Shown: positions 1-64,000 of the stretch, one piece after another
Layout: the number at the start of each line of letters is the position of its first letter
Position numbering within the stretch: position 1 is the first letter of the stretch
Assembly: GCA_965203415.1 (NCBI GenBank)
Contig: CBDBCS010000006.1
Location: 702,500-766,499 of the forward strand
Direction of reading: 5' to 3'
DNA length: 64,000 bases
DNA from: Alphaproteobacteria bacterium
GTDB lineage: Bacteria > Pseudomonadota > Alphaproteobacteria > CBDBCS01
Notes under the pieces: generated by a model
What the model was told of the DNA's origin: nothing
The model's database searches: none
The model's input: only the letters and a program-made list of their open reading frames with translations
Program-made: the position numbers and the translations under genes

Positions 1-113
1 CCACTCGCACGCGCCACGCGGTCGGTCGCCGGTTTATGGCCGACCTCCACCATGCGCGCCGCTCCTCGAGCATCTAGATGCGTCAGGCGTCCCGACGAGG
101 TCTCCGGGGTCAT
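1..113 (-). CDS. moaC: Cyclic pyranopterin monophosphate synthase MoaC, 5' part (runs off window start)
   Basis: Manual translation MTPETSSGRLTHLDARGAARMVEVGHKPATDRVARASG matches the MoaC N-terminal LTH.D..G.A.MV.V..K motif; ATGA overlap with the trpC stop; trpC-moaC order is typical of alphaproteobacteria. Confidence 0.9.
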   Translation of the reverse strand, partial: MTPETSSGRLTHLDARGAARMVEVGHKPATDRVARAS

Positions 114-997
114 GACCGGGGCTCGCTCCGCGGTGAAATTTCCGGCGGCGTTTCTTGATAGAGACCCCGCACCGCATGGCCGAGATCCGGCTGTGTCAGC
201 AGCCGATGCCCGACCAAGACGGCATCGGCACCCGCCTCGTAGGCTCGAGCGATATCCGTCGGACCGCGGTGCCCTGACTCTGAAACCAAGAGTCCAGGAA
301 AGCCACGCCGACGGAGCTCTCGCAAACATGCGAGCCCCTCGTCCAATTTGATCGCCAGGGTATCCAGGTCTCGATGATTGACGCCCAGAAGCGGCGGGTT
401 GAAAGCCAGAGCCCGCTCGATTTCCGCCGAGCCGTGGATTTCTAGCAGCACCTCCAGCCCAAGCCTGTGGGCTTCGAAAAGAAGGGCCTCAAGCTCGCCA
501 TCCGTCAATAAACGGGCAATCAAAAGAATCGCGTCGGCGCCTCCACGTTTCGATTCGAGAACCTGGAGCGGGTCCAGAATAAAGTCTTTGCGGAGCACGG
601 GCAAGCCAGCCTCGCGGGCTTCCGCCAGATGGCCGAGTGCCCCCTGAAAAAAGGGCTCATCTGTCAGAACCGACAGAGCCGTTGCGCCCGCCCGAGCGTA
701 ATCTCGAGCCAGCTCGGCGACCGGATACACCGGGCGAATCACGCCGGCCGAGGGCGAAGCTCGTTTCAATTCCGCCAGAAGCGCCGGCTGTCGAGAACGC
801 CGCTCTCGGCCGTGACGCAGAAGAGCCTCTATGAGGGAATTCTTCAAAAAGGCCCCGGCTCCGGATCCCGGGCCGGAGTCCGGCGCAGCCAAGGCTAAAG
901 ACGCCTCTTGACGGCGGAGCGCGTCAATCGCTTTCCTTTTTTGCGACAGGATTTCCGGAAGCCACGAAGTCGTCATGCGATCCGGTGTCTCAGGCAT
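110..997 (-). CDS. trpC: Indole-3-glycerol-phosphate synthase
   Basis: LAELKRASPSAG, LSVLTDEPFFQG, LRKDFILDPLQV, GVNHRDL and VSESG motifs. Confidence 0.97.
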   Translation of the reverse strand: MPETPDRMTTSWLPEILSQKRKAIDALRRQEASLALAAPDSGPGSGAGAFLKNSLIEALLRHGRERRSRQPALLAELKRASPSAGVIRPVYPVAELARDYARAGATALSVLTDEPFFQGALGHLAEAREAGLPVLRKDFILDPLQVLESKRGGADAILLIARLLTDGELEALLFEAHRLGLEVLLEIHGSAEIERALAFNPPLLGVNHRDLDTLAIKLDEGLACLRELRRRGFPGLLVSESGHRGPTDIARAYEAGADAVLVGHRLLTQPDLGHAVRGLYQETPPEISPRSEPRS

Positions 998-2105
998 GTT
1001 CTGAAACGGGCGTCAGACGCCGCATCGCCTCGAGACAACGCGCGCCCGACCCGTCTTCCAGAGCCGTGCGCGCCCGCGCCAGCCCCGCCTCGAGCGAAGA
1101 GGCCGCTCCGGCAATATGCAAAGCCGCCCCGGCATTCAATAAAACCGTATCTCGATACGCAGTATCTCGATACGCAGGTGGAACCGCCCTGCCGGTCAAT
1201 AAATCTTCTAAAGCCCGGGCGTTTGAAGCCGCATCTCCCCCGATGAGGGCCTCAGGCTTGGCACGGGGCAGACCGAGCTCCTGAGGGTCTAGCCAGAAAG
1301 ACGTCGTCCGGCCGCCCTCCCAGGCAACGACCTGATTGGGACCCGTGACGGAGAGCTCGTCGAGGCCGTCCGCCCCATACACAACCCAGACGCGTTCTGC
1401 GCCGTTTTCGCCAGCCAGCTGTGCCATGGCCTCCAGTCTCTCGGGGACGGCACAGCCTATCAAAAGAAATCGAGGGCGACTCGGATTGCACAGAGGCCCC
1501 AATAGATTGAACAGCGTCCGGAACCCCAGCTCGCGCCGGACAGCGGCTATATGGCGCATCGAGACGTGATAATGGGGAGCCAGGAAAAAACCAAACCGGG
1601 CCGCCTCAAGACCCCGAGCTAAAGCACCGGGTGACGGGGCAAGGTCCAAGCCCAGCTCTTCCAGAACATCGGCGGTGCCCGAAACAGAGCTGAAAGCTCG
1701 ATTCCCGTGCTTGGTAACGTAAACACCGGCCCCGGCGACAAGAAAGGCCGCACTGGTGGAGATATTATACGTCCGCCACCCGTCGCCGCCCGTGCCGACA
1801 ATGTCTATGGCCGAATCCGTCACCGCCGCCGGCAAAGGCGGCGGCGGCCGCATGGAGGCCCGAAGAACGCGCACCCCCTGGCGCATCGCAACCAGCGGGT
1901 CGTCAAGACGACAGAGCCCCATTAGAAAAGCACTCGCCTGGACGGGACTCGCCGAGCCGCGCATCAGCAGCGTGAAGAGACGCTCGTAACGCGCCTCGTC
2001 CAGCGGACGCCCCAAAGCGAGGCCCTCAAGACAGGCTGTCCAGAAGGCGTTAGCCTCGTTCGCCTCGTTAGCCTCGTTCGCCTCCTCGGCGGGCTCCTCC
2101 GTCAT
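990..2105 (-). CDS. trpD: Anthranilate phosphoribosyltransferase
   Basis: DIVGTGGDG, NISTSAAF, KHGNRAFSSVSGTAD, RTLFNLLGPL and GLDE motifs; contains in-frame micro-duplications (EAN)x4 and YRDTAYRDT. Confidence 0.97.
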   Translation of the reverse strand: MTEEPAEEANEANEANEANAFWTACLEGLALGRPLDEARYERLFTLLMRGSASPVQASAFLMGLCRLDDPLVAMRQGVRVLRASMRPPPPLPAAVTDSAIDIVGTGGDGWRTYNISTSAAFLVAGAGVYVTKHGNRAFSSVSGTADVLEELGLDLAPSPGALARGLEAARFGFFLAPHYHVSMRHIAAVRRELGFRTLFNLLGPLCNPSRPRFLLIGCAVPERLEAMAQLAGENGAERVWVVYGADGLDELSVTGPNQVVAWEGGRTTSFWLDPQELGLPRAKPEALIGGDAASNARALEDLLTGRAVPPAYRDTAYRDTVLLNAGAALHIAGAASSLEAGLARARTALEDGSGARCLEAMRRLTPVSEHA

Positions 2106-2165
2106 GAGACCTCCCGCCCGAAACTATTCACAAAACGGCACACAGAATGAAACAGAACTAATTAA

Positions 2166-3275
2166 TTAGAGTTTGAAAAAACGCTTGGTATTCTGTCCGA
2201 AAATAGCCTTTATCTCTGTGTCTGTAAAATTTTTCTCTGAAAGGGCTTCTGCGAGATGGCCAAGATGCGTCCATTCACAGAGGTCGGGAAAGAAAACGGG
2301 CTCGCGTTCCTCCAGGCCGCTTATGTGGAGCGTGTGCCGAGCCTGGGCTCCGAATTCGACGGCGAGACCCAGAGGCTCAATCGACCCCATCTGATCCGCA
2401 AGGAGCCGAATATGCTGGACGGCTCGCGCAAGGCCCCCTGCAGGCGAAGACGCGCCAGATGCTAAATGGGGGGCTAAATGGAGCCGCCGCAGCGATAGTG
2501 CCAGAAAACCCTGACTCCGAGCCAGACTCCGCACTTGATAACGCCACAAATTCGAGGGATGAGGCGCAAGCGAAGCACTCGCCCCACAGTGCACCAGGCG
2601 GTTCGCCAGCATATCCGTCGCCGCGAGAAAAGCGGCATCGCTGAAGAACGTACTCACCACATAGGCCCCGTGAGACCCCGAATCTGACGCCGCATCCGAG
2701 GCCGCGTCCGGGGAGGCGGGCCGCCAATCGGCCAGCTTCTGGAGCATCGCCCAGGTCTCGGGCAAAAGAGCGCCCCCAAAACGGACGGGATAGGCATTAT
2801 ATTCCACCGTGGGATAGATCCAGTTCCGGAAGCTTCCCTCTATGGGAGCCGGCCGATTCCAATGCGCCAGCTGCCACAAACACGGCCGGCTCGGACGGCC
2901 CGGCCGGCCCGGCCGGGCGGGCATGGCGTTTTTCTCCAAAGCCGCCAAGGCCGCCGGGGCCGTGGCGAGCACACGCCGATAGGCTTCAAAGAGCTCTCTG
3001 TCGGGTTTCCGGTCGGCCGCGGCCACAGAAGCCGAAAAAGCCTCATCCCATTCGATGAGCTGGCGGGTTTGGTCTTCCGTGAATAAAACCGGGGTTCGGG
3101 TCTCTAGGAAGCCCGGCGGAGGCGGCGTCGCCAGCTCTGTCCCTAGAACGCCTCCGACGACGCCTTGTTTTTTGAGACCGGCAAAGAAACGCTCGGTCGA
3201 GGCGGCGTGCCCGGGCCCGGAAACAGCCGCCGCAGGCGGTACCAGAAAAAGAGGAAAAAGCTCCAGAGACGCCAT
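2166..3275 (-). CDS. Divergent membrane dipeptidase (M19/amidohydrolase fold) homolog, probably non-catalytic
   Basis: C-terminal half resembles M19 (HPSNLW..VRSLARSQG, QHIRLLADQMGSIEPLGL, LAEALSEKNFTDTEIKAIFGQNTKRFF); ATG at 3275 preferred over the ORF-track start, which lies inside flgH. Confidence 0.6.
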   Translation of the reverse strand: MASLELFPLFLVPPAAAVSGPGHAASTERFFAGLKKQGVVGGVLGTELATPPPPGFLETRTPVLFTEDQTRQLIEWDEAFSASVAAADRKPDRELFEAYRRVLATAPAALAALEKNAMPARPGRPGRPSRPCLWQLAHWNRPAPIEGSFRNWIYPTVEYNAYPVRFGGALLPETWAMLQKLADWRPASPDAASDAASDSGSHGAYVVSTFFSDAAFLAATDMLANRLVHCGASASLAPHPSNLWRYQVRSLARSQGFLALSLRRLHLAPHLASGASSPAGGLARAVQHIRLLADQMGSIEPLGLAVEFGAQARHTLHISGLEEREPVFFPDLCEWTHLGHLAEALSEKNFTDTEIKAIFGQNTKRFFKL

Positions 3276-3366
3276 TAAAAAAAACCAATCAAAAGACAAA
3301 AGACCGGGCAAAAAACCGGGCAAAAAACCGGGCGGCACCCCACAAACCGAGCCAGTCTCATCGAGC

Positions 3367-4119
3367 CTAAAAAGGCAGAATAATATCGGCGACCTGCTGG
3401 CCCCATCGGGGCTGCTGCACATCCGTAATCTGCCCTCGCCCGCCATAGGCCACGCGGGCCTCTGCGATTTTATCGAAGGCGATGGCATTATTGGCGTCTA
3501 TGTCCTGGGGACGGATGATGCCGGCGACATGGAGCTCTCGGACTTCGAAATTGACACGCAATTCCTGTCTTCCATAGATCACCAGATTCCCATTGGGGAG
3601 ACGCTGTGTCACCACGGCGGCGACATTCATCTGAATCGATTCGTTGCGCTGAATGGACCCCGACCCGCTGGAATTAGAGTCGGACTCGGTGTCTACGAGA
3701 TTGCCTAAATCGGGCGTGCCCGGGAGAATATCTTGAAGCGTCTCGCCGAACCCTGCCAGGCCGCCGATGCCGAGGTCCTCCTCCGAGCTGCGCGCGCGGC
3801 TGGTTTGATTGCTCAATTGGGCCGAGTCTTGAACGTCTATGCGAACGGTGACGATGTCGCCGATGCGCGAAGCTCGCAGGTCTTGGAAAAAGGCTCGAGA
3901 CCCAGACCGCCACAGCGAATTCACCTGACGCTCTCGAGGCTCCGGCGTCGGCATCGGGAGCGTTACCGGACGGTAATCCTCCGCCAGCGTCGGGTCGCTC
4001 ATGGGAGAGAGTTCCGGCTCCTCATTCACTTTCGAAAAACGGTCCAGACTGCAGCCGGCACTCCCCAGACAGACCAGACCCAAAAGACAAAAACCAAAAC
4101 GCAGAAGAGAAGAACTCAT
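3367..4119 (-). CDS. flgH: Flagellar L-ring lipoprotein
   Basis: Lipobox SAGC; SLWRSGSRAFFQDLRA..IGDIVTV, LPNGNLVI.G, GIIRPQDI and IAEARVAYGGRG motifs; ends ILPF. Confidence 0.97.
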   Translation of the reverse strand: MSSSLLRFGFCLLGLVCLGSAGCSLDRFSKVNEEPELSPMSDPTLAEDYRPVTLPMPTPEPRERQVNSLWRSGSRAFFQDLRASRIGDIVTVRIDVQDSAQLSNQTSRARSSEEDLGIGGLAGFGETLQDILPGTPDLGNLVDTESDSNSSGSGSIQRNESIQMNVAAVVTQRLPNGNLVIYGRQELRVNFEVRELHVAGIIRPQDIDANNAIAFDKIAEARVAYGGRGQITDVQQPRWGQQVADIILPF

Positions 4120-5423
4120 GACCCACCCTGCGAAACAACGCCAGACGGGGAGCTCTGGGACGGCGACCTGTGAGGCTGCGGCTGCGGGGCCGCAAAGTGC
4201 TGGATGGCCGCTTGCCCATCGCCAGAGACGACCGCCTCCACGACCCGGTTGGTCTGTGGATTTTTGAAACGAATCGATTCACCATAGGCCCCGTCGTCCA
4301 GAGCCTTCAAAACCATGGAAACCACAACCCCATGGTCCCGATAGACAACCTGCGTTAAGTGGCCGCGCGACACCAGGATGGGGGCTCGAAGACGGCCTGC
4401 CCGCACAAAAGCTCCCTGGGCCATGGTGTATTTTGTCTCCTGACCCAGAATTTGAACCTGATCGGTCAGAGCGTCCGCGGGCAGTCTATCGGCCCGCACC
4501 CATCTTTGCTCCAGGTCGGCGGCCCGCAGACGCGTGCCCCGCGTCAGAGCCCTCGCCGCGACAAAAGAGGGCAGAAGTTCGAAAAAACGCCCACGCACCA
4601 CCAGAGGCCCCGCCTCCGACAATTCGTCCGAAAATCCGTCCGAAGCCAAAACAAGGCGCGCGGCAAAACGCCCCTGACGGCCATCCGGGCGAGCCTCCCA
4701 CGACACAAAATCGAATCGAATCCCGTCTAATTCCAGAAGAGCCCCCTCGGCCGTCGACAAAACCAGCTCGAGGGAGGCGGCATTCGGCACAATCTCAAAA
4801 ACGGGCTCAAAAACAGACTCAAAAACAGGCTGGGGGCCGGGCGGTCGCGCGCGCAGCTGCTCGGCGACGGCGGCCTGAAGGGCCCTCAAAACGATGTCGT
4901 GGGGCACGATATAGGCGGCCCGCCGGAGACGCACGCCCGCCGCAGACGCATTGGACGCGTCCCATGCCAGACCGTATCGACGCGCCCACGACTGAAGCAG
5001 GGAGGGCGACAAAAAGAGCTCGCGCCCCGGCCGCGGGGCAGGACGGAGCACGACCTCACGCGGGGCGGCGGGAAAAATATCGTGTAAATAAAGGTGAGTC
5101 CCCGTCACTTCAACAAGCCGAGCCTCCCCCCTGGACGGGAAGGCATGCCCGGCGGCGGGTTCCGACAGAGGAATGTCCGCCCAGGCGTGCCTCAAACCTA
5201 GAAACCCGGCTAAAGATCCGGGGGACAAGCCTGAAAAAAGGAAAAAAATCAGCACCCAAACGAACCCCCGGGCAAAAACTCGGGCGAATGCCCAGCTAAA
5301 CCGCCCCGGGATCGAAACGTGTGTCGAATCGTGTATCGAATCGAAGCCGGAGACGACGGCTTGGCCGCCCGGCTGCCTTCGAGCCTGTCCGTGGGCCATG
5401 GCTGAAACGCTCTTATGCCTCAC
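4116..5423 (-). CDS. flgA: Flagellar P-ring formation chaperone FlgA (long form)
   Basis: C-terminal SAF-like region (VAARALTRGTRLRAADL; LVSRG..; KALDDGAYGESIRFKN..TNRVV.A.V); lies between flgG and flgH; strong SD AAGGAGG before the GTG. Confidence 0.88.
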   Translation of the reverse strand: MRHKSVSAMAHGQARRQPGGQAVVSGFDSIHDSTHVSIPGRFSWAFARVFARGFVWVLIFFLFSGLSPGSLAGFLGLRHAWADIPLSEPAAGHAFPSRGEARLVEVTGTHLYLHDIFPAAPREVVLRPAPRPGRELFLSPSLLQSWARRYGLAWDASNASAAGVRLRRAAYIVPHDIVLRALQAAVAEQLRARPPGPQPVFESVFEPVFEIVPNAASLELVLSTAEGALLELDGIRFDFVSWEARPDGRQGRFAARLVLASDGFSDELSEAGPLVVRGRFFELLPSFVAARALTRGTRLRAADLEQRWVRADRLPADALTDQVQILGQETKYTMAQGAFVRAGRLRAPILVSRGHLTQVVYRDHGVVVSMVLKALDDGAYGESIRFKNPQTNRVVEAVVSGDGQAAIQHFAAPQPQPHRSPSQSSPSGVVSQGGS

Positions 5424-5433
5424 GGAACCCTCC

Positions 5434-6219
5434 TTAACGGATATTAGAAGCCGTCGCCATCATTTGGTCGGCTGTCTCCACGACTTTAGAGTTCATCTCA
5501 TAAGCCCGTTGGGCGGCAATGATGGCCGTGATTTCCTCGACAGCTTCCACATTCGAGGCCTCCAAATAACCCTGGAGAATCGAACCATAACCCGGCGCAC
5601 CAGGAGCCGCCGTCTGAGCCGCCCCCGAAGCCGCTGTCTCCAGATAGATAGAGCCCCCCTGAGCCTCCAGCCCGGCCTCATTCGGAAAATTGGCAAGCTG
5701 CAGCTGCCCAACCGTCTGCGAGTCCACCTGACCATCGATGGTCACCTGAACCTGCCCGTTCTGGTCAATCGAAATAGAGGTCGTGTTCGCAGGAACCGAG
5801 ATCAAGGGCTCCAGCGGATAGCCATCTACCGTGACAATCTCGCCGTCGCTATTGAGCTGAAAAGCCCCCGCGCGCGTATAACCCGTCTCCCCAGAGGGCA
5901 GTTCTACCTGGAAAAAACCCCGACCGCTGAGAGCTAAATCCAACGGATTATCCGTTAAATTCACCGTCCCAGGCGAGTGAATTCGATAAATGCCAGACGT
6001 CTGGACGCCGAGGCCCAGTTGGACGCCTACGGGGACAATGGTCCCGTTTTCGCTGGACTCGGTCCCGACCTGACGGATGTTCTCATAGATGAGATCCTGG
6101 AAAATCACGCGACTCTTTTTGAAACCAGGCGAGTTCACATTCGCCAGATTGTTCGCCGTCGTTTCCACCAGATTCTGCTGAGCGAGCATCCCGGTCGCTC
6201 CGATGTTAAGGGCTCGCAT
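5434..6219 (-). CDS. flgG: Flagellar basal-body distal rod protein
   Basis: MRALNIGATGMLAQQ..ANNLANVN, YTRAGAF, LEASNV and AQRAYEMNSKV motifs; 261 aa. Confidence 0.97.
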   Translation of the reverse strand: MRALNIGATGMLAQQNLVETTANNLANVNSPGFKKSRVIFQDLIYENIRQVGTESSENGTIVPVGVQLGLGVQTSGIYRIHSPGTVNLTDNPLDLALSGRGFFQVELPSGETGYTRAGAFQLNSDGEIVTVDGYPLEPLISVPANTTSISIDQNGQVQVTIDGQVDSQTVGQLQLANFPNEAGLEAQGGSIYLETAASGAAQTAAPGAPGYGSILQGYLEASNVEAVEEITAIIAAQRAYEMNSKVVETADQMMATASNIR

Positions 6220-6262
6220 AGGGGGTCCTTTCTATGAAAAAAAATGTCGCGCCCGGCTTGTT

Positions 6263-6985
6263 TTAGGCTCTAGAGAGCAGCGTCTGCACCAGACGACGTT
6301 CGCGCTCGTCATCCAGACGCAAGGCCTCTCCGAGGGATTGGTCGCGTCGATGGACTCGAATCATGGTGGTCAACTCGCGGACGGCCTCCACATTGGATTG
6401 ACGCAGATACCCCTGCAAAAGACCAGGGTCGGCCGCCGGAACGGCTTCCTGTTCCTGAGGGTTTAGAAGCGAATGGCCCTCTTTCACGAGCGCGGGTTCG
6501 TCCTCAAACTGAAAAGTCCTGAGCCGGGCAATGAAAGCTCCGTCCGCGCGGAGCTCGCCGAGGCCATTGATGTCCACGGAACTCACATTGGGTGGTACCA
6601 CAATGGGCGCCCCCTCCGTGTCCAGAATGGGCAAGCCCGACCCCGTGACCAACTGCCCCGTCCCGTCGAGCGTCAAACGACCCTGCCGCGTGTAACGGAG
6701 ACCCGATTCCGACAGCACAGCAAAATAATGGCCGCGCTCCAAGGCAAGGTCCAGCGGATTCCCCGTCTGAAGAAGCTCACCGGGGCTCAGGTCTCGGCCG
6801 GTATTGCCTGTCGAAGGAAAAGAAAGATAAGGGGTCCCCGGCGGCTTCGTCACAACCTCTTTGAAACGGAGCCGGTCCGCCTGAAAGGCATCCGTGTTGA
6901 GATTGGCTAGATTATTGGCAACTAAATCAAGACGCCGCCGATTCGAAATTTGGGCCGATAGAGCGACATATTTGATATTTTCCAC
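6263..6985 (-). CDS. flgF: Flagellar basal-body proximal rod protein
   Basis: VANNLANLNT, TGNPLDLAL, YTRQG and LRQSNVEAV motifs; upstream of flgG. Confidence 0.93.
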   Translation of the reverse strand: MENIKYVALSAQISNRRRLDLVANNLANLNTDAFQADRLRFKEVVTKPPGTPYLSFPSTGNTGRDLSPGELLQTGNPLDLALERGHYFAVLSESGLRYTRQGRLTLDGTGQLVTGSGLPILDTEGAPIVVPPNVSSVDINGLGELRADGAFIARLRTFQFEDEPALVKEGHSLLNPQEQEAVPAADPGLLQGYLRQSNVEAVRELTTMIRVHRRDQSLGEALRLDDERERRLVQTLLSRA

Positions 6986-7082
6986 GATTTTTTCTCTCGG
7001 AAGCAGGGCGGCGAGCCGAACGAACGGCGTAGACCTAAAGGGATAGACCTAAAAGGGTAGACCTGGGGACATAGGAGGGAAA

Positions 7083-7099
7083 AGCATAAAATATACCAA
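7083..7099 (-). promoter_or_regulatory. Putative sigma-54 (-24/-12) promoter of flgFGAH
   Basis: Minus strand TTGGTATATTTTATGCT = GG-N10-GC, about 100 nt upstream of flgF; rod/ring flagellar genes are sigma-54 dependent in Caulobacter. Confidence 0.6.
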
Positions 7100-7200
7100 T
7101 GCTTTAGGCCGTCGCCTCCGCGCTTGCCACCCCCGAGGCCGCCCCCGAGGCGGCGTCGAACCGTCTCCCCCCCGGCTCGGGGGGCCCGCCGGGGGGGCTC

Positions 7201-8589
7201 TTACAACAAAGGCGACCACGTCGGGTCCGAACCATCAAAGGGCGTTAAAACGCGCCTCGGGTTAAAACCCGTCAAGTCAATCGTGTAAAGAAAAGATTTT
7301 TTCTCCCCACTGGAGAGCCTCAATTCCTTAAAATACATCAGAACCCGCCCGTTCGGTGCCCAACTGGGGCCTTCGGCGTGGACGGCGGCGTCTAAAATGC
7401 GCTCGGCCGAGCCGTCTGTGTTCATCACCCCAATTTTGAATTCGCCCCCCTCTATTTTTGTGAAGGCGATGAGGTCCCCCCGAGGCGACCAGACGGGCGT
7501 CGAATAAGCCCCCGGGCCGAAACTGATGCGGCGCGGCAAATGAGAACGGGGCGAAAGACGGAGCCGGTATAGCTGCGAACGCCCGCTCCGGTCCGAGGTG
7601 AAAACAATCGCCTGACCCGAGGGATCATAACTGGGCGAGGTGTCAATCGCCGGTTGAAACGTGAGACGGCGTAAGGCCCGCGTCTCTATGACCATTTCGT
7701 ACAGGTCGCTATTCCCGCGCCGGGCGATGGTGAAAATGAGCCGCTTCCCGTCCGGCGAAAAACGCGGCGAAAAATACAGCGACCCAGGGGCACTCAGATA
7801 ACGCCGCGTCCCCCGAGCCAAATCTAGCAAAACAATTCGATATTTCTCGTCCTTGATCGAGAGATACGTCAATTGCTGCCGGTTGCGCGCAAAACGAGGC
7901 GTGGCAACCAAGTCGCTCCCGTCCGTGAGAAAAAAATGATTCGCGCCGTCCTGATCCATCAGAGCTAATCTTTTCGTTCGGTTCTGCTCGGGGCCCGTTT
8001 CAGAGATGTATAAAATCCTGGAGTCAAAATAGGGCTCTTCGCCCGTCAAGCGCGTATAAACGATGTCGGCGACCTTGTGCCCAGCTCGGCGTACCTGGCT
8101 AGGGGCCAGACGAAAATTGCGGTTTGTCAATTCTTCGCCGACAAAAATGTCCCATAAACGAAAAGAGAGCTCCAAAGGCCCCGATTCGGCCACACGCACC
8201 TCCCCTACGACCAAGATCTGAACGCCGAGAACACGCCAAGCTTCGAACTCAGGCGGCCGCGTGAGACCCTCCCGCGCACTCGCAAGGCGCACGGGGGTGA
8301 AGAGACCCGAACGCCGTAAATCGGCCTCCACGACCCGGGTGACGATTCGCCCATAGTCCACCGGGCTCCCCCCAGCGTCTACCCCGGGCTGAAAAATCTG
8401 GACCGCCACCGGAATAGGCCGAACGACGCCCTGGGTGATATCCACCAAAATCCGGGCGTTTCCCTGGTGGAACGCTATCCCAAAACTCAGCCAAAAACCC
8501 GCGAAAAAAAACCGCCCGAGCCAACGCAGAGACGACACGCGCAGGCACATCTTGCGCCCCAGGATTCTCACGGGGGTTCTCATGATCAT
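7201..8589 (-). CDS. tolB: Tol-Pal beta-propeller protein TolB
   Basis: IDITQG-like N-domain, RLTGEEPYFDSRI, LALMDQDGAN and PD40 repeats (PRFSPDG, PSYDPSG, PVWSPRG, PSWAPNG); ends DPTWSPLL; ATGA coupling to the tolA stop gives start 8589. Confidence 0.96.
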   Translation of the reverse strand: MIMRTPVRILGRKMCLRVSSLRWLGRFFFAGFWLSFGIAFHQGNARILVDITQGVVRPIPVAVQIFQPGVDAGGSPVDYGRIVTRVVEADLRRSGLFTPVRLASAREGLTRPPEFEAWRVLGVQILVVGEVRVAESGPLELSFRLWDIFVGEELTNRNFRLAPSQVRRAGHKVADIVYTRLTGEEPYFDSRILYISETGPEQNRTKRLALMDQDGANHFFLTDGSDLVATPRFARNRQQLTYLSIKDEKYRIVLLDLARGTRRYLSAPGSLYFSPRFSPDGKRLIFTIARRGNSDLYEMVIETRALRRLTFQPAIDTSPSYDPSGQAIVFTSDRSGRSQLYRLRLSPRSHLPRRISFGPGAYSTPVWSPRGDLIAFTKIEGGEFKIGVMNTDGSAERILDAAVHAEGPSWAPNGRVLMYFKELRLSSGEKKSFLYTIDLTGFNPRRVLTPFDGSDPTWSPLL

Positions 8590-9728
8590 GACGGCGCGTA
8601 GCCCAGCAACTCGGCCACGCTGAAGAGCAGGCCCAAATGACGCCACGCCTCAAAACGTCCCGGAGGCAAATCTAGTTTCTGGCAATCCGGAAGATGGAAC
8701 GCGCGCCTGGCGCTTTCTTCAAAAGCGAGCTTGACGTCCGGGTCCAGAGCACCGTCCACATCTATAAGCTGGTAACGCTCAATCGTGGCGTCCTCGCGCA
8801 AATCGAGATCGATTCGAATTTTGATCTGGCGCGCCTCAAGAGCCCCAATCGGCGGATTCCAACACCGCCCAATCTGACGCTTGAGCCTCAGGGTTTCCAA
8901 CGTCGAAAGAGGCGCGTTCTCATCCACAAGCCCAGCTGCCTGGTTTGTCGCCTGGTTTGTCACCGGCTCTTGGCTCAACGAAAGGGCTTCCGTCTGTGGA
9001 ATCGCATCTGTAACCGGAGCTTCCCCGGTTGCATCCGTGTCGTCCGACAGGGACTTCGCAGCCGCACGCTTTTCCTCCTGGAGAATCCGGTCCAGGGAAC
9101 GCAAAAGGCTCCCTTTGTTCTTGGAAGTCGGGGCGGTGGGGGCCTCCGAATCCGACATGACCGCCGCCGGGGGCGGAGCCGCCGGAGACGGAGCCGCGGG
9201 AACCGATTCGCCGGGTTCGGGCGCAATCTCCGTTTCAGACACCGGGGCAGAAGAAGAGGGCGGGGCTGCGACGACCTCTGCCGGCTCTACCGGATCGTCT
9301 TCCGCCGAGGCCGCCTTCGTCAGAACGGGCTCCGACGCGGGCGCCACCGGAGCCACCGGAGCTCTGGACGGCGCCAGCTCTTGGGGAACGGGCGGGGTGG
9401 CCTCAGCCAGAGACGGGGCCGGCTCGACGGGCGGGAGGTCCTCGAAATGCGTGCGGTTCGTTACCTGGGCCTTTTTATTGCGCTTTCCCTTTTCCTGTTC
9501 TTGGAGGATGCGATTCGCATCCGGGCGCCGCGACGGCGGCGGCGAGGCAGGAGACGCCTCTACAAGCCGAACATGGACGAGAGGCGGGCGAGCTTCCGCC
9601 ACGGGCTGGCGTGCCTCGCTGTCTCCCTGGATATCCCAGAGAAAGAAGACCAGAGCTCCATGTAAAAAAAACGAAACAAGAAGCCCTAGAAAAACGGGAC
9701 GGCTGGCTGGCACAACGGTTCCACACAA
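8586..9728 (-). CDS. tolA: TolA-like cell envelope integrity protein
   Basis: N-terminal TM with S..LH motif, Pro/Ala/Glu-rich linker, C-terminal LKRQIGRCWNPP..ESARRA..C domain; directly upstream of tolB. Confidence 0.82.
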   Translation of the reverse strand: MCGTVVPASRPVFLGLLVSFFLHGALVFFLWDIQGDSEARQPVAEARPPLVHVRLVEASPASPPPSRRPDANRILQEQEKGKRNKKAQVTNRTHFEDLPPVEPAPSLAEATPPVPQELAPSRAPVAPVAPASEPVLTKAASAEDDPVEPAEVVAAPPSSSAPVSETEIAPEPGESVPAAPSPAAPPPAAVMSDSEAPTAPTSKNKGSLLRSLDRILQEEKRAAAKSLSDDTDATGEAPVTDAIPQTEALSLSQEPVTNQATNQAAGLVDENAPLSTLETLRLKRQIGRCWNPPIGALEARQIKIRIDLDLREDATIERYQLIDVDGALDPDVKLAFEESARRAFHLPDCQKLDLPPGRFEAWRHLGLLFSVAELLGYAPS

Positions 9729-9776
9729 ACGGATTCTGTTTTTTGTATCGTCTACTCTACTCTACCCTACTCTACT

Positions 9777-11438
9777 CTAGCTCCCCCCTGATTCCACCTG
9801 GGCTGGCGAATCATCAGAGACGCCAGCCTCGGGGGCGGGCTCGGGGAGGGCATCAGGTGCGACAGACGGCGGCTGGACTTCCTCGGACGGCGTGAGACCC
9901 AAGGTCTCCACATTCAGAAGACCCACCGCGGCCAATAGATTAAACTGAACGGCCGGTGTGTCAAACCGGTATTCTGCCTCTTGGGTCTCGATGGTCAGCG
10001 AGCTGCGTCGCGCGTCTAAAACCTGAAAAATGGGAATGGTCCCGCTTTCGGCTTGAGCCTCCAGCTCGTCGATGGCGAGGCGCTCGGCTTCCAGAGCCGC
10101 CTGTAGATTCACATAGCCCTGCTCAAAAGTCCGCAACTGAGACCAGGCGTTTCGGACTTGTTCCACAATCTGGCGGCGCACCGTTAAAGCCGATTGCTCT
10201 CGCTGGCGGACTTGAAACTGACTCTCGCGACGGAGCGAACGGAGAACCCCGCCCTGAAAAAGAGGCGAATTCAAATTGAGCAAAAGCGAATTGGAACCCG
10301 TCGGGTCCTCTTCGATTTTGCCCGTGCTGGAGGTGAACTGGAGTCCCAATTCGGGGAGTAATTCCGAATCGCTGCGCCGGGCGAGTTCCTCCCCCTCCCG
10401 GATGCGGAAAAGAGCCGCAATGAGCCCCGGGTTGTTCTGAAGCGCCGAATCAATCGCCGCCTCCAGCGAAACGGGAAGCAGCTCTAACACTGTGTCCACG
10501 CCGTCCAGGGTCAATTGACCGATTTCCGCCTCGCCAATGATGCGGCGTAAATTGTTTTCGGCAAAAACCCGCTGAACGCGCGCCTGATAGAAATCCGAAA
10601 CCGATTGGTTATAGAGCGACAAAACCAACCGCAAATCCGCCCCAGAGATCGTGTCTGCCGCATAACGCTCTTGGGCAGACTGTAAGAGCTCATAGCTGGT
10701 GTCGGTGTGATCAACATAGAGCCGATAAATCGTCTCGGCGGCCAGAGCCCCAAAATAGGCCGCGGCAATCTCGTTGAGGATGCGTTGTTGCTGGTCGTTA
10801 AAGTCGAATTGCGCCGCTCTCAGCGCGGCTTCGCTGGCACGGATGGTGTGTTTACGGCGTCCGAACGAATAGAGACTCTGGTCCACGGCGACGCCAACGC
10901 TGTATTGGTCGCCGTCCCGCACATCGGGACGGATATCCTCGGTCGTGCCGCCGCTGGCCGTGAAACGCACCGTGGGCAGATACCCGGACTTGGCCTGCGT
11001 GACGCGTTCTTCGGCAGACCGAACCTCCGCCAGAGCCACCGCAAGCCGAGGGTCGTTCTCTAACCCGTCTACAAAAGCATCCGAGAGCGTATAAACCGAA
11101 GCCGGGGGGTCGTCCGTCAACTCCAGCGGCGGGGGAATGGCGATGCCACCACGTTGCCCGGGGCGTTGTCCGGGATTCACAGACCGAGGCGCAGGGCGCG
11201 GCGGCGCGGCCTCCGGAGATGTTTCTTGGGAAGTTCCTTCCGCCTCTGGGTCATAGATGAACGAATCGCTTTGAGGCGGAGGCACCTCAGATTCGCCAAT
11301 CGGACGCCCCGTGAGCGGGTCTGTCAAAATCGTCTCCTGCCCCCAGATGGAGCCCGCATAAACCAGCCACACCACAAGCCCCACAAACAGGCCACGTCTG
11401 CAAAAAATTCCCCTGGTCTGCTTGCACATCCTGGACAA
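9777..11438 (-). CDS. tolC: TolC-family outer membrane channel of the type I secretion system
   Basis: Two OEP repeats (ENDPRLAVA..AKSGYLPTV; NNPGL..LLPEL..PLFQGG); signal peptide followed by a Pro-rich stretch; alternative ATG at 11429. Confidence 0.92.
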   Translation of the reverse strand: MSRMCKQTRGIFCRRGLFVGLVVWLVYAGSIWGQETILTDPLTGRPIGESEVPPPQSDSFIYDPEAEGTSQETSPEAAPPRPAPRSVNPGQRPGQRGGIAIPPPLELTDDPPASVYTLSDAFVDGLENDPRLAVALAEVRSAEERVTQAKSGYLPTVRFTASGGTTEDIRPDVRDGDQYSVGVAVDQSLYSFGRRKHTIRASEAALRAAQFDFNDQQQRILNEIAAAYFGALAAETIYRLYVDHTDTSYELLQSAQERYAADTISGADLRLVLSLYNQSVSDFYQARVQRVFAENNLRRIIGEAEIGQLTLDGVDTVLELLPVSLEAAIDSALQNNPGLIAALFRIREGEELARRSDSELLPELGLQFTSSTGKIEEDPTGSNSLLLNLNSPLFQGGVLRSLRRESQFQVRQREQSALTVRRQIVEQVRNAWSQLRTFEQGYVNLQAALEAERLAIDELEAQAESGTIPIFQVLDARRSSLTIETQEAEYRFDTPAVQFNLLAAVGLLNVETLGLTPSEEVQPPSVAPDALPEPAPEAGVSDDSPAQVESGGS

Positions 11439-11524
11439 AATCCATTTCTATCTGTCGGATTCCATGGGCCTGGGCTAATCCCGGGGCCTTTTTGGTCGCC
11501 TGGCGAGAACCGATACGATACGGC

Positions 11525-13699
11525 TCACTCGGTCAGGGAACGCCGCACAACATCCGTAATGGGCGCGGTCAGATATTGAATCGCGGTACGCTGCCCGCCT
11601 TCGACGAAGAGCTCCACGGGCATGCCCGGCAGAAGTTTAAGCGAGGGGTCCAGCTTGTCAAGCTCCTCTTGCGAGACCGTGACTTGTGCGATGTAAAAAG
11701 GTTCGCCCGTAATCTCGTTCGGTTGCGCATCGGCACTCACTTGGTCCACGACGCCCATCAGCTCGGGGGTCGAGCGGGCGGGAAAAGCCGTCAGGACAAT
11801 CCGAACGGGGAGGCCTGTGTAGACACTATCGACATCCGTCGTCCGAACCTGGGCTTCTATGATGAGTTGGTCATCGGTCGGCACAATGTCGAGAATCGGT
11901 TGAGCCGGCGGAATCACGCCCCCCTCGGTGAAAATACGGAGGCCGAAAACGGTCCCCGCTTGAGGCGCCCGGATCTCGGTGCGACGCACGACGTCCTCGG
12001 TCGCGACAATTTCCTCGCGCAGTTCAAAATAGGTCTCCTGGGCTTCCAGGAGATTGTTGGCAATCTCCTGCTGGACCTGGCGCGGAATTTGGAGCAATTG
12101 CTGCTCGGATTCCGAGATGGCGACCTGAATTCGAGCAATTTCGGACTCATAGCTTCCAAGACGGCCCTCCAGGTCGGCCGTGAGATTAACCTGGTCGCTC
12201 CATTCCTTCTGCGTGGTGAGATTATTGCGACGGAGGCCCTCAATGCGGCTGAGTTCCGCCCGGGCAACCGAAAGCTGCGTCTGGGCGGCTCTGAGCTGGG
12301 CTTCTATGCCCGAAATTTGCTCGCGCAACTGACGGATGCGCTGGGTCTGAATGACAATCTGACCGGTAATCTGCTCGCGACGCGCCTGATAAATATCGGT
12401 TTGCTGAGACATCACCTCGAGAGCGACGGGATTCCCAATCTCACCGGCTCTTAGCAGCTCTGGGTCGAATTGGATCGTCTGATTGCCGTACGCGGCCGCC
12501 TCTTCGGTGCGGCCCTCCACGAGAAGCCGATAATACCCCGTCTCAAGCTGGAGCCGATTGCGTAGGGCTAAGGTATTGTAAAGCCGAGCCTGCAATAAGG
12601 TGAAACGCGCCATCGGCTGAGTCTGGTCCAACTCCACAAGCAAATCATTCGCGGCCACCTCGCTCCCCTCTTCGACGTGGAGTTTGGCGACAATCCCGCC
12701 TTCCAGGTGCTGGATGGTCTTCCGGCGCGACTCAACCGATATCTGACCCGAGGCGATCACGCCCTCGGACAGAGGGGCGAAAAAAGCCCACGCCAGAAAA
12801 ACGCCCATCCCCCCCAGAGCAATCATCCCACCATAGCTAATAAGTCGATCTTCCGAAACCAGTTTCTTCAGCGTAACTTGGGCGGGCGGATTTTCCGACT
12901 CTGGGTCGTCGGCCGGCGGGGAAAAAAGCGTGGACACAAAACGCTTCAAACGCCCGACCAAACCGGGCGGGGTTTCGTCTATGACGACCTCAGGGGCGGC
13001 TTCCGAATCGGGGGAACCACCGCCGCGGCTCGAAGCAGAACCCGCCTGGCCATCCGATGGGGAAGGAAGGGGGTCCGGAAAGCCCTCCGCCGGGGGGGCT
13101 CGCCCCCCCCCCGGCGAAGACGCCGCCCCTTCGGCAGAAGGCGGCGGAAGAGCTCGCTGGGGAAACTGTTGAGACTGTTCGACAAAAGGCCGGTCCGACG
13201 ACAACAGAGATGAATCCGACGTTCGCCCGGGGCTGGCAGCCGCGAAGGGCGTCGTGAGTTTCAATTTCGGAATCTTGGGGACGCCTGCCGGACGCCGCTC
13301 TGAACTCGACTTCGCCCGCGAGACACGCCCACCCGGAACTTTACCCGGGATTTTACCCGGGACTTTACCCGGGGTTTTATCAGGCGAGACGCGGGTCGAG
13401 GCGGGGGCAGACCTGCCAGAAGCGGCCGTGGTGGCCACGCCGCCAGACGCAGACGGCTCTTTGAGCGACGCTTTAAGCCCTGCTCTAGGTTTCACGAGGG
13501 CCGCCACGACCCCAGCCCCCCGGGCCTTTCGAGACCCGATACCACCAGGACCACCTGTATCAACCGCTTTAACGGACTTGCCGGAGGCAGCCCGGGCCCT
13601 GACCCCGGCGCTTCCCCGTCCGGCCTTAAGTTCGGAACCAGCTTCAGAGCCGGTCTCAGACCCAGGCGAACGTCGCCTGGACTTCTTCGTTTCTACCAT
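11525..13699 (-). CDS. HlyD/PrtE-family T1SS membrane fusion protein with ~280-aa low-complexity N-terminal extension
   Basis: WAFFAPL..GVIASG, KTIQHLEGGIV, IRAPQAGTV, VSADA and LLPGMPVE motifs. Confidence 0.95.
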   Translation of the reverse strand: MVETKKSRRRSPGSETGSEAGSELKAGRGSAGVRARAASGKSVKAVDTGGPGGIGSRKARGAGVVAALVKPRAGLKASLKEPSASGGVATTAASGRSAPASTRVSPDKTPGKVPGKIPGKVPGGRVSRAKSSSERRPAGVPKIPKLKLTTPFAAASPGRTSDSSLLSSDRPFVEQSQQFPQRALPPPSAEGAASSPGGGRAPPAEGFPDPLPSPSDGQAGSASSRGGGSPDSEAAPEVVIDETPPGLVGRLKRFVSTLFSPPADDPESENPPAQVTLKKLVSEDRLISYGGMIALGGMGVFLAWAFFAPLSEGVIASGQISVESRRKTIQHLEGGIVAKLHVEEGSEVAANDLLVELDQTQPMARFTLLQARLYNTLALRNRLQLETGYYRLLVEGRTEEAAAYGNQTIQFDPELLRAGEIGNPVALEVMSQQTDIYQARREQITGQIVIQTQRIRQLREQISGIEAQLRAAQTQLSVARAELSRIEGLRRNNLTTQKEWSDQVNLTADLEGRLGSYESEIARIQVAISESEQQLLQIPRQVQQEIANNLLEAQETYFELREEIVATEDVVRRTEIRAPQAGTVFGLRIFTEGGVIPPAQPILDIVPTDDQLIIEAQVRTTDVDSVYTGLPVRIVLTAFPARSTPELMGVVDQVSADAQPNEITGEPFYIAQVTVSQEELDKLDPSLKLLPGMPVELFVEGGQRTAIQYLTAPITDVVRRSLTE

Positions 13700-13890
13700 T
13701 TTTCACAACCTTTTTTGAAAGACCCGGCGATAGATTCTCACCACAAACCGGGTCGGCAACCATCTCGACCTCCGAGCCGACGTCGAGCTGAACGTACAAA
13801 CCTGACGGGAACCTCTTCGAGGGGCACGCCCAAGAACACGACTCAGGAACACACCCAAGAATATACCTGGGGGAATGCCCTAAGACTAGA

Positions 13891-15585
13891 CTAGGACGCG
13901 CGCCTTTTCACATATTTATCCAGGACTTCGCGAGCTGGGCCGATGGCCTCCATCAGGCCTTCGCGCAAAACCATCACCAAATCGGCGTGGAACAAAATAT
14001 CCAGATTGTGGGCGATAATCACCTGAGATGCTTTGCGTTGCTTGGAAGCCAGAACCGCTTTCACCAAAGCCTGATTGCCAAGAGGGTCCAAATTGGAATT
14101 CGGCTCGTCCAGGACCAGAAGACTCGGCTGCCCGTATAAGGCCCGAGCCAAACCGACGCGCTGGCGCTGGCCACTGGAAAGACGGTTCCCGCGCTCGCCA
14201 ATCTCGGTCAAATAGCCCTGCGGCAAACGCAAAATCATATCGTGACAATCCGCCATCTGCGCCGCTTTGATGACCTGCGAGGGGTCAAAGTCCTTCTCAA
14301 ACCGTGAGATATTCTCAGCCACGGTGCCCGCAAAGAGCTCGATCTCCTGGGGCATATACCCAACACTGCGGAGGCGATCCTTGTCCGAGAGCTGCGACAT
14401 TTCCGCCCCATCGAGCCGCACACTCCCCGTAATGGGCGTCCACACCCCGACCATCAGACGCCCGAGCGTCGATTTGCCCGACGCCGACGGACCGATCACA
14501 CCCAAAAGCTGTCCCGGCTCTATCTGCAATTGGATGCCTCGCACGACCGGGAAGCGGACCTCGGGCGGGCCACCGGCCAGGTCTTTGACGGCAAAATAAC
14601 CTTGAGCCTCGGGCAAATCAATGACTTCGGCTCGGCTGGGCGTTTCCGCCAGAATGGCCTTCAGACGCGCATAGGCCCCTCGGGCTTGCACAAAAAGCCG
14701 CCAGCCGCTGATGGCCTGCTCTACGGGGGCGAGACCGCGACCCATCACGATAGAGGCCGCAATCATAATGCCCGGTGTAATCTCTTGAAGCAAAACGAGA
14801 TAGGCCCCCGCTCCTAGAATGCCGACTTGTAGAGAAAATCGGAAACTCTTGGAAATCCCCAGCAAAACGCCCAGACGCTCGTTGGCGTGGGCAGCGAGAT
14901 TCACAGCAGGGTCGCGGAAACGACGCCATTTACTCTGGAGATTCGGCAACATCCCCATCGCCTGGAGCGCATCCGCATTCTTCAGAGACGTCTCGGCAAA
15001 ACTGGAGGAAACCGCACTATAGCCGGCCGATTCGCGCAACAGACGGCGCGAGGTCAACTCTGTCGAGAGGGCCAAAATGAAAATCACAACCGCCCCGAAA
15101 GTCGCAATAATCCCCAGATACGTGTTGAATAAATACACAAGGAGAATATAGAAGGGCATCCAGGGAACGTCGAAAAAAGACAGAAGCCCCGGCGACGTCA
15201 TGAAATTGCGTAAGGTCTCGAAATCCCGAAGCGGGAGACTCTTGGCCCGCGTGCGCCGTAAATTAGAGTGAAATAAGCAGTAAAAAACCCGGTCGCCAAG
15301 CCTATTATCGATGCGCTCGCTCACGCGGACCATGAGACGCTGGCGAAGAATGTCTATCAGAGCCATCATCCCCAACAAAAACAGCGCAATGACCGTCAGA
15401 GCAATCAGCGTATCCACATTGCCGGAACTCAGAACGCGATCGTACATCTGCAACATGTAAATCGGCGAGACCAACAATAAAAAATTGGTGAAAATGCTGA
15501 AGACCCCCACCATGAAGAAAGTCCGCCTCGACTCGCCGAGGGCTTCCCGCAATTCATCTTTAGGCTTCGGTTGGGTAACAGTCAT
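13891..15585 (-). CDS. Type I secretion ABC transporter, PrtD/AprD type (no C39 domain)
   Basis: YMLQMYDRVL, FFDVPW.P, Walker A GPSASGKST, GYMPQ, signature LSSGQRQR, Walker B LVLDEPNSNLD. Confidence 0.96.
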   Translation of the reverse strand: MTVTQPKPKDELREALGESRRTFFMVGVFSIFTNFLLLVSPIYMLQMYDRVLSSGNVDTLIALTVIALFLLGMMALIDILRQRLMVRVSERIDNRLGDRVFYCLFHSNLRRTRAKSLPLRDFETLRNFMTSPGLLSFFDVPWMPFYILLVYLFNTYLGIIATFGAVVIFILALSTELTSRRLLRESAGYSAVSSSFAETSLKNADALQAMGMLPNLQSKWRRFRDPAVNLAAHANERLGVLLGISKSFRFSLQVGILGAGAYLVLLQEITPGIMIAASIVMGRGLAPVEQAISGWRLFVQARGAYARLKAILAETPSRAEVIDLPEAQGYFAVKDLAGGPPEVRFPVVRGIQLQIEPGQLLGVIGPSASGKSTLGRLMVGVWTPITGSVRLDGAEMSQLSDKDRLRSVGYMPQEIELFAGTVAENISRFEKDFDPSQVIKAAQMADCHDMILRLPQGYLTEIGERGNRLSSGQRQRVGLARALYGQPSLLVLDEPNSNLDPLGNQALVKAVLASKQRKASQVIIAHNLDILFHADLVMVLREGLMEAIGPAREVLDKYVKRRAS

Positions 15586-15653
15586 TGATAAAGATACCTA
15601 TGGCACTTGCGTGCGGCAGGAGGAGCTCCTATAAACGCGGGACATGCGGGCAC

Positions 15654-15680
15654 AGAAAAGCACGCTCCCGGACGGGAGCG
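15654..15680 (-). terminator. Possible intrinsic terminator after the PuuB-like gene
   Basis: Minus strand CGCTCCC-GTCC-GGGAGCG followed by TGCTTTTCT. Confidence 0.4.
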
Positions 15681-15739
15681 GCGAGCCCGGAGCCACTACC
15701 CTATATGAAAAACTCTCGTTTTGCAAGCCCACACACGCT

Positions 15740-17131
15740 TCACCACCCCAGCTTATCCAGAGAACGATAAAAAAAACTGCCCGCTAACAGCAGAAAAGGC
15801 CGCAAGGCCTCGCCCCCGTAAAAGGGACGCTTGGGGAGCCCCAGAAGCCGCGCCCACGCCTCGGTGGCTTCGTCGGACTCTGAAGCGCGCGGGGCAGCTC
15901 CCTCTAGCGAGGCCAACAGTGCCGGAGCCAGCACACACCCGCCCAAGCCCGTCAAACTGACACCGTGTCCCGAAAAACCATGAGCATACCAGAGCTTTCC
16001 ACCTTCTAGAACGCCGAACCCGGGCATGCGCGAGCGGGTGATGCCGACTCGACCTGACCAACTATAGGCCAGGGGCACAGAAGCGAGGTCTGGATAGACG
16101 CGCTTCAGGTGGGCCCGAACGCGCTCGGTTTCCTGAGGGCGGGCTCGGAGACGCCAGCCCTCGCTCCCGCCAAACAAAAGGCGCCCGTCCGAGGTCCTGC
16201 GATAATAGTCTAGAAAAAAACGGGTGCCGCAAACACAAACGCCCGTCGGTAAAACCGTCGAAGCCGCCGCCCCAGATAGAGGCTCGGTCGCGATGATATA
16301 GCTGTAAATCGGAAAAATAAAGGGCTTCAAACCCGGATAGAGGCCATCTAAATAGGCATTGCACGCCAGAACAACGCGGCGCGCCTTCACATACACCCCG
16401 TCTCGAGTCCAAAGTTTAACCCAAGGCTGGACCCCGGGATTCGCCCCGGTCTTTTCGATCTCGATTTTGAGAACCGGGGTCTCTTCATAGATTCGAGCCT
16501 TCCGCTTCACCGCCGCCGCCGCTAAGCCCTGAGCCAGTTTGAAAGGATGGAGATGGCCGGCCTCTCGGTCCAGCACTCCATTGTGATAAATCGAACTACC
16601 CGTGTGCCGAGCCACTTCTTTTTTGTCTAGTAGAACCAGATTCTCGGCCAGACCCAGGGTCTGGGCTGCCTCGTATTCGGCCCGGAGATGTGCCGCATGA
16701 CGACGATTGTCCGAAGCCGTCAAAGCTCCCGGGACAAAATCCGCCTCGATGGCATAGCGTTTCATGACGGCTTTAACATGATTTTGGGCGGATTTGGCGA
16801 GGCGGGATAAAGCCAGCGTCTCTTCGGGACTGTAGGTTTGGCTCAGGCCGGCGACACCGCTGCGCCAGTCGCTCAAGAGCTGCCCTCCATTGCGACCCGA
16901 GGCACCCCAACCACAATGACGAGACTCGAGCACGACGACCTGGCCGCCGCGCTCGGCGACGCCCAGAGCCGTGTGAAGCCCGGTGAACCCGCCGCCGATG
17001 ACGGCGATATCGGTCTCTATGGTCCGGTCCAGAGCCGGATAAACCGCCCGAGAAAAGGTCTCGGTGTAATAGTTAAAACCGGTCTGACCGGTCTGACCGG
17101 GCGAGGCTGTGGCGGGATGAGCCTGGGGCAC
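15740..17131 (-). CDS. FAD-dependent oxidoreductase, gamma-glutamylputrescine oxidase (PuuB/OrdL)-like
   Basis: IGGGFTGL, GWGASGRNGGQ, GHLHPFKL, IATEPL, LDYYRRT.DGRLLFGG and GFSGHGV motifs. Confidence 0.88.
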   Translation of the reverse strand: MPQAHPATASPGQTGQTGFNYYTETFSRAVYPALDRTIETDIAVIGGGFTGLHTALGVAERGGQVVVLESRHCGWGASGRNGGQLLSDWRSGVAGLSQTYSPEETLALSRLAKSAQNHVKAVMKRYAIEADFVPGALTASDNRRHAAHLRAEYEAAQTLGLAENLVLLDKKEVARHTGSSIYHNGVLDREAGHLHPFKLAQGLAAAAVKRKARIYEETPVLKIEIEKTGANPGVQPWVKLWTRDGVYVKARRVVLACNAYLDGLYPGLKPFIFPIYSYIIATEPLSGAAASTVLPTGVCVCGTRFFLDYYRRTSDGRLLFGGSEGWRLRARPQETERVRAHLKRVYPDLASVPLAYSWSGRVGITRSRMPGFGVLEGGKLWYAHGFSGHGVSLTGLGGCVLAPALLASLEGAAPRASESDEATEAWARLLGLPKRPFYGGEALRPFLLLAGSFFYRSLDKLGW

Positions 17132-17167
17132 GCATGGATCCTGTTCTATGGGCGTTTGCTTTTTGTT

Positions 17168-17827
17168 CTAAAAAACAAAATGAGCTCTGGGTTCGAAGCC
17201 GGGCAAAAATTCCGTGCTGAAATAGGGCCCATCTTGGACTGAAAAATGGGCGCCTCGGCGCAGCATGAGCTTGATTTGGCCGGGGGCCTCGGCGGTTTCG
17301 GCGAAAAGACCGACGAGACGCCCGTCTTTCGGCGTCAATTGCCCGCCCAGACCTGTCAGGTCCAAAGGCGGAATCGCACTCGCCCCCGCCAGGAGAATCG
17401 CATCAAAGGGAGCCTCAGAGGGCAGGCCGTCCGTCAGATTCGCTCCGCTGACGACGACCGCCTGCAAACCCTGGGCGAGGAGATGTTCTTGGATTTTTTC
17501 AACCCGAGCCCCCGTCTCGCCCGTCACAAGAACGAGAACCCGCCGCGTGAGGTGACACAAAAGAGCCGCCATATAACCCGACTGGTCGCCCACAACCAAA
17601 ACCGTCTCCCCGGCGGACAAAGCCGCCAATTGAGCCAGCTGCGCAATCACCAAAGGCGCAGGGAGATAATAGCCGCCGCCCAGCGGGTGCGACGAATCGC
17701 TGTAAGCAAAACTGCGCCGGGACGCGGGCACAAAAAGAGCTCGGTCCACCCGACGAAACCCCTCCAAAAGGGCTTCGTCTCTGATGCCGTTCGGACGGAG
17801 TTGGGTGTCGATCATGGACTCACGCAT
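17168..17827 (-). CDS. pcm: Protein-L-isoaspartate O-methyltransferase family protein
   Basis: R..MIDTQLRPNGI.D, VDRALFVP..AYSD, APFDAIL and GRLVG motifs; SAM motif I is atypical (VVGDQSGY). Confidence 0.85.
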   Translation of the reverse strand: MRESMIDTQLRPNGIRDEALLEGFRRVDRALFVPASRRSFAYSDSSHPLGGGYYLPAPLVIAQLAQLAALSAGETVLVVGDQSGYMAALLCHLTRRVLVLVTGETGARVEKIQEHLLAQGLQAVVVSGANLTDGLPSEAPFDAILLAGASAIPPLDLTGLGGQLTPKDGRLVGLFAETAEAPGQIKLMLRRGAHFSVQDGPYFSTEFLPGFEPRAHFVF

Positions 17828-17888
17828 GATTCGAAAAAACGAGCCCGTTTGTCCGGCTTAAGCCCGCCAGAACAGAAGAACCGAGGGG

Positions 17889-17976
17889 TGGTGCCCAGAA
17901 GAAGACTCGAACTTCCACGGAGTTGCCTCCACAGGTACCTGAAACCTGCGCGTCTACCAAATTCCGCCATCTGGGC
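17889..17976 (-). tRNA. tRNA-Leu (anticodon CAG)
   Basis: GCCCAGA/TCTGGGC acceptor stem with encoded CCA; D-loop TGGTAGAC; anticodon stem CAGGT/ACCTG with loop TT-CAG-GT; long variable arm; T-loop GTTCGAGT. Confidence 0.97.
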
Positions 17977-18099
17977 CTCTTTACGTCTTGTGGTTCATCG
18001 TATCCAGCCACCCCACACCGACCCCCCGGCGTGTCCACGGTGTGTCCCCGGTGTGTTCGGCGTGCTAACCAAGGCCGGGGAGCGGGGCCGAAACAGCTT

Positions 18100-18786
18100 T
18101 CACGAGGACGCCTCGCCTTGTGCCGCGACGTCCGGGCCCGGTCCAAGATAAGAGACAATCACTTGTGTAATAGCCTCTTTCTTCGACGAGGCGTCCAGCC
18201 GAACCAACTTATCCCCATAATAAGAAATCAGAGGCATGGTGTGTGCCTGATAGGTCGTATAACGCTCGACCGCGGTGGCCTCTGTGTCGTCGCTCCGGCG
18301 CGAAAAAGCCGTCCCGCCGCACCTATCGCAACGCCCCGCCTGAGCCGGCAGGTGATACTGCTCGTGATAAACGGCCCCGCAGGCGGTGCAAGCAAAACGC
18401 CCCGTCAGACGGCTGATGAGACTGTCTAGCTCTAGCTCCATGAGAAAAACAAAATCGATCTGGCTCCCGAACTCGGACAGCAGGCCGTCCAGAGCCTCGG
18501 CCTGCGCCACCGTCCGTGGAAAACCGTCAAAAATGAAATTGCGGAGAGCCGAACGAGGATGGGCCGTTAAATTCTTCCGTATAATATCCACCATAATCGC
18601 GTCCGAAACCAGCCGGCCGGCGTCTATGGTTTCCTTGACGCGATGCCCCAGTTCTGTCTCGGCGGCGAGCTCTTTGCGAAGCAAATCGCCCGTCGCCAGA
18701 ACTTCCATTTGGAATTTCTCGCGAACAAAAGCAGACTGCGTCCCCTTGCCACACCCGGGGGGGCCTAAAAAAATGAGATTGGCCAT
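18100..18786 (-). CDS. adk: Adenylate kinase (Zn-lid type)
   Basis: GPPGCGKGTQ, TGDLLR and DGFPRT motifs; CxxC..CxxC lid. Confidence 0.97.
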   Translation of the reverse strand: MANLIFLGPPGCGKGTQSAFVREKFQMEVLATGDLLRKELAAETELGHRVKETIDAGRLVSDAIMVDIIRKNLTAHPRSALRNFIFDGFPRTVAQAEALDGLLSEFGSQIDFVFLMELELDSLISRLTGRFACTACGAVYHEQYHLPAQAGRCDRCGGTAFSRRSDDTEATAVERYTTYQAHTMPLISYYGDKLVRLDASSKKEAITQVIVSYLGPGPDVAAQGEASS

Positions 18787-20127
18787 TTAACTCAGGCGAC
18801 TCCGTAAGTGGTATTTTTTAATCAGAGACTCGTATTGCTGGGCAAAAAGATGACTCTGGAACTGCGTCACCGTGTCCATCGTCACCGTGACCACAATCAA
18901 AAGAGACGTCCCGCCGAAATAAAAGGGGACCCCGTAACGCGCAATGAGCCACTCGGGCAGGAGGCAAATCACCGTGAGATAACAGGCCCCAACCACCGTG
19001 AGACGCGTCAGAACATAATCCAGATAATCGCCAGTCTGCTTCCCGGGGCGAATCCCTTGGACGACGCCGCCGTTTTTGCGTAAATTCTCCGCCGTGTCCT
19101 GCGGATTGAAAACAATCGCCGTATAAAAAAAGGCGAAAAAAACGATCAGAAACGCATAGAATAATAAAAACAAGGGTTGGCCTCGACCCAGCAAGGACAC
19201 GATCGCGACAAGCCAGCTCGGCCCCGACGCACTCGAGGCATTGAAACTCACAACCGTTAAGGGCAACAAGAGCAACGAGCTGGCAAAAATCGGCGGAATC
19301 ACCCCCGCCGTGTTGAGTTTCAAAGGTAGATGTGTGCTGTCGCCTCCGAACATGCGGCTCCCGCGCTGACGACGCGGATACTGCACCGTGATGCGCCGGA
19401 TGGCTCGTTCAAAGAACACGACAATGGCAATGACCACGATGGACAAAAACAGGAATAAAAGAATCAGAACCGTCGGGAGAGCTCCCGTCCTGCCCAGCTC
19501 GAATAAAGAGCCAATCGCCCCGGGAAGATTCGCCACAATGCCCGAAAAAATAATGAGCGAAATGCCATTGCCTAACCCACGCTGTGTGATTTGCTCGCCC
19601 AGCCACATGAGAAAAATGGTCCCTCCAACGAGCGTGATGACCGTGGAGGCCCGAAAAAACCAGCCCGGGTCGGTGACGACGCCCTCCGAGGCCTCCAACC
19701 CCACCGCAATCCCATAGGATTGCACCACAGCCAGTAAAACCGTCAGATAACGCGTGTACTGATTGAGTTGAAGACGCCCCGATTCGCCGCCCTCTTTTTT
19801 GAGCTTCTCTAACGAGGGAACAGCCGCCGTCATCAATTGCATGATGATCGAAGCCGAAATATACGGGAGGATGTTCAGGGCGAAGACCGTCATGCGCCCC
19901 AGAGCTCCCCCCGAAAAGGCGTCAAAAACGCCGAAAATGCCGTTTTGCTGCGACGCAAAAATAGACTGAAGCGCCCCCGGGTCTATCCCAGGAACCGGAA
20001 TATACGTCCCTAAACGGTAAACAATCAGAGCCCCTAAGGTGAACCAGATACGCCGCTTGAGGTCCGAGGCCTTCGCAAAAGCCGAAAAAGAAAAAGAGCG
20101 CGCAAACTGCTCTACTGACGAAACCAC
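18787..20127 (-). CDS. secY: Preprotein translocase SecY
   Basis: YRLGTYIPVPGID, PYISASII, GLGNGISLIIF, PLKLNTAGVIPPIFASS and GIRPG motifs. Confidence 0.99.
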   Translation of the reverse strand: MVSSVEQFARSFSFSAFAKASDLKRRIWFTLGALIVYRLGTYIPVPGIDPGALQSIFASQQNGIFGVFDAFSGGALGRMTVFALNILPYISASIIMQLMTAAVPSLEKLKKEGGESGRLQLNQYTRYLTVLLAVVQSYGIAVGLEASEGVVTDPGWFFRASTVITLVGGTIFLMWLGEQITQRGLGNGISLIIFSGIVANLPGAIGSLFELGRTGALPTVLILLFLFLSIVVIAIVVFFERAIRRITVQYPRRQRGSRMFGGDSTHLPLKLNTAGVIPPIFASSLLLLPLTVVSFNASSASGPSWLVAIVSLLGRGQPLFLLFYAFLIVFFAFFYTAIVFNPQDTAENLRKNGGVVQGIRPGKQTGDYLDYVLTRLTVVGACYLTVICLLPEWLIARYGVPFYFGGTSLLIVVTVTMDTVTQFQSHLFAQQYESLIKKYHLRSRLS

Positions 20128-20182
20128 CCCCGCGTCTCTCCGTTCGTTTTCAGGACTGTTTTAGCCTGGGTTCAACCTGGGT

Positions 20183-20695
20183 TCAGCCCGGGTTGGAAGC
20201 CGAAGCCTCGCTTCCGGACGTCTCGCTTTCCAGCACGATCGAACCGTTTCGAGCCTCAATCAAAGCCCGAGCCTTGGCCGAACAACCCGCTAGACGAAAG
20301 CGGAGTCTCACCCCCGCCCCGCCGCCGTCGTAAGACCCTTGCGACACAAGACGCACCCCGTCTCGAACGGTCTTGATGAGACCAATCTCACAAAGCAGCT
20401 GGGCGTCTATGACCTTTTCCGGCGAAAGCTTCCCGGCCTCTAGAGCCCGACCAATCTGGCCGAGCGAAATCAGTCGATAACGCTTGGCCGTGCTGTTCCG
20501 GAAGCCTCGCTTGGGGACACGCCGGTAAATCGGCATCTGACCGCCTTCAAAACCTTTGAGACGCACGCCAGACCTCGATTTTTGGCCTTTGACGCCTCGG
20601 CCGCCTGTTTTGCCACGCCCGGAACCGATGCCTCGCCCAATCCGCCTGGGCGGCCGAGACGACCCCGGGGCCGGTGAAAGTTCATTCAGGCGCAT
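20183..20695 (-). CDS. rplO: 50S ribosomal protein L15
   Basis: [31 protein letters not shown]. Confidence 0.98.
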
Positions 20696-20710
20696 CTTTC
20701 AGGCTCTCTG

Positions 20711-21442
20711 CTAGGCTCCCGCCGCTTCTTCGGACCGAGGAGTCGGCACGGCAGATGCCTCCACCGGCCGGTCAAGCTTCTGGTCCGAAGGACGAGAGGC
20801 GGGTCTCGCCCCGGCCTTGCCACCGCTCCCGCCGCTGCCGTCTCTTGGAGCATTTGCATCGCCCCCCGGCATATCCGGCATCCCCGAAGGCGACACAGGA
20901 GACACAGGAGACCGGCGAACTTTTTGACGACGCATCGCCACGTCATTGGTTCGCAGACCTCGGCGAGCCGCCACTTGTTTCGGCGATTCGCAACGCTTAA
21001 GTCCGTCAAAAGCGGCTCGAATCATGTTGTAAGGATTGGTCGAGCCAATAGACTTCACGACCACATCCGTAATGCCGAGGGCCTCAAAGACCGAGCGCAC
21101 GGGGCCGCCGGCGATAATGCCCGACCCCGGTGGCGCCGCTCGCATCACCAGGCGTCCAACCCCAAATTTGCCGATAATATCGTGGTGGAGCGTCCGTCCG
21201 CCGCGCAAATTGACCCGTATGAGACTGCGCTTCGCGCCGGCAGAGGCCTTGCGAATCGCCTCGGGGACTTCTTTGGCCCGGCCGTGGCCGAACCCGACCC
21301 GTCCTCGGGCGTCGCCGACCACCACCAGAGCCGCAAAACCAAACCGCCGACCGCCCTTCACCACTTTGGCGACTCGGTTGATCGCCACCAGTCTTTCTAC
21401 GAATTCCGTCTTATCTTGGCGCTCTTCGCGTTCGGGTAACAT
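20711..21442 (-). CDS. rpsE: 30S ribosomal protein S5 with low-complexity C-terminal extension
   Basis: [22 protein letters not shown] and GSTNPYN motifs; 243 aa. Confidence 0.98.
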
Positions 21443-21508
21443 TTCGTCTATTCTGCCCTTTCAGCTGACACACTTAACACGCATTTAACACACTCGGGGG
21501 GGGGGGTG

Positions 21509-21880
21509 CTAAAATTTCAAACCCGCTTCGCGAGCGGCCTCGGCCAGAGCCCGAACGGTCCCGTGATACTTGTAGGGCCCTCGGTCATACACCACTTTCT
21601 CCACGCCCATAGCGACGGCTCGGTCGCCTAGGAGCCGGCCCACACGCCGCGCCGCCGCCACCGTGCCGCCGTGCACGGGGAACTCGGCCCGGAGGTCTTT
21701 CTCCAGCGTGCTGGCGGAAAGCAAGGTCCGCCCCGCCGCATCATCGATAAGCTGGGCGTAAATGCGACGGTTCGAGCGAAAAACACTCAGACGCAACCGA
21801 TCCGGGGCCCGATGAGCCTGGATTTGATAGCGATACCGGCGAGCCCGCCGCACGCGTAATGCCAGCGTAGACGCAGCCAT
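21509..21880 (-). CDS. rplR: 50S ribosomal protein L18
   Basis: [18 protein letters not shown] and DRGPYKYHG motifs. Confidence 0.97.
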
Positions 21881-22449
21881 TATTTCTTCTTGCCCTCTTT
21901 GCGGTAGACCACTTCTTCCGCGTAGCGGACGCCTTTGCCTTTATACGGCTCGGGCGGGCGATAGCTTCGAATCTCACTGGCCATTTGCCCGACCCGCTGC
22001 TTATCCGGCCCCGATACAATAAGCACAGAGCGGTCTTCTCCGTCAAGAGAAATCTTCAGGTCCGACGGAATGTCCAGCACAATCTCGTGCGAAAAACCGA
22101 GGGCCAAGACCAGTTTCTCGCCTTCTACGCGCGCTCGATACCCGACGCCTTGGATCCGGAGTCGACGATGGAAGGACTCGGCCACCCCTCGAACGGCATT
22201 CTGGATATTGGCCCGCGTCGTCCCCCACAGCCGCCGACTGGCAAGGGCGAGAATCTCGCGTCCCCGGCGTTTCCCGGGCACAGCTTTTACGTAAATTTTA
22301 TCGCCGTCCTCGCAGGAGACCCGGACATGCCGCGTATCCCAGTCGACTCTTTGGGTCCCGAAGGGGCCTGTCACGACGAGATGGGCGGCCTCCAGGTTTA
22401 ACGCCACGGCCTCTGGGACGCGGACACAATTTTTTCCTACGCGGGACAT
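21880..22449 (-). CDS. rplF: 50S ribosomal protein L6
   Basis: MSRVGK, GVGYRA, LGFSH and [11 protein letters not shown] motifs. Confidence 0.98.
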
Positions 22450-22467
22450 AAGGCTCGAAAGGACTTT

Positions 22468-22863
22468 CTAAAAAACCCGACACAAAATCTCGCCGCCCAG
22501 ACGCCGCTTACGACTCTGATAGTCCGACATGATGCCCTGAGACGTGGACAGAATATACGTGCCCAAACCGTTATAGACCCACCCGATCTCTCGGACGCCT
22601 CGATAGACCCGGCGTCCGGGACGCGAGACGCGCTCTATCTGCCGTATCGCCGGGAGTCCCTCGTGATAGCGCAAAGTGACCACAAACTGATCGATGCCTT
22701 CGCGAATTCGAATCTGTTTCCAAGATTCAATATAGCCCTCTCGGCGGAGAACGTCCAGCACACCCGCCTGTAAACGCGACGCAGGGACGTGGACCTCCGC
22801 CTTGCCGGCTCGAAACCCATTGCGAATGCGCGAAAGTAAATCGCCTAGAGGATCGCTCAGCAT
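22468..22863 (-). CDS. rpsH: 30S ribosomal protein S8
   Basis: DPLGDLLSRIRN, SRPGRRVY and GGEILC motifs. Confidence 0.98.
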   Translation of the reverse strand: MLSDPLGDLLSRIRNGFRAGKAEVHVPASRLQAGVLDVLRREGYIESWKQIRIREGIDQFVVTLRYHEGLPAIRQIERVSRPGRRVYRGVREIGWVYNGLGTYILSTSQGIMSDYQSRKRRLGGEILCRVF

Positions 22864-22867
22864 GTTC

Positions 22868-23173
22868 TTACCAGCTTGCCTTGGTCACGCCGGGGACCTG
22901 GCCGCTGCTGGCCAACTCGCGGAACGCAATCCGAGACAATTTGAATTTACGATAAAACCCCCGCGGCCGGCCCGTCTCGTGGCACCGGTTGCGATACCGA
23001 GTCCGAGACCCCGACCGAGGCAATTCCGCAAGCCGCCGCACCGCCCGAAGCCGCTCGCGCAGGGGCAAGGTACGATCCATTGTCTTTTTTTTCAACCGCG
23101 CTCGACGCGGCTGGTTGCGCACAATGCGCCGCCCGACTTCCAGATTGCGTTCTACAGAACTCTTTTTGGCCAT
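22868..23173 (-). CDS. rpsN: 30S ribosomal protein S14 (long, Zn-free type)
   Basis: MAKKS, RNRC..TGRPRG and PGVTKASW motifs; 101 aa. Confidence 0.98.
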
Positions 23174-23186
23174 ATTTTATGCCACC

Positions 23187-23756
23187 TCAGTTTTTGGTAA
23201 ACGGAAAATTAAGGCCAGACAAAAGAGCCCGGGCCTCTTCATCGCTTTTGGCTGTCGTACAAATGACGACTTGGAAGCCGCGTATCGTATCGATTTTGTC
23301 ATAATTAATTTCTGGAAAGACGATCTGCTCGCGCAGGCCGAGGGCATAATTGCCTCGCCCATCGAAAGCCTTTGGGGAGAGCCCTCGAAAGTCTCGCACC
23401 CGGGGCAGCGCCACCGTGACGAGGCGGTCTAGAAACTCGTACATCCGCGCCCGCCTCAGGGTCACTTTGCAACCGATGGCCATGCCCTGCCGGAGCTTGA
23501 AAGCCGCCACAGACTTACGAGCCCGCGTCACCACCGGCTGCTGACCCGCAATGGCCGCCATATCGCGCACCGCATAGTCTATGTGCTTGCGGTCGGCGGT
23601 CGCCGAGCCAACGCCCATATTCAAAACAACGCAAACTAACCGAGGAATCTGCATGGGATTCGCATAGGCAAACTGTTTCTGCAAAACCGGCCGCACCTCT
23701 TTTTTATAGAGCTCCGAAAACCGGGGTTGATATAGTTCTTCTGCTTGAGATGACAT
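23187..23756 (-). CDS. rplE: 50S ribosomal protein L5
   Basis: [31 protein letters not shown] and FDGRGNY motifs; ATG at 23756. Confidence 0.98.
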
Positions 23757-23772
23757 GGTCTTTTTCCGAGTC

Positions 23773-24099
23773 TCAGTTCCCCGGTATGGCGGCCCCAGAG
23801 CGTTTCGCATAGCGCTCTTTTTTGCCATTCTCCCCCATCCGGAACCCAATGCGAGTCGGCTTATCCCCCTCAACGGGGTCCACCAGAGCTAAATTAGAAA
23901 GATGAATCGAAGCTTCTTTTCGAAGCTTGCCGCCTTCGGGTCTGTCCTGAGTCGGGCGCATGTGGCGCGTCACCATGTGAATGCCCGTGACAATAGCTCT
24001 GTTCTTGGCCGGCATCACGCGCTGGACCTCGCCCGATTGGCCCTTGTCACGGCCCGCCAGGACAAAAACTTTGTCGCCTTTTTTGACTTTTGCGGCCAT
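23773..24099 (-). CDS. rplX: 50S ribosomal protein L24
   Basis: [16 protein letters not shown] (KOW) and EASIHLSN motifs. Confidence 0.98.
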
Positions 24100-24103
24100 G
24101 GAT

Positions 24104-24472
24104 CTAGAGAACCTCCGGAGCTAAAGAGACGATTTTCATATACCGTTTCTGGCGTAATTCGCGAATAACGGGCCCGAAAACGCGTGTGCCAATCGGCTCT
24201 CCCTGTTTGTTTATCAGAACGGCCGCGTTTTTGTCAAAACGAAGCGCCGACCCATCCCGACGCCGGATGGGATGCGCCGTCCGAACAATGACGGCTCGAT
24301 GGACATCGCCTTTTTTGACGCGGCCTCGGGGGATAGCCTCCTGGATGGCGACGACGATGACATCGCCCGCCCACGCAAAACGACGCTTCGAGCCCCCCAG
24401 CACTTTCACGCACCGAGCCAGCTTCGCACCCGAATTGTCCGCTATCAGTAAATTGGACTGCATCTGTATCAT
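24104..24472 (-). CDS. rplN: 50S ribosomal protein L14
   Basis: [27 protein letters not shown] and SLAPEVL motifs. Confidence 0.99.
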
Positions 24473-24741
24473 AAACGCTTTTCGCTGCTCCCCTCAGAGA
24501 CGGCGGCTCTAGCCTCTTGGAGGACCGTCCAGTGTTTCATTTTGCTCAGAGGAGGCGTCTCCTGGATGGTAACCCGCTCGCCGAGTCGGCAGCGATTCTC
24601 GGCGTCGTGGGCGTGAAACTTCCGAAAACGTCGCACCGTTTTTTTGTAAACCGGGTGCGCAAAACGACGTTCGACGCGCACCACGACCGTCTTATCGCCT
24701 TTGTTCGACACAACGTGTCCTGTTAAAACGCGCCTGGGCAT
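24469..24741 (-). CDS. rpsQ: 30S ribosomal protein S17
   Basis: [22 protein letters not shown] and PLSK.K.W motifs. Confidence 0.98.
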
Positions 24742-24751
24742 GAGTTTTCTC

Positions 24752-25066
24752 TTAAGTCCTCTCTTCTTTCTGGCGAGCCAGTTTCTGGCGGGCCAGCATC
24801 ACAAGGCGCGTCTTGACGCGCGCAAAATCACGCCGAAGATGGCGCAGGCGGGCCGAATTTTCCAACTCCCCGGCGGCTTTTTGGAAGCGTAGGTCCAGAC
24901 TCTCCTGACGCAGGACAAGCCTGTGCGCACGCAGAGCTGCCGCATCCATCGCCTGGATCTCGGTTTTCTGAGTCTTCTTCCCTTTTTTAGAGCTCTGCCC
25001 GGCCGACGTACCGGCTTTTTTAACGGGACTCTTGCCGAAGCCTCTTTTGGGTAGGAATCGCACCAC
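24752..25066 (-). CDS. rpmC: 50S ribosomal protein L29 with Lys-rich N-terminal extension
   Basis: [28 protein letters not shown]; lies between rplP and rpsQ; start codon uncertain. Confidence 0.92.
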
Positions 25067-25096
25067 AGCTGTTTTCTCTAGGCTCTACCGGATTCT

Positions 25097-25501
25097 CTAT
25101 CGAGACACGAATTTTGTTTTGATGGGCAGTTTTGCCCCCGCCAGCGTCAGAGCCTCCCGCGCGTTATCGAGCGTAACGCCGTCCATCTCGAACATCACGC
25201 GTCCAGGGCGGACTCGCACACACCAATACTCGACGGAGCCCTTGCCTTTGCCCATACGGACCTCGGCGGGCTTGTCGGTCACGGCAAGGTCGGGAAAAAT
25301 ACGTATCCAAATCTTCCCCTGGCGCCGGATGGAGCGCACAATCGCCCGACGAGCCGCCTCGATCTGGCGGGCCGTAATCCGCGCCGGGGCCATGGCTTTG
25401 AGACCATAAGACCCAAAATCAAGCTGGTTGCCCGACTGAGCCACACCATGAATGCGGCCCTTGTGGTGCTTGCGGTATTTATTCTTTTTCGGAGAAAGCA
25501 T
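25097..25501 (-). CDS. rplP: 50S ribosomal protein L16
   Basis: [21 protein letters not shown] and [12 protein letters not shown] motifs. Confidence 0.99.
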
Positions 25502-25589
25502 TCAATCTAACCTGTAAGCCAAGCTGCAACATCCGGCCTGAAAAAATCAAAAAAACGAAAGAAAAGTGTCCTCGAAGACGGGGCCGCCG

Positions 25590-26279
25590 TCAAGAGGCAG
25601 CCGCCGACGACGACGTAGACAAACTCTCAGGACGTCCCTTTTGGGCGTCCGCCTCAGGAGGCGTTTCCTTATGGATCCAAACCTTCACGCCGATCACCCC
25701 AAAAGTCGTCTGAGCCCTCGCCGACCCATAATCGATCGAGGCCCGAAGCGTGTGAAGCGGCACACGGCCTTCTCTATACCACTCCATGCGGGCGATTTCG
25801 GCCCCGCCGAGACGCCCTCGGCAATTGATTCGAATGCCCTGAGCCCCCATCTTCAGCGTGTTCTGAACGACGCGTTTCATCGCGCGCCTGTAAGAAACCC
25901 GACGCACAAGTTGCTGAGCAACATTCTCGGCCACCAGAACGGCGTCCAATTCGGGTTTTCGAATCTCCACCACATTGAGCGCGACCTCGCGCCCGGTTCG
26001 TTTAGCGACGTCCTCGCGCAATTTGCCGATATCGGCGCCTTTCTTACCGACGACGATCCCAGGCCGGCCGGCGTGAATCGTCACCGACTGACGGTCGGCA
26101 AGGCGTTCTATCACGATCTTCGAGACGGCCGCGTTCTTCAATCGGCCAAGCAGAAAACGCCGCAAATCCAAATCCGATTGGAGCAATTCTCCATATTTCT
26201 CGCCGCGGGCATACCAACGCGAATCCCACGTGCGTATGCCGCCAAGCCTCAAACCGATCGGATTAACTTTTTGTCCCAC
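25590..26279 (-). CDS. rpsC: 30S ribosomal protein S3
   Basis: GTG start at [12 protein letters not shown]; [20 protein letters not shown] and [10 protein letters not shown] motifs. Confidence 0.98.
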
Positions 26280-26313
26280 GACGTAATCTCTGCGTAATTT
26301 CTGTGAAGGCCGC

Positions 26314-26706
26314 CTAGTCGCGTGAAGCCGGCGAGGAAGAACGCTGTTCCACGACAATGGTCAAATGGCTGAAGGGCTTGATAATCCGAGCCCCACGCCC
26401 GCGGGCTCGAGGGCGAAATCTGCGCATCACCAAGCCCTTGCCCACATAAGACTCGGCCACGCGCAATCTATCAATATCCAACCCATGGTTGTTCTCTGCA
26501 TTGGCAACCGCCGAAAGGAGCGTCTTCCGGACAGCCCCGGCAATGCGCCGATGCGAAAAAGTCAGCCGATTGAGGGCCTCGGGCACCGCAACGCCGCGGA
26601 TGAGAACCGCCACCTCATTGAGCTTACAGGGCGAAACTCGGAGGTTCCGCGCCACAGCCCGAGCCTGCTCGGAAGGTAATCGTTTGGTCATAACATAATT
26701 TATCAA
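26314..26706 (-). CDS. rplV: 50S ribosomal protein L22
   Basis: [22 protein letters not shown] and RPRARGR..SHLTIVV motifs; start may be 26691. Confidence 0.98.
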
Positions 26707-26724
26707 GAATGTCAGCCGACAAGT

Positions 26725-27003
26725 TCAGCTCCGTTTGGCTTTTTTGTCACCAGAGTGGCCGTTAAACGTGCGAGTCGGTGAAAACTCGCCCAATTTGTGG
26801 CCCACCATTTCCTCGGTCACAAGAACCGGAATGAATTTGCGGCCGTTATGGACGCCAAAGGTCACCCCGACAAAGCCAGGCACGATCGTCGAACGCCTCG
26901 ACCAGGTTTTGATGACATCTCGCCGACCCGAGGCACGCAAATCCGCAACCTTCTTGAGTAAATAATGGTCCACAAAAGGACCCTTCCAAACAGAACGCGG
27001 CAT
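26725..27003 (-). CDS. rpsS: 30S ribosomal protein S19
   Basis: [17 protein letters not shown] and [11 protein letters not shown] motifs. Confidence 0.99.
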
Positions 27004-27038
27004 GGTTTCTTTTCTCTGGCTCTTCTCTGGCTATAGCC

Positions 27039-27878
27039 CTACTTCTTGTACCGCCGCCGAATAATGTACTTATCCGACGCTTGAGGCCGGCGCGTCCGCT
27101 TCCCTTTCGTGGAAACACCCCAAGGCGTCACAGGATGGCGCCCGCCCGAGGTCCGTCCCTCGCCGCCGCCGTGGGGATGGTCGACAGGGTTCATCGCCAC
27201 GCCCCGAACCTCCGGCCGCTTGCCGCGCCAGCGTTTCCGACCCGCCTTCCCAAGTTTCTCGTTCTTCCTGTCGGGATTGGAGACCTCGCCGATGGTGGCA
27301 TAGCATTTTTCTGGGACGACCCGCAGCTCGCCGCTTCGAAGTTTCAGCTGGGCGTATCCCCCGTCCCGGCCCGCCAGTTGAATATACGTTCCTGCGGCTC
27401 GAGCTAATTGCCCGCCTTTGCCCGGCTTCATCTCTACATTGTGCACAAGTGTCCCAAGGGGAATGCTCGACAAAGGCAAGGCGTTCCCAGGACGAATAGA
27501 CGCATTTTGACCCGCCATCACTTTGTCTCCGGGCGCAAGACGCTGAGGGGCCAAAATATAGGAAGGCCTCGCCTCTTCCCCCGAGCCGTACGAAAGAAGA
27601 GCCAGATAAGCCGACCGGCACGGGTCATATTCCAGACGAACCACCGTGGCTTCCTCGTCGTGGTTGGCCCGACGAAAATCTACCGTCCGATAGAGACGTT
27701 TGTGGCCGCCTCCGATGCGACGCGCCGTAATCCGGCCCGTATTGTTTCGCCCTCCCTTGCGGGGGAGACCCCTCACCAAGGATTTCTCGGGAGCCCCTTT
27801 ATGGAGGCCCGCTCGACTCTGGAGGACCAGACCGCGCCGACCCGGCGTCGTGGGAGCATAGCTTTTCAAGCGCGCCAT
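27039..27878 (-). CDS. rplB: 50S ribosomal protein L2
   Basis: [13 protein letters not shown] and [17 protein letters not shown] motifs. Confidence 0.99.
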
Positions 27879-28048
27879 GGCTGTTCTATTGCCCTGTTTT
27901 CTCTAAAATCCGTTGTCACAACAACATCGGCGGCTCCACCGTCCACCTTGCCGTCCAGCTTGCCTGTGGCGCGCAGGCCGCGCGCCAGGTGTCCGAGGGA
28001 TGTGTACAAAAGTCTGCTCATTTTGTCTAGGCCTGCTTGTCTGCTTGT

Positions 28049-28381
28049 CTAGGTCTGCGGATCGATACGTTGACCTGGAGCCAGGCGCACGATTGCTTTT
28101 TTGCGGCGGCACCGCTGCCCGCTGACGCCTCTGAAGCGTTTCCGCTTGCCCGACAGATTGATGATATTGACGTCCAGAACTGTTTTCCCGAAAAGGACCT
28201 CGACGCCCTGGCGGATGTCGAATTTCGTGGCGTATGGGGCGGCCTCGAAGACGAACGTATCGTGCTCGGCCAGGCGCGTGGTTTTTTCCGTCACAATAGG
28301 CGAGCGGAAAAGCTCATAGTAAAAAAGCTTGGACCGGCGCTGCTCGGCGTGCTGTCTTTTTTTATAGTGGCGCCAACTCAT
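28049..28381 (-). CDS. rplW: 50S ribosomal protein L23
   Basis: PIVTEK, ATKFDIRQ.VE.LF and KKAIVRL motifs. Confidence 0.96.
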   Translation of the reverse strand: MSWRHYKKRQHAEQRRSKLFYYELFRSPIVTEKTTRLAEHDTFVFEAAPYATKFDIRQGVEVLFGKTVLDVNIINLSGKRKRFRGVSGQRCRRKKAIVRLAPGQRIDPQT

Positions 28382-29040
28382 GTCAGGCGTCCCTCCAGTT
28401 CGGACAGAGCCGTCTTCTCAAGCAGCAGCGTCTTGTGGCGCAGAATATCGTGAACATTGGCCCCCTGGACCGGTAAAATGGAAACGAAAGACAGATTGCG
28501 ACTCGCCAGCAATAAATTCCTGTCGCCAGAGCCCCCCACAAGAAACAGACCATCCTTCACCCCAAGGCGGACAAGTTCCGCCTGGAGTTGAACCGTGCGC
28601 GGAGCCGCCAAACACGCCGAGTTCAATATCACCAAATCACCGTCAGAATGCTTCACAGACAGAGCGATTCGCAAACCCTGCCGACGCACCTTCTTGGGGA
28701 GTTGATGCGCATGCGAACGCGAAACGGGCCCGAAAGCTCGACCGCCGCCTCGGAATTGTGACACTCTAGACGAGCCATGCCGCGCCCCGCCCGAACCCTT
28801 CTGGCGTTTAATCTTGCGGGTGCTGCCCGCAACAGCAGACCGATTTTGAACCTGATGCGTGCCAGCTTGACGGCGCGCAAGCTGCCAGCGCACCACCCGA
28901 TGGAGAATGTCCTCGCGCAGAGGAACGGCAAAAATAGACGCATCGAGCTCGGCCTCCTCTTCAGGCGGCGCGACACCCTTCTCGCTGGCCCCAGCATCAT
29001 CCCCGGGGGCACGTCCAAATTCGACGACCTTGTATTTCAT
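28378..29040 (-). CDS. rplD: 50S ribosomal protein L4
   Basis: RRQAGTH, RQKGSGGARHG, RGGG.AFGP and LPKKVRR motifs; ATG at 29040 (GTG at 29046 possible). Confidence 0.97.
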   Translation of the reverse strand: MKYKVVEFGRAPGDDAGASEKGVAPPEEEAELDASIFAVPLREDILHRVVRWQLARRQAGTHQVQNRSAVAGSTRKIKRQKGSGGARHGSSRVSQFRGGGRAFGPVSRSHAHQLPKKVRRQGLRIALSVKHSDGDLVILNSACLAAPRTVQLQAELVRLGVKDGLFLVGGSGDRNLLLASRNLSFVSILPVQGANVHDILRHKTLLLEKTALSELEGRLT

Positions 29041-29182
29041 ACTCACACTTCACGCGTACTTCACGCACCCGGGCACCCGGGCACTCGGCACATTTACAAA
29101 AAATCAAACTTTTGCGCTTTGAGAACAGAACCCACCAGAGGCCTTCAAGACGTCGCCAGCTCCAAGACCGGGGGAACTCTAT

Positions 29183-29890
29183 TTAGACGCCGGCGGGCGC
29201 AACGGCCGGGGCCGAAGCCGCGACAGCCGCCGCAGGGGCCGCCGCCGCCAGTTGAGGCGGCTTTTTGACCGCATCGCGCACCCGAACCCACCCGCCTTTG
29301 GGGCCTGGCACGCTCCCGCGGACGTAGAGAACCTCGTTCTGGGTGTCCACGCGTACGACGTGCAGATTTTGCGAGGTAACGCGTTTGTCTCCCATGTGGC
29401 CCGCCATTTTTTTGTTCTTGAAAACCCGTCCCGGCTCCTGGCAGTGCCCCGTGGACCCAGACGAACGGTGCGAGACAGACACGCCGTGACTCGCATGGAG
29501 TCCGCCAAAATGATGCCGCTTCATCACACCCGCAAAACCCTTGCCGATAGACCGCGCCGTGGCATCTATAAATTGCCCCTCTTGAAAGTGAGCGACCGAC
29601 AAAGACACCCCTATCTCGAGGAGATTTTGAGGACTCACGCGAAATTCTGTCCGCTTCGCCTGGGGCTCCAGCGAGACTTTACTGTACTGGCCGCGGACCG
29701 GCTTCCCGAGGCGATGCGCCTTGCAAGCCCCCGTACTCAAGACGACGGCGTGATAGCCATCCGGCGTCGCAGAGCGTTGCCCGCACACGCGGGTCGTCTC
29801 CAGTTGAAGAACGGTCACAGGACGACGCGTCCCGTCCTGATAAATCTGAGACATGCCCAGCTTTTTGAAAAGAAGTCCTGTCCTTAGCAC
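29183..29890 (-). CDS. rplC: 50S ribosomal protein L3
   Basis: [29 protein letters not shown] and KKMAGHMG motifs. Confidence 0.98.
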
Positions 29891-29905
29891 AGTGGCATGC
29901 CTCCT

Positions 29906-30211
29906 CTATTTGATCTCTATATCCACACCGGCGGATAAGTCAAGCTTTTCCAGCGCATCGATCGTCTCGGGACGCGGATCGACAATATCCAGCAAACGCT
30001 TATGCGTTCGTATCTCGAATTGCTCGCGGCTTTTTTTATCGATATGCGGCGAACGCAGAACCGTATAGCGTTCGATGTGCGTCGGTAAGGGGACGGGGCC
30101 TCGGACTCTCGCCCCCGTGCGAAGAGCCGTCTCGACGATCTCGCGCGTGGAATTGTCCAAGAGCCGATGATCATAAGCTCGCAATCTGATACAGATGGAT
30201 TGACTGTCCAT
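29906..30211 (-). CDS. rpsJ: 30S ribosomal protein S10
   Basis: GPVPLPT and [20 protein letters not shown] motifs. Confidence 0.99.
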
Positions 30212-30309
30212 GGTGAAAAAATATCTCCAACGCCGCTTGGCTTTTCTGGGTCCTAACTTATTACGTGTCTCTAGATGGTGCGGCGTGTGTCACAGACATT
30301 TTCCGGCTC

Positions 30310-31500
30310 TCAGGCCGTAATCTTTGTCACGACACCGGCGCCGACCGTTTTGCCCCCCTCGCGAATGGCGAAGCGGAGACCCTCGGTCATCGCAATGGGC
30401 ACAATGAGCTCGACCTCCATTTTGACGTTATCGCCTGGCATGACCATCTCTGTGCCCTCCGGGAGGGTCACAACCCCCGTCACATCCGTCGTTCGAAAAT
30501 AGAACTGCGGCCGATAGCTCGTGAAAAAGGGTGTATGGCGCCCGCCCTCTTCTTTGTTGAGGATATAGGCCTCGCACGAAAATTTGGTATGCGGCGTGAT
30601 GGAACCGGTTTTCGCCAAGACCTGGCCACGCTCTACGTCGGTGCGCTCCACGCCGCGGAGCAGAGCTCCGATATTATCGCCAGCCTCGCCTCGGTCGAGA
30701 ATTTTCCGGAACATCTCCACGCCTGTGCAGATGGTCTTGCGCGTCGCTCGGATCCCGACGATTTCGACCTCTTCCCCGACCTTGACGGTGCCAGCCTCCA
30801 CGCGACCGGTCACGACTGTGCCGCGGCCCGAGATCGAAAACACATCCTCTATAGGCATCAGAAAGGGCCTGTCTCGGGGGCGGTCGGGGGTCGGAATATG
30901 CGCATCCACGGCCGCCATGAGCTCTAGAATCTTCTTTGTGCTGCTCTCCGGATCCTTGCCCTCGAGAGCCCCAAGGGCAGACCCGACAACGATGGGAATG
31001 TTATCGCCGTCAAATTCGTAACTCGTCAGAAGCTCGCGCACTTCGAGTTCCACCAATTCCAGCAATTCTGGGTCGTCCACCTGGTCGGCTTTGTTCAGAA
31101 AGACCACAATGGCCGGCACGCCAACCTGGCGGGCGAGCAAAATGTGCTCGCGCGTCTGAGGCATCGGCCCATCTGCCGCCGAAACGACCAGAATCGCCCC
31201 GTCCATCTGAGCCGCCCCCGTGATCATATTCTTGACATAGTCGGCGTGACCCGGGCAATCCACATGCGCATAGTGCCGGTTTTCGGTCTCGTATTCGACG
31301 TGCGACGTGTTGATCGTGATCCCACGAGCCTTTTCCTCTGGGGCCTTGTCTATGTTGTCGTAAGCCATGAAAGTGGCACCGCCCCGCTCGGCGAGTATCT
31401 TCGTAATCGCCGCCGTGAGCGTCGTTTTGCCATGGTCGACGTGCCCGATCGTCCCGATATTGGCGTGGGGCTTATTGCGCTCAAATTTCTCTTTTGCCAT
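30310..31500 (-). CDS. tuf: Elongation factor Tu
   Basis: [24 protein letters not shown] and NKAD motifs; 396 aa. Confidence 0.99.
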
Positions 31501-31580
31501 TCTTTTTCCAAACCTTTCTCATTCCGAAAAACAAAACGACCGAGACCTGCTCTGGTTCGGTCTTTAAAACTCAACCCAGT

Positions 31581-33659
31581 TTACCCCAATTTAGCCCGGA
31601 CCTCGTCGGCAACGACTTGAGGCACCTGGGCATAGTGGTCAAAAACCATCGTGTAAGTTGCCCGGCCTTGACTCATGCTCCGGAGCACATTGACATAGCC
31701 GAACATGTTCGCCAGAGGCACCATCGCCGTCAGAACCCGCGCATTGCCAAGCTGACCCATGGACACAATCTGAGACCGCCGTGAATTCAAATCGCCGATA
31801 ATATCGCCCATATAGTCCTCGGGTGTTACGACCTCGGCTTTCATGATGGGTTCCAGCAGACGGGGGCCCGCTTTTGGGAGAATCTCCCGGAAGGCGGCCC
31901 GAGCCGCAATCTCAAAGGCCAAGACCGAAGAGTCCACATCATGGTGCTGGCCGTCTACCAGACGGACCTTGAAATCGATGACCGGAAAGCCTGCAATCAC
32001 GCCGGTCTCTTGGGCGGTCAAGAGGCCTTTCTCTACCCCGGGGATGAACTCTTTCGGGACGGACCCGCCGACGACTTCCGAGACAAATTCATAGCCTTTG
32101 CCTGGCTCGAGGGGCTCGAAGATAACCTTGATGCGGGCGTATTGCCCTGCCCCGCCGGTTTGCTTTTTATGCGTATAGTCCAATTCGGCCGACCGTGTGA
32201 TGGTCTCGCGATAGGCGACCTGGGGGGCACCGATATTCGCGTCCACCTTGAATTCGCGTTTGAGGCGGTCCACAATGACTTCCAGATGCAGTTCGCCCAT
32301 GCCTCGGATAATGGTTTGGCCGCTCTCGGGGTCGCTGTGGACTCGGAAAGAAGGGTCTTCGCTTGCCAGACGCTGGAGGCCGATAGACATTTTCTCCTGG
32401 TCGCCTTTGGTCTTGGGTTCCACGGCGATTTCAATGACGGGGTCCGGGAATTCCATGCGCTCCAACACGATAGGCTGCATCGGGTCGCACAAAGTATCGC
32501 CCGTGGTCGTCGATTTAAGGCCGCACAAGGCGACAATGTCGCCGGCTACGGCTTCTTTGACGTCCTCACGGGAATTGGCGTGCATCAGGAGCATGCGGCC
32601 GATGCGCTCGCGGTGTCCCTTGACGGAATTGAGAAGCTGCGTGCCAGACACAAGCCGACCCGAATAAAGCCGCGCAAAAGTCAGCGAGCCAACATAAGGG
32701 TCATTCATGATCTTGAAGGCGAGCATGGCAACCGGGGCGTCCGACGACGGGCGACGCACCTCGGAGACATCGCTGGAAGAGGAAGAAGCAGGCCGCACGC
32801 CCTTGACGGGCGGCAAATCCAGCGGCGAGGGCAGAAAATGCACAACCGCATCCAGCAAAGGCTGAACGCCTTTGTTTTTAAAGGCAGAACCGCACAAAAC
32901 AGGCACAAAAGCATTGCTCACCGTTCCGCGGCGGATGCAGGCTAAAAGCTGGGCTTCGCCGATGGATCGGCCTTCCAGATAGGCCTCTAGTGCCTCGTCA
33001 TCGGCCTCCACGGCCCCCTCCAAGAGCTTCTCCCGCCACGTCTGAGCCTCATCGTGATAGGCCGGCGGAATATCTTCCAGGGTGAATTCGGCCCCCAAAG
33101 CCTCGTTGCGCCAGCGCACGGCTTTCATCTGGACCAGATCGATAACGCCGGCAAAATCGGCCTCTGTCCCCAGAGGAAGCTGCAAAACGAGCGGCCTCGC
33201 CCCCAGTCTGTCTATGATCATCCCGACCGTGCGATGAAAGTCCGCGCCGACTCGGTCCATTTTGTTGACGAAGCAAATGCGCGGCACGCCGTATTTATTG
33301 GCCTGACGCCACACGGTTTCGGATTGAGGCTCGACCCCTGCCACCGAATCGAAAACGGCAATTGCTCCGTCCAGAACACGCAACGAGCGCTCTACCTCGA
33401 TGGTGAAATCGACGTGGCCAGGCGTGTCAATGATATTGATACGGTTCTCGCGCCAAAAGCACGTCGTCGCCGCCGACGTAATCGTAATGCCCCGTTCCTG
33501 CTCTTGAGCCATCCAGTCCATCACAGCATTGCCGTCGTGGACCTCGCCGATTTTGTGGGAACGTCCCGTGTAATAGAGAATGCGCTCCGTCGTCGTCGTT
33601 TTCCCGGCGTCGATGTGGGCCATAATCCCGATATTCCGATAGGCTTCTAGTTTTGTCAC
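31581..33659 (-). CDS. fusA: Elongation factor G
   Basis: [28 protein letters not shown] and GMGELHLE motifs. Confidence 0.99.
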
Positions 33660-33666
33660 GACGTCT

Positions 33667-34137
33667 CTACCATCTGTAGTGCGAGAAAGCTCGGTTAGAC
33701 TCGGCCACTTTGTGGGTATCGCTTTTCCTTTTCACGGCTCCGCCTCGGTTCTGGGCGGCTTCGCCCAATTCGCCGGCCAGGCGCGCGGCCATGGTGGTTT
33801 CGGCCCGTTTATGAGACACCTCGATGAGCCACCGAAACGCAAGACCTCGGGCGCGTTCGGGTTGGACCTCGACGGGGACTTGATACGTCGCCCCGCCGAC
33901 CCGGCGCCGGCGCACTTCCATCTCGGGCGCAATGTGCTCGAGGGCTTGGTGGAAAACATCTAGAGGCGCCAAATCGGCGTCTTTGCCTGCCGTCTCCAGA
34001 GCCCTATAAACGATTCGCTCGGCCACGGATTTCTTGCCATCCAGCATCAGCACATTGATAAATTTCGACAGAACGACGTCGCCATAGCGCACATCTGGCA
34101 AAATTTCGCTCTTCCGGGCGCGTCGACGACGGGACAT
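33667..34137 (-). CDS. rpsG: 30S ribosomal protein S7
   Basis: [19 protein letters not shown] and NRAFSHYRW motifs. Confidence 0.99.
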
Positions 34138-34239
34138 TCCTTAAGTACTTCGCTTGTCAATCAAAAAACAGGCTAAACGCCTCGGACCCGAGACGCGCTC
34201 AACCTCATCCTGCACCGTTCATTGCCATACTACGGGCCA

Positions 34240-34611
34240 TCACTTGGGCCGTTTCGCCCCGTATTTCGAGCGTCGCTGGCGCCGGTTGCTCACGCCACTG
34301 GTGTCGCCGGCGCCACGAATCACGTGATACCGGACGCCGGGCAAGTCCTTGACCCGCCCGCCCCGGATGAGCACCGAAGCGTGCTCTTGGAGCGAATGCC
34401 CCTCGCCGGGAATGTAAGAGGTCACCTCATAGCCATTGGTGAGTCGAACCCGAGCCACCTTCCGCAAAGCCGAATTGGGCTTTTTGGGCGTGGTCGTATA
34501 GACCCGCGTGCAAACGCCTCGGCGTTGGGGACAGGCTTCTAAGGCCGGGACCTTGTCGCGGGCGACCCTCTTTTTGCGAGGACGCCGTATCAGTTGATTG
34601 ACCGTCGGCAC
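34240..34611 (-). CDS. rpsL: 30S ribosomal protein S12
   Basis: GTG start at PTVNQLIR; [11 protein letters not shown] and [13 protein letters not shown] motifs; 123 aa. Confidence 0.99.
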
Positions 34612-34755
34612 AACGAAAGACTCCGAAAAATTCCGGCAACGCACCGGCTCAAAGCACGAAAAAAACGCCCCGGTCACGCATATGACAGCGGAACACGCAC
34701 AGGCAGGCCCGCCGAACCCGAACAACGGGCCCGAACAACGGGGAACAAGACAGAC

Positions 34756-34784
34756 TTCCTAAACGAAATCCGAGAACTTGTCAA
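34756..34784 (-). promoter_or_regulatory. Putative sigma-70 promoter of the str operon
   Basis: Minus strand TTGACA-N17-TAGGAA, about 145 nt upstream of rpsL. Confidence 0.6.
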
Positions 34785-34875
34785 GACACATCAAGACATA
34801 GATAGCAAAAAAGAACGACTCTTGGGGACGACCCTGGGGATGGGCTCTTGCCGGGCGGGTCTGATTTCAAAAAGA

Positions 34876-35049
34876 ACCGTCCGCTCATCCTGCCGTGCCG
34901 CCGTCCCCCCGCTGGGGGGCTCGGTCGGAGCTCTCTGGCGTGCATCGATTCTATGCGATATGTGTGTCTGTTTATGCGGCACAGACAGAAACGCTCTGTA
35001 AACGGGTTAAAAACGGACGTCTCGGGCGTCTAGACAGGGAGCGGACGGT
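34876..35049. ncRNA. Candidate structured ncRNA (174-nt rod with closing stem)
   Basis: ACCGTCCGCTCATCCTG (34876-34892) pairs with CAGGGAGCGGACGGT (35035-35049); further nested pairings CGTCC/GGACG, GCTCG/CGGGT, CGGAGC/GCTCTG and GTGC/GCAC. Confidence 0.35.
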
Positions 35050-35240
35050 GCCCCCCGAGAGGGGCTCTTTGTCGTTATCTTACACGCAAGGGTTGAGGCC
35101 TTTTCCATGCCGATTCGAAACGCATCCGGCACGCATCCGGCCCTGGCGGGACTGAAAAAATTCCTGGGACATGCCCGGCAGCCCCCTCCGTGGCGGCGTC
35201 CCAGAGCGCGCGAGTTTCTTTCCCCCCGCCTTTTTTGTCC

Positions 35241-35603
35241 TCACCCCCGGGCGGCTTTGGCAAGAGCGAAACGTCGAACGGCCTCCCGGAAGTGCGTCCA
35301 CAAAACCTGGTTGATCGAAGTCTGGCGGTTCTCTGGGTATGCCGGATGCCACTGCACCCCGACTAAAAAAGAGGCACAACGCCCTGAAATGGCCTCGATG
35401 GTCCCATCCCATCCGGGGCACGAGCCTTTTGCCCTCACCCCCGGGCGGCTTTGGCAAGAGCGAAGCGTCGAACGGCCTCTCGGAAGTGCGTCCACAAAAT
35501 CTGGTTGATCGAGCTCTGGCGGCTCTCTGGGTATTCCGGATGCCACTGCACCCCGACTAAAAAAGAGGCGCAACGCCCTGAAATGGCCTCGATGGTCCCA
35601 TCC
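35241..35603. repeat. Imperfect ~170-bp direct duplication of the 3' end of the PuuD-like gene (period 194 bp)
   Basis: 35241-35409 vs 35435-35603, 8 substitutions by manual alignment. Confidence 0.95.
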
Positions 35604-36304
35604 GAGGCACGCGCCTCGACGCGCAGCGAGGGCGCAAGGCGCTCAATCGCCTGCGCGTGAAAACTATTCACCACAATAGGGTTCGAGTCTCCGCCACGCT
35701 CTTCGCCAGGGCCCCCGTCAATCCCCTCGCCAATCCCCCCGCCAATCCATTGACTCAAAAGCCCACCTTCGACGACGTGGACCGGGTGATACGGGTGATG
35801 CGGAGGCCGATGGGACGCTCGGACAAAGCCAAGCGTGCCGCCGGCAGCCACGTTCACCTCCTGGAGTCCCCGACAGATCGCCAGCATCGGCATATCTCTG
35901 GCCAAAACAGCCCGAATGAAAGGCAAAACAAAATGGTCGCGGGCCTCATCGCGTGTCACAGCACCATTCGAATCGGGGTCGTCACGTTCGTCATGAGCGG
36001 CGGGCGCGGCACCTCTAGCGTGCCCGACGGCGGGCTCCCTGTCATGTCCCCCGTAATGGATAGGGTGCAGATGGCTTGCGCCACCGCTCAAACAGACGCC
36101 GTCGGCGAAAGACAGCACACGCCCCCACGCCGCCGCCGAGAGCCCCGGCGGAATCAAAAGCGGCTCCAAGCCCAGAGACGTCAGGGCGGTGATATATTTC
36201 TCAGCCAAGCCGAATTCGCGACGCTCAGCCGTCACCGTCCGCGTGACCGTCGGGAGCACAACTATCAAAGAGTCCTTGTTTTTCACGCCGTCCCGGCCTA
36301 TCAT
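35435..36304 (-). CDS. Gamma-glutamyl-gamma-aminobutyrate hydrolase (PuuD, peptidase C26 family)
   Basis: DGVCLSGG, nucleophile AICRGLQEVNV, VNSFHAQAI, SDGTIEAI and GVQWHPE motifs; ATG at 36304. Confidence 0.9.
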   Translation of the reverse strand: MIGRDGVKNKDSLIVVLPTVTRTVTAERREFGLAEKYITALTSLGLEPLLIPPGLSAAAWGRVLSFADGVCLSGGASHLHPIHYGGHDREPAVGHARGAAPAAHDERDDPDSNGAVTRDEARDHFVLPFIRAVLARDMPMLAICRGLQEVNVAAGGTLGFVRASHRPPHHPYHPVHVVEGGLLSQWIGGGIGEGIDGGPGEERGGDSNPIVVNSFHAQAIERLAPSLRVEARASDGTIEAISGRCASFLVGVQWHPEYPESRQSSINQILWTHFREAVRRFALAKAARG

Positions 36305-36611
36305 AGCGTCAGCTTTTTCTGTCCCTTTTCTGTCCTTTTTCTGCCCTTTTCTTGTCCGATTTCCATCCGTTTTTGTTCGGTAGGGGCTTTTTCTTCTCTT
36401 TTTTGCTTTTTCTCGCTCTGTCCGGCTGAGGCGCGTTCCTCCTGTGTCCATGGAGGCACCTGAAGGTTTATCACGGTTTTTTCCTGTTTGCCCGCCGGCT
36501 CGGGTTCTTTTTCATTTTTTCATTGGACGCGCACCGTCTTTCTCTCATGGAGACCTGGTGTGACGAAACGCCCGGCGTAACATTTGGGGTAACTTTTGGT
36601 GTACAATTCTC

Positions 36612-37667
36612 GTGTCTGACGCCTTGATCGAATTGAGTCTGGGGACTGTATTTTTAGGAATCGGCCTGTTTCTTCTGTGGTATGCCGGAGACTGGCTCGT
36701 TCGAGGGGTCGTCCTCCTAGCCGATATCTATCATATAGACCGCCTGTTTTTGGCGAGCGTGATTATTGGGATTGGGACCTCTCTGCCCGAGATTCTCGTA
36801 GCCCTCCAGGCGAGCTGGGGGGGGAAGGCGGACCTCGCGGCGGGGAACCTCATCGGGAGCAATATCACGAATATCACGCTTATCGCCGGGCTCGCCGCCG
36901 TCCTAGGGCCCATCACCTTTGCGACAAACGGATATCGAGAGTTCTTTTGGATGGCGGGCGTGACGGGCCTCATGGTCGTCTTGATGGGGCTGGGGCGTTT
37001 TTCTTCTCCGTTGGGAGGCTTGTTTCTAGGGATGTTGGGCGTTTATCTCTGGGCGGCTTACCGGGGGGCGGCGAGCGCCCGACGGGCGCAGCGGGCGCAG
37101 AACGATACACCGGCCCCGCCGCTGCCAGCTTCTCCTCCGGAGGAGCAAACGGAGCCGGCGTCACCCGCTTCTTTTTTCGACCCGCACGCCCATGCCGAGA
37201 AATGGCCCATCCTTCTTGCCGTGCTGATAGGTGTTTCTCTGGCGGGGCTGGGGTTGGGGGCTCATGTGACCATCCAGGGGGCTCTCAAAGTCGCCGTAAC
37301 CTTGGGGGTCCCTGATCTTATTACCGGTCTCTTTCTTGTGGCTTTGGGGACCTCTTTACCGGAATTGGCGGCGGCTCTCGCGGCGGCCAAAAAAAAGGAA
37401 GGGAGTCTCGTTCTGGGGAATGTGGTCGGAAGTAATATTCTCAATCTTCTGGGAGGGTTTGGCGCGGCGGCCGCTGTGCGGCCGCTGGCACTCGCCCCCG
37501 AGACGCTGGCGACGGACCGATTCGTCCTTCTGGGAACGACGCTTTTGCTGGGACTCCTGCTTGCGAGACGGCGAAGGCTCGGCCGGGTCGAGGGAAGCAT
37601 TTTACTGCTGACCTACGGTCTCTTCCTCGTGAATCTCGGCAGGCGTCTCGCCGGCGAGGGCCCCTAG
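36612..37667 (+). CDS. Calcium/sodium antiporter (YrbG/CaCA family)
   Basis: Two alpha repeats: GTSLPE..GNLIGSNI and GTSLPE..GNVVGSNI. Confidence 0.95.
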   Translation: MSDALIELSLGTVFLGIGLFLLWYAGDWLVRGVVLLADIYHIDRLFLASVIIGIGTSLPEILVALQASWGGKADLAAGNLIGSNITNITLIAGLAAVLGPITFATNGYREFFWMAGVTGLMVVLMGLGRFSSPLGGLFLGMLGVYLWAAYRGAASARRAQRAQNDTPAPPLPASPPEEQTEPASPASFFDPHAHAEKWPILLAVLIGVSLAGLGLGAHVTIQGALKVAVTLGVPDLITGLFLVALGTSLPELAAALAAAKKKEGSLVLGNVVGSNILNLLGGFGAAAAVRPLALAPETLATDRFVLLGTTLLLGLLLARRRRLGRVEGSILLLTYGLFLVNLGRRLAGEGP

Positions 37668-37690
37668 GCCCGCCGGTTCGTGGCGAATCG

Positions 37691-38542
37691 TCAGACCGTG
37701 CCGCCGAGCGAAGCAGCCAGGGTCTCCATCTCTTTGCCCCCGGCCATGAGCGTCTGAAGATCGTCCATGCTAATGTCTGATTTTCGGTGCGTCCCAAGCG
37801 TTTGGCCACGATTGAGAACCGTGAAACGGTCGGCGACTGCGTACGCATGACGGACATTGTGGGTGATGAAAATAACGCCCAGGCCTCGGGTTCGGACCTG
37901 GTCTATGTACCTCAAAACCAGAGACGTCTGACGCACGCCTAAAGCCGACGTCGGCTCGTCCAGAATCAGCACGCGAGCCCCGAAATAGACGGCTCGGGCA
38001 ATGGCGACACACTGACGCTCGCCCCCCGAGAGCGTCCCAACAGCCTGGCCGGGGTCTCGGATATCGATCCCGATGCTGGACATTTGTTGGCGGGTGATCT
38101 GGTCGCAGTGCCGGAAATTCATGAATTTGAAAGGCCAGACGCCTCTCAGAGGCTCCCGCCCCATGAAAAAATTCCGCGTGATCGACATCAGAGGAATCAT
38201 GGCTAAATCTTGATAGACCGTGGCGATGCCGCGCTCGAGGGCCTCGCGGGGCGAGCGAAAACGCACGGACGTCCCGTCTAATCGAATCTCGCCTTCGGTC
38301 GGGACGTGGACGCCGGATAAGACCTTGATGAGCGTCGATTTGCCGGCACCATTATCACCCAAAAGGCCCAGGACCTCCCCCGCCCCAATCCGCAGAGACA
38401 CCCCATTGAGCGCAATCACAGAACCAAAATGCTTCTTGATGTCCAGCATCTCTACCAAAGGCACAGAGGCCTCGGCATCCGGGCCTGGGGCCGCCGGAGA
38501 GCTCGACTCTGTTTTCGAATTCGCTTCCATGTCCATGTTCAT
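37691..38542 (-). CDS. Sugar (probably inositol) ABC transporter ATP-binding protein, single domain
   Basis: [22 protein letters not shown] and [11 protein letters not shown] motifs. Confidence 0.93.
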
Positions 38543-38609
38543 GCGGAAAAAATCCTGCAGATTTTTGGTCCTACGCCGGTCTTACAACAGCCGATGGGGT
38601 GGAGACGCG

Positions 38610-39755
38610 TCACTCACCCGTGGCCCGCTTTCGGACATAATTGTTAAATAAAACCGCCATAAGCAGCATGCCTCCCAGGAACACCAGATACCAGTCCTGG
38701 TCTATAGGCGTATAGGATAGGCCGATGCTCACCATGCCGAAAATGACGGCGCCCAGCACAGCCCCGATAACCGAGCCGTAGCCTCCCGAAAGGAGACACC
38801 CGCCTATCACAGCGGCGATGATGGCTTCGAATTCTTTTTGCCGCCCCCGAAGCGCGTCCGTAGACCCCGCATCCACCGTCGTCAGAATGGCATAGAGCGA
38901 AGCACAAAAAGCCGTGAAAATAAACAGGCCCATCTTGACCTGCGAAACCGGCACTCCCGAATTCCGAGCCGCATTGGCGTCACCGCCGGACGCAAAAATC
39001 CAATTGCCTAAACGCGTTTTCTGCAGAATCCAGGTCGCAATTATGGCCAGGACAATGAACCATAAAATACTGACGGGAATGCCTTCGGCCTTGGGAAGAC
39101 CGTTTTGAAACGTGTCGATAAACCCCTCGCGTCCGAGCCACTGAAACAAACTTGGAAGAGCCACGCCGGAAAAGAAAAAATCTGCGACGAAACTTCCCTC
39201 TATGGCTTCTCGGATGCCTCGAAGCTGGGTCGACCCGTTCGAGAAAGCCTTGAGACCAACCAGCGATAGACCTCGCAGAATGAAGAGACCCGCCAGCGTC
39301 ACAATAAAAGACTGCAACCCCGTCTTGAGAACAATCTGCGCATTCACAAAGCCAACCAGCCCCGCAAATAAAAGCGTCACAAGGAGGGCCAGAATAAAGG
39401 GAAGCCCCACGACTAAAACACAGGCCGCGAAAATGAGACCCGCAAAAGCCACCATGGACCCGACGGATAAGTCGAACTCGCCGCCGATCATCAGTAAAGC
39501 CGCCCCGATAGCCAGAATGCCAAGCTGAGACGCCGGCTTCATAAAATTCATGAAGCCCGAAACCGTGAACATCGAGGCCTCGGCCTGGAACAGAAAAAAG
39601 ACCACCACGGCCAGCAGGCCGGTAGCCGCCCCCAATTCAGGCCGACGCATCAGGCGCGTCAGCAGAGGAACCTTCTTGACACGCTCGTCGACGGCACCCG
39701 GGACGCTACCCGGAGCCTCGCTCCGTTCGACACGTCCCTCAGCTTCCTCAATCAC
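38610..39755 (-). CDS. Sugar (probably inositol) ABC transporter permease (RbsC type)
   Basis: GEFDLSVGS, SFIVTL, A.GG...AARNSGV and IIAAVIGG..L.GG.GS motifs. Confidence 0.93.
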   Translation of the reverse strand: MIEEAEGRVERSEAPGSVPGAVDERVKKVPLLTRLMRRPELGAATGLLAVVVFFLFQAEASMFTVSGFMNFMKPASQLGILAIGAALLMIGGEFDLSVGSMVAFAGLIFAACVLVVGLPFILALLVTLLFAGLVGFVNAQIVLKTGLQSFIVTLAGLFILRGLSLVGLKAFSNGSTQLRGIREAIEGSFVADFFFSGVALPSLFQWLGREGFIDTFQNGLPKAEGIPVSILWFIVLAIIATWILQKTRLGNWIFASGGDANAARNSGVPVSQVKMGLFIFTAFCASLYAILTTVDAGSTDALRGRQKEFEAIIAAVIGGCLLSGGYGSVIGAVLGAVIFGMVSIGLSYTPIDQDWYLVFLGGMLLMAVLFNNYVRKRATGE

Positions 39756-40066
39756 GACAGATATTGCCTCATGCCTCGATAAGATGAAGCCCGCCTCAGC
39801 TCAGGCAAGGCAGGCCCACACGATAGAACTAGAACCGGAGAAGGGAGGGGGAAAGTCAATCTCCCCCCCGGAGGCCTTCCCCGGCCCGGAGGCGACACGA
39901 GCTCGCCCCCGGCCCGGAAAAACCCAAACAGAACCAAACAGAACTTGCCGGCGGGCCCGTGCTGAATGGATGCCTCTCTGGACGGGCGGGACCCGAAATC
40001 AACCGGAGCCCCGTCTAGTCGGCGCCTAGGCCGCCGTCTAGCCGATGGCCTGCGGCCCCAAGCCCT

Positions 40067-41011
40067 CTATCGGATACCCTTGGAAGAGAGCTCGACAACC
40101 TGGCTGGCTTTGTCCTGCGTGACAAGATTCGGTCCAGAGGGAACATTGCCTCCCGGCACCAACCCATAGCGGGCGTGCAGCGCCAAAAAGGCGACAGGCA
40201 GATAGCCTTGCAGATAGGGCTGCTGGTCTATGGCGAAAGCCGCATCGCCACTGGCCACCGATTGGAGAAGCCCTTCGGACATGTCGAAGCTGGCAACCCA
40301 GACTTCCCCTTTTTTACCTGCCCCGGCGACGGCTCGGATGGCGGGCTCGCCCGCGAGACTCGCCCCAAGAGCCAGCACGGTGTCGACAGAGTCGTCTGAC
40401 TCCAGCGCGGCCTTCACTTTGGCCTCGATTTCGGACGGCTCATTGCTTGTCGGCAGCACCGTGACGGACCCGCCGAAGCTGTCTTCAAAGCCCTTACAAC
40501 GCGCGTCCAGAGCTGTATTTCCGACCTCGTGATTGATGCAGATGCCCTTCTTGCCGCCCAATTCCTTGAGGCGCCGGCCCGCCGCGAGACCCGCGTCATA
40601 CTCTTCCTGACCGACATGGAGCGTAACCCCCAAACCAGGAGCCACATCCGAGCCCGAGTTCATAGAAATGACCGGGATGCCCGCCGCAACCGCTTTGCGA
40701 ATCGCAGGGCCTAAAGCATCGCCGTCCGGAATGGAAACCACCAGACCATCCGGCTCTTGATTCACTGCGGCCTCTATGAGCTGGGCCATCGCCACCATGT
40801 CAAAGGTCGCCGGGGCTCGATAGTCCACGTCCGAATCGGTGGCCTCGGCGGCCGCATCCACCCCATTTTTCACCACCGTCCAGAAAGGATCATTCGCCTG
40901 ACCGTGGCTAACAACAATAATGCGAGGCTTTTGAGCCAAGCCGACAAAGGCAAAACCGGCTACAAACGCAACCGAAGCCAGAAACTTCAAAAAAATACGC
41001 GTAAACATCAT
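40067..41011 (-). CDS. Sugar (probably inositol) ABC transporter periplasmic binding protein
   Basis: Signal peptide; VSHGQANDPFWTVVKNG and AIDQQPYLQGY motifs; ATG at 41011 or 41008; adjacent to iol genes. Confidence 0.92.
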   Translation of the reverse strand: MMFTRIFLKFLASVAFVAGFAFVGLAQKPRIIVVSHGQANDPFWTVVKNGVDAAAEATDSDVDYRAPATFDMVAMAQLIEAAVNQEPDGLVVSIPDGDALGPAIRKAVAAGIPVISMNSGSDVAPGLGVTLHVGQEEYDAGLAAGRRLKELGGKKGICINHEVGNTALDARCKGFEDSFGGSVTVLPTSNEPSEIEAKVKAALESDDSVDTVLALGASLAGEPAIRAVAGAGKKGEVWVASFDMSEGLLQSVASGDAAFAIDQQPYLQGYLPVAFLALHARYGLVPGGNVPSGPNLVTQDKASQVVELSSKGIR

Positions 41012-41600
41012 GAAAAACACATGCTCCGTAAAAAAAACAAAAAGACGCTCCCAAACTGGTGCATCCGCGGCTCGGAACCCAATTCGAACACAAGGCCGAA
41101 CACAAGGCACCCGCACGCAGGCGGCCCGTCGTTTCCGACTTTCCTCGGTGTAGAGAAAAATCGGCGAACGGAAGAACAAACGTAGAAACGCCGGGAACAG
41201 AATCCCAGAGACAACCGCTACCGGAAAGAAATCCTGTTTGTCAAGTGCGTCCGACCTCGAAAGGGCAAAAAAAGCCGAAAATGTGAAAAAAAAGCGCGAT
41301 AAGAGAAGCGGCTTCTATCGAAATCAAGTCCAAGAGACGGTCTCCAATCCTTCAAGCCCCCTCCAGCCCCCCTCAAATCTAAGAGAGGCATGAACAAACT
41401 CATGGAAAAAACACGGACGGCTGAAAGCGGAAGATTCTGCCTCACGTGCACACCGAGCCGGGCCTACCCGGGTCCCTTCCCCGGGTAAAAAGGCCCGAGA
41501 CCCACAACACAACCCCAAAGGACAGGCTGCGAACAGGCTGCAAGGCCAAAGCCCTCCTCTCGGCCTTGCCTGCCTGAGCAAGGCTCGAGCAGGACCCCAT

Positions 41601-42294
41601 GCAACACGCCGGGCAACACACCGGGCAACACGCCGGACAACACACCGGACAACACGCCGGACAACACACCGGGCAACACGCCGGACAACACACCGGACAA
41701 CACACCGGGCAACACGCCGGACAACACACCGGGCAACACGCCGGACAACACACCGGGCAACACGCCGGACAACACACCGGGCAACACACCGGACAACACA
41801 CCGGACAACACACCGGACAACACACCGGACAACACACCGGACAACACACCGGACAACACACCGGGCAACACACCGGGCAACACACCGGGCAACACCGGGC
41901 AACACACCGGGCAACACACCGGGCAACACACCGGGCAACACACCGGGCAACACACCGGGCAACACACCGGGCAACACACCGGGCAACACACCGGGCAACA
42001 CACCGGGCAACACACCGGGCAACACACCGGGCAACACACCGGGCAACACACCGGGCAACACACCGGGCAACACACCGGGCAACACACCGGGCAACACACC
42101 GGGCAACACACCGGGCAACACACCGGGCAACACACCGGGCAACACACCGGGCAACACACCGGGCAACACACCGGGCAACACACCGGGCAACACACCGGGC
42201 AACACACCGGGCAACACACCGGGCAACACACCGGGCAACACACCGGGCAACACACCGGACAACACGCCGGGCAACACGCCGGGCAACACACCGG
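41601..42294. repeat. Tandem array of 58 units of RCAACACRCCGG (57 x 12 bp plus one 10-bp unit at 41889-41898)
   Basis: Counted directly: 24 mixed units, the 10-bp unit, 30 identical GCAACACACCGG units, then 3 terminal units (two of them variants). Confidence 0.98.
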
Positions 42295-42340
42295 CAGGGC
42301 TCGGAGTTCCCACACCCCAACCCCCGTGCATGCCGTGTAT

Positions 42341-42400
42341 CTTGGCCCCGCTTGGCCCCGCTTGGCCCCGCTTGGCCCCGCTTGGCCCCACTTGGCCCCG
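42341..42400. repeat. 10-bp tandem repeat (CTTGGCCCCG)x6
   Basis: Six adjacent units, one with a terminal G>A change. Confidence 0.97.
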
Positions 42401-42779
42401 GGCCTCCTGCAACAGGCATCGAGAAATACAGGTTGAAGCCTGGACTCTGCCAGGCGGCTCTCTGCGAAGAACACCTGAAGGAGCCCTCCCCGTCCCGAAA
42501 AGCCCTCCCAATTTATCAGGTTAAATCAGGTTAAAAAGAGGGAAATCTTAAAGTATTTTTGATCCAGGCTCCTGGTACGCAGAGCCCCCGAAGTCCCGTC
42601 CCCAGAACCAGGAGGCTCCCCGATTCGATGGGCCGAAACCCCGGGAAAATCAGCGCCGCGACCGACGGAGCGAAGGACCAAGGACCGACGGCTCGATGAA
42701 ACTCCGCGCGGTCCCACAACCCCAAACGGCCGAGCCTGCCTCTCTTATCGAGTCGTCCCCGGAGCCAACCGAGGCCAGG

Positions 42780-43859
42780 TCAGACCGACACGGCAACGGG
42801 CACGGAAACGGGACGCCCGGTCTCGAGCGACGTCTCGGCCGCCTCGGCCAGCTGCAGAGCCGCCAAGCCATCCTCGCCATCGGGGCTTGGATCGGCGTCG
42901 CCCGCGACGACGTCAATAAAATGAGCTAGCTCGGCCTGATACGCCTGCTCGTAGCGTTCCAGAAAGAACCGCTCGAGGGGCGGACTCAGAAAGCCCGAAC
43001 GCGTCGCGTATTGCACCTTCGTTTCGGCGACGTTGTCGACGGCGAGCATCCCCTCGCGTCCATGGAGTTCCAAACGCTGGTCATACCCATAAGGCGCTCG
43101 GCGCGAATTGGTAATCACGCCTAGCCGACCTTGGCGTGTTCGAAACTGCACGATGGCGGTGTCGATATCGCCGATGGCACCCACCGCCGGGTCCACAAGA
43201 CAGCTCCCAGAGGCAAAAACAGACGCAATGGTATCCGGCGGCGTCAGAGCCCCCAACATAAAACGAGCCATGTCAAAATCATGGATCATCATGTCACGGA
43301 AGAGACCGCCTGACTGACGCAGATAGTCCAAACTGGGGAGGTCGGGGTCTCGGCTTGCGATCGTCATCATGGCGAGGTCGCCCACAGCTCCGGCGGCAAG
43401 CTGGGCTCGCGCCGCCGCAAAATGACGGTCAAAACGCCGATTGAACCCCAAAACCAGAGAAGCCCGCGTCTGCCGAACAAGCTGGAGACAGGCCTGAACG
43501 CGCTCTAGGGCAAGGTCTATCGGTTTTTCGCAAAAAATAACCTTCCCGGCCCGTGCGGCCTGCTCTATATAGGCGGCGTGCGTGGCCGTAGGCGAACAAA
43601 TCAACACCGCCTGGACCTCTGGGTCCGCCCAAAAGGCCTCGGGCGTGCCGAGAGAAACACCATATCGCCGGCACAGCGAGGCTCCGACCTCTGGGTCCGT
43701 CTCGGCGAGGCCTCGAAAGACAACGCGCGGGTGGCGCGCAAGATTCTGCGCATGAACGCGCCCGATCCGCCCAGCCCCTATGAGGGCAACACGGACGCCC
43801 TCTTTTTTTCTGGATTCTGCCCCGGATTCCGTCCCGGACGCCGTCCCGGATTCTGTCAT
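42780..43859 (-). CDS. iolG: myo-Inositol 2-dehydrogenase (Gfo/Idh/MocA family)
   Basis: IGAGRIG, IFCEKPID, GFNRRFD, SRDP, GGLFRDMMIHDFD and YGYDQRLE motifs; ATG at 43859. Confidence 0.95.
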   Translation of the reverse strand: MTESGTASGTESGAESRKKEGVRVALIGAGRIGRVHAQNLARHPRVVFRGLAETDPEVGASLCRRYGVSLGTPEAFWADPEVQAVLICSPTATHAAYIEQAARAGKVIFCEKPIDLALERVQACLQLVRQTRASLVLGFNRRFDRHFAAARAQLAAGAVGDLAMMTIASRDPDLPSLDYLRQSGGLFRDMMIHDFDMARFMLGALTPPDTIASVFASGSCLVDPAVGAIGDIDTAIVQFRTRQGRLGVITNSRRAPYGYDQRLELHGREGMLAVDNVAETKVQYATRSGFLSPPLERFFLERYEQAYQAELAHFIDVVAGDADPSPDGEDGLAALQLAEAAETSLETGRPVSVPVAVSV

Positions 43860-43905
43860 AGACCCGACCTTGTATATGCTCTGAAAAACACCCTCCGCTA
43901 GGCGG

Positions 43906-43934
43906 ATTCGACGACCAAATAGACGAAATGTCAA
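43906..43934 (-). promoter_or_regulatory. Putative sigma-70 promoter of iolG
   Basis: Minus strand TTGACA-N17-TCGAAT, about 45 nt upstream of the ATG. Confidence 0.55.
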
Positions 43935-44512
43935 GCAAAATGTCGGGCTCAACGCCACGCAAAAGACGGGACGAGACGCAAGAACGCCAAATCAGAACAG
44001 GAAAAGAAAAAGAAAGAGAAAATCAGAACAAACTCACAGAAGAAACAGGCCATCCATGAGACATGTCCCGGGACACGTTTCCGGGACATGTGCCGGCTTT
44101 CGATTCGGTCGGCGCAAAGCGCAGACCGAGCTCCCGGGGAGGGGACGCTCTCGGGTTCTGTCGTCGGAGCGTGTAGGCATCATCCCTCACCGTCATCACG
44201 CTCGGGAGCGCACCCGGGACCCCCGGCCTCCAGACGCCCCCTCAAACAGGCGGGAGGGTCTTGCTTTTTGCACGAGCTTCGTCCATGTTTTTCCATGACT
44301 GTCCGTGAACGATGGAGCACGCCCAGCTGTTGTCGCGGCTGTTGTGTTGTATCCTCTGGACCGCCACGCCGGCCATATCGGCGGGGGGCCCCCGGTGAGG
44401 TGCCGGGGAGGGGTTGGCACGAGCCGGGAAACCTGCGATAAAGTTAAGATTTGTCCGGAAGTATTTCGGAACATTTCGGAAACATTTTTGAAGAAAGAAG
44501 AAGAAAGAAGAC

Positions 44513-46585
44513 GTGACACTATCGACTTCAAAGACTGCATCGACACCATCCCATAGTCCGGCCAAATCGAGGCCGCAGGCGGCGGGCGACTCGAGAGTCG
44601 TAGACTCGAGACTCTTGGACGCCATCACCTTAGGGCGAGTTTCGGTGGACCTCTATGGCAAGCAGGTCGGCGCGCGCCTGGAAGACACGGCGAGTTTCCA
44701 AAAATACGTCGGAGGCTCGCCAGCCAATATGGCTATCGGCATGGCGCGCTTAGGGCTCAGAGTCGCCTTTCAAACCCGCGTCGGGAACGAGCCCTTCGGC
44801 CGCTATATTCTCGAACAAATGCAACGCGAGGGCGTTTCTACAGACGCCATCGTGACAGACCCGACGCGCCTCACGGCTCTGGCGGTGCTGGGCATCCGAG
44901 ACACACAACAATTTCCGCTCATTTTTTATCGAGAAAACTGCGCAGATATGGCTTTGTCCGTCGAGGACATAAACCCAGACCTGTATCGCCAAACGCGTTG
45001 TGTCATCGTGACGGGGACTCATTTTTCTACAGAGACAACCCGAGCGGCAAGCACGAAAGCGATGGAACTCGCCAAAAAAACGGCCGGGGAAACGGACGCC
45101 CGCGTCGTGTTCGACATAGACTATCGTCCGGCTCTGTGGGGGCTGGCCGGGCTGGGCGACGGCGAGCAACGCTATATCCAGTCTCAACGCGTTACGGCGA
45201 GATTGCAGGAAGCCCTGCCTTGGTGCGACCTCGTGGTCGGGACCGAGGAGGAATTCGCCATCCTAGGCGGCCACACAGACCCCTTAAAAGCTCTCCAGCA
45301 GATTCGTCGAATCCGAGACATCGATCTCGTTCTCAAAACGGGCCCTCGAGGCTCCGTCTTTTTTCCTGCCGGGGGCGAGATTCGGTCTCTCCAGTCAGGC
45401 CACCACGTTCCGGGCTTCCCCGTCACCGTCTTCAATGTCTTGGGAGCCGGGGACGCTTTCATGGCCGGCCTCATGCGCGGCTATCTGAGACAAGAACCTT
45501 GGGAGACGTCTTTGACATGGGCCAATGCTTGCGGTGCCTTCGCCGTCTCGAGACACGGGTGTGCGCCCTCCATCCCGACGTGGGACGAGTTGTCTTATTT
45601 TCTGGAACACGGCACGCAGACACCTGAACTCCGCAAAGATGCTCGCCTGGAACAACGCCACTGGGCAACGACGCGCCGCTACCCGAGTTCTCAATTGCGG
45701 GTCTTCGCCTTCGACCACCGAGCCCAGCTAGAGGCCATCGCTACGCAAACCCAAGCCGATTTTTCCAAAATCTCCGTCTTCAAAAAACTGTGCCTCGCCG
45801 CCACAAAAAGAGTCGCAGACCAGGCTCTAGAAAAGGCCGGTGGGTCTCCGCCGGCGTCGCCCTCGGCCCCTGTGTCGGCCCCTGTGTCGGGCTATGGGTT
45901 TTTGTGCGACGAACGCTACGGCCAAGAGGCTCTTTTCGAAGCCACCGAGACCCATCTATGGTGCGCCCGCCCCGTCGAGAAACCTGTCTGGACCGAGGCT
46001 CACACAGACCTGGAGCTCGAAATCAGCCCGGACTTCGGGACCCATCTAGCCGAGTGGCCCGTCGACCACGTTATCAAGTGTCTCTGCTTCACGCACCCCG
46101 AGGAACCGGCAGAAAAACGACAGAAAAAAATAGACATCCTGATTCGGCTCTTCCGGGCGGCCCGCCAGACCGACCACGAGCTCTTGCTAGAGATTATCGC
46201 CGATAAAGCCTATCCCCGACGCGAAGACACGGAGGCTCGACTGCTGCAGGAGATCTATGACAAGGGCATCTATCCGGACTGGTGGAAACTGCAAGCCGCC
46301 GAGACGCCGGGGCAGTGGGAAGCCATCACGCAGACCATTGCGCGCAACGACCCCTATTGCCGAGGCATTTTGCTCTTGGGGCTGGCGGCCACCGAGACCG
46401 CCATGGCCGAAGCTTTCAACATGGCGAAACCCTATGAGCTGGTCCGAGGCTTTGCCATCGGGCGCACCATTCTAGACGCCCCCGCTCGCGCCTGGTTCGC
46501 CGGAACAATTTCCGACGCAACCGCCGTCGAGCAAATGGCGAAAAGCTATGCGCGCCTCTGTCGCCTGTGGGACGCCCGCGCTTAA
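44513..46585 (+). CDS. iolC: 5-dehydro-2-deoxygluconokinase fused to a DUF2090 aldolase-like domain
   Basis: GRVSVDLYG.Q, YVGGSPAN and PfkB VLGAGDAF motifs; C-terminal AFDHR, PDWWKL and GFAIGRT; exact start uncertain. Confidence 0.96.
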   Translation: MTLSTSKTASTPSHSPAKSRPQAAGDSRVVDSRLLDAITLGRVSVDLYGKQVGARLEDTASFQKYVGGSPANMAIGMARLGLRVAFQTRVGNEPFGRYILEQMQREGVSTDAIVTDPTRLTALAVLGIRDTQQFPLIFYRENCADMALSVEDINPDLYRQTRCVIVTGTHFSTETTRAASTKAMELAKKTAGETDARVVFDIDYRPALWGLAGLGDGEQRYIQSQRVTARLQEALPWCDLVVGTEEEFAILGGHTDPLKALQQIRRIRDIDLVLKTGPRGSVFFPAGGEIRSLQSGHHVPGFPVTVFNVLGAGDAFMAGLMRGYLRQEPWETSLTWANACGAFAVSRHGCAPSIPTWDELSYFLEHGTQTPELRKDARLEQRHWATTRRYPSSQLRVFAFDHRAQLEAIATQTQADFSKISVFKKLCLAATKRVADQALEKAGGSPPASPSAPVSAPVSGYGFLCDERYGQEALFEATETHLWCARPVEKPVWTEAHTDLELEISPDFGTHLAEWPVDHVIKCLCFTHPEEPAEKRQKKIDILIRLFRAARQTDHELLLEIIADKAYPRREDTEARLLQEIYDKGIYPDWWKLQAAETPGQWEAITQTIARNDPYCRGILLLGLAATETAMAEAFNMAKPYELVRGFAIGRTILDAPARAWFAGTISDATAVEQMAKSYARLCRLWDARA

Positions 46586-46795
46586 AAACACCGTGGCGGA
46601 AAAAACGTGACCGAACAAACAGCCAGGAAGCGTGTCAGGAACATACCGGTGAGCATGCCGGTCAGGCAAGAACGGCTTTTGCGGACGCACGCCGGAGGAA
46701 ACAAGCAAAGCGGCACCGCACCCACCCTCGAGTGGACTGTCTTGGACGTTCCGGACCGTGTTCTGAATTGATAATATCTCGAGAACGCTTTAATC

Positions 46796-48793
46796 ATGAC
46801 TCAGAGAACGCAAGAGACTCACGGCGTGCCGGAGGGACCCGAACGTCGGTCTACACGGTCCCCCGGGCAGACGACCGGGCGGACGGTCCGGCTCACGTGT
46901 GCTCAGGCTTTATGTCGGTGGCTCTGTGCGCAGAAAATCGAGTCCGAAGGCCAAGTCGTCCCCTTCGTCGGCGGCGTCTGGGCCATTTTCGGACACGGCA
47001 ATGTGGCGGGCCTCGGCGAGGCCCTCTACGAAGTGCGCGAGCACCTCCCGACCTATCGAGGGCACAACGAGCAATCCATGGCCCACGCGGCCATCGCCTA
47101 TGCAAAAACGCTCAATCGGCGACGGTGTATGGCTGTGACGACCTCGATTGGCCCCGGGGCCACGAATCTGGCGACGGCGGCGGCCACGGCTCATGTCAAT
47201 CGGCTGCCTCTTTTATTATTGCCCGGCGATGTGTTTGCCAGCCGTCTGCCTGACCCGGTCCTCCAGCAGCTGGAGCCCTTCGAGAGCGGGGTGCTCTCGG
47301 TGAATGACGCCCTTCGGCCGCTCTCCAGGTATTTTGACCGACTGACTCGCCCTGAACAGCTTTTGAGTGCCCTCCCCCGCGCCATGATGGTCCTGACCGA
47401 CCCGGGGCTATGCGGGCCTGTTACGCTCGCCCTGTGCCAGGATACGCAAACCGAGGCCTATGCGTATCCCCGAAGCTTCTTCGAGCCAAGAGTCTGGCAC
47501 ATCCGACGCCCACCCCCAGACGACGACGATATACGGAGGGCCGTGGACACTATCCGGCGGTCTCGAAGACCTTTGCTCGTCGCAGGCGGCGGCGTCCACT
47601 ACGCCCAGGCACCAGAGGCTCTGCGAGATTTTACCGACACAACCGGCATCCCCGTGGTGGAAACGCAGGCTGGCAAATCGGCCCTTCCCTGGACGCATCC
47701 TCACAATCTGGGAGCCATCGGTGTAACAGGAACCGACCCCGGCAATCAATTGGCGCGCGAAGCCGATCTTCTCTTGGCTGTCGGGACGCGTATGCAGGAT
47801 TTCACCAGCGGGAGTAATCATCTGTTTTGCAACCCGGACCTCCAGCGCGTATTTTTGAATGTCCAGCCCTATGATGCGTTCAAGCATCAGGCTTTGGGTC
47901 TGGTGTGCGATGCGAGACGGGGGCTCGAGGCCCTCCAGGCGGCCTTGGCTGGCTGGCGCGCCCCAGAGAGCTGGACTCAAAAAGGAGAAGCTTTGCGAAA
48001 AATCTGGTTCCAGAAATGCGACGAGGTCCAACGTCTGCCGGCGTCTGATTCGAATCGGCGGCCAACGGATGCTCAAGTTCTCGGTGCCGTGAATCGACAT
48101 GTCGGCCCTGGGACCGTGATGCTCGGGGCCGCCGGCACCATGCCGGGCGAGGGACACAAATTCTGGCGCACCGAAGAGCCCAATGGCTACCACATGGAAT
48201 ATGGCTTTTCCTGCATGGGCTATGAAATTGCGGGAGCTCTGGGGGCTAAAATGGCGCGCCCCGACCGCGACGTCGTCGTGATGGTCGGCGACGGGTCTTA
48301 TTTGATGCTCAATTCCGAGTTGGCCACAGCCGTGATGTTAGGGATTCGCTTCACCCTTGTGCTCACGGACAATCAGGGGTATGGGTGCATTGCCCGGCTC
48401 CAGGAGGCGGTCGGCGGGGCTCCCTTCAATAATCTTTTCGAGAGTTCGAAGCACGCGCGCATGCCGGCCATCGACTATGAGGCCCATGCGCGGGCCCTGG
48501 GCGCAGAAGCCGAAAAATTGACGCATCTGGCCGACATGGAACACGCCCTGGCACGGGCCAGACGCGCCGAAACTTGTTATTGCATTGTCGTGGAAAGTGA
48601 CCCTCTGACGAGTCAGAAGCTCGGCGGTACATGGTGGGAGGTCGCCGTCCCCGCCGTCTCTCGGCGCGTCGAGGTCCAAAACGCCCGACGCACCTATGAG
48701 GCCAGATGGGCCGAACGAGCCGGCCTCGCCGAAACCCCAGAGGCCCGGGATGAGTGCCAGGATGAACGCAACGAAACGGAACCCAAACCATGA
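46796..48793 (+). CDS. iolD: 3D-(3,5/4)-trihydroxycyclohexane-1,2-dione acylhydrolase (ThDP-dependent)
   Basis: RLTCAQAL, IFGHGNVAGLG, TSIGPGATN, YHMEYGFSCMGYE and GDGSY motifs. Confidence 0.97.
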   Translation: MTQRTQETHGVPEGPERRSTRSPGQTTGRTVRLTCAQALCRWLCAQKIESEGQVVPFVGGVWAIFGHGNVAGLGEALYEVREHLPTYRGHNEQSMAHAAIAYAKTLNRRRCMAVTTSIGPGATNLATAAATAHVNRLPLLLLPGDVFASRLPDPVLQQLEPFESGVLSVNDALRPLSRYFDRLTRPEQLLSALPRAMMVLTDPGLCGPVTLALCQDTQTEAYAYPRSFFEPRVWHIRRPPPDDDDIRRAVDTIRRSRRPLLVAGGGVHYAQAPEALRDFTDTTGIPVVETQAGKSALPWTHPHNLGAIGVTGTDPGNQLAREADLLLAVGTRMQDFTSGSNHLFCNPDLQRVFLNVQPYDAFKHQALGLVCDARRGLEALQAALAGWRAPESWTQKGEALRKIWFQKCDEVQRLPASDSNRRPTDAQVLGAVNRHVGPGTVMLGAAGTMPGEGHKFWRTEEPNGYHMEYGFSCMGYEIAGALGAKMARPDRDVVVMVGDGSYLMLNSELATAVMLGIRFTLVLTDNQGYGCIARLQEAVGGAPFNNLFESSKHARMPAIDYEAHARALGAEAEKLTHLADMEHALARARRAETCYCIVVESDPLTSQKLGGTWWEVAVPAVSRRVEVQNARRTYEARWAERAGLAETPEARDECQDERNETEPKP

Positions 48794-49734
48794 ACCAGGC
48801 CATGAACCAAACCATGAAAAAGACGGAACTCTTGTTCGGGGTGAGCCCCATCAATTGGTCGAACGACGACGAGCCGAGTCTCGGCGGACAGATTCCCCTC
48901 GACACCATGCTGGCCGAGGCCGCCCAAGCCGGGTATGACGGCGTCGAAAAAGGGCATAAATTCCCCGCCGACCCCGGAATTTTGCGAGAATGCCTCACGC
49001 CGCATGGGCTTCAATTGGTCGGAGGGTGGTGGTCTACGCACCTGCTCGAGCGTTCCGTCGAAGACGAAATTCAGGCTGCTCGCCCGCATATTGAGCTCTT
49101 GAAAGCCCATCACTGTCGCGTTTTTATCGCCTGTGAGACCTCTGGCAGCGTCCATGGCACCCGTTCCGCGCCCTTATCGAGCCGGCCTCGCCTGGCGGCG
49201 GAGGCTCGGCGGGCGTTTTGTCAGAAACTCACCGCTCTGGCGGATTATCTGCAGCAGCTGGGGCTCGAGCTGGCCTATCACCCGCATATGGGCACCCTCA
49301 TACAGACCGAGGAAGATATCCAGCACATCCTTCAGGGATGTGGCTCTTCTGTACGGTTTGCACTGGATTCGGGTCACGCTCTTTTTGCCGGAGACGACCC
49401 CGTTCGATTGGCCCAACTCTTGGCCGACCGCGTCGTGCACCTGCATTGCAAAAACATCCGAGCCCCCGTCTTGAAACAAATGCTCGACGAGGACGCGAGT
49501 TTCCTCCATGCCGTCCAGGCAGGCGTCTTCACCGTCCCAGGCGACCCAGACGGCTGTATCGATTTTGAGGCCTTCCTGAGAGTCTTCGCCGAGAAAACCT
49601 ATCGGGGCTGGCTGATCTGCGAGGCCGAACAAGACCCCGAGCGCGCCAATCCACGCCAATACGCAACCATGGGGTGCCAGACGCTTCGAGACCTTGGACG
49701 GAAACTCTGGACTTCGGGCCCCGCCTCACCCTAG
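48790..49734 (+). CDS. iolE: myo-Inosose-2 dehydratase
   Basis: SPINWSNDD, YHPHMGT, DSGH, FTVPGD and EAEQDP motifs; three tandem ATG-containing 12-mers at the start. Confidence 0.96.
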   Translation: MNQAMNQTMKKTELLFGVSPINWSNDDEPSLGGQIPLDTMLAEAAQAGYDGVEKGHKFPADPGILRECLTPHGLQLVGGWWSTHLLERSVEDEIQAARPHIELLKAHHCRVFIACETSGSVHGTRSAPLSSRPRLAAEARRAFCQKLTALADYLQQLGLELAYHPHMGTLIQTEEDIQHILQGCGSSVRFALDSGHALFAGDDPVRLAQLLADRVVHLHCKNIRAPVLKQMLDEDASFLHAVQAGVFTVPGDPDGCIDFEAFLRVFAEKTYRGWLICEAEQDPERANPRQYATMGCQTLRDLGRKLWTSGPASP

Positions 49735-49772
49735 CTCACCCTGTCTCACCCTAGCTCACCCTAGCTCACCCC
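49725..49772. repeat. 10-bp tandem repeat (CTCACCCTAG) x ~5 containing the iolE stop codon
   Basis: Seen directly in the sequence. Confidence 0.9.
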
Positions 49773-49830
49773 GGGAGCACACAAAAACAAGAAAACAGAA
49801 AACAGAAGCAGCAACTTTGGAGCGAATACG

Positions 49831-50694
49831 ATGACATCCTCTTTACTTGTGAAAAGCAACTCCCCTTCGTCGGCGGGCTGTGTCTTGGATCTTCCCCCCG
49901 AGAAAGCTGGCTGGAAGTACGTCGGCTTCGAGCTCTATCATCTTCGGCCGGGACAGACGCTTGATGTACATTACCCGGAACGCGAGTGTCTGGTCTTTCT
50001 CATCCAGGGAAAGGTCCGCGTCACGCTGGGGCCAGAACCGCCTCGGGAAATCGGCGCGCGCATGGAGCTTTTTTCGCGCCAGAAACCCTGGTCGGTGTAT
50101 GTGCCTCGCGCGAGGCGTTTCCATCTGGAGGCCACCACGGAAGTCGAGTTTGCACTCTGCACGGCCCCCGGGAAGACCGACCGTCCGCCTCGTTTTATTC
50201 CGCCGGACGATGTCAAGGCTCTGGTTCGGGGCGAGGGGACCAATCAACGCTTCATCCATAATGTCCTGATGGACCAACAGGATTGGGCGGACGCACTGCT
50301 TGTGACCGAGGTCTATACCCCGGCGGGGCATTGGTCCTCGTATCCGCCGCACAAGCACGACACCGACAACTATCCCGAGGAAACCTGGCTGGAGGAAATT
50401 TACTATCACCGCCTCAACCCGCCCCAGGGCTTCGGGTATCAGCGCGTCTATACAGACGACCGAACCCTGGACGAGCATATCGGATTTGAGAACGGCGACG
50501 TCGTGAAAGTGCCGCGCGGGTATCACCCGGTTGGGACTCCCTACGGGTATGAGCTGTATTATCTCAATGTCATGGCCGGGCCTCAGCGGCGTTGGTGCTT
50601 CAAGAATGATCCGGCTCATGCGTGGATGCTGGAGCCCCGCCAGCGTCCGGAAGATCCGGACGGCCAGCGTTCTGATAAAACAGAGCCGTCTTGA
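49831..50694 (+). CDS. iolB: 5-deoxy-glucuronate isomerase
   Basis: AGWKYVGF, WSSYPPHKHD, LEEIYY, VPRGYHP and YYLNVMAGP motifs. Confidence 0.97.
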   Translation: MTSSLLVKSNSPSSAGCVLDLPPEKAGWKYVGFELYHLRPGQTLDVHYPERECLVFLIQGKVRVTLGPEPPREIGARMELFSRQKPWSVYVPRARRFHLEATTEVEFALCTAPGKTDRPPRFIPPDDVKALVRGEGTNQRFIHNVLMDQQDWADALLVTEVYTPAGHWSSYPPHKHDTDNYPEETWLEEIYYHRLNPPQGFGYQRVYTDDRTLDEHIGFENGDVVKVPRGYHPVGTPYGYELYYLNVMAGPQRRWCFKNDPAHAWMLEPRQRPEDPDGQRSDKTEPS

Positions 50695-51091
50695 AAAGGC
50701 GTTCCCACAAAAAACGCAGACCATTGGCTCTGCCCGGAGATAAGTGGCCGGCCAGACCTGTCTGCTCTATAAAGCGCGGGGGGGCCTCCAGAATTTCTGA
50801 AGGCGAACGGCGGTCGTAACAACGCAGGAACAGAGCCACAAGGCCCTTCACAATTAAAGCGTCGCTGTCGGCCTGGAACCTAAGCGTGTCCGTCGCAGCG
50901 TCATAAGCAGACACAAGCCACAGACGCGACTGACACCCGGGAACGAGATGGCGGTCCTGACGCTCGGCCTCGGGGAGGGACCGGAGGGCCATGCCCAGAT
51001 CAATGAGATGCGCATACCGGTCGGACCAGTCCTCGAGAAAGGAGAAATCCTCGCAGATGGCTTCTTGAATGTGCCGGATAGAATCAGGCAT
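50600..51091 (-). CDS. sufE: Fe-S cluster assembly sulfur acceptor SufE
   Basis: DWSDRYAHLIDLG, VPGCQSRLW, DSDALIVKGL and LSPGRANG motifs. Confidence 0.95.
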   Translation of the reverse strand: MPDSIRHIQEAICEDFSFLEDWSDRYAHLIDLGMALRSLPEAERQDRHLVPGCQSRLWLVSAYDAATDTLRFQADSDALIVKGLVALFLRCYDRRSPSEILEAPPRFIEQTGLAGHLSPGRANGLRFLWERLFKTALFYQNAGRPDLPDAGGAPASTHEPDHS

Positions 51092-51517
51092 CAGACGACA
51101 GAGCCTCCCATGCGTTTAGGCCCAATAACCATGAAAAGACGGACAGAAGAACGAAAGAAGCGAAACCAGCCACACACACCCAACGATACACAATTTTTGG
51201 CCCACCGCCGTCCAAAAATAGTCGCGCATACAAACCCGATGCATGGGCCCGATGCATGGGCCCGGTGCATGGGTGTGCTCCTCCGGTGGGTGTGTATCCA
51301 TGCGCCCGCTGCACCCCGCCCCTATAAGACACAAGCCCCCGAAACAGACCCACGAGGATAGCTCTCTGGTGCGAGCGGGGCCATCCGGGCTCGCCGGCCG
51401 GCGGTCTGTCTGCCGGACGCCCGTTCGGAGGCTCCGAGTCCGTCCAAATACACCCAGACCAGATACACCCAGATAAGGCGGGATGGCTCAGAAAACAGGC
51501 CCCCATGGTCAAAGAAA

Positions 51518-52399
51518 CTATTGGTGCCCGCCTCTCGAGAGTTTGTGTATAAACCATTCGTATAGGCCGCGCGGGAGGCAGACTCTGGCATACCACAGAC
51601 CTGTGGGCGCTAAACCCGGGCGAAGGCGGAGCGGCGGGCGCCGGCGCCGCTCGATGAGCTTCACCAGTTTTTTCGCCACCTGCTCGGGCGTAAGCGTCAA
51701 CATCGGGGCCCCGCGTTTCCGATGAAGCCGAGACATCACGTTCTGGTAATTCTCCCTGTGGCGCGAAGCTTCCAGATCTAGATACCGACGCGCATAGGGC
51801 AAAGAGCCCTTGCGAAAATCGGATTCCACGGGGCCCAATTGAACACTCGTCAGGCGTATGTTCTGGCCGTAGAGCTCGTGGCGGAAGGCCTCGACGATGC
51901 CCTCCAGCGCGAATTTGGCCGAGACATAAGCCGCCCGATACGGCAAAGCCGAGAACCCAAAAACAGAGCTTATAAAAATAAGCTGACCCGCCCGCCGCTG
52001 GAGCATGCCGACTAAAAGACTGTTGGTGAGCTCTATGGTCCCGTATAAATTGGCCTCGAATTGCAGGCGTAAGGCCCGGCGCGTGAGGTCCTCGGCGGCC
52101 CCGGGCACTTGAAACCCGGCATTGGCGATGAGAACGTCTATCGTTTTGCCCTCGCGTTCTAGGCGCGCGACCAGAGCCTTGATGGAAGAGCTCTCGGCTA
52201 AATCCAATTTGTATAGATCCGGCACGCCGGCCGTGGCGGCCTGCCCCGGCTCGCGCGAGGTCCCCAGAACCTCATGACCGGCTCGGCGGCCTATGTCCAG
52301 AAAGGCCCGGCCAATCCCGCGCGAGGCGCCGGTTACCAAAATCGTTTTCGGCTTCCTCGAACGCCGTGCGCGCGACGCGGACAGAGACGCCTCAGCCAT
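51518..52399 (-). CDS. Classical short-chain dehydrogenase/reductase
   Basis: TGASRGIG, ANAG, ISS and catalytic YVSAK motifs; 8-bp overlap with the upstream fusion gene. Confidence 0.93.
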   Translation of the reverse strand: MAEASLSASRARRSRKPKTILVTGASRGIGRAFLDIGRRAGHEVLGTSREPGQAATAGVPDLYKLDLAESSSIKALVARLEREGKTIDVLIANAGFQVPGAAEDLTRRALRLQFEANLYGTIELTNSLLVGMLQRRAGQLIFISSVFGFSALPYRAAYVSAKFALEGIVEAFRHELYGQNIRLTSVQLGPVESDFRKGSLPYARRYLDLEASRHRENYQNVMSRLHRKRGAPMLTLTPEQVAKKLVKLIERRRRPPLRLRPGLAPTGLWYARVCLPRGLYEWFIHKLSRGGHQ

Positions 52400-54752
52400 C
52401 GGGCCGCCTATCGGACTTATCAGGCCTGGCCTCGCCGGACGTCGCCGAGGCGGCCGAACGCCTAGAACCCGAAGCTTTCAAAGACCAGCGCAGAGACCGC
52501 AAGCGCCCCCGCCTCGCGGGCCCCGCCACGGGCGACGCTCTGTCAAGGTTCTCGAGTTCCATCGCTCGGAAGCTGTTCATAATGTGTGTCTCTACGTCGC
52601 TGACCGGATGCGAGGCATCCAGAAAAACCGGGGGGCCAACATTGAGGGCCGCTCGCTTGAGATCTATCTTGCCCTGCATGGCTCGGTAAAGCCAGCCCAG
52701 AGCCCGGAAAAATAGACCTCGCGGGTCCGCCCGAGACGCCCCACGGTGCAACTCATCCTGAAGCTGTGCCTCATCGGCTCGTTTGTCGTAACGAATGTGA
52801 ATCGGTAAAAAAGCAAAGGGCTGGCCGGTCTCGCTCAGAAGACGAAAGAGCCCCTTCTTGAAGGGGAGAATCGCTCCCGTCCGAGACCGACGTCCCTCGG
52901 GAAAAAACATAAACGGGCGTCCACTTTTGACGACTCTTTCTATGTCGCGTCGAAGAATCGGGATGTCCTTTTTTTTAGGCTCACGCTCTATAAAGAAGAC
53001 GCCGAAATAGCGCATCATCAGCGCAATGAGACGCATGCGGCGAAACTTACCCGTCGCCGCAGTCTTCAAAGCGCGCATCTTCAGTTCCGGACGGACGTAA
53101 GTTAAAAAATAAACGAGTAAAAAGTCAAAATAGCTCTTATGAGTCGGCGTGATGACCAATTGATAGCCCGGCGGGATTTGCGAAAGAGCCGCAATCAAAG
53201 CCTCATAGTTCAGGTGCACCGCCTGGAACGACCGGAAATAAACCGGAAAGGCCACCAAGCAAATCAACCAGAAAAAAAGAGAAAACCCGACACGCGGTAC
53301 AATGAAGCGGCGCGTTCGGCGATACCCTCGATAGGAACGCCCGCCCAGCGTGACAACGCCCTGATTGGTTCTGAGAAGATAGCGCGTGACACCATGATTG
53401 ACGAGAAGATGATAGAGACGTCCGCTACGCGCCGGCCCATACCGACATGGGTCGGCATCTTGAAAAGAAAATTCCTGCGAAAAAAAGCCTCGAAGCTCTT
53501 TGTTGAGGATGGCCCCCGGTGCCTCCTGTCGGCGCAGGCGGCGGGCCTCGGGTCCCTGGCCTGTCCGCTCGAGACGCCGCAGATAAAGTGCCCGAGGGAG
53601 GGCCTCCAGGAAAAACGACAGCAGACGAAAAAGCCAGGCCCGGCGCACAATAAAAGGACGATAGCGATACCCTCGCGGCGGAAAATGACGAAAAACGTCA
53701 TAGGCCGTGTTGCGCAGGTCCTGGATTTTCAAAAGATGGGCGCTCGACGCGGTGGCGTACACCACAAGGGGGCTCTTGTCGTCCGCCGAGTCTGGGACGC
53801 GTTGCACCGTCGCCAGCAGGCGGGCGGCCACAAAGTCTACCGGCACCAGATTCGGGCGCACCGCAGGCTCGCAGAGCATCCCAGGCACCTGACCATTGGC
53901 GAAACCGGACAAATACGCACTATAGGCCGTCTGAGCGTCCGTCCAGCCCGGAACAGGGTCACGAAGAGCCCCCGCTAAAAGCGCAGGACGCAGCATCGAT
54001 AGCGCAAAACGCATGGCGCCTGCGCGATGACGCGTCCAGAGTAAATGCTCGGCCACCGCTTTCGCAAAGGCGTGACCGTTCGCGAAACCGTACTCGTGGT
54101 AATCGAAGAATTGGTTGTCCCATGCGCTTTCCTGCATCGTGCGATAGAGGTCCTCGGGGTCGCGCCCGCCAAGCGGCGGGAGAGCCAAAGGCGCGGGGGC
54201 GGGAGTCCGCACCACGCCGCCGCCGCTTCCCGGACGACCTGGCCACACATAAGCCGTCGAGACATGCACGAAATGGCGTAAATTCGGCATGAAGCGCGCC
54301 AGGTCCAGAACGTGAAGCCCCATCCCGACCGTGAAACGCGCGGACACCACCAGCGGGACGTCGAAACGCACGGCGTCCGCTATATGTACGAGATGGGTCG
54401 TCTCGCGGAGCAGCATCGAGCGGTCTTGAGGCTCTAAATCGAGCCCCGGCGACGTCAGCCGCGCCGGCACAATCCGACATTTTTTTCTGAAAGCGGCGAA
54501 ACGCGCCAAAACCTCGGGAGGAAACCTCTCCAGAGCGGCTTCAAAACGCGCCCGGGCGGAACGAGCTCCCTTGTCTCGAACGAGAACAAAAATACGACCT
54601 ATCGAGGCGGCAGGCGTCCCAGAAGACACACCCGAAGCCATGCCGGGCACCGATAAAGTCGACTCCGATGAAGCGGATTCCAGAGCCAGAAAATAGAGAA
54701 AAACTTTCCCTAGAAATCCATTCGCCCCCGTGACCAAATAATTGCTTAACAC
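52392..54752 (-). CDS. Fatty acyl-CoA reductase (extended SDR, male-sterility type) fused to a PlsB/GNPAT-type glycerolipid acyltransferase
   Basis: N-terminal VTGANGFLGK, H.A..VRFD, HVSTAYV, AKAVAEHLL, LRP..DPVPGW and NLVPVDFV; C-terminal PTHKSYFDFLL, GVFFIER, FFPEGRRSRTG and LPIHIRYDK. Confidence 0.85.
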   Translation of the reverse strand: MLSNYLVTGANGFLGKVFLYFLALESASSESTLSVPGMASGVSSGTPAASIGRIFVLVRDKGARSARARFEAALERFPPEVLARFAAFRKKCRIVPARLTSPGLDLEPQDRSMLLRETTHLVHIADAVRFDVPLVVSARFTVGMGLHVLDLARFMPNLRHFVHVSTAYVWPGRPGSGGGVVRTPAPAPLALPPLGGRDPEDLYRTMQESAWDNQFFDYHEYGFANGHAFAKAVAEHLLWTRHRAGAMRFALSMLRPALLAGALRDPVPGWTDAQTAYSAYLSGFANGQVPGMLCEPAVRPNLVPVDFVAARLLATVQRVPDSADDKSPLVVYATASSAHLLKIQDLRNTAYDVFRHFPPRGYRYRPFIVRRAWLFRLLSFFLEALPRALYLRRLERTGQGPEARRLRRQEAPGAILNKELRGFFSQEFSFQDADPCRYGPARSGRLYHLLVNHGVTRYLLRTNQGVVTLGGRSYRGYRRTRRFIVPRVGFSLFFWLICLVAFPVYFRSFQAVHLNYEALIAALSQIPPGYQLVITPTHKSYFDFLLVYFLTYVRPELKMRALKTAATGKFRRMRLIALMMRYFGVFFIEREPKKKDIPILRRDIERVVKSGRPFMFFPEGRRSRTGAILPFKKGLFRLLSETGQPFAFLPIHIRYDKRADEAQLQDELHRGASRADPRGLFFRALGWLYRAMQGKIDLKRAALNVGPPVFLDASHPVSDVETHIMNSFRAMELENLDRASPVAGPARRGRLRSLRWSLKASGSRRSAASATSGEARPDKSDRRPDG

Positions 54753-54787
54753 AGCCGGAGCCTACGCAAAAAAACAGGCCGAATCAA

Positions 54788-55398
54788 GCAGAACAACAAG
54801 CAAAGACAAACTCCCCGGGCGGGAATAGACCAGGAACACACGTGGACGTTCCACCGAACGTTCTCCCAGGCGTTCTCCAGGCGTTCGCCGACCCGTTCCC
54901 CGACGCAACGTGCCCCTATCAGGCTTGTGCCGCCGCTCCCAGCTCAAACAAGAGCCTCAGAGACCCCCTCGGCGTTTCCGCTGGGCGAGCCGGCCGGGCC
55001 CAAATGCTCCCGATTGTCGCGCAACCACGCATCAACAACGGGGCCACGGGCCGGAACGGCTCCAATACCGCTTGCACGAGGCCGCCAGCTTGGCCGCCAG
55101 CACCTTATAGCCGGGTAGACCAGACCGGCGGACAAGGTGTAGGCGTAGCCGTGCTCGTCCATAGAATGGTCATCGGCTGTGCCGAGGGCCCTGTCCTCTT
55201 TGAGAAGGCAGAACAACAGGCATAAGACAAGCTCCCCGGGCGGGAATAGACCAGGAACACACGTGGACGTTCCACCGAACGTTCTCCAGGCGTTCGCCGA
55301 CCCGTTCCCCGACGCAACGTGCCTTATCAGGCTTGGTGCCGCCGCTCCCAGCTCCATAGAGCGCTCCCAGCTCGAACGGCACGCCTCAGAGAACCCCC
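54788..55398. repeat. Two diverged ~180-190-bp direct repeats (54788-54968 and 55208-55398) flanking a ~240-bp unique spacer
   Basis: Shared core CTCCCCGGGCGGGAATAGACCAGGAACACACGTGGACGTTCCACCGAACGTTCTCC...GCCGCCGCTCCCAGCTC; offset about 420 bp. Confidence 0.93.
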
Positions 55399-56250
55399 CA
55401 GCCGACTTCCCGTCCGCTCGACCGGTTTTTTCACGGGGACCTGGTCTCTCGCCCGCTTCGGGCCGGGCAAACAAAAAAGCCTCCATCCCCATTTTACAGA
55501 GAGGAAAACGAGGCCTAGTCGGGCTCGGGCGGCGAGCACTGGGCATAGACATCGGACGGGCTACACCACTGTATCGGCAGCGCGAACCCTCGTTTATAGG
55601 CCCGCCACGGGCCGTCCTGGGCGCGAAAGCGGCGGACGGACGTCCGCAGCCGCTTCACCAGAGGGTCAAATCCAGGGAGGGTGGCGGCGAAGGTAATCGA
55701 GCTCGTCCCAGCCCACGCCCTGCCCTCCGCGCAGGAGGGCGTCTAGGGAAAAAAGACGGCACCCCTTCAACACAAGGTCGCCGTCTCGATTCAAAGAAGC
55801 CGATTCGATTTCGATAACGGGTCTCCCGCCACCGGGTGCGGTATTCCTCGGCGTTATCGATTCGAATCATCCGAACAAGGGCTTTGAGCCCACCGTTCTC
55901 GCCCGCCCGGGCGAAGAAACGGAAAGGGGTATAGCGGGGAGACGGCCTACGCATCGGGTTCGTCCTCCAGGCGGGGCGCCCAGATGCCCATCCAGATGCC
56001 CCCGTATTGCATGGACTCATACACCCATAAAACAGAACCGAAAAGACAGCACTAGAAGCCCCAAAAGCCGCCAGATTTTGAACTTGATTTATACCACGTT
56101 CCGGCGTAGGGTTACAGGCGTGGCGCGGGAAAAAAGGGAAAATAAGGCGGCGCAGACGGAGGCCGAGCTTGGCTGCACGTGTCTCTTTGAGGTGCCATCC
56201 TGAGGTGTCGTTGCGTGAGCCCCTATGACCGTTCTCCATGACCGTTCCTC

Positions 56251-57705
56251 ATGACCGTTCTTTGTAAATGCGTCCGGAGCTCGGCTTTTTTGATGCCGAC
56301 GCTCCGGGAAGTCCCCGCCGAGGCCGCCATTGCCTCGCATCGGCTTATGCTGCGAGCCGGGATGATCCGACAATCCAGCGCTGGGATTTACATCTGGCTG
56401 CCTCTGGGCTTGCGCGTTTTGTACAAAATCGCCGACATTGTGCGCGAGGGACAGAATGACATCGGCGCCCAAGAACTCCTTCTGCCGACCCTCCAGCCGG
56501 CGGAACTCTGGGAGCGTTCGGGCCGGTATGACAGCTATGGCGATGAGATGCTCCGATTGCGCGACCGCCACAACCGACCCATGCTCTACGGGCCGACCAA
56601 TGAAGAGCAAATCACAGAACTCGTTCGACAATGCGCGCTCAAACCCGGAGACTTTCCGCAACTGCTCTATCAAATCCAGTGGAAATTTCGCGACGAACGC
56701 CGCCCTAGATTCGGCGTGATGCGCGGCCGCGAATTTTTAATGAAAGACGCCTACTCTTTCGACCTGACCGAGGAACAAGCGATGAAAGTGTATCGCCGCA
56801 TGTTCGTCGCTTATCTGAGAATTTTCGGCAGGCTCGGCTTACGGCCCATCCCGATGCGCGCCGAAACCGGGACCATCGGCGGGTCGTGCTCGCACGAGTT
56901 TATCGTGCTCGCTCCGACCGGCGAGAGTCTCGTCTATTGCGACCGACGCCTCATGAGTCTGGAGATGCCGGCGTGGCAACCGGAGCCGGACTCGACCGCC
57001 TCGGAAGACGAACAAAACGCCCACATCGAGGCTCTGTTCGACAATTGGACAAGCGGCTATGCCGCAACTCAAGATACCCATCAACCAGACCAGTTCGAGC
57101 AGCTGGCCCCAGACAGACAGGCAACCGCTAGAGGCATAGAGGTCGGCCACGTCTTTTATTTCGGGACGAAATACGCCGAAGCCCTGGGGTGCGCGGTTGC
57201 CTCGGCGGCGGGGAAGGCGGGAGCGTTTGTACACTCGGGGTCTTACGGGATTGGCATCTCCAGGCTCGTGGCGGCCCTCATAGAGATTTTTCACGACGAG
57301 CGCGGGATCACCTGGCCGGTTCAGATGGCTCCATTTGATGTCCATCTCGCCAATCTGGCCCCCGAGGACGCCGCGAGCCTCCGGTTTTGCGACGAAGTGT
57401 ACGCGCATTTGGCCCGAGCCGGCCTCGAAGTTCTGTATGACGATCGAGCCCTCCGGCCGGGGGTCAAATTCGCCGATATGGACCTGATTGGCATTCCTTT
57501 CCGAGTCCTGGTCGGGCAAAAAAATACGGCGGCGCGGTGTTTGGAGCTCTCGCGGCGGGACGGGTCTCGCCAAGAGCGACTCCGATTCGAGGACCTGCTT
57601 CCCCGCTTACGAGCTCTCAGGGCCCAGGCGTTCGGGCAAGACCGGGGAGACCCGAGACAGACGGACCAGCCTCTCCCTGAACGGGCGGACGGTGAGCTGT
57701 GCTAA
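56251..57705 (+). CDS. proS: Proline--tRNA ligase (short alphaproteobacterial type)
   Basis: PTLRE.P.EA...SHRLMLRAG, GPTNEE, KFRDERRPRFGVMRGREF.MKDAYSF, GIEVGHVF and YGIGISR motifs. Confidence 0.98.
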   Translation: MTVLCKCVRSSAFLMPTLREVPAEAAIASHRLMLRAGMIRQSSAGIYIWLPLGLRVLYKIADIVREGQNDIGAQELLLPTLQPAELWERSGRYDSYGDEMLRLRDRHNRPMLYGPTNEEQITELVRQCALKPGDFPQLLYQIQWKFRDERRPRFGVMRGREFLMKDAYSFDLTEEQAMKVYRRMFVAYLRIFGRLGLRPIPMRAETGTIGGSCSHEFIVLAPTGESLVYCDRRLMSLEMPAWQPEPDSTASEDEQNAHIEALFDNWTSGYAATQDTHQPDQFEQLAPDRQATARGIEVGHVFYFGTKYAEALGCAVASAAGKAGAFVHSGSYGIGISRLVAALIEIFHDERGITWPVQMAPFDVHLANLAPEDAASLRFCDEVYAHLARAGLEVLYDDRALRPGVKFADMDLIGIPFRVLVGQKNTAARCLELSRRDGSRQERLRFEDLLPRLRALRAQAFGQDRGDPRQTDQPLPERADGELC

Positions 57706-57741
57706 CGCGCGGCAACAGCAGAACGATACGAGACAAAAAGC

Positions 57742-58986
57742 ATGGTCTCCGGGGTTGAGTTTCTGATTGCGTGGCGTTATTTGCGAGCCCGCCGGCGCGA
57801 GGGTTTCATCTCGGTCGTGGCGATCTTTTCTTTTCTCGGCATCATGCTGGGAGTGGGCACGTTAATCGTGGTCACCTCGGTGATGAATGGCTTCCGAGCG
57901 GATCTCTTTGATCGGATTCTGGGCGTAACAGGCCATATGCGAGTCCTGGCCCGCGACGGCATCCAGGACTATGGCGACCTGGCCCAGACGCTGGCGGCCC
58001 AGCCTATGGTCCGCACGACGACCCCTCTGATTGAGAGACAAATCTTGGTCTCTGCCAATCAGCGTTCACGCGGGGCTCTGTTGCGGGGGATTACCGCCGA
58101 GCGTTTTCTCGAACGCGACCATCTTGCGCAATCGATCGGTCCGGACGTGGACATGGCTAATTTTGACCAGCAATCGGACCTTTTGGTCGGCTGGCGTCTG
58201 GCCCGAGAACTCGGCCTCCAGCAGGGCAGTAGCTTTACGCTCATTTCGCCCGAGGGGCAGATTTCGCCTTTCGGCCAATTGCCGCTGCTCAAGACCTATC
58301 GAGTCGCCGGCCTGTTCGAGGTCGGCCAATATCAATACGATGCCAATTTTGTCTTTATGCCTCTGAAGGAGGCCCAAACCTTACTCAATCTGCCCGACCA
58401 GGTCACCCGGATCGAGATAGACTCCATCGATGCGGAGCGCGCGGAAAGCTTCGCCGCAACCCTGAGAAACTTCCTGCAAGAAGGCCAGGTGATTCTGACT
58501 TGGCAACGCGTCAATGGAGCCTTTTATGAGGCCATTCGAGTCCAGAAAAATGTGCTGGTCCTGATCCTGACGATGATTGTCCTCGTCGCCGGCTTCAACA
58601 TTATCTCGGGGCAGATCATGCTCGTGCAGGATAAGACCAAAAGCATCGCCGTTCTAAGAGGACTTGGGGCTCAACAGGGTTCTATTCTGAGGATCTTCTT
58701 CGTGACCGGAGCTTTCATCGGCGTCGTCGGCACGGGCCTGGGCGTGCTGCTGGGACTCCTTTTTGCCGCCAATATAGACCGGCTGAGGGCGTGGCTCGAG
58801 ACGTTTCTGGACCAGGACCTGTTTAACGCCGAGATCTACTATCTGACACAACTCCCGTCTAAAACCGATTATAACGAGGTCGTGGTGATTGTGATTGCAG
58901 CTCTCTTGATCACGTTCGGAGCAGCTCTTTATCCGGCGTGGCGCGCCGCTCGCGTCGACCCCGTCTTGATTCTCCGCTACACCTAA
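57742..58986 (+). CDS. Lipoprotein-releasing ABC transporter permease LolC/E
   Basis: IAWRYLRARRREGFIS, VTSVMNGF, VAGFNII and YPAWRAARVDP motifs. Confidence 0.96.
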   Translation: MVSGVEFLIAWRYLRARRREGFISVVAIFSFLGIMLGVGTLIVVTSVMNGFRADLFDRILGVTGHMRVLARDGIQDYGDLAQTLAAQPMVRTTTPLIERQILVSANQRSRGALLRGITAERFLERDHLAQSIGPDVDMANFDQQSDLLVGWRLARELGLQQGSSFTLISPEGQISPFGQLPLLKTYRVAGLFEVGQYQYDANFVFMPLKEAQTLLNLPDQVTRIEIDSIDAERAESFAATLRNFLQEGQVILTWQRVNGAFYEAIRVQKNVLVLILTMIVLVAGFNIISGQIMLVQDKTKSIAVLRGLGAQQGSILRIFFVTGAFIGVVGTGLGVLLGLLFAANIDRLRAWLETFLDQDLFNAEIYYLTQLPSKTDYNEVVVIVIAALLITFGAALYPAWRAARVDPVLILRYT

Positions 58987-59085
58987 CCCGACACACAAGC
59001 GAACAGACAAATAGGCGAAGAACGTGAGACCATACAGGCAGACGCCCGAACAGAAACACGCCGCCATGAGGCGGCCTCACACACC

Positions 59086-59940
59086 ATGAGGGCGCCACCC
59101 CAGAGCCGGCAGCACCCAATGGGGGGCCGAACGGCGGGAAAAGAGGCGGCCGCAAAACCTAAACGACCTTCATCCTCCCCCAGAAAAACGCCCAAAGAGA
59201 CCAACAGCCCGAGCCCCCCCGGAGCCATAACCGGGACAACCCCCAGGGCCGAGGCTCCTGTTTTGATGCAGGTTTCAGGCCTAGGACGCTGGTTCGGGCG
59301 AGACCCTCAAAAGCGTCTCGTTTTATTCGAGGAAGCCGGGTTCGAGCTCCGCCGGGGCGAGATTGTCGCGCTCGTCGCCCCAAGCGGGAGCGGCAAAACA
59401 AGCCTTCTGCAAACCCTGGGCCTGCTGGACCGCCCGGATGCCGGGAGTCTCGTGTTTCTGGGCGAGCAGCTGGAACACATGACCGATAAACAACGCACGC
59501 GCTTCCGACAAAAACACATCGGCTTCGTCTATCAATTCCATCATCTCTTGAATGAGTTCTCTGCCTTGGAAAATGTGACGCTTCCGATGCGGCTCGCCGG
59601 GGCTTCGCGGAGCGCGGCTGGGCACCGGGCTCGACAGCTTCTGGGACAGGTGGCCCTCGCCGAGCGAGCCCACCACCGGCCCGCCGAACTGTCAGGCGGC
59701 GAACAACAACGCGTGGCTCTGGCTCGGGCCATGGCGAACGACCCTGAACTCTTGCTGGCCGACGAGCCGACAGGCAATCTGGACCCTCAGATTGCGGCGA
59801 CGGTTTTCGAACGCCTCCTGGCTCTGGTGCGAGAGCAGGCTAAAACAAGTTTTATCGCCACCCATAACCACGACTTGGCGAAAAAAATGGACCGCGTGCT
59901 GACGATCCGAGACCAACGTATCATAGAGGTCAATCTATAA
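59086..59940 (+). CDS. lolD: Lipoprotein-releasing ABC transporter ATP-binding protein
   Basis: [34 protein letters not shown] and ADEPTGNLD motifs; start uncertain (low-complexity N-terminus). Confidence 0.95.
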
Positions 59941-60120
59941 ATGGAACCCCAGGAGAAACACCGGATGCAAAAGGAAAAACTGGCCCAAGAACATCGGGCT
60001 CTAGAGGAAAAACTGCGCGAATTGAACCGGAGCCCCACGCCGAATCAAGAGGCTATTCAAGCGGCTAAAAAACGCAAACTGCAGATCAAAGACGAACTGG
60101 CCCGCCTCGAACGCCCGTAG
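59941..60120 (+). CDS. Small coiled-coil DUF465/YdcH-family protein (59 aa, not in the ORF track)
   Basis: MEPQEKHRMQKEKLAQEHRALEEKLRELNRSPTPNQEAIQAAKKRKLQIKDELARLERP carries the EH..L and KK.KL..KDE pattern; starts immediately after the lolD stop. Confidence 0.85.
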   Translation: MEPQEKHRMQKEKLAQEHRALEEKLRELNRSPTPNQEAIQAAKKRKLQIKDELARLERP

Positions 60121-60128
60121 GCACGAGG

Positions 60129-62132
60129 CTACGACACGAGCTCTCGGGCGCGAGCCGCGATCGCCTCGGGTGTCAGATTGAAATGTTCATAAAGAGCCGC
60201 TCCCGAACCCGAAGCCCCAAACGTAGACAGACCCATAAAAGCGTCCTGGTCGGGCCGCATCCAGCGGTGCCAGGGCATCTCGAGGCCCGCTTCTATAAAA
60301 AGACGCGGCGACGCGCCTAAATGCTCGGCGCCATACGCGGGCCCTTGAGACTCAAATAACGCCAGGCACGGCACAGACACCAGATTGGCACGAAGCGGGG
60401 CCGCCCCGCCTCTCGACTCGGCCAAAAGAGCCACGGCCGCCAAAGCCAGATGCACCTCGCTGCCGGAAGCAACCAGCGTCAGGTCCGGAGATGGAAAAGC
60501 CGTCCCGATGAAATAACCGCCGTATTGACTTTGATTCGTCTCGACGCTCCGGGACGGCAGAGGCGGTAGAGCCTGGCGCGACAAAATCAGAAACGCAGGG
60601 CCACCTTGGGCCGCCAGAGCCAACTCCCAGCACTCGGCCGTTTCCAGGGCGTCGGCGGGGCGGAGAACCTGCGTGTTTGGAATCGAGCGCAGGCCTGTCA
60701 GGTGCTCGACGGGCTGATGCGTCGGGCCGTCGCCTCCCAGTCCAATCGAATCGTGCGTGAGAACATAAATCACCCCAAGCTTCATCAGAGCCGATAAACG
60801 AATCGCCGGGCGCATATAGTCCGAGAAGACGACAAAAGTGCTCCCATAAGGCTTGAGGCCGCCGTGAAGGGCTAAACCGTTCATGACCGCTGCCATGGCG
60901 TGCTCGCGCACCCCGTAAAAAAGATAGGACCCTCGAGGGTGCGTGCGCGTCAAAGGCTCCATCGCGGGCGCTTTCGCATTGTTCGAAAGCGTCAGGTCGC
61001 ACGAGCCTCCCAGAAGATTCGGGCAAAAAGAGGCAAGCTCTTCCAATACCCGCCCCGACGCCTGGCGCGTGGCGAGCGGTTTCTCCAAGGCGGCCAGTTT
61101 GCCTCGAACCCGCCGCATGTTTTGGGGGAGGGACTCAGGCGAGGCCTGCCAAGCGCGAAATTGGGCCGCCATGGGGTGCGCAGCAAGCCGAGTCTGCCAC
61201 GCCCGCTGCTCGGCCGCGCCGCGCTGAGCCGCCTGTCCGAAAACCGCATAGGGCTCGGGGGGGAACTCAAAAGGAGGATGCGGCCAGCGCAGGTCATCGC
61301 GCATCTGGGCGATTTCCGCCTCGCCCAAGGGAGCCCCGTGCGCACTCGAACGCCCTTGGTGCGAGGGAGCCCCGCGGCCGATTGTGGTTTTGAACCGAAT
61401 GAGGACGGGGGCCTCTGCGCTGGAGACAGCCTCATCCAAGGTGGTGCGAATCGCCTCCATATCGTGGCCGTCGGCCATCAGAACGCGCCAGTGGCACGCC
61501 TCGAAGCGTTGGGTTTGGTCTCCCGAGTCTGCCAGCGTCACCGGCCCGTCTATGGTCACGCCATTGTCGTCAAACAGGACGATTAAATGGCCGAGCCCCA
61601 GATGGCCTGCCAGCGCGATGGCTTCTTGCGAGAGGCCCTCCATCAGACAGCCATCGCCGGCTAAAACCCAGGTGCGGTGCGAGACAAGCTCTGGACCGAA
61701 TTCGGCCCGGAGCCGCCGCTCGGCCAGAGCGAGCCCGACGCCCATCGCCAGACCCTGCCCCAGAGGCCCCGTGGTGGCCTCCACGCCGGGGGGGCCCAAC
61801 CCATATTCGGGATGACCCGCGGCGGGCGAACCCAGCTCTCGAAGCCGCTTGAGAACCGAGAGCGTCCAGCCCGGAAAGCCTGCAAAATGCAGAAGACCGT
61901 ATAACAGCATCGAGCCGTGGCCTGCCGATAGAACGAAGCGGTCTCGGTCCGGCCAGAACGGCGTCTCTGGGTCAAATTTCAAGTAAGACGACCATAAAAG
62001 CGTCGCCAATTCGGCACACCCCATCGGCAGACCCGGATGACCCGAGCCCGCCCGCTGCACCGCGTCCGCCGCCAGAAAACGGAGACTATCGGCCGCCTTG
62101 TGCAGGCGATGCTTCTCAGGAACGCGTGTCAT
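60129..62132 (-). CDS. tkt: Transketolase
   Basis: SGHPGLPMG, DRDRFVLSAGHGS, GHPE, TTGPLGQG, GDGCLMEG, GVREHAM and THDSIGLG.DGPTHQP motifs. Confidence 0.98.
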   Translation of the reverse strand: MTRVPEKHRLHKAADSLRFLAADAVQRAGSGHPGLPMGCAELATLLWSSYLKFDPETPFWPDRDRFVLSAGHGSMLLYGLLHFAGFPGWTLSVLKRLRELGSPAAGHPEYGLGPPGVEATTGPLGQGLAMGVGLALAERRLRAEFGPELVSHRTWVLAGDGCLMEGLSQEAIALAGHLGLGHLIVLFDDNGVTIDGPVTLADSGDQTQRFEACHWRVLMADGHDMEAIRTTLDEAVSSAEAPVLIRFKTTIGRGAPSHQGRSSAHGAPLGEAEIAQMRDDLRWPHPPFEFPPEPYAVFGQAAQRGAAEQRAWQTRLAAHPMAAQFRAWQASPESLPQNMRRVRGKLAALEKPLATRQASGRVLEELASFCPNLLGGSCDLTLSNNAKAPAMEPLTRTHPRGSYLFYGVREHAMAAVMNGLALHGGLKPYGSTFVVFSDYMRPAIRLSALMKLGVIYVLTHDSIGLGGDGPTHQPVEHLTGLRSIPNTQVLRPADALETAECWELALAAQGGPAFLILSRQALPPLPSRSVETNQSQYGGYFIGTAFPSPDLTLVASGSEVHLALAAVALLAESRGGAAPLRANLVSVPCLALFESQGPAYGAEHLGASPRLFIEAGLEMPWHRWMRPDQDAFMGLSTFGASGSGAALYEHFNLTPEAIAARARELVS

Positions 62133-62354
62133 CACAGTTTATCACAGTTGAATTTAGAGCTGTTTTCTCGTACTATAGGACAACCCGTCGGGTACATTTC
62201 CGGGTATATTTTCCGGGCGTTTCCTTGCCGGGGACGTGTCCGCCGTGGAGCCCGACACCCCCAAACGAGGCCCTCGACGCCGCACCTGGCCGCCGTCGTG
62301 TGCGGTTTTGCCGCTCTATCCGCCGCCCGGTCCGACCTGGCCGCCTGCCACCCG

Positions 62355-64000
62355 ATGAGACATCCAAAACGCGTCGCCGCTCGAACCGCTTATCGCAACG
62401 CCCATGCGCGCATGAATCTGACGTATGGCTTGTGCTTTCTGGCAGGACTCGTGCAGACGGGAGCGGGGATGGTGGGGCTCGTCTGTCTTTATTACCTGTT
62501 AGGCGGGGAGGATGCAACAAAAAAAATAACACAGACGTTCTCGCAGGCGGGCTCGACGGTCTTTGTGCCGAGCACCATCCCCGGGAGCATCCCCGGGACG
62601 ATCATCGGCGTGCTGGGGCTTGGCGTGATCGCGGGCCTCGTCTATTACGCTCTCAAACTTTTGCGGCCTTCGTTCCTCTTTCGAGCCTTCCACAGACACG
62701 AGCCCACCTTCTCCAGAATCATGTGGGACCACCACGTCCATTTTGGGTCCTGGGCCATGGCCAAAAAGCAATTGGGCGACGTTCTCGACCATTTCAAAGC
62801 CGTCCGAGCCTGGCATGTATCGGCCGGCGGGCTGGTGCTGCAAGACAGTTTTCTACGAGGCCTCTGGGCGGGGCTAGTTCTGTTTTTCGCCCCGAAATTG
62901 GGTCTTTTTTTCCTCGGCGTCTGGGGGAGTGCGCTTCTTCTGCTCGGCCTGGCGGCTGGGGCCGGCCGACGCAAGGCGCGCGTGCGTCTCCATCGAAAAA
63001 ACCAGGTGAATCTCCTTCTGGAGAACCTCGCGGCCCTGCGAGGCCACGCGCGTACGATGGGGCTGGTGGCCAATCTGATGCATCAATACAGGCTGGTGAA
63101 TGTCCGGCAAAGAATGCTCCAAGCCGAGCTCTGGTGGCTGGACGGGCTCGTGGCTTTCAGCCTGCGGGTTTTGAGGCTTGGTTTGATCGGGCTCTGTCTT
63201 GTCGTGAGCAGTGGGCTCTGGGTCGAGACCTTTGCCGGCCTGACGGGGACCAATCTGTCGGGACCGCTGGAGCTGGCCGGCTTCGTCTGTGTTCTGCTGA
63301 TTGCTGTGGGGTTTTTGGACCCTCACGACGCGTTTGTCCGGGGACTCAACCGGCGGCGGGCGGGCAAAATGGCCCACGAGGCCCTAGGCCGGTCGCTGTC
63401 GAACCAGCGGCCCCGAGCTCTTGGGACAAAGCCGCCCGACCAGGCCTTCCGAGGCGTCCTGTTCATGGCAGGTGCCGCCGTGATACCACCGGATACCACC
63501 GAACCCGTTTTACAGTCGGTGGACCTACGCTTGTTTGCGGGCCATACCGTCGGAGCTCTCGGCGAAAGCGGCAGTGGGAAGACGGCTTTAGCTCGACTTC
63601 TCGCGGGGGTTTGGAACGACTATGATGGCGATTTTACCATTGATGATCTCCCATTCCGAGACTATGATAAAGAACTCTACAGCCGTTACGTCGGCTATGT
63701 CCCGCAGGAGGATTTCTTCCCAGCCGGGACCGTCGCCGAAACGCTCGGCGGCTTTCATCCGGATATTTCCAATGAAAGAATGGTTGCGACGCTCCGTCTG
63801 TGCGGGCTGGAGGCCGCCATCGCGGGGCTGCCTCATGGCGTTTCGACCTTTGTCGAGCGAGGCGGCTTGTCGTTGCCGTTTGCTCTCAGACGCCGTCTCA
63901 CTTTTGCGCGAGCGGTTTTCCATAATCCGAAAATTCTTGTGATTGACACGCTCACGGGCTTCGACGAGGAGGGCATGAGCGCAACTTTGGAAGCTCTGAA
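62355..64000 (+). CDS. Divergent PrtD-like ABC transporter (TM domain + degenerate ATPase), cut off by the window end; not in the ORF track
   Basis: Manual translation from ATG 62355 (MRHPKRVAARTAYRNAHARMNLTYGLCFLAG...) stays open to the end; several TM segments, Walker A GESGSGKT, GYVPQE, GTVAET, LPHG..T, FARAVFHNPKILVID. Confidence 0.85.
   Translation, partial: MRHPKRVAARTAYRNAHARMNLTYGLCFLAGLVQTGAGMVGLVCLYYLLGGEDATKKITQTFSQAGSTVFVPSTIPGSIPGTIIGVLGLGVIAGLVYYALKLLRPSFLFRAFHRHEPTFSRIMWDHHVHFGSWAMAKKQLGDVLDHFKAVRAWHVSAGGLVLQDSFLRGLWAGLVLFFAPKLGLFFLGVWGSALLLLGLAAGAGRRKARVRLHRKNQVNLLLENLAALRGHARTMGLVANLMHQYRLVNVRQRMLQAELWWLDGLVAFSLRVLRLGLIGLCLVVSSGLWVETFAGLTGTNLSGPLELAGFVCVLLIAVGFLDPHDAFVRGLNRRRAGKMAHEALGRSLSNQRPRALGTKPPDQAFRGVLFMAGAAVIPPDTTEPVLQSVDLRLFAGHTVGALGESGSGKTALARLLAGVWNDYDGDFTIDDLPFRDYDKELYSRYVGYVPQEDFFPAGTVAETLGGFHPDISNERMVATLRLCGLEAAIAGLPHGVSTFVERGGLSLPFALRRRLTFARAVFHNPKILVIDTLTGFDEEGMSATLEAL

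Follow-up and report, generated by a model that had tools for sequence, protein, structure and literature searches.

A divergent FAR-acyltransferase fusion and its coupled SDR as a candidate route into glycerolipid synthesis in an alphaproteobacterial order

How does a bacterium start its membrane lipids when the usual starter genes are missing? Bacterial glycerolipid synthesis conventionally begins from glycerol-3-phosphate (G3P) via PlsB or PlsX/PlsY. In the alphaproteobacterial genome studied here (G000, 86% complete), as in the sole other genome of its order (G001, 67% complete), searches for PlsX, PlsY and GpsA were all three negative. Because these starter genes are missing, a gene pair in the 64,000-nucleotide stretch of G000 that we analysed (the window), consisting of a FAR-acyltransferase fusion and an SDR, may start all membrane-lipid synthesis. 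G000 and G001 are treated throughout as one evolutionary event, not as independent replicates.

The fusion, its SDR and their relatives

The fusion (P0001; 52392..54752, minus strand) is a 786-aa ORF with a GTG start that carries the Pfam domains NAD_binding_4 and Acyltransferase. The SDR (P0002; 51518..52399, minus strand) is a 293-aa ORF with an ATG start and an adh_short domain (E 3e-35). The stop codon of the fusion and the start codon of the SDR lie in an 8-bp overlap (52392..52399, minus strand), through which the SDR is translationally coupled to the fusion. The ORF coordinates, Pfam matches and motifs bear out a preliminary description of this DNA, which had reported one 786-aa ORF joining a FAR to a PlsB/GNPAT-type acyltransferase and overlapping an intact classical SDR by 8 bp; every motif that it named is in the translation (TGANGFLGK, HVSTAYV, PVPGW, LVPVD, HKSYFD, GVFFIER, FPEGRRSRTG and PIHIRYDK). 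The contig is 1.79 Mb long and the local GC content, 0.58-0.61, is ordinary, which indicates that the fusion gene is not on a stray contig.

The FAR-type NAD_binding_4 domain spans residues 50-310 by Pfam (53823..54605, minus strand; E 8.4e-36). Its Rossmann strand begins at residue 3, and the dinucleotide-binding motif TGANGFLGK (residues 8-16; 54705..54731, minus strand) is intact in the translation and the alignment. An AlphaFold2 model of the fusion has a mean pLDDT of 85.4 and a pTM of 0.86, and the closest PDB fold to the model is rice fatty acyl reductase DPW (7eoz, E 6.9e-21). The fusion accordingly has the NAD_binding_4 domain and extended-SDR fold of a FARAT; Pfam reported no 'Sterile' domain (PF03015) in it. 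The C-terminal PlsB/GNPAT-type acyltransferase (AT) domain (Pfam residues 525-646; 52815..53180, minus strand; PF01553, E 4.5e-19) holds all of blocks I-IV. Specifically, block I, HKSYFD (53124..53141, minus strand), is the HX4D catalytic dyad, and it is followed by GVFFIER, by block III, FPEGRRSRTG (52875..52904, minus strand), and by PIHIRYDK. Residues H538 and D543 are invariant across all 39 sequences of our alignment A1, as is E619, and conservation at G620, R622, S623 and R624 is 90% or higher.

In a tree of AT domains, whose references comprise a single PlsB (E. coli) and no named GNPAT or GPAT, the domain falls within a set of 92 bacterial rows of the FARAT/ElbD type (SH-aLRT 99); the E. 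coli PlsB served as the outgroup. Grouping with ordinary PlsB or PlsC, which the preliminary description had said would speak against it, is not seen, and its view that the fusion is of the FARAT kind is supported by the domains and by the position in the tree. At E <= 1e-30 the fusion is matched by 95 representative clusters, many of them across both domains. It occurs in 2 of the 41 genomes searched and in 2 of 401 genomes of the class, G000 and G001 both times; the 41-genome set takes in the unpublished genome G040, and the set of canonical carriers discussed below takes in the unpublished G402. A word-index protein search returned P0004 and P0007 as the only close relatives, and a search with the SDR brought up no protein from contigs of the lengths recorded for these two (51,348 and 16,300 bases). 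When metagenomes were scanned with the alignment of the subclade, the sole matches covered just the AT domain at ~27% identity, and no additional member emerged. The 786-aa protein thus appears, judging from its sequence, to belong to the bacterial FARAT family as a divergent member restricted to this lineage.

The SDR contains the cofactor and catalytic motifs of a classical SDR (TGASRGIG, NAG and Y-V-S-A-K, that is, YxxxK). Its best NCBIfam models score under their cut-offs (PRK05993, 176.6 versus 387), its nearest solved relatives are generic (3m1a, 17beta-HSD1 and FabG), and an ESM Atlas search returned generic SDR clusters only. In G001 an SDR homologue, 40% identical, lies 24 bp after the fusion, so that the two genes are linked in both genomes with known context (an 8-bp overlap and a 24-bp gap). 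The preliminary description had taken the SDR to go with the fusion and had listed a lack of co-conservation among the observations that would refute its reading; instead, both genomes with the fusion (2 of 2) keep the SDR beside it.

Upstream of the fusion lies a 1.5-kb stretch in which no gene is recognisable (54753..56250), presumably a promoter or leader region; a direct repeat of about 110-160 bp occurs in it twice, at 54803-54914 and 55224-55323. ORFs in this stretch had no Pfam match, a search of 50500-56400 against Rfam gave no match at E <= 0.1, and a promoter and terminator scan gave no signal exceeding chance.

The FAR domain and the ether-lipid branch

The preliminary description saw in the pair a candidate ether-lipid module. 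For such a module to work here, the FAR would make the fatty alcohol and the AT acyl-DHAP, an AGPS whose gene is missing from the incomplete assembly would form alkyl-DHAP, and the SDR would reduce it. The setting of the family favours such a module. AGPS-FARAT-reductase is the canonical context (PMC9131029), and at 18 of 22 loci in GTDB genomes the gene immediately upstream of the fusion is AGPS-like.

The active site of the FAR domain argues against it. The motif reads NGHAFAK (54060..54080, minus strand; from the translation and alignment A1), with His227 (codon 54072-54074) in place of the catalytic Tyr of N-x-Y-x3-K and Ala in place of two conserved Thr. All 38 other fusions of A1 have N-[ST]-Y-x-x-x-K. 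The NADPH-binding motif is intact and S165, T166 and K231 are retained, which leaves the Ser/Thr-Tyr-Lys triad of FARAT interrupted at His227. Three runs of a single study yielded contigs that cover the His codon, and none of them differs there. Furthermore, 49 positions of the FAR domain show conservation of 90% or more across the family, and the fusion is altered at 14 of them, the two closest relatives being altered at 5 and 9, and AT-domain deviations are level in the fusion and these relatives (8, 8 and 7 of 33 conserved positions). From the His and the altered conserved positions, the FAR half looks disabled and may have lost its activity, though a Tyr-to-His replacement is in itself no proof of inactivity. 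The FAR part has 13 listed strain variants, of which 6 change the amino acid.

The partner enzyme is likewise in doubt. No AGPS, and no remnant of one, was found in the 86%-complete assembly of G000 by HMM or tblastn, either next to the fusion or elsewhere. The sole FAD-oxidase_C protein of G000 is D-2-hydroxyglutarate-dehydrogenase-like. The only other FAD_binding_4 match is a 388-aa frame without FAD-oxidase_C, and tblastn with two AGPS queries led to the D2HGDH-like gene alone. PEDS1 (PF10520) had no match in G000, but the control genomes were equally silent, which makes this negative uninformative. The sister genome G001 carries a true AGPS (E 4.7e-114 to 4bby), unlinked to its fusion and on a contig whose composition agrees with G001, together with an intact FAR motif (NSYTFTK). 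Upstream of the G001 fusion is an extended SDR with weak similarity to the epimerase-family gene of the canonical operon (25% identity, E 9e-8). A missing AGPS homologue, which the preliminary description had listed as evidence against its module, is therefore what the G000 assembly presents, and G001 does carry one.

Because AGPS was not found and the catalytic Tyr of the FAR is His, the ether-lipid branch appears, from the genes at hand, to be lost or decaying in G000 and kept in G001. The claim that the operon supplies three of the four steps is doubtful in G000: the fusion and the SDR are present, but the FAR residue is altered, and neither AGPS nor PEDS1 was found. A working ether-lipid module in G000 is thus unlikely, with the canonical AGPS context of the family, the incomplete assembly, the intact NADPH-binding motif, the retained Ser/Thr and Lys of the triad and the FARAT, SDR and AGPS of G001 weighed in its favour.

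Entry into glycerolipid synthesis

Of the 41 genomes searched, 37 have PlsY, 38 have PlsX and 36 have GpsA, which amounts to 36-38 of the 39 other relatives in the class, and the class genomes that bear the fusion are the same two in which none of the three was found. A tblastn search of G000 with relatives' PlsX, PlsY and GpsA at E <= 1 gave chance-level matches only (E 0.11-0.49). In G000 and G001 alike, the assembly runs through the rpmF-plsX-fabH slot, and unrelated ORFs stand in place of plsX. These ORFs were rejected as PlsX, having no similarity to PlsX or to one another, and a weak PF01210 match was rejected as GpsA, being 3-hydroxybutyryl-CoA dehydrogenase. The PlsX/PlsY/GpsA system appears to have been lost by the whole order. 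In addition, G000 has only three PF01553 proteins, namely the fusion, a PlsC-like protein and an OlsA-like protein, and the searches brought up no sn-1 acyltransferase besides the fusion. WS/DGAT (PF03007) had no match in G000, a negative that is uninformative because the control genomes were silent too.

We tentatively favour, at somewhat less than an even chance, a model in which the AT domain and the SDR together make lysophosphatidate by way of acyl-DHAP and so take the place of PlsX/PlsY/GpsA, with an ether-lipid branch that is lost or decaying in G000. Specifically, the AT domain would acylate dihydroxyacetone phosphate (DHAP) with acyl-CoA or acyl-ACP as the donor, the SDR would use NADPH to reduce 1-acyl-DHAP to 1-acyl-glycerol-3-phosphate, and a separate PlsC-like enzyme would carry out sn-2 acylation. 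In the ancestral ether-lipid branch, FAR would have provided the alcohol that AGPS swaps for the acyl group. In eukaryotes a classical SDR (Ayr1, DHRS7B) is the acyl/alkyl-DHAP reductase, and by analogy we propose the present SDR as the dedicated ketoreductase partner of the fusion and a candidate 1-acyl-DHAP (or alkyl-DHAP) reductase. The acceptor in the GNPAT/AGPS pathway is DHAP, from which we infer the same acceptor for the AT domain.

Alternatively, the AT domain may be a PlsB-like G3P acyltransferase that acts on scavenged G3P in place of PlsX/PlsY, with the SDR acting on a different lipid or on an aldehyde, for instance to complete a FAR reaction that halts at the aldehyde. Among solved structures and curated models, the AT domain comes closest to G3P acyltransferases (GPAT/PlsB 9vuq, E 1.4e-11; NCBIfam plsB TIGR03703, E 2.5e-14), the SDR has no specific assignment by similarity, and we know of no sequence feature that separates DHAP-specific from G3P-specific acyltransferases. 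True PgsA requires G3P. G000 encodes a PgsA-like protein (98 bits versus a cut-off of 109) and one glycerophosphodiesterase, which could supply G3P; a G3P pool may therefore exist, and the AT domain could simply use it. However, GpsA, GlpK and UgpB were not found in G000, and the AT domain is FARAT-type in the tree and does not reach the PlsB equivalog score (52.7 bits versus 618.5 for TIGR03703; 49.3 versus 610 for NF003441). The tight SDR coupling, conserved in 2 of 2 genomes, and the use of DHAP as the acceptor in the family's pathway, as expected from established knowledge of GNPAT/AGPS, likewise argue against G3P as the substrate, and we consider this alternative improbable.

A third possibility is that the two genes no longer have any function and are the decaying remains of an ether-lipid pathway since lost. 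This would fit the degraded FAR active site, the absence of AGPS from the G000 searches and the non-synonymous FAR variants, but is very unlikely in view of an intact 786-aa frame, the retention of every AT catalytic block, SDR strain variants that are synonymous in 12 of 13 cases among those listed, and the failure to find a second sn-1 acyltransferase in G000.

Relation to known systems and significance

The preliminary description knew of no such module in an alphaproteobacterium. The module is not new in kind: a bacterial FARAT, MXAN_1675 of M. xanthus, is already published as part of an AGPS-FARAT-epimerase operon (MXAN_1676 AGPS, MXAN_1675, MXAN_1674 NAD epimerase family), as PMC9131029 and PMC13012113 report. 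MXAN_1675 has the same order of domains, a FAR followed by a GNPAT-like AT, and it and related proteins from Myxococcota, Gemmatimonadota and further phyla are 25-33% identical to the G000 fusion across both domains. Their AT domains belong to the same tree assembly, and a reductase gene adjoins both. The G000 fusion differs from these canonical forms in several respects. It lacks the upstream AGPS typical of their loci as well as the ~150-200-aa C-terminal extension of the canonical ~890-aa proteins, and it has His in place of their catalytic Tyr. Its partner is a classical SDR (PF00106) instead of the extended SDR (PF01370) of the canonical operon, and PF00106 was found in none of the 59 neighbours scanned at 22 canonical loci. 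Finally, PlsX, PlsY and GpsA are missing from its lineage, whereas GpsA is retained by 5 of 5 canonical FARAT carriers and PlsY by 3 of the 5.

The same FAR-DHAPAT fusion logic is described for the eukaryotic FARAT of Tetrahymena thermophila and Dictyostelium discoideum and for animal GNPAT and FAR1 (PMC13012113, PMC7375469). The G000 fusion has no peroxisomal context, and no AGPS was found in its genome; eukaryote-like long forms of 1000-1350 aa, only one with a eukaryotic source on record, form a separate clade in the AT tree. With E. coli PlsB/GPAT the G000 AT domain has blocks I-IV in common and would share the role of sole sn-1 acyltransferase without PlsX/PlsY, but the fusion has a FAR domain, misses the PlsB equivalog score and would use DHAP, not G3P. 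ElbD, a multidomain ether-lipid enzyme of M. xanthus, has the AT type of the G000 fusion but is far larger, with acyl-CoA synthetase and ACP domains that the fusion lacks. ElbD-like proteins (17 multidomain rows, 1300-2700 aa) form one clade within the same AT tree assembly; some of these members are named alkyl-DHAP synthase by their source.

To our knowledge, an acyl-DHAP route as the sole entry to glycerolipids is known from eukaryotic organelles and not from bacteria, and a literature search for it as the sole bacterial entry found none. We regard a fuller history as possible, with a probability nearer to a third than to a half: the order would have dropped PlsX/PlsY/GpsA, a horizontally acquired FARAT and a recruited classical SDR would start its lipids peroxisome-style, and G000 would carry a fossil FAR on an essential acyltransferase. 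If the favoured acyl-DHAP model is false, the protein is simply a FARAT that is rare and divergent and comes from outside Myxococcota. If that model is true, the order would show cleanly how an accessory ether-lipid module was co-opted into core metabolism and would offer a natural experiment on the role of the FAR domain after the loss of AGPS. It would also bear on the recent claim, put forward in PMC13012113, that the eukaryotic plasmalogen enzymes derive from bacterial FARAT operons.

Domain organisation and genomic setting

The preliminary description had placed a fatty acyl-CoA reductase (FAR)-acyltransferase fusion beside a classical short-chain dehydrogenase (SDR), and both ORFs were found at those places. 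The fusion ORF lies at 52392-54752 on the minus strand, starts with GTG and encodes 786 aa (P0001), while the SDR ORF lies at 51518-52399 on the same strand and encodes 293 aa (P0002); the two share an 8-bp overlap, and every motif that had been quoted is present in the translation. Pfam assigns NAD_binding_4 to residues 50-310 (E 8.4e-36) and Acyltransferase PF01553 to residues 525-646 (E 4.5e-19) of the fusion, as anticipated, and adh_short to the SDR (E 3e-35); PF03015 'Sterile', also anticipated, was not reported by Pfam in P0001. The AlphaFold2 model of the fusion, computed from a 39-sequence alignment, has a mean pLDDT of 85.4 and a pTM of 0.86, with low scores only in a lineage-specific insert (around residues 31-50) and in the tail from residue 740. 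In the PDB, its fold is matched best by the rice fatty acyl reductase DPW (7eoz, E 6.9e-21) and next by thioester-reductase domains.

The window occupies positions 702500-766499 of contig C6. This contig is 1.79 Mb long, within an assembly of 2.47 Mb in 8 contigs (86% complete, 0.03% contamination), and the local GC content is ordinary. Between the fusion gene and proS are 1.5 kb (54753-56250) with no recognisable gene and no Rfam match. Two direct copies of a unit of ~110-160 bp, 88-98% identical, lie here (54803-54914 and 55224-55323), and a 71%-similar piece is found elsewhere on the contig (C6:992637-992842). A plus-strand myo-inositol catabolism cluster (44513-50694) contains a PfkB kinase fused to DUF2090 (IolC-like), a TPP enzyme (IolD-like), a xylose-isomerase-like TIM barrel (IolE-like) and a KduI/IolB protein, and is followed by SufE (50600-51091, minus strand). 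The best weak matches of a second CDP-alcohol phosphatidyltransferase of the genome (L119, C6:1192109-1192771) are to synthases of the inositol-phosphate type (archaetidylinositol phosphate or PIP synthase models, below their cut-offs), which is curious given the inositol cluster.

Placement among bacterial FARAT fusions

The bacterial family of FAR fused to a GNPAT/PlsB-type acyltransferase (FARAT) is already published. An exhaustive phmmer search with P0001 over 1.84 billion cluster representatives returned 3604 matches at E <= 1e-3, 789 at <= 1e-10 and 95 at <= 1e-30. Most top matches are 780-925 aa long and align over both domains with 27-33% identity; closer relatives are P0004 (738 aa, 41%) and P0007 (720 aa, 31%). 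In a maximum-likelihood tree of the acyltransferase region (106 rows, E. coli PlsB as outgroup, rows without an HX4D pattern match removed), these three proteins form one clade on a long stem (SH-aLRT 100), which sits inside a 92-row bacterial FARAT/ElbD-type set (SH-aLRT 99) and apart from a clade with 13 of 14 long proteins (1000-1350 aa) treated here as eukaryote-like FARATs. P0086 alone among these has a recorded source (eukprot).

A scan of GTDB species representatives yielded 80 loci, 22 of which have a tblastn span over both domains (L007-L023, L025-L028 and L034; L024 and FAR-only matches were excluded) and belong to Myxococcota, Gemmatimonadota, Bacteroidota, Binatia, Bradymonadales and Spirochaetota. 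One of them, L008, comes from the unpublished genome G402 and is counted both here and in the tree. At each locus the scan took in plus-strand ORFs of 150 aa or more, the nearest one upstream and the first two downstream (59 proteins in total). A gene for an alkyl-DHAP synthase (AGPS)-like protein (FAD_binding_4 plus FAD-oxidase_C) is immediately upstream in 18/22 loci and a PEDS1-like Lipid_desat gene in 2/22; an extended SDR (PF01370) is downstream in 12/22, and a PF00106 SDR was found among the 59 neighbours at none of the 22. At L018 and L034 (Gemmatimonadaceae / Gemmatimonas), the fusion frame reaches ~1140 aa through a ~390-aa N-terminal extension, and the PEDS1/CarF-like Lipid_desat gene stands immediately upstream in place of AGPS.

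The published bacterial FARAT, MXAN_1675, shares its operon with MXAN_1676 (AGPS) and MXAN_1674 (NAD-dependent epimerase/dehydratase family) (PMC9131029, PMC13012113), and PMC13012113 argues for a Myxococcota origin of eukaryotic FARAT. A preprint on ether lipids of sponge symbionts (10.64898/2026.06.23.733905) describes elbD and agps in Poribacteria, Acidobacteriota and Latescibacterota; the word Alphaproteobacteria does not occur in its main text. Among 401 genomes of the class (~208 families), the fusion occurs in two, the source genome (G000) and its sister G001, which is the order's one further genome.

Apparent FAR erosion and traces of an ether-lipid set

The FARAT-like reading put forward earlier is supported in part: the fusion family and the tree position agree with it, while the FAR step is doubtful in G000, where AGPS was not found either. 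The active-site motif N-[ST]-Y-x-x-x-K is present in all 38 other fusions of the 39-sequence alignment; in P0001 it reads NGHAFAK, with the catalytic Tyr replaced by His227 and both conserved Thr by Ala. At positions on which at least 90% of 36 more distant relatives agree, the FAR half deviates at 14/49 in P0001, 5/49 in P0004 and 9/49 in P0007, whereas the acyltransferase half deviates at 8/33, 8/33 and 7/33, respectively, mostly at the same sites, indicating that the extra change is limited to the FAR domain of the G000 copy. A one-off assembly error is an unlikely source of the His codon (54072-54074), since contigs from three sequencing runs (X1, X2 and X3, all from a single study that may cover the source sample) cover it without difference. 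On the simplest account of these sequences, the FAR active site would be eroding in G000 while the acyltransferase blocks and the SDR stay conserved.

Metagenome contigs of runs X2 and X4 (one study) carry minor co-occurring strain variants over 51400-54900, with clustered changes, for example nine within 54492-54553. Tallied over 40 of 72 variants, synonymous changes account for 12/13 in the SDR, 7/13 in the FAR part and 9/14 in the C-terminal acyltransferase part, which is weak and partial evidence of tighter constraint on the SDR than on the fusion gene.

The genome-wide search for AGPS, proposed in the preliminary description, was negative in G000 (86% complete), where tblastn with two AGPS proteins retrieved the D2HGDH-like gene only. 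The best matches of the single FAD-oxidase_C protein of G000 are to 3pm9 and D-2-hydroxyglutarate dehydrogenase; against AGPS it reaches no better than 1e-11 to 1e-13. The sole other FAD_binding_4 match is a frame of 388 aa in which FAD-oxidase_C is not matched, presumably MurB, judging from its length. PF10520 (PEDS1) gave no match in G000, and control genomes were equally silent.

A true AGPS is encoded in G001 (67% complete). There the fusion, split across two contig ends, retains the FAR motif (NSYTFTK), and an SDR homologue 40% identical to P0002 starts 24 bp past its stop, so the expected co-conservation of SDR and fusion is seen in both genomes. A 621-aa protein, not linked to the fusion, is by its sequence clearly AGPS (mammalian AGPS 4bby, E 4.7e-114; 44% identity to Cystobacter AGPS). 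The tetranucleotide composition of its contig correlates at 0.80-0.84 with three other G001 contigs and at 0.46-0.51 with G000 and canonical carriers. AGPS, an intact FAR motif and the SDR in G001 together indicate that the lineage had the ether-lipid set. Immediately upstream of the G001 fusion is a 304-aa extended-SDR gene (L087:36-950), whose G000 homologue (34% identity; C6:1277096-1278016) is unlinked to the fusion.

Missing starter genes and a possible acyl-DHAP route

The usual bacterial starter genes of phospholipid synthesis gave no match in G000, as judged by PlsY (PF02660), PlsX (PF02504) and the GpsA C-domain (PF07479); a GpsA candidate with a weak PF01210 match is a 3-hydroxybutyryl-CoA dehydrogenase. 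We surveyed 41 genomes, comprising G000, G001 and 39 relatives that each represent one family of the class; the unpublished G040 is among those counted. The fusion occurs in G000 and G001 (2/41). PlsY is present in 37/41, PlsX in 38/41 and GpsA in 36/41, all three being absent from G000, G001 and a 0.5-Mb genome, PlsY also from a 1.2-Mb genome, and GpsA also from two genomes 77% and 88% complete. Furthermore, tblastn of G000 with PlsX (four), PlsY (four) and GpsA (three) proteins of relatives gave, at E <= 1, no more than a few matches at chance level (E 0.11-0.49).

The relatives have plsX between rpmF and fabH. The rpmF and fabH genes of G000 are separated by ~1.1 kb, and the plsX slot is taken by an unrelated ORF of 373 aa (C4:433425-434546, L105:1926-3047, minus strand); synteny thus shows a genuine loss of plsX and not a break in the assembly. 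The G001 slot holds an unrelated 442-aa low-complexity frame of Ser/Ala/Met/Pro-rich repeats (L144:168-1496). Neither frame has a family match or resembles PlsX or the other; both may be what is left of an eroded plsX, or else new genes.

Searches of G000 and G001 for GlpK and UgpB found neither. Without GpsA and GlpK, no route that would lead from DHAP or glycerol to G3P is evident. The PF01553 acyltransferases of G000 number just three, namely the fusion, a PlsC-like protein of 256 aa and an OlsA-like one of 341 aa. Five canonical FARAT carriers (including G402) keep GpsA in 5/5 and PlsY in 3/5.

The simplest account is that the ancestor of the order gained FARAT with the reductase and AGPS and afterwards lost PlsX, PlsY and GpsA, and that the ether branch, with FAR activity, later disappeared from G000. 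We propose that the starter-gene loss left the FARAT acyltransferase as the sole sn-1 acyltransferase. The native acceptor of FARAT-type acyltransferases is DHAP; P0001 would likewise acylate DHAP, and P0002 would reduce the resulting 1-acyl-DHAP, a tightly coupled ketoreductase being just what such a route needs. Against DHAP as acceptor, however, the nearest curated and solved relatives of the P0001 acyltransferase are G3P enzymes, a PgsA-like protein of G000 scoring just under the cut-off suggests some G3P use, and one glycerophosphodiesterase suggests G3P scavenging. In addition, G000 and G001 are both incomplete and together represent a single evolutionary event.

Literature searches returned no report of a bacterial acyl-DHAP entry route, and the supplementary datasets of PMC13012113 may include the lineage. 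The main interest of an acyl-DHAP route in this order would lie, more than in ether lipids, in an apparent substitute for the steps with which bacteria canonically begin phospholipid synthesis.
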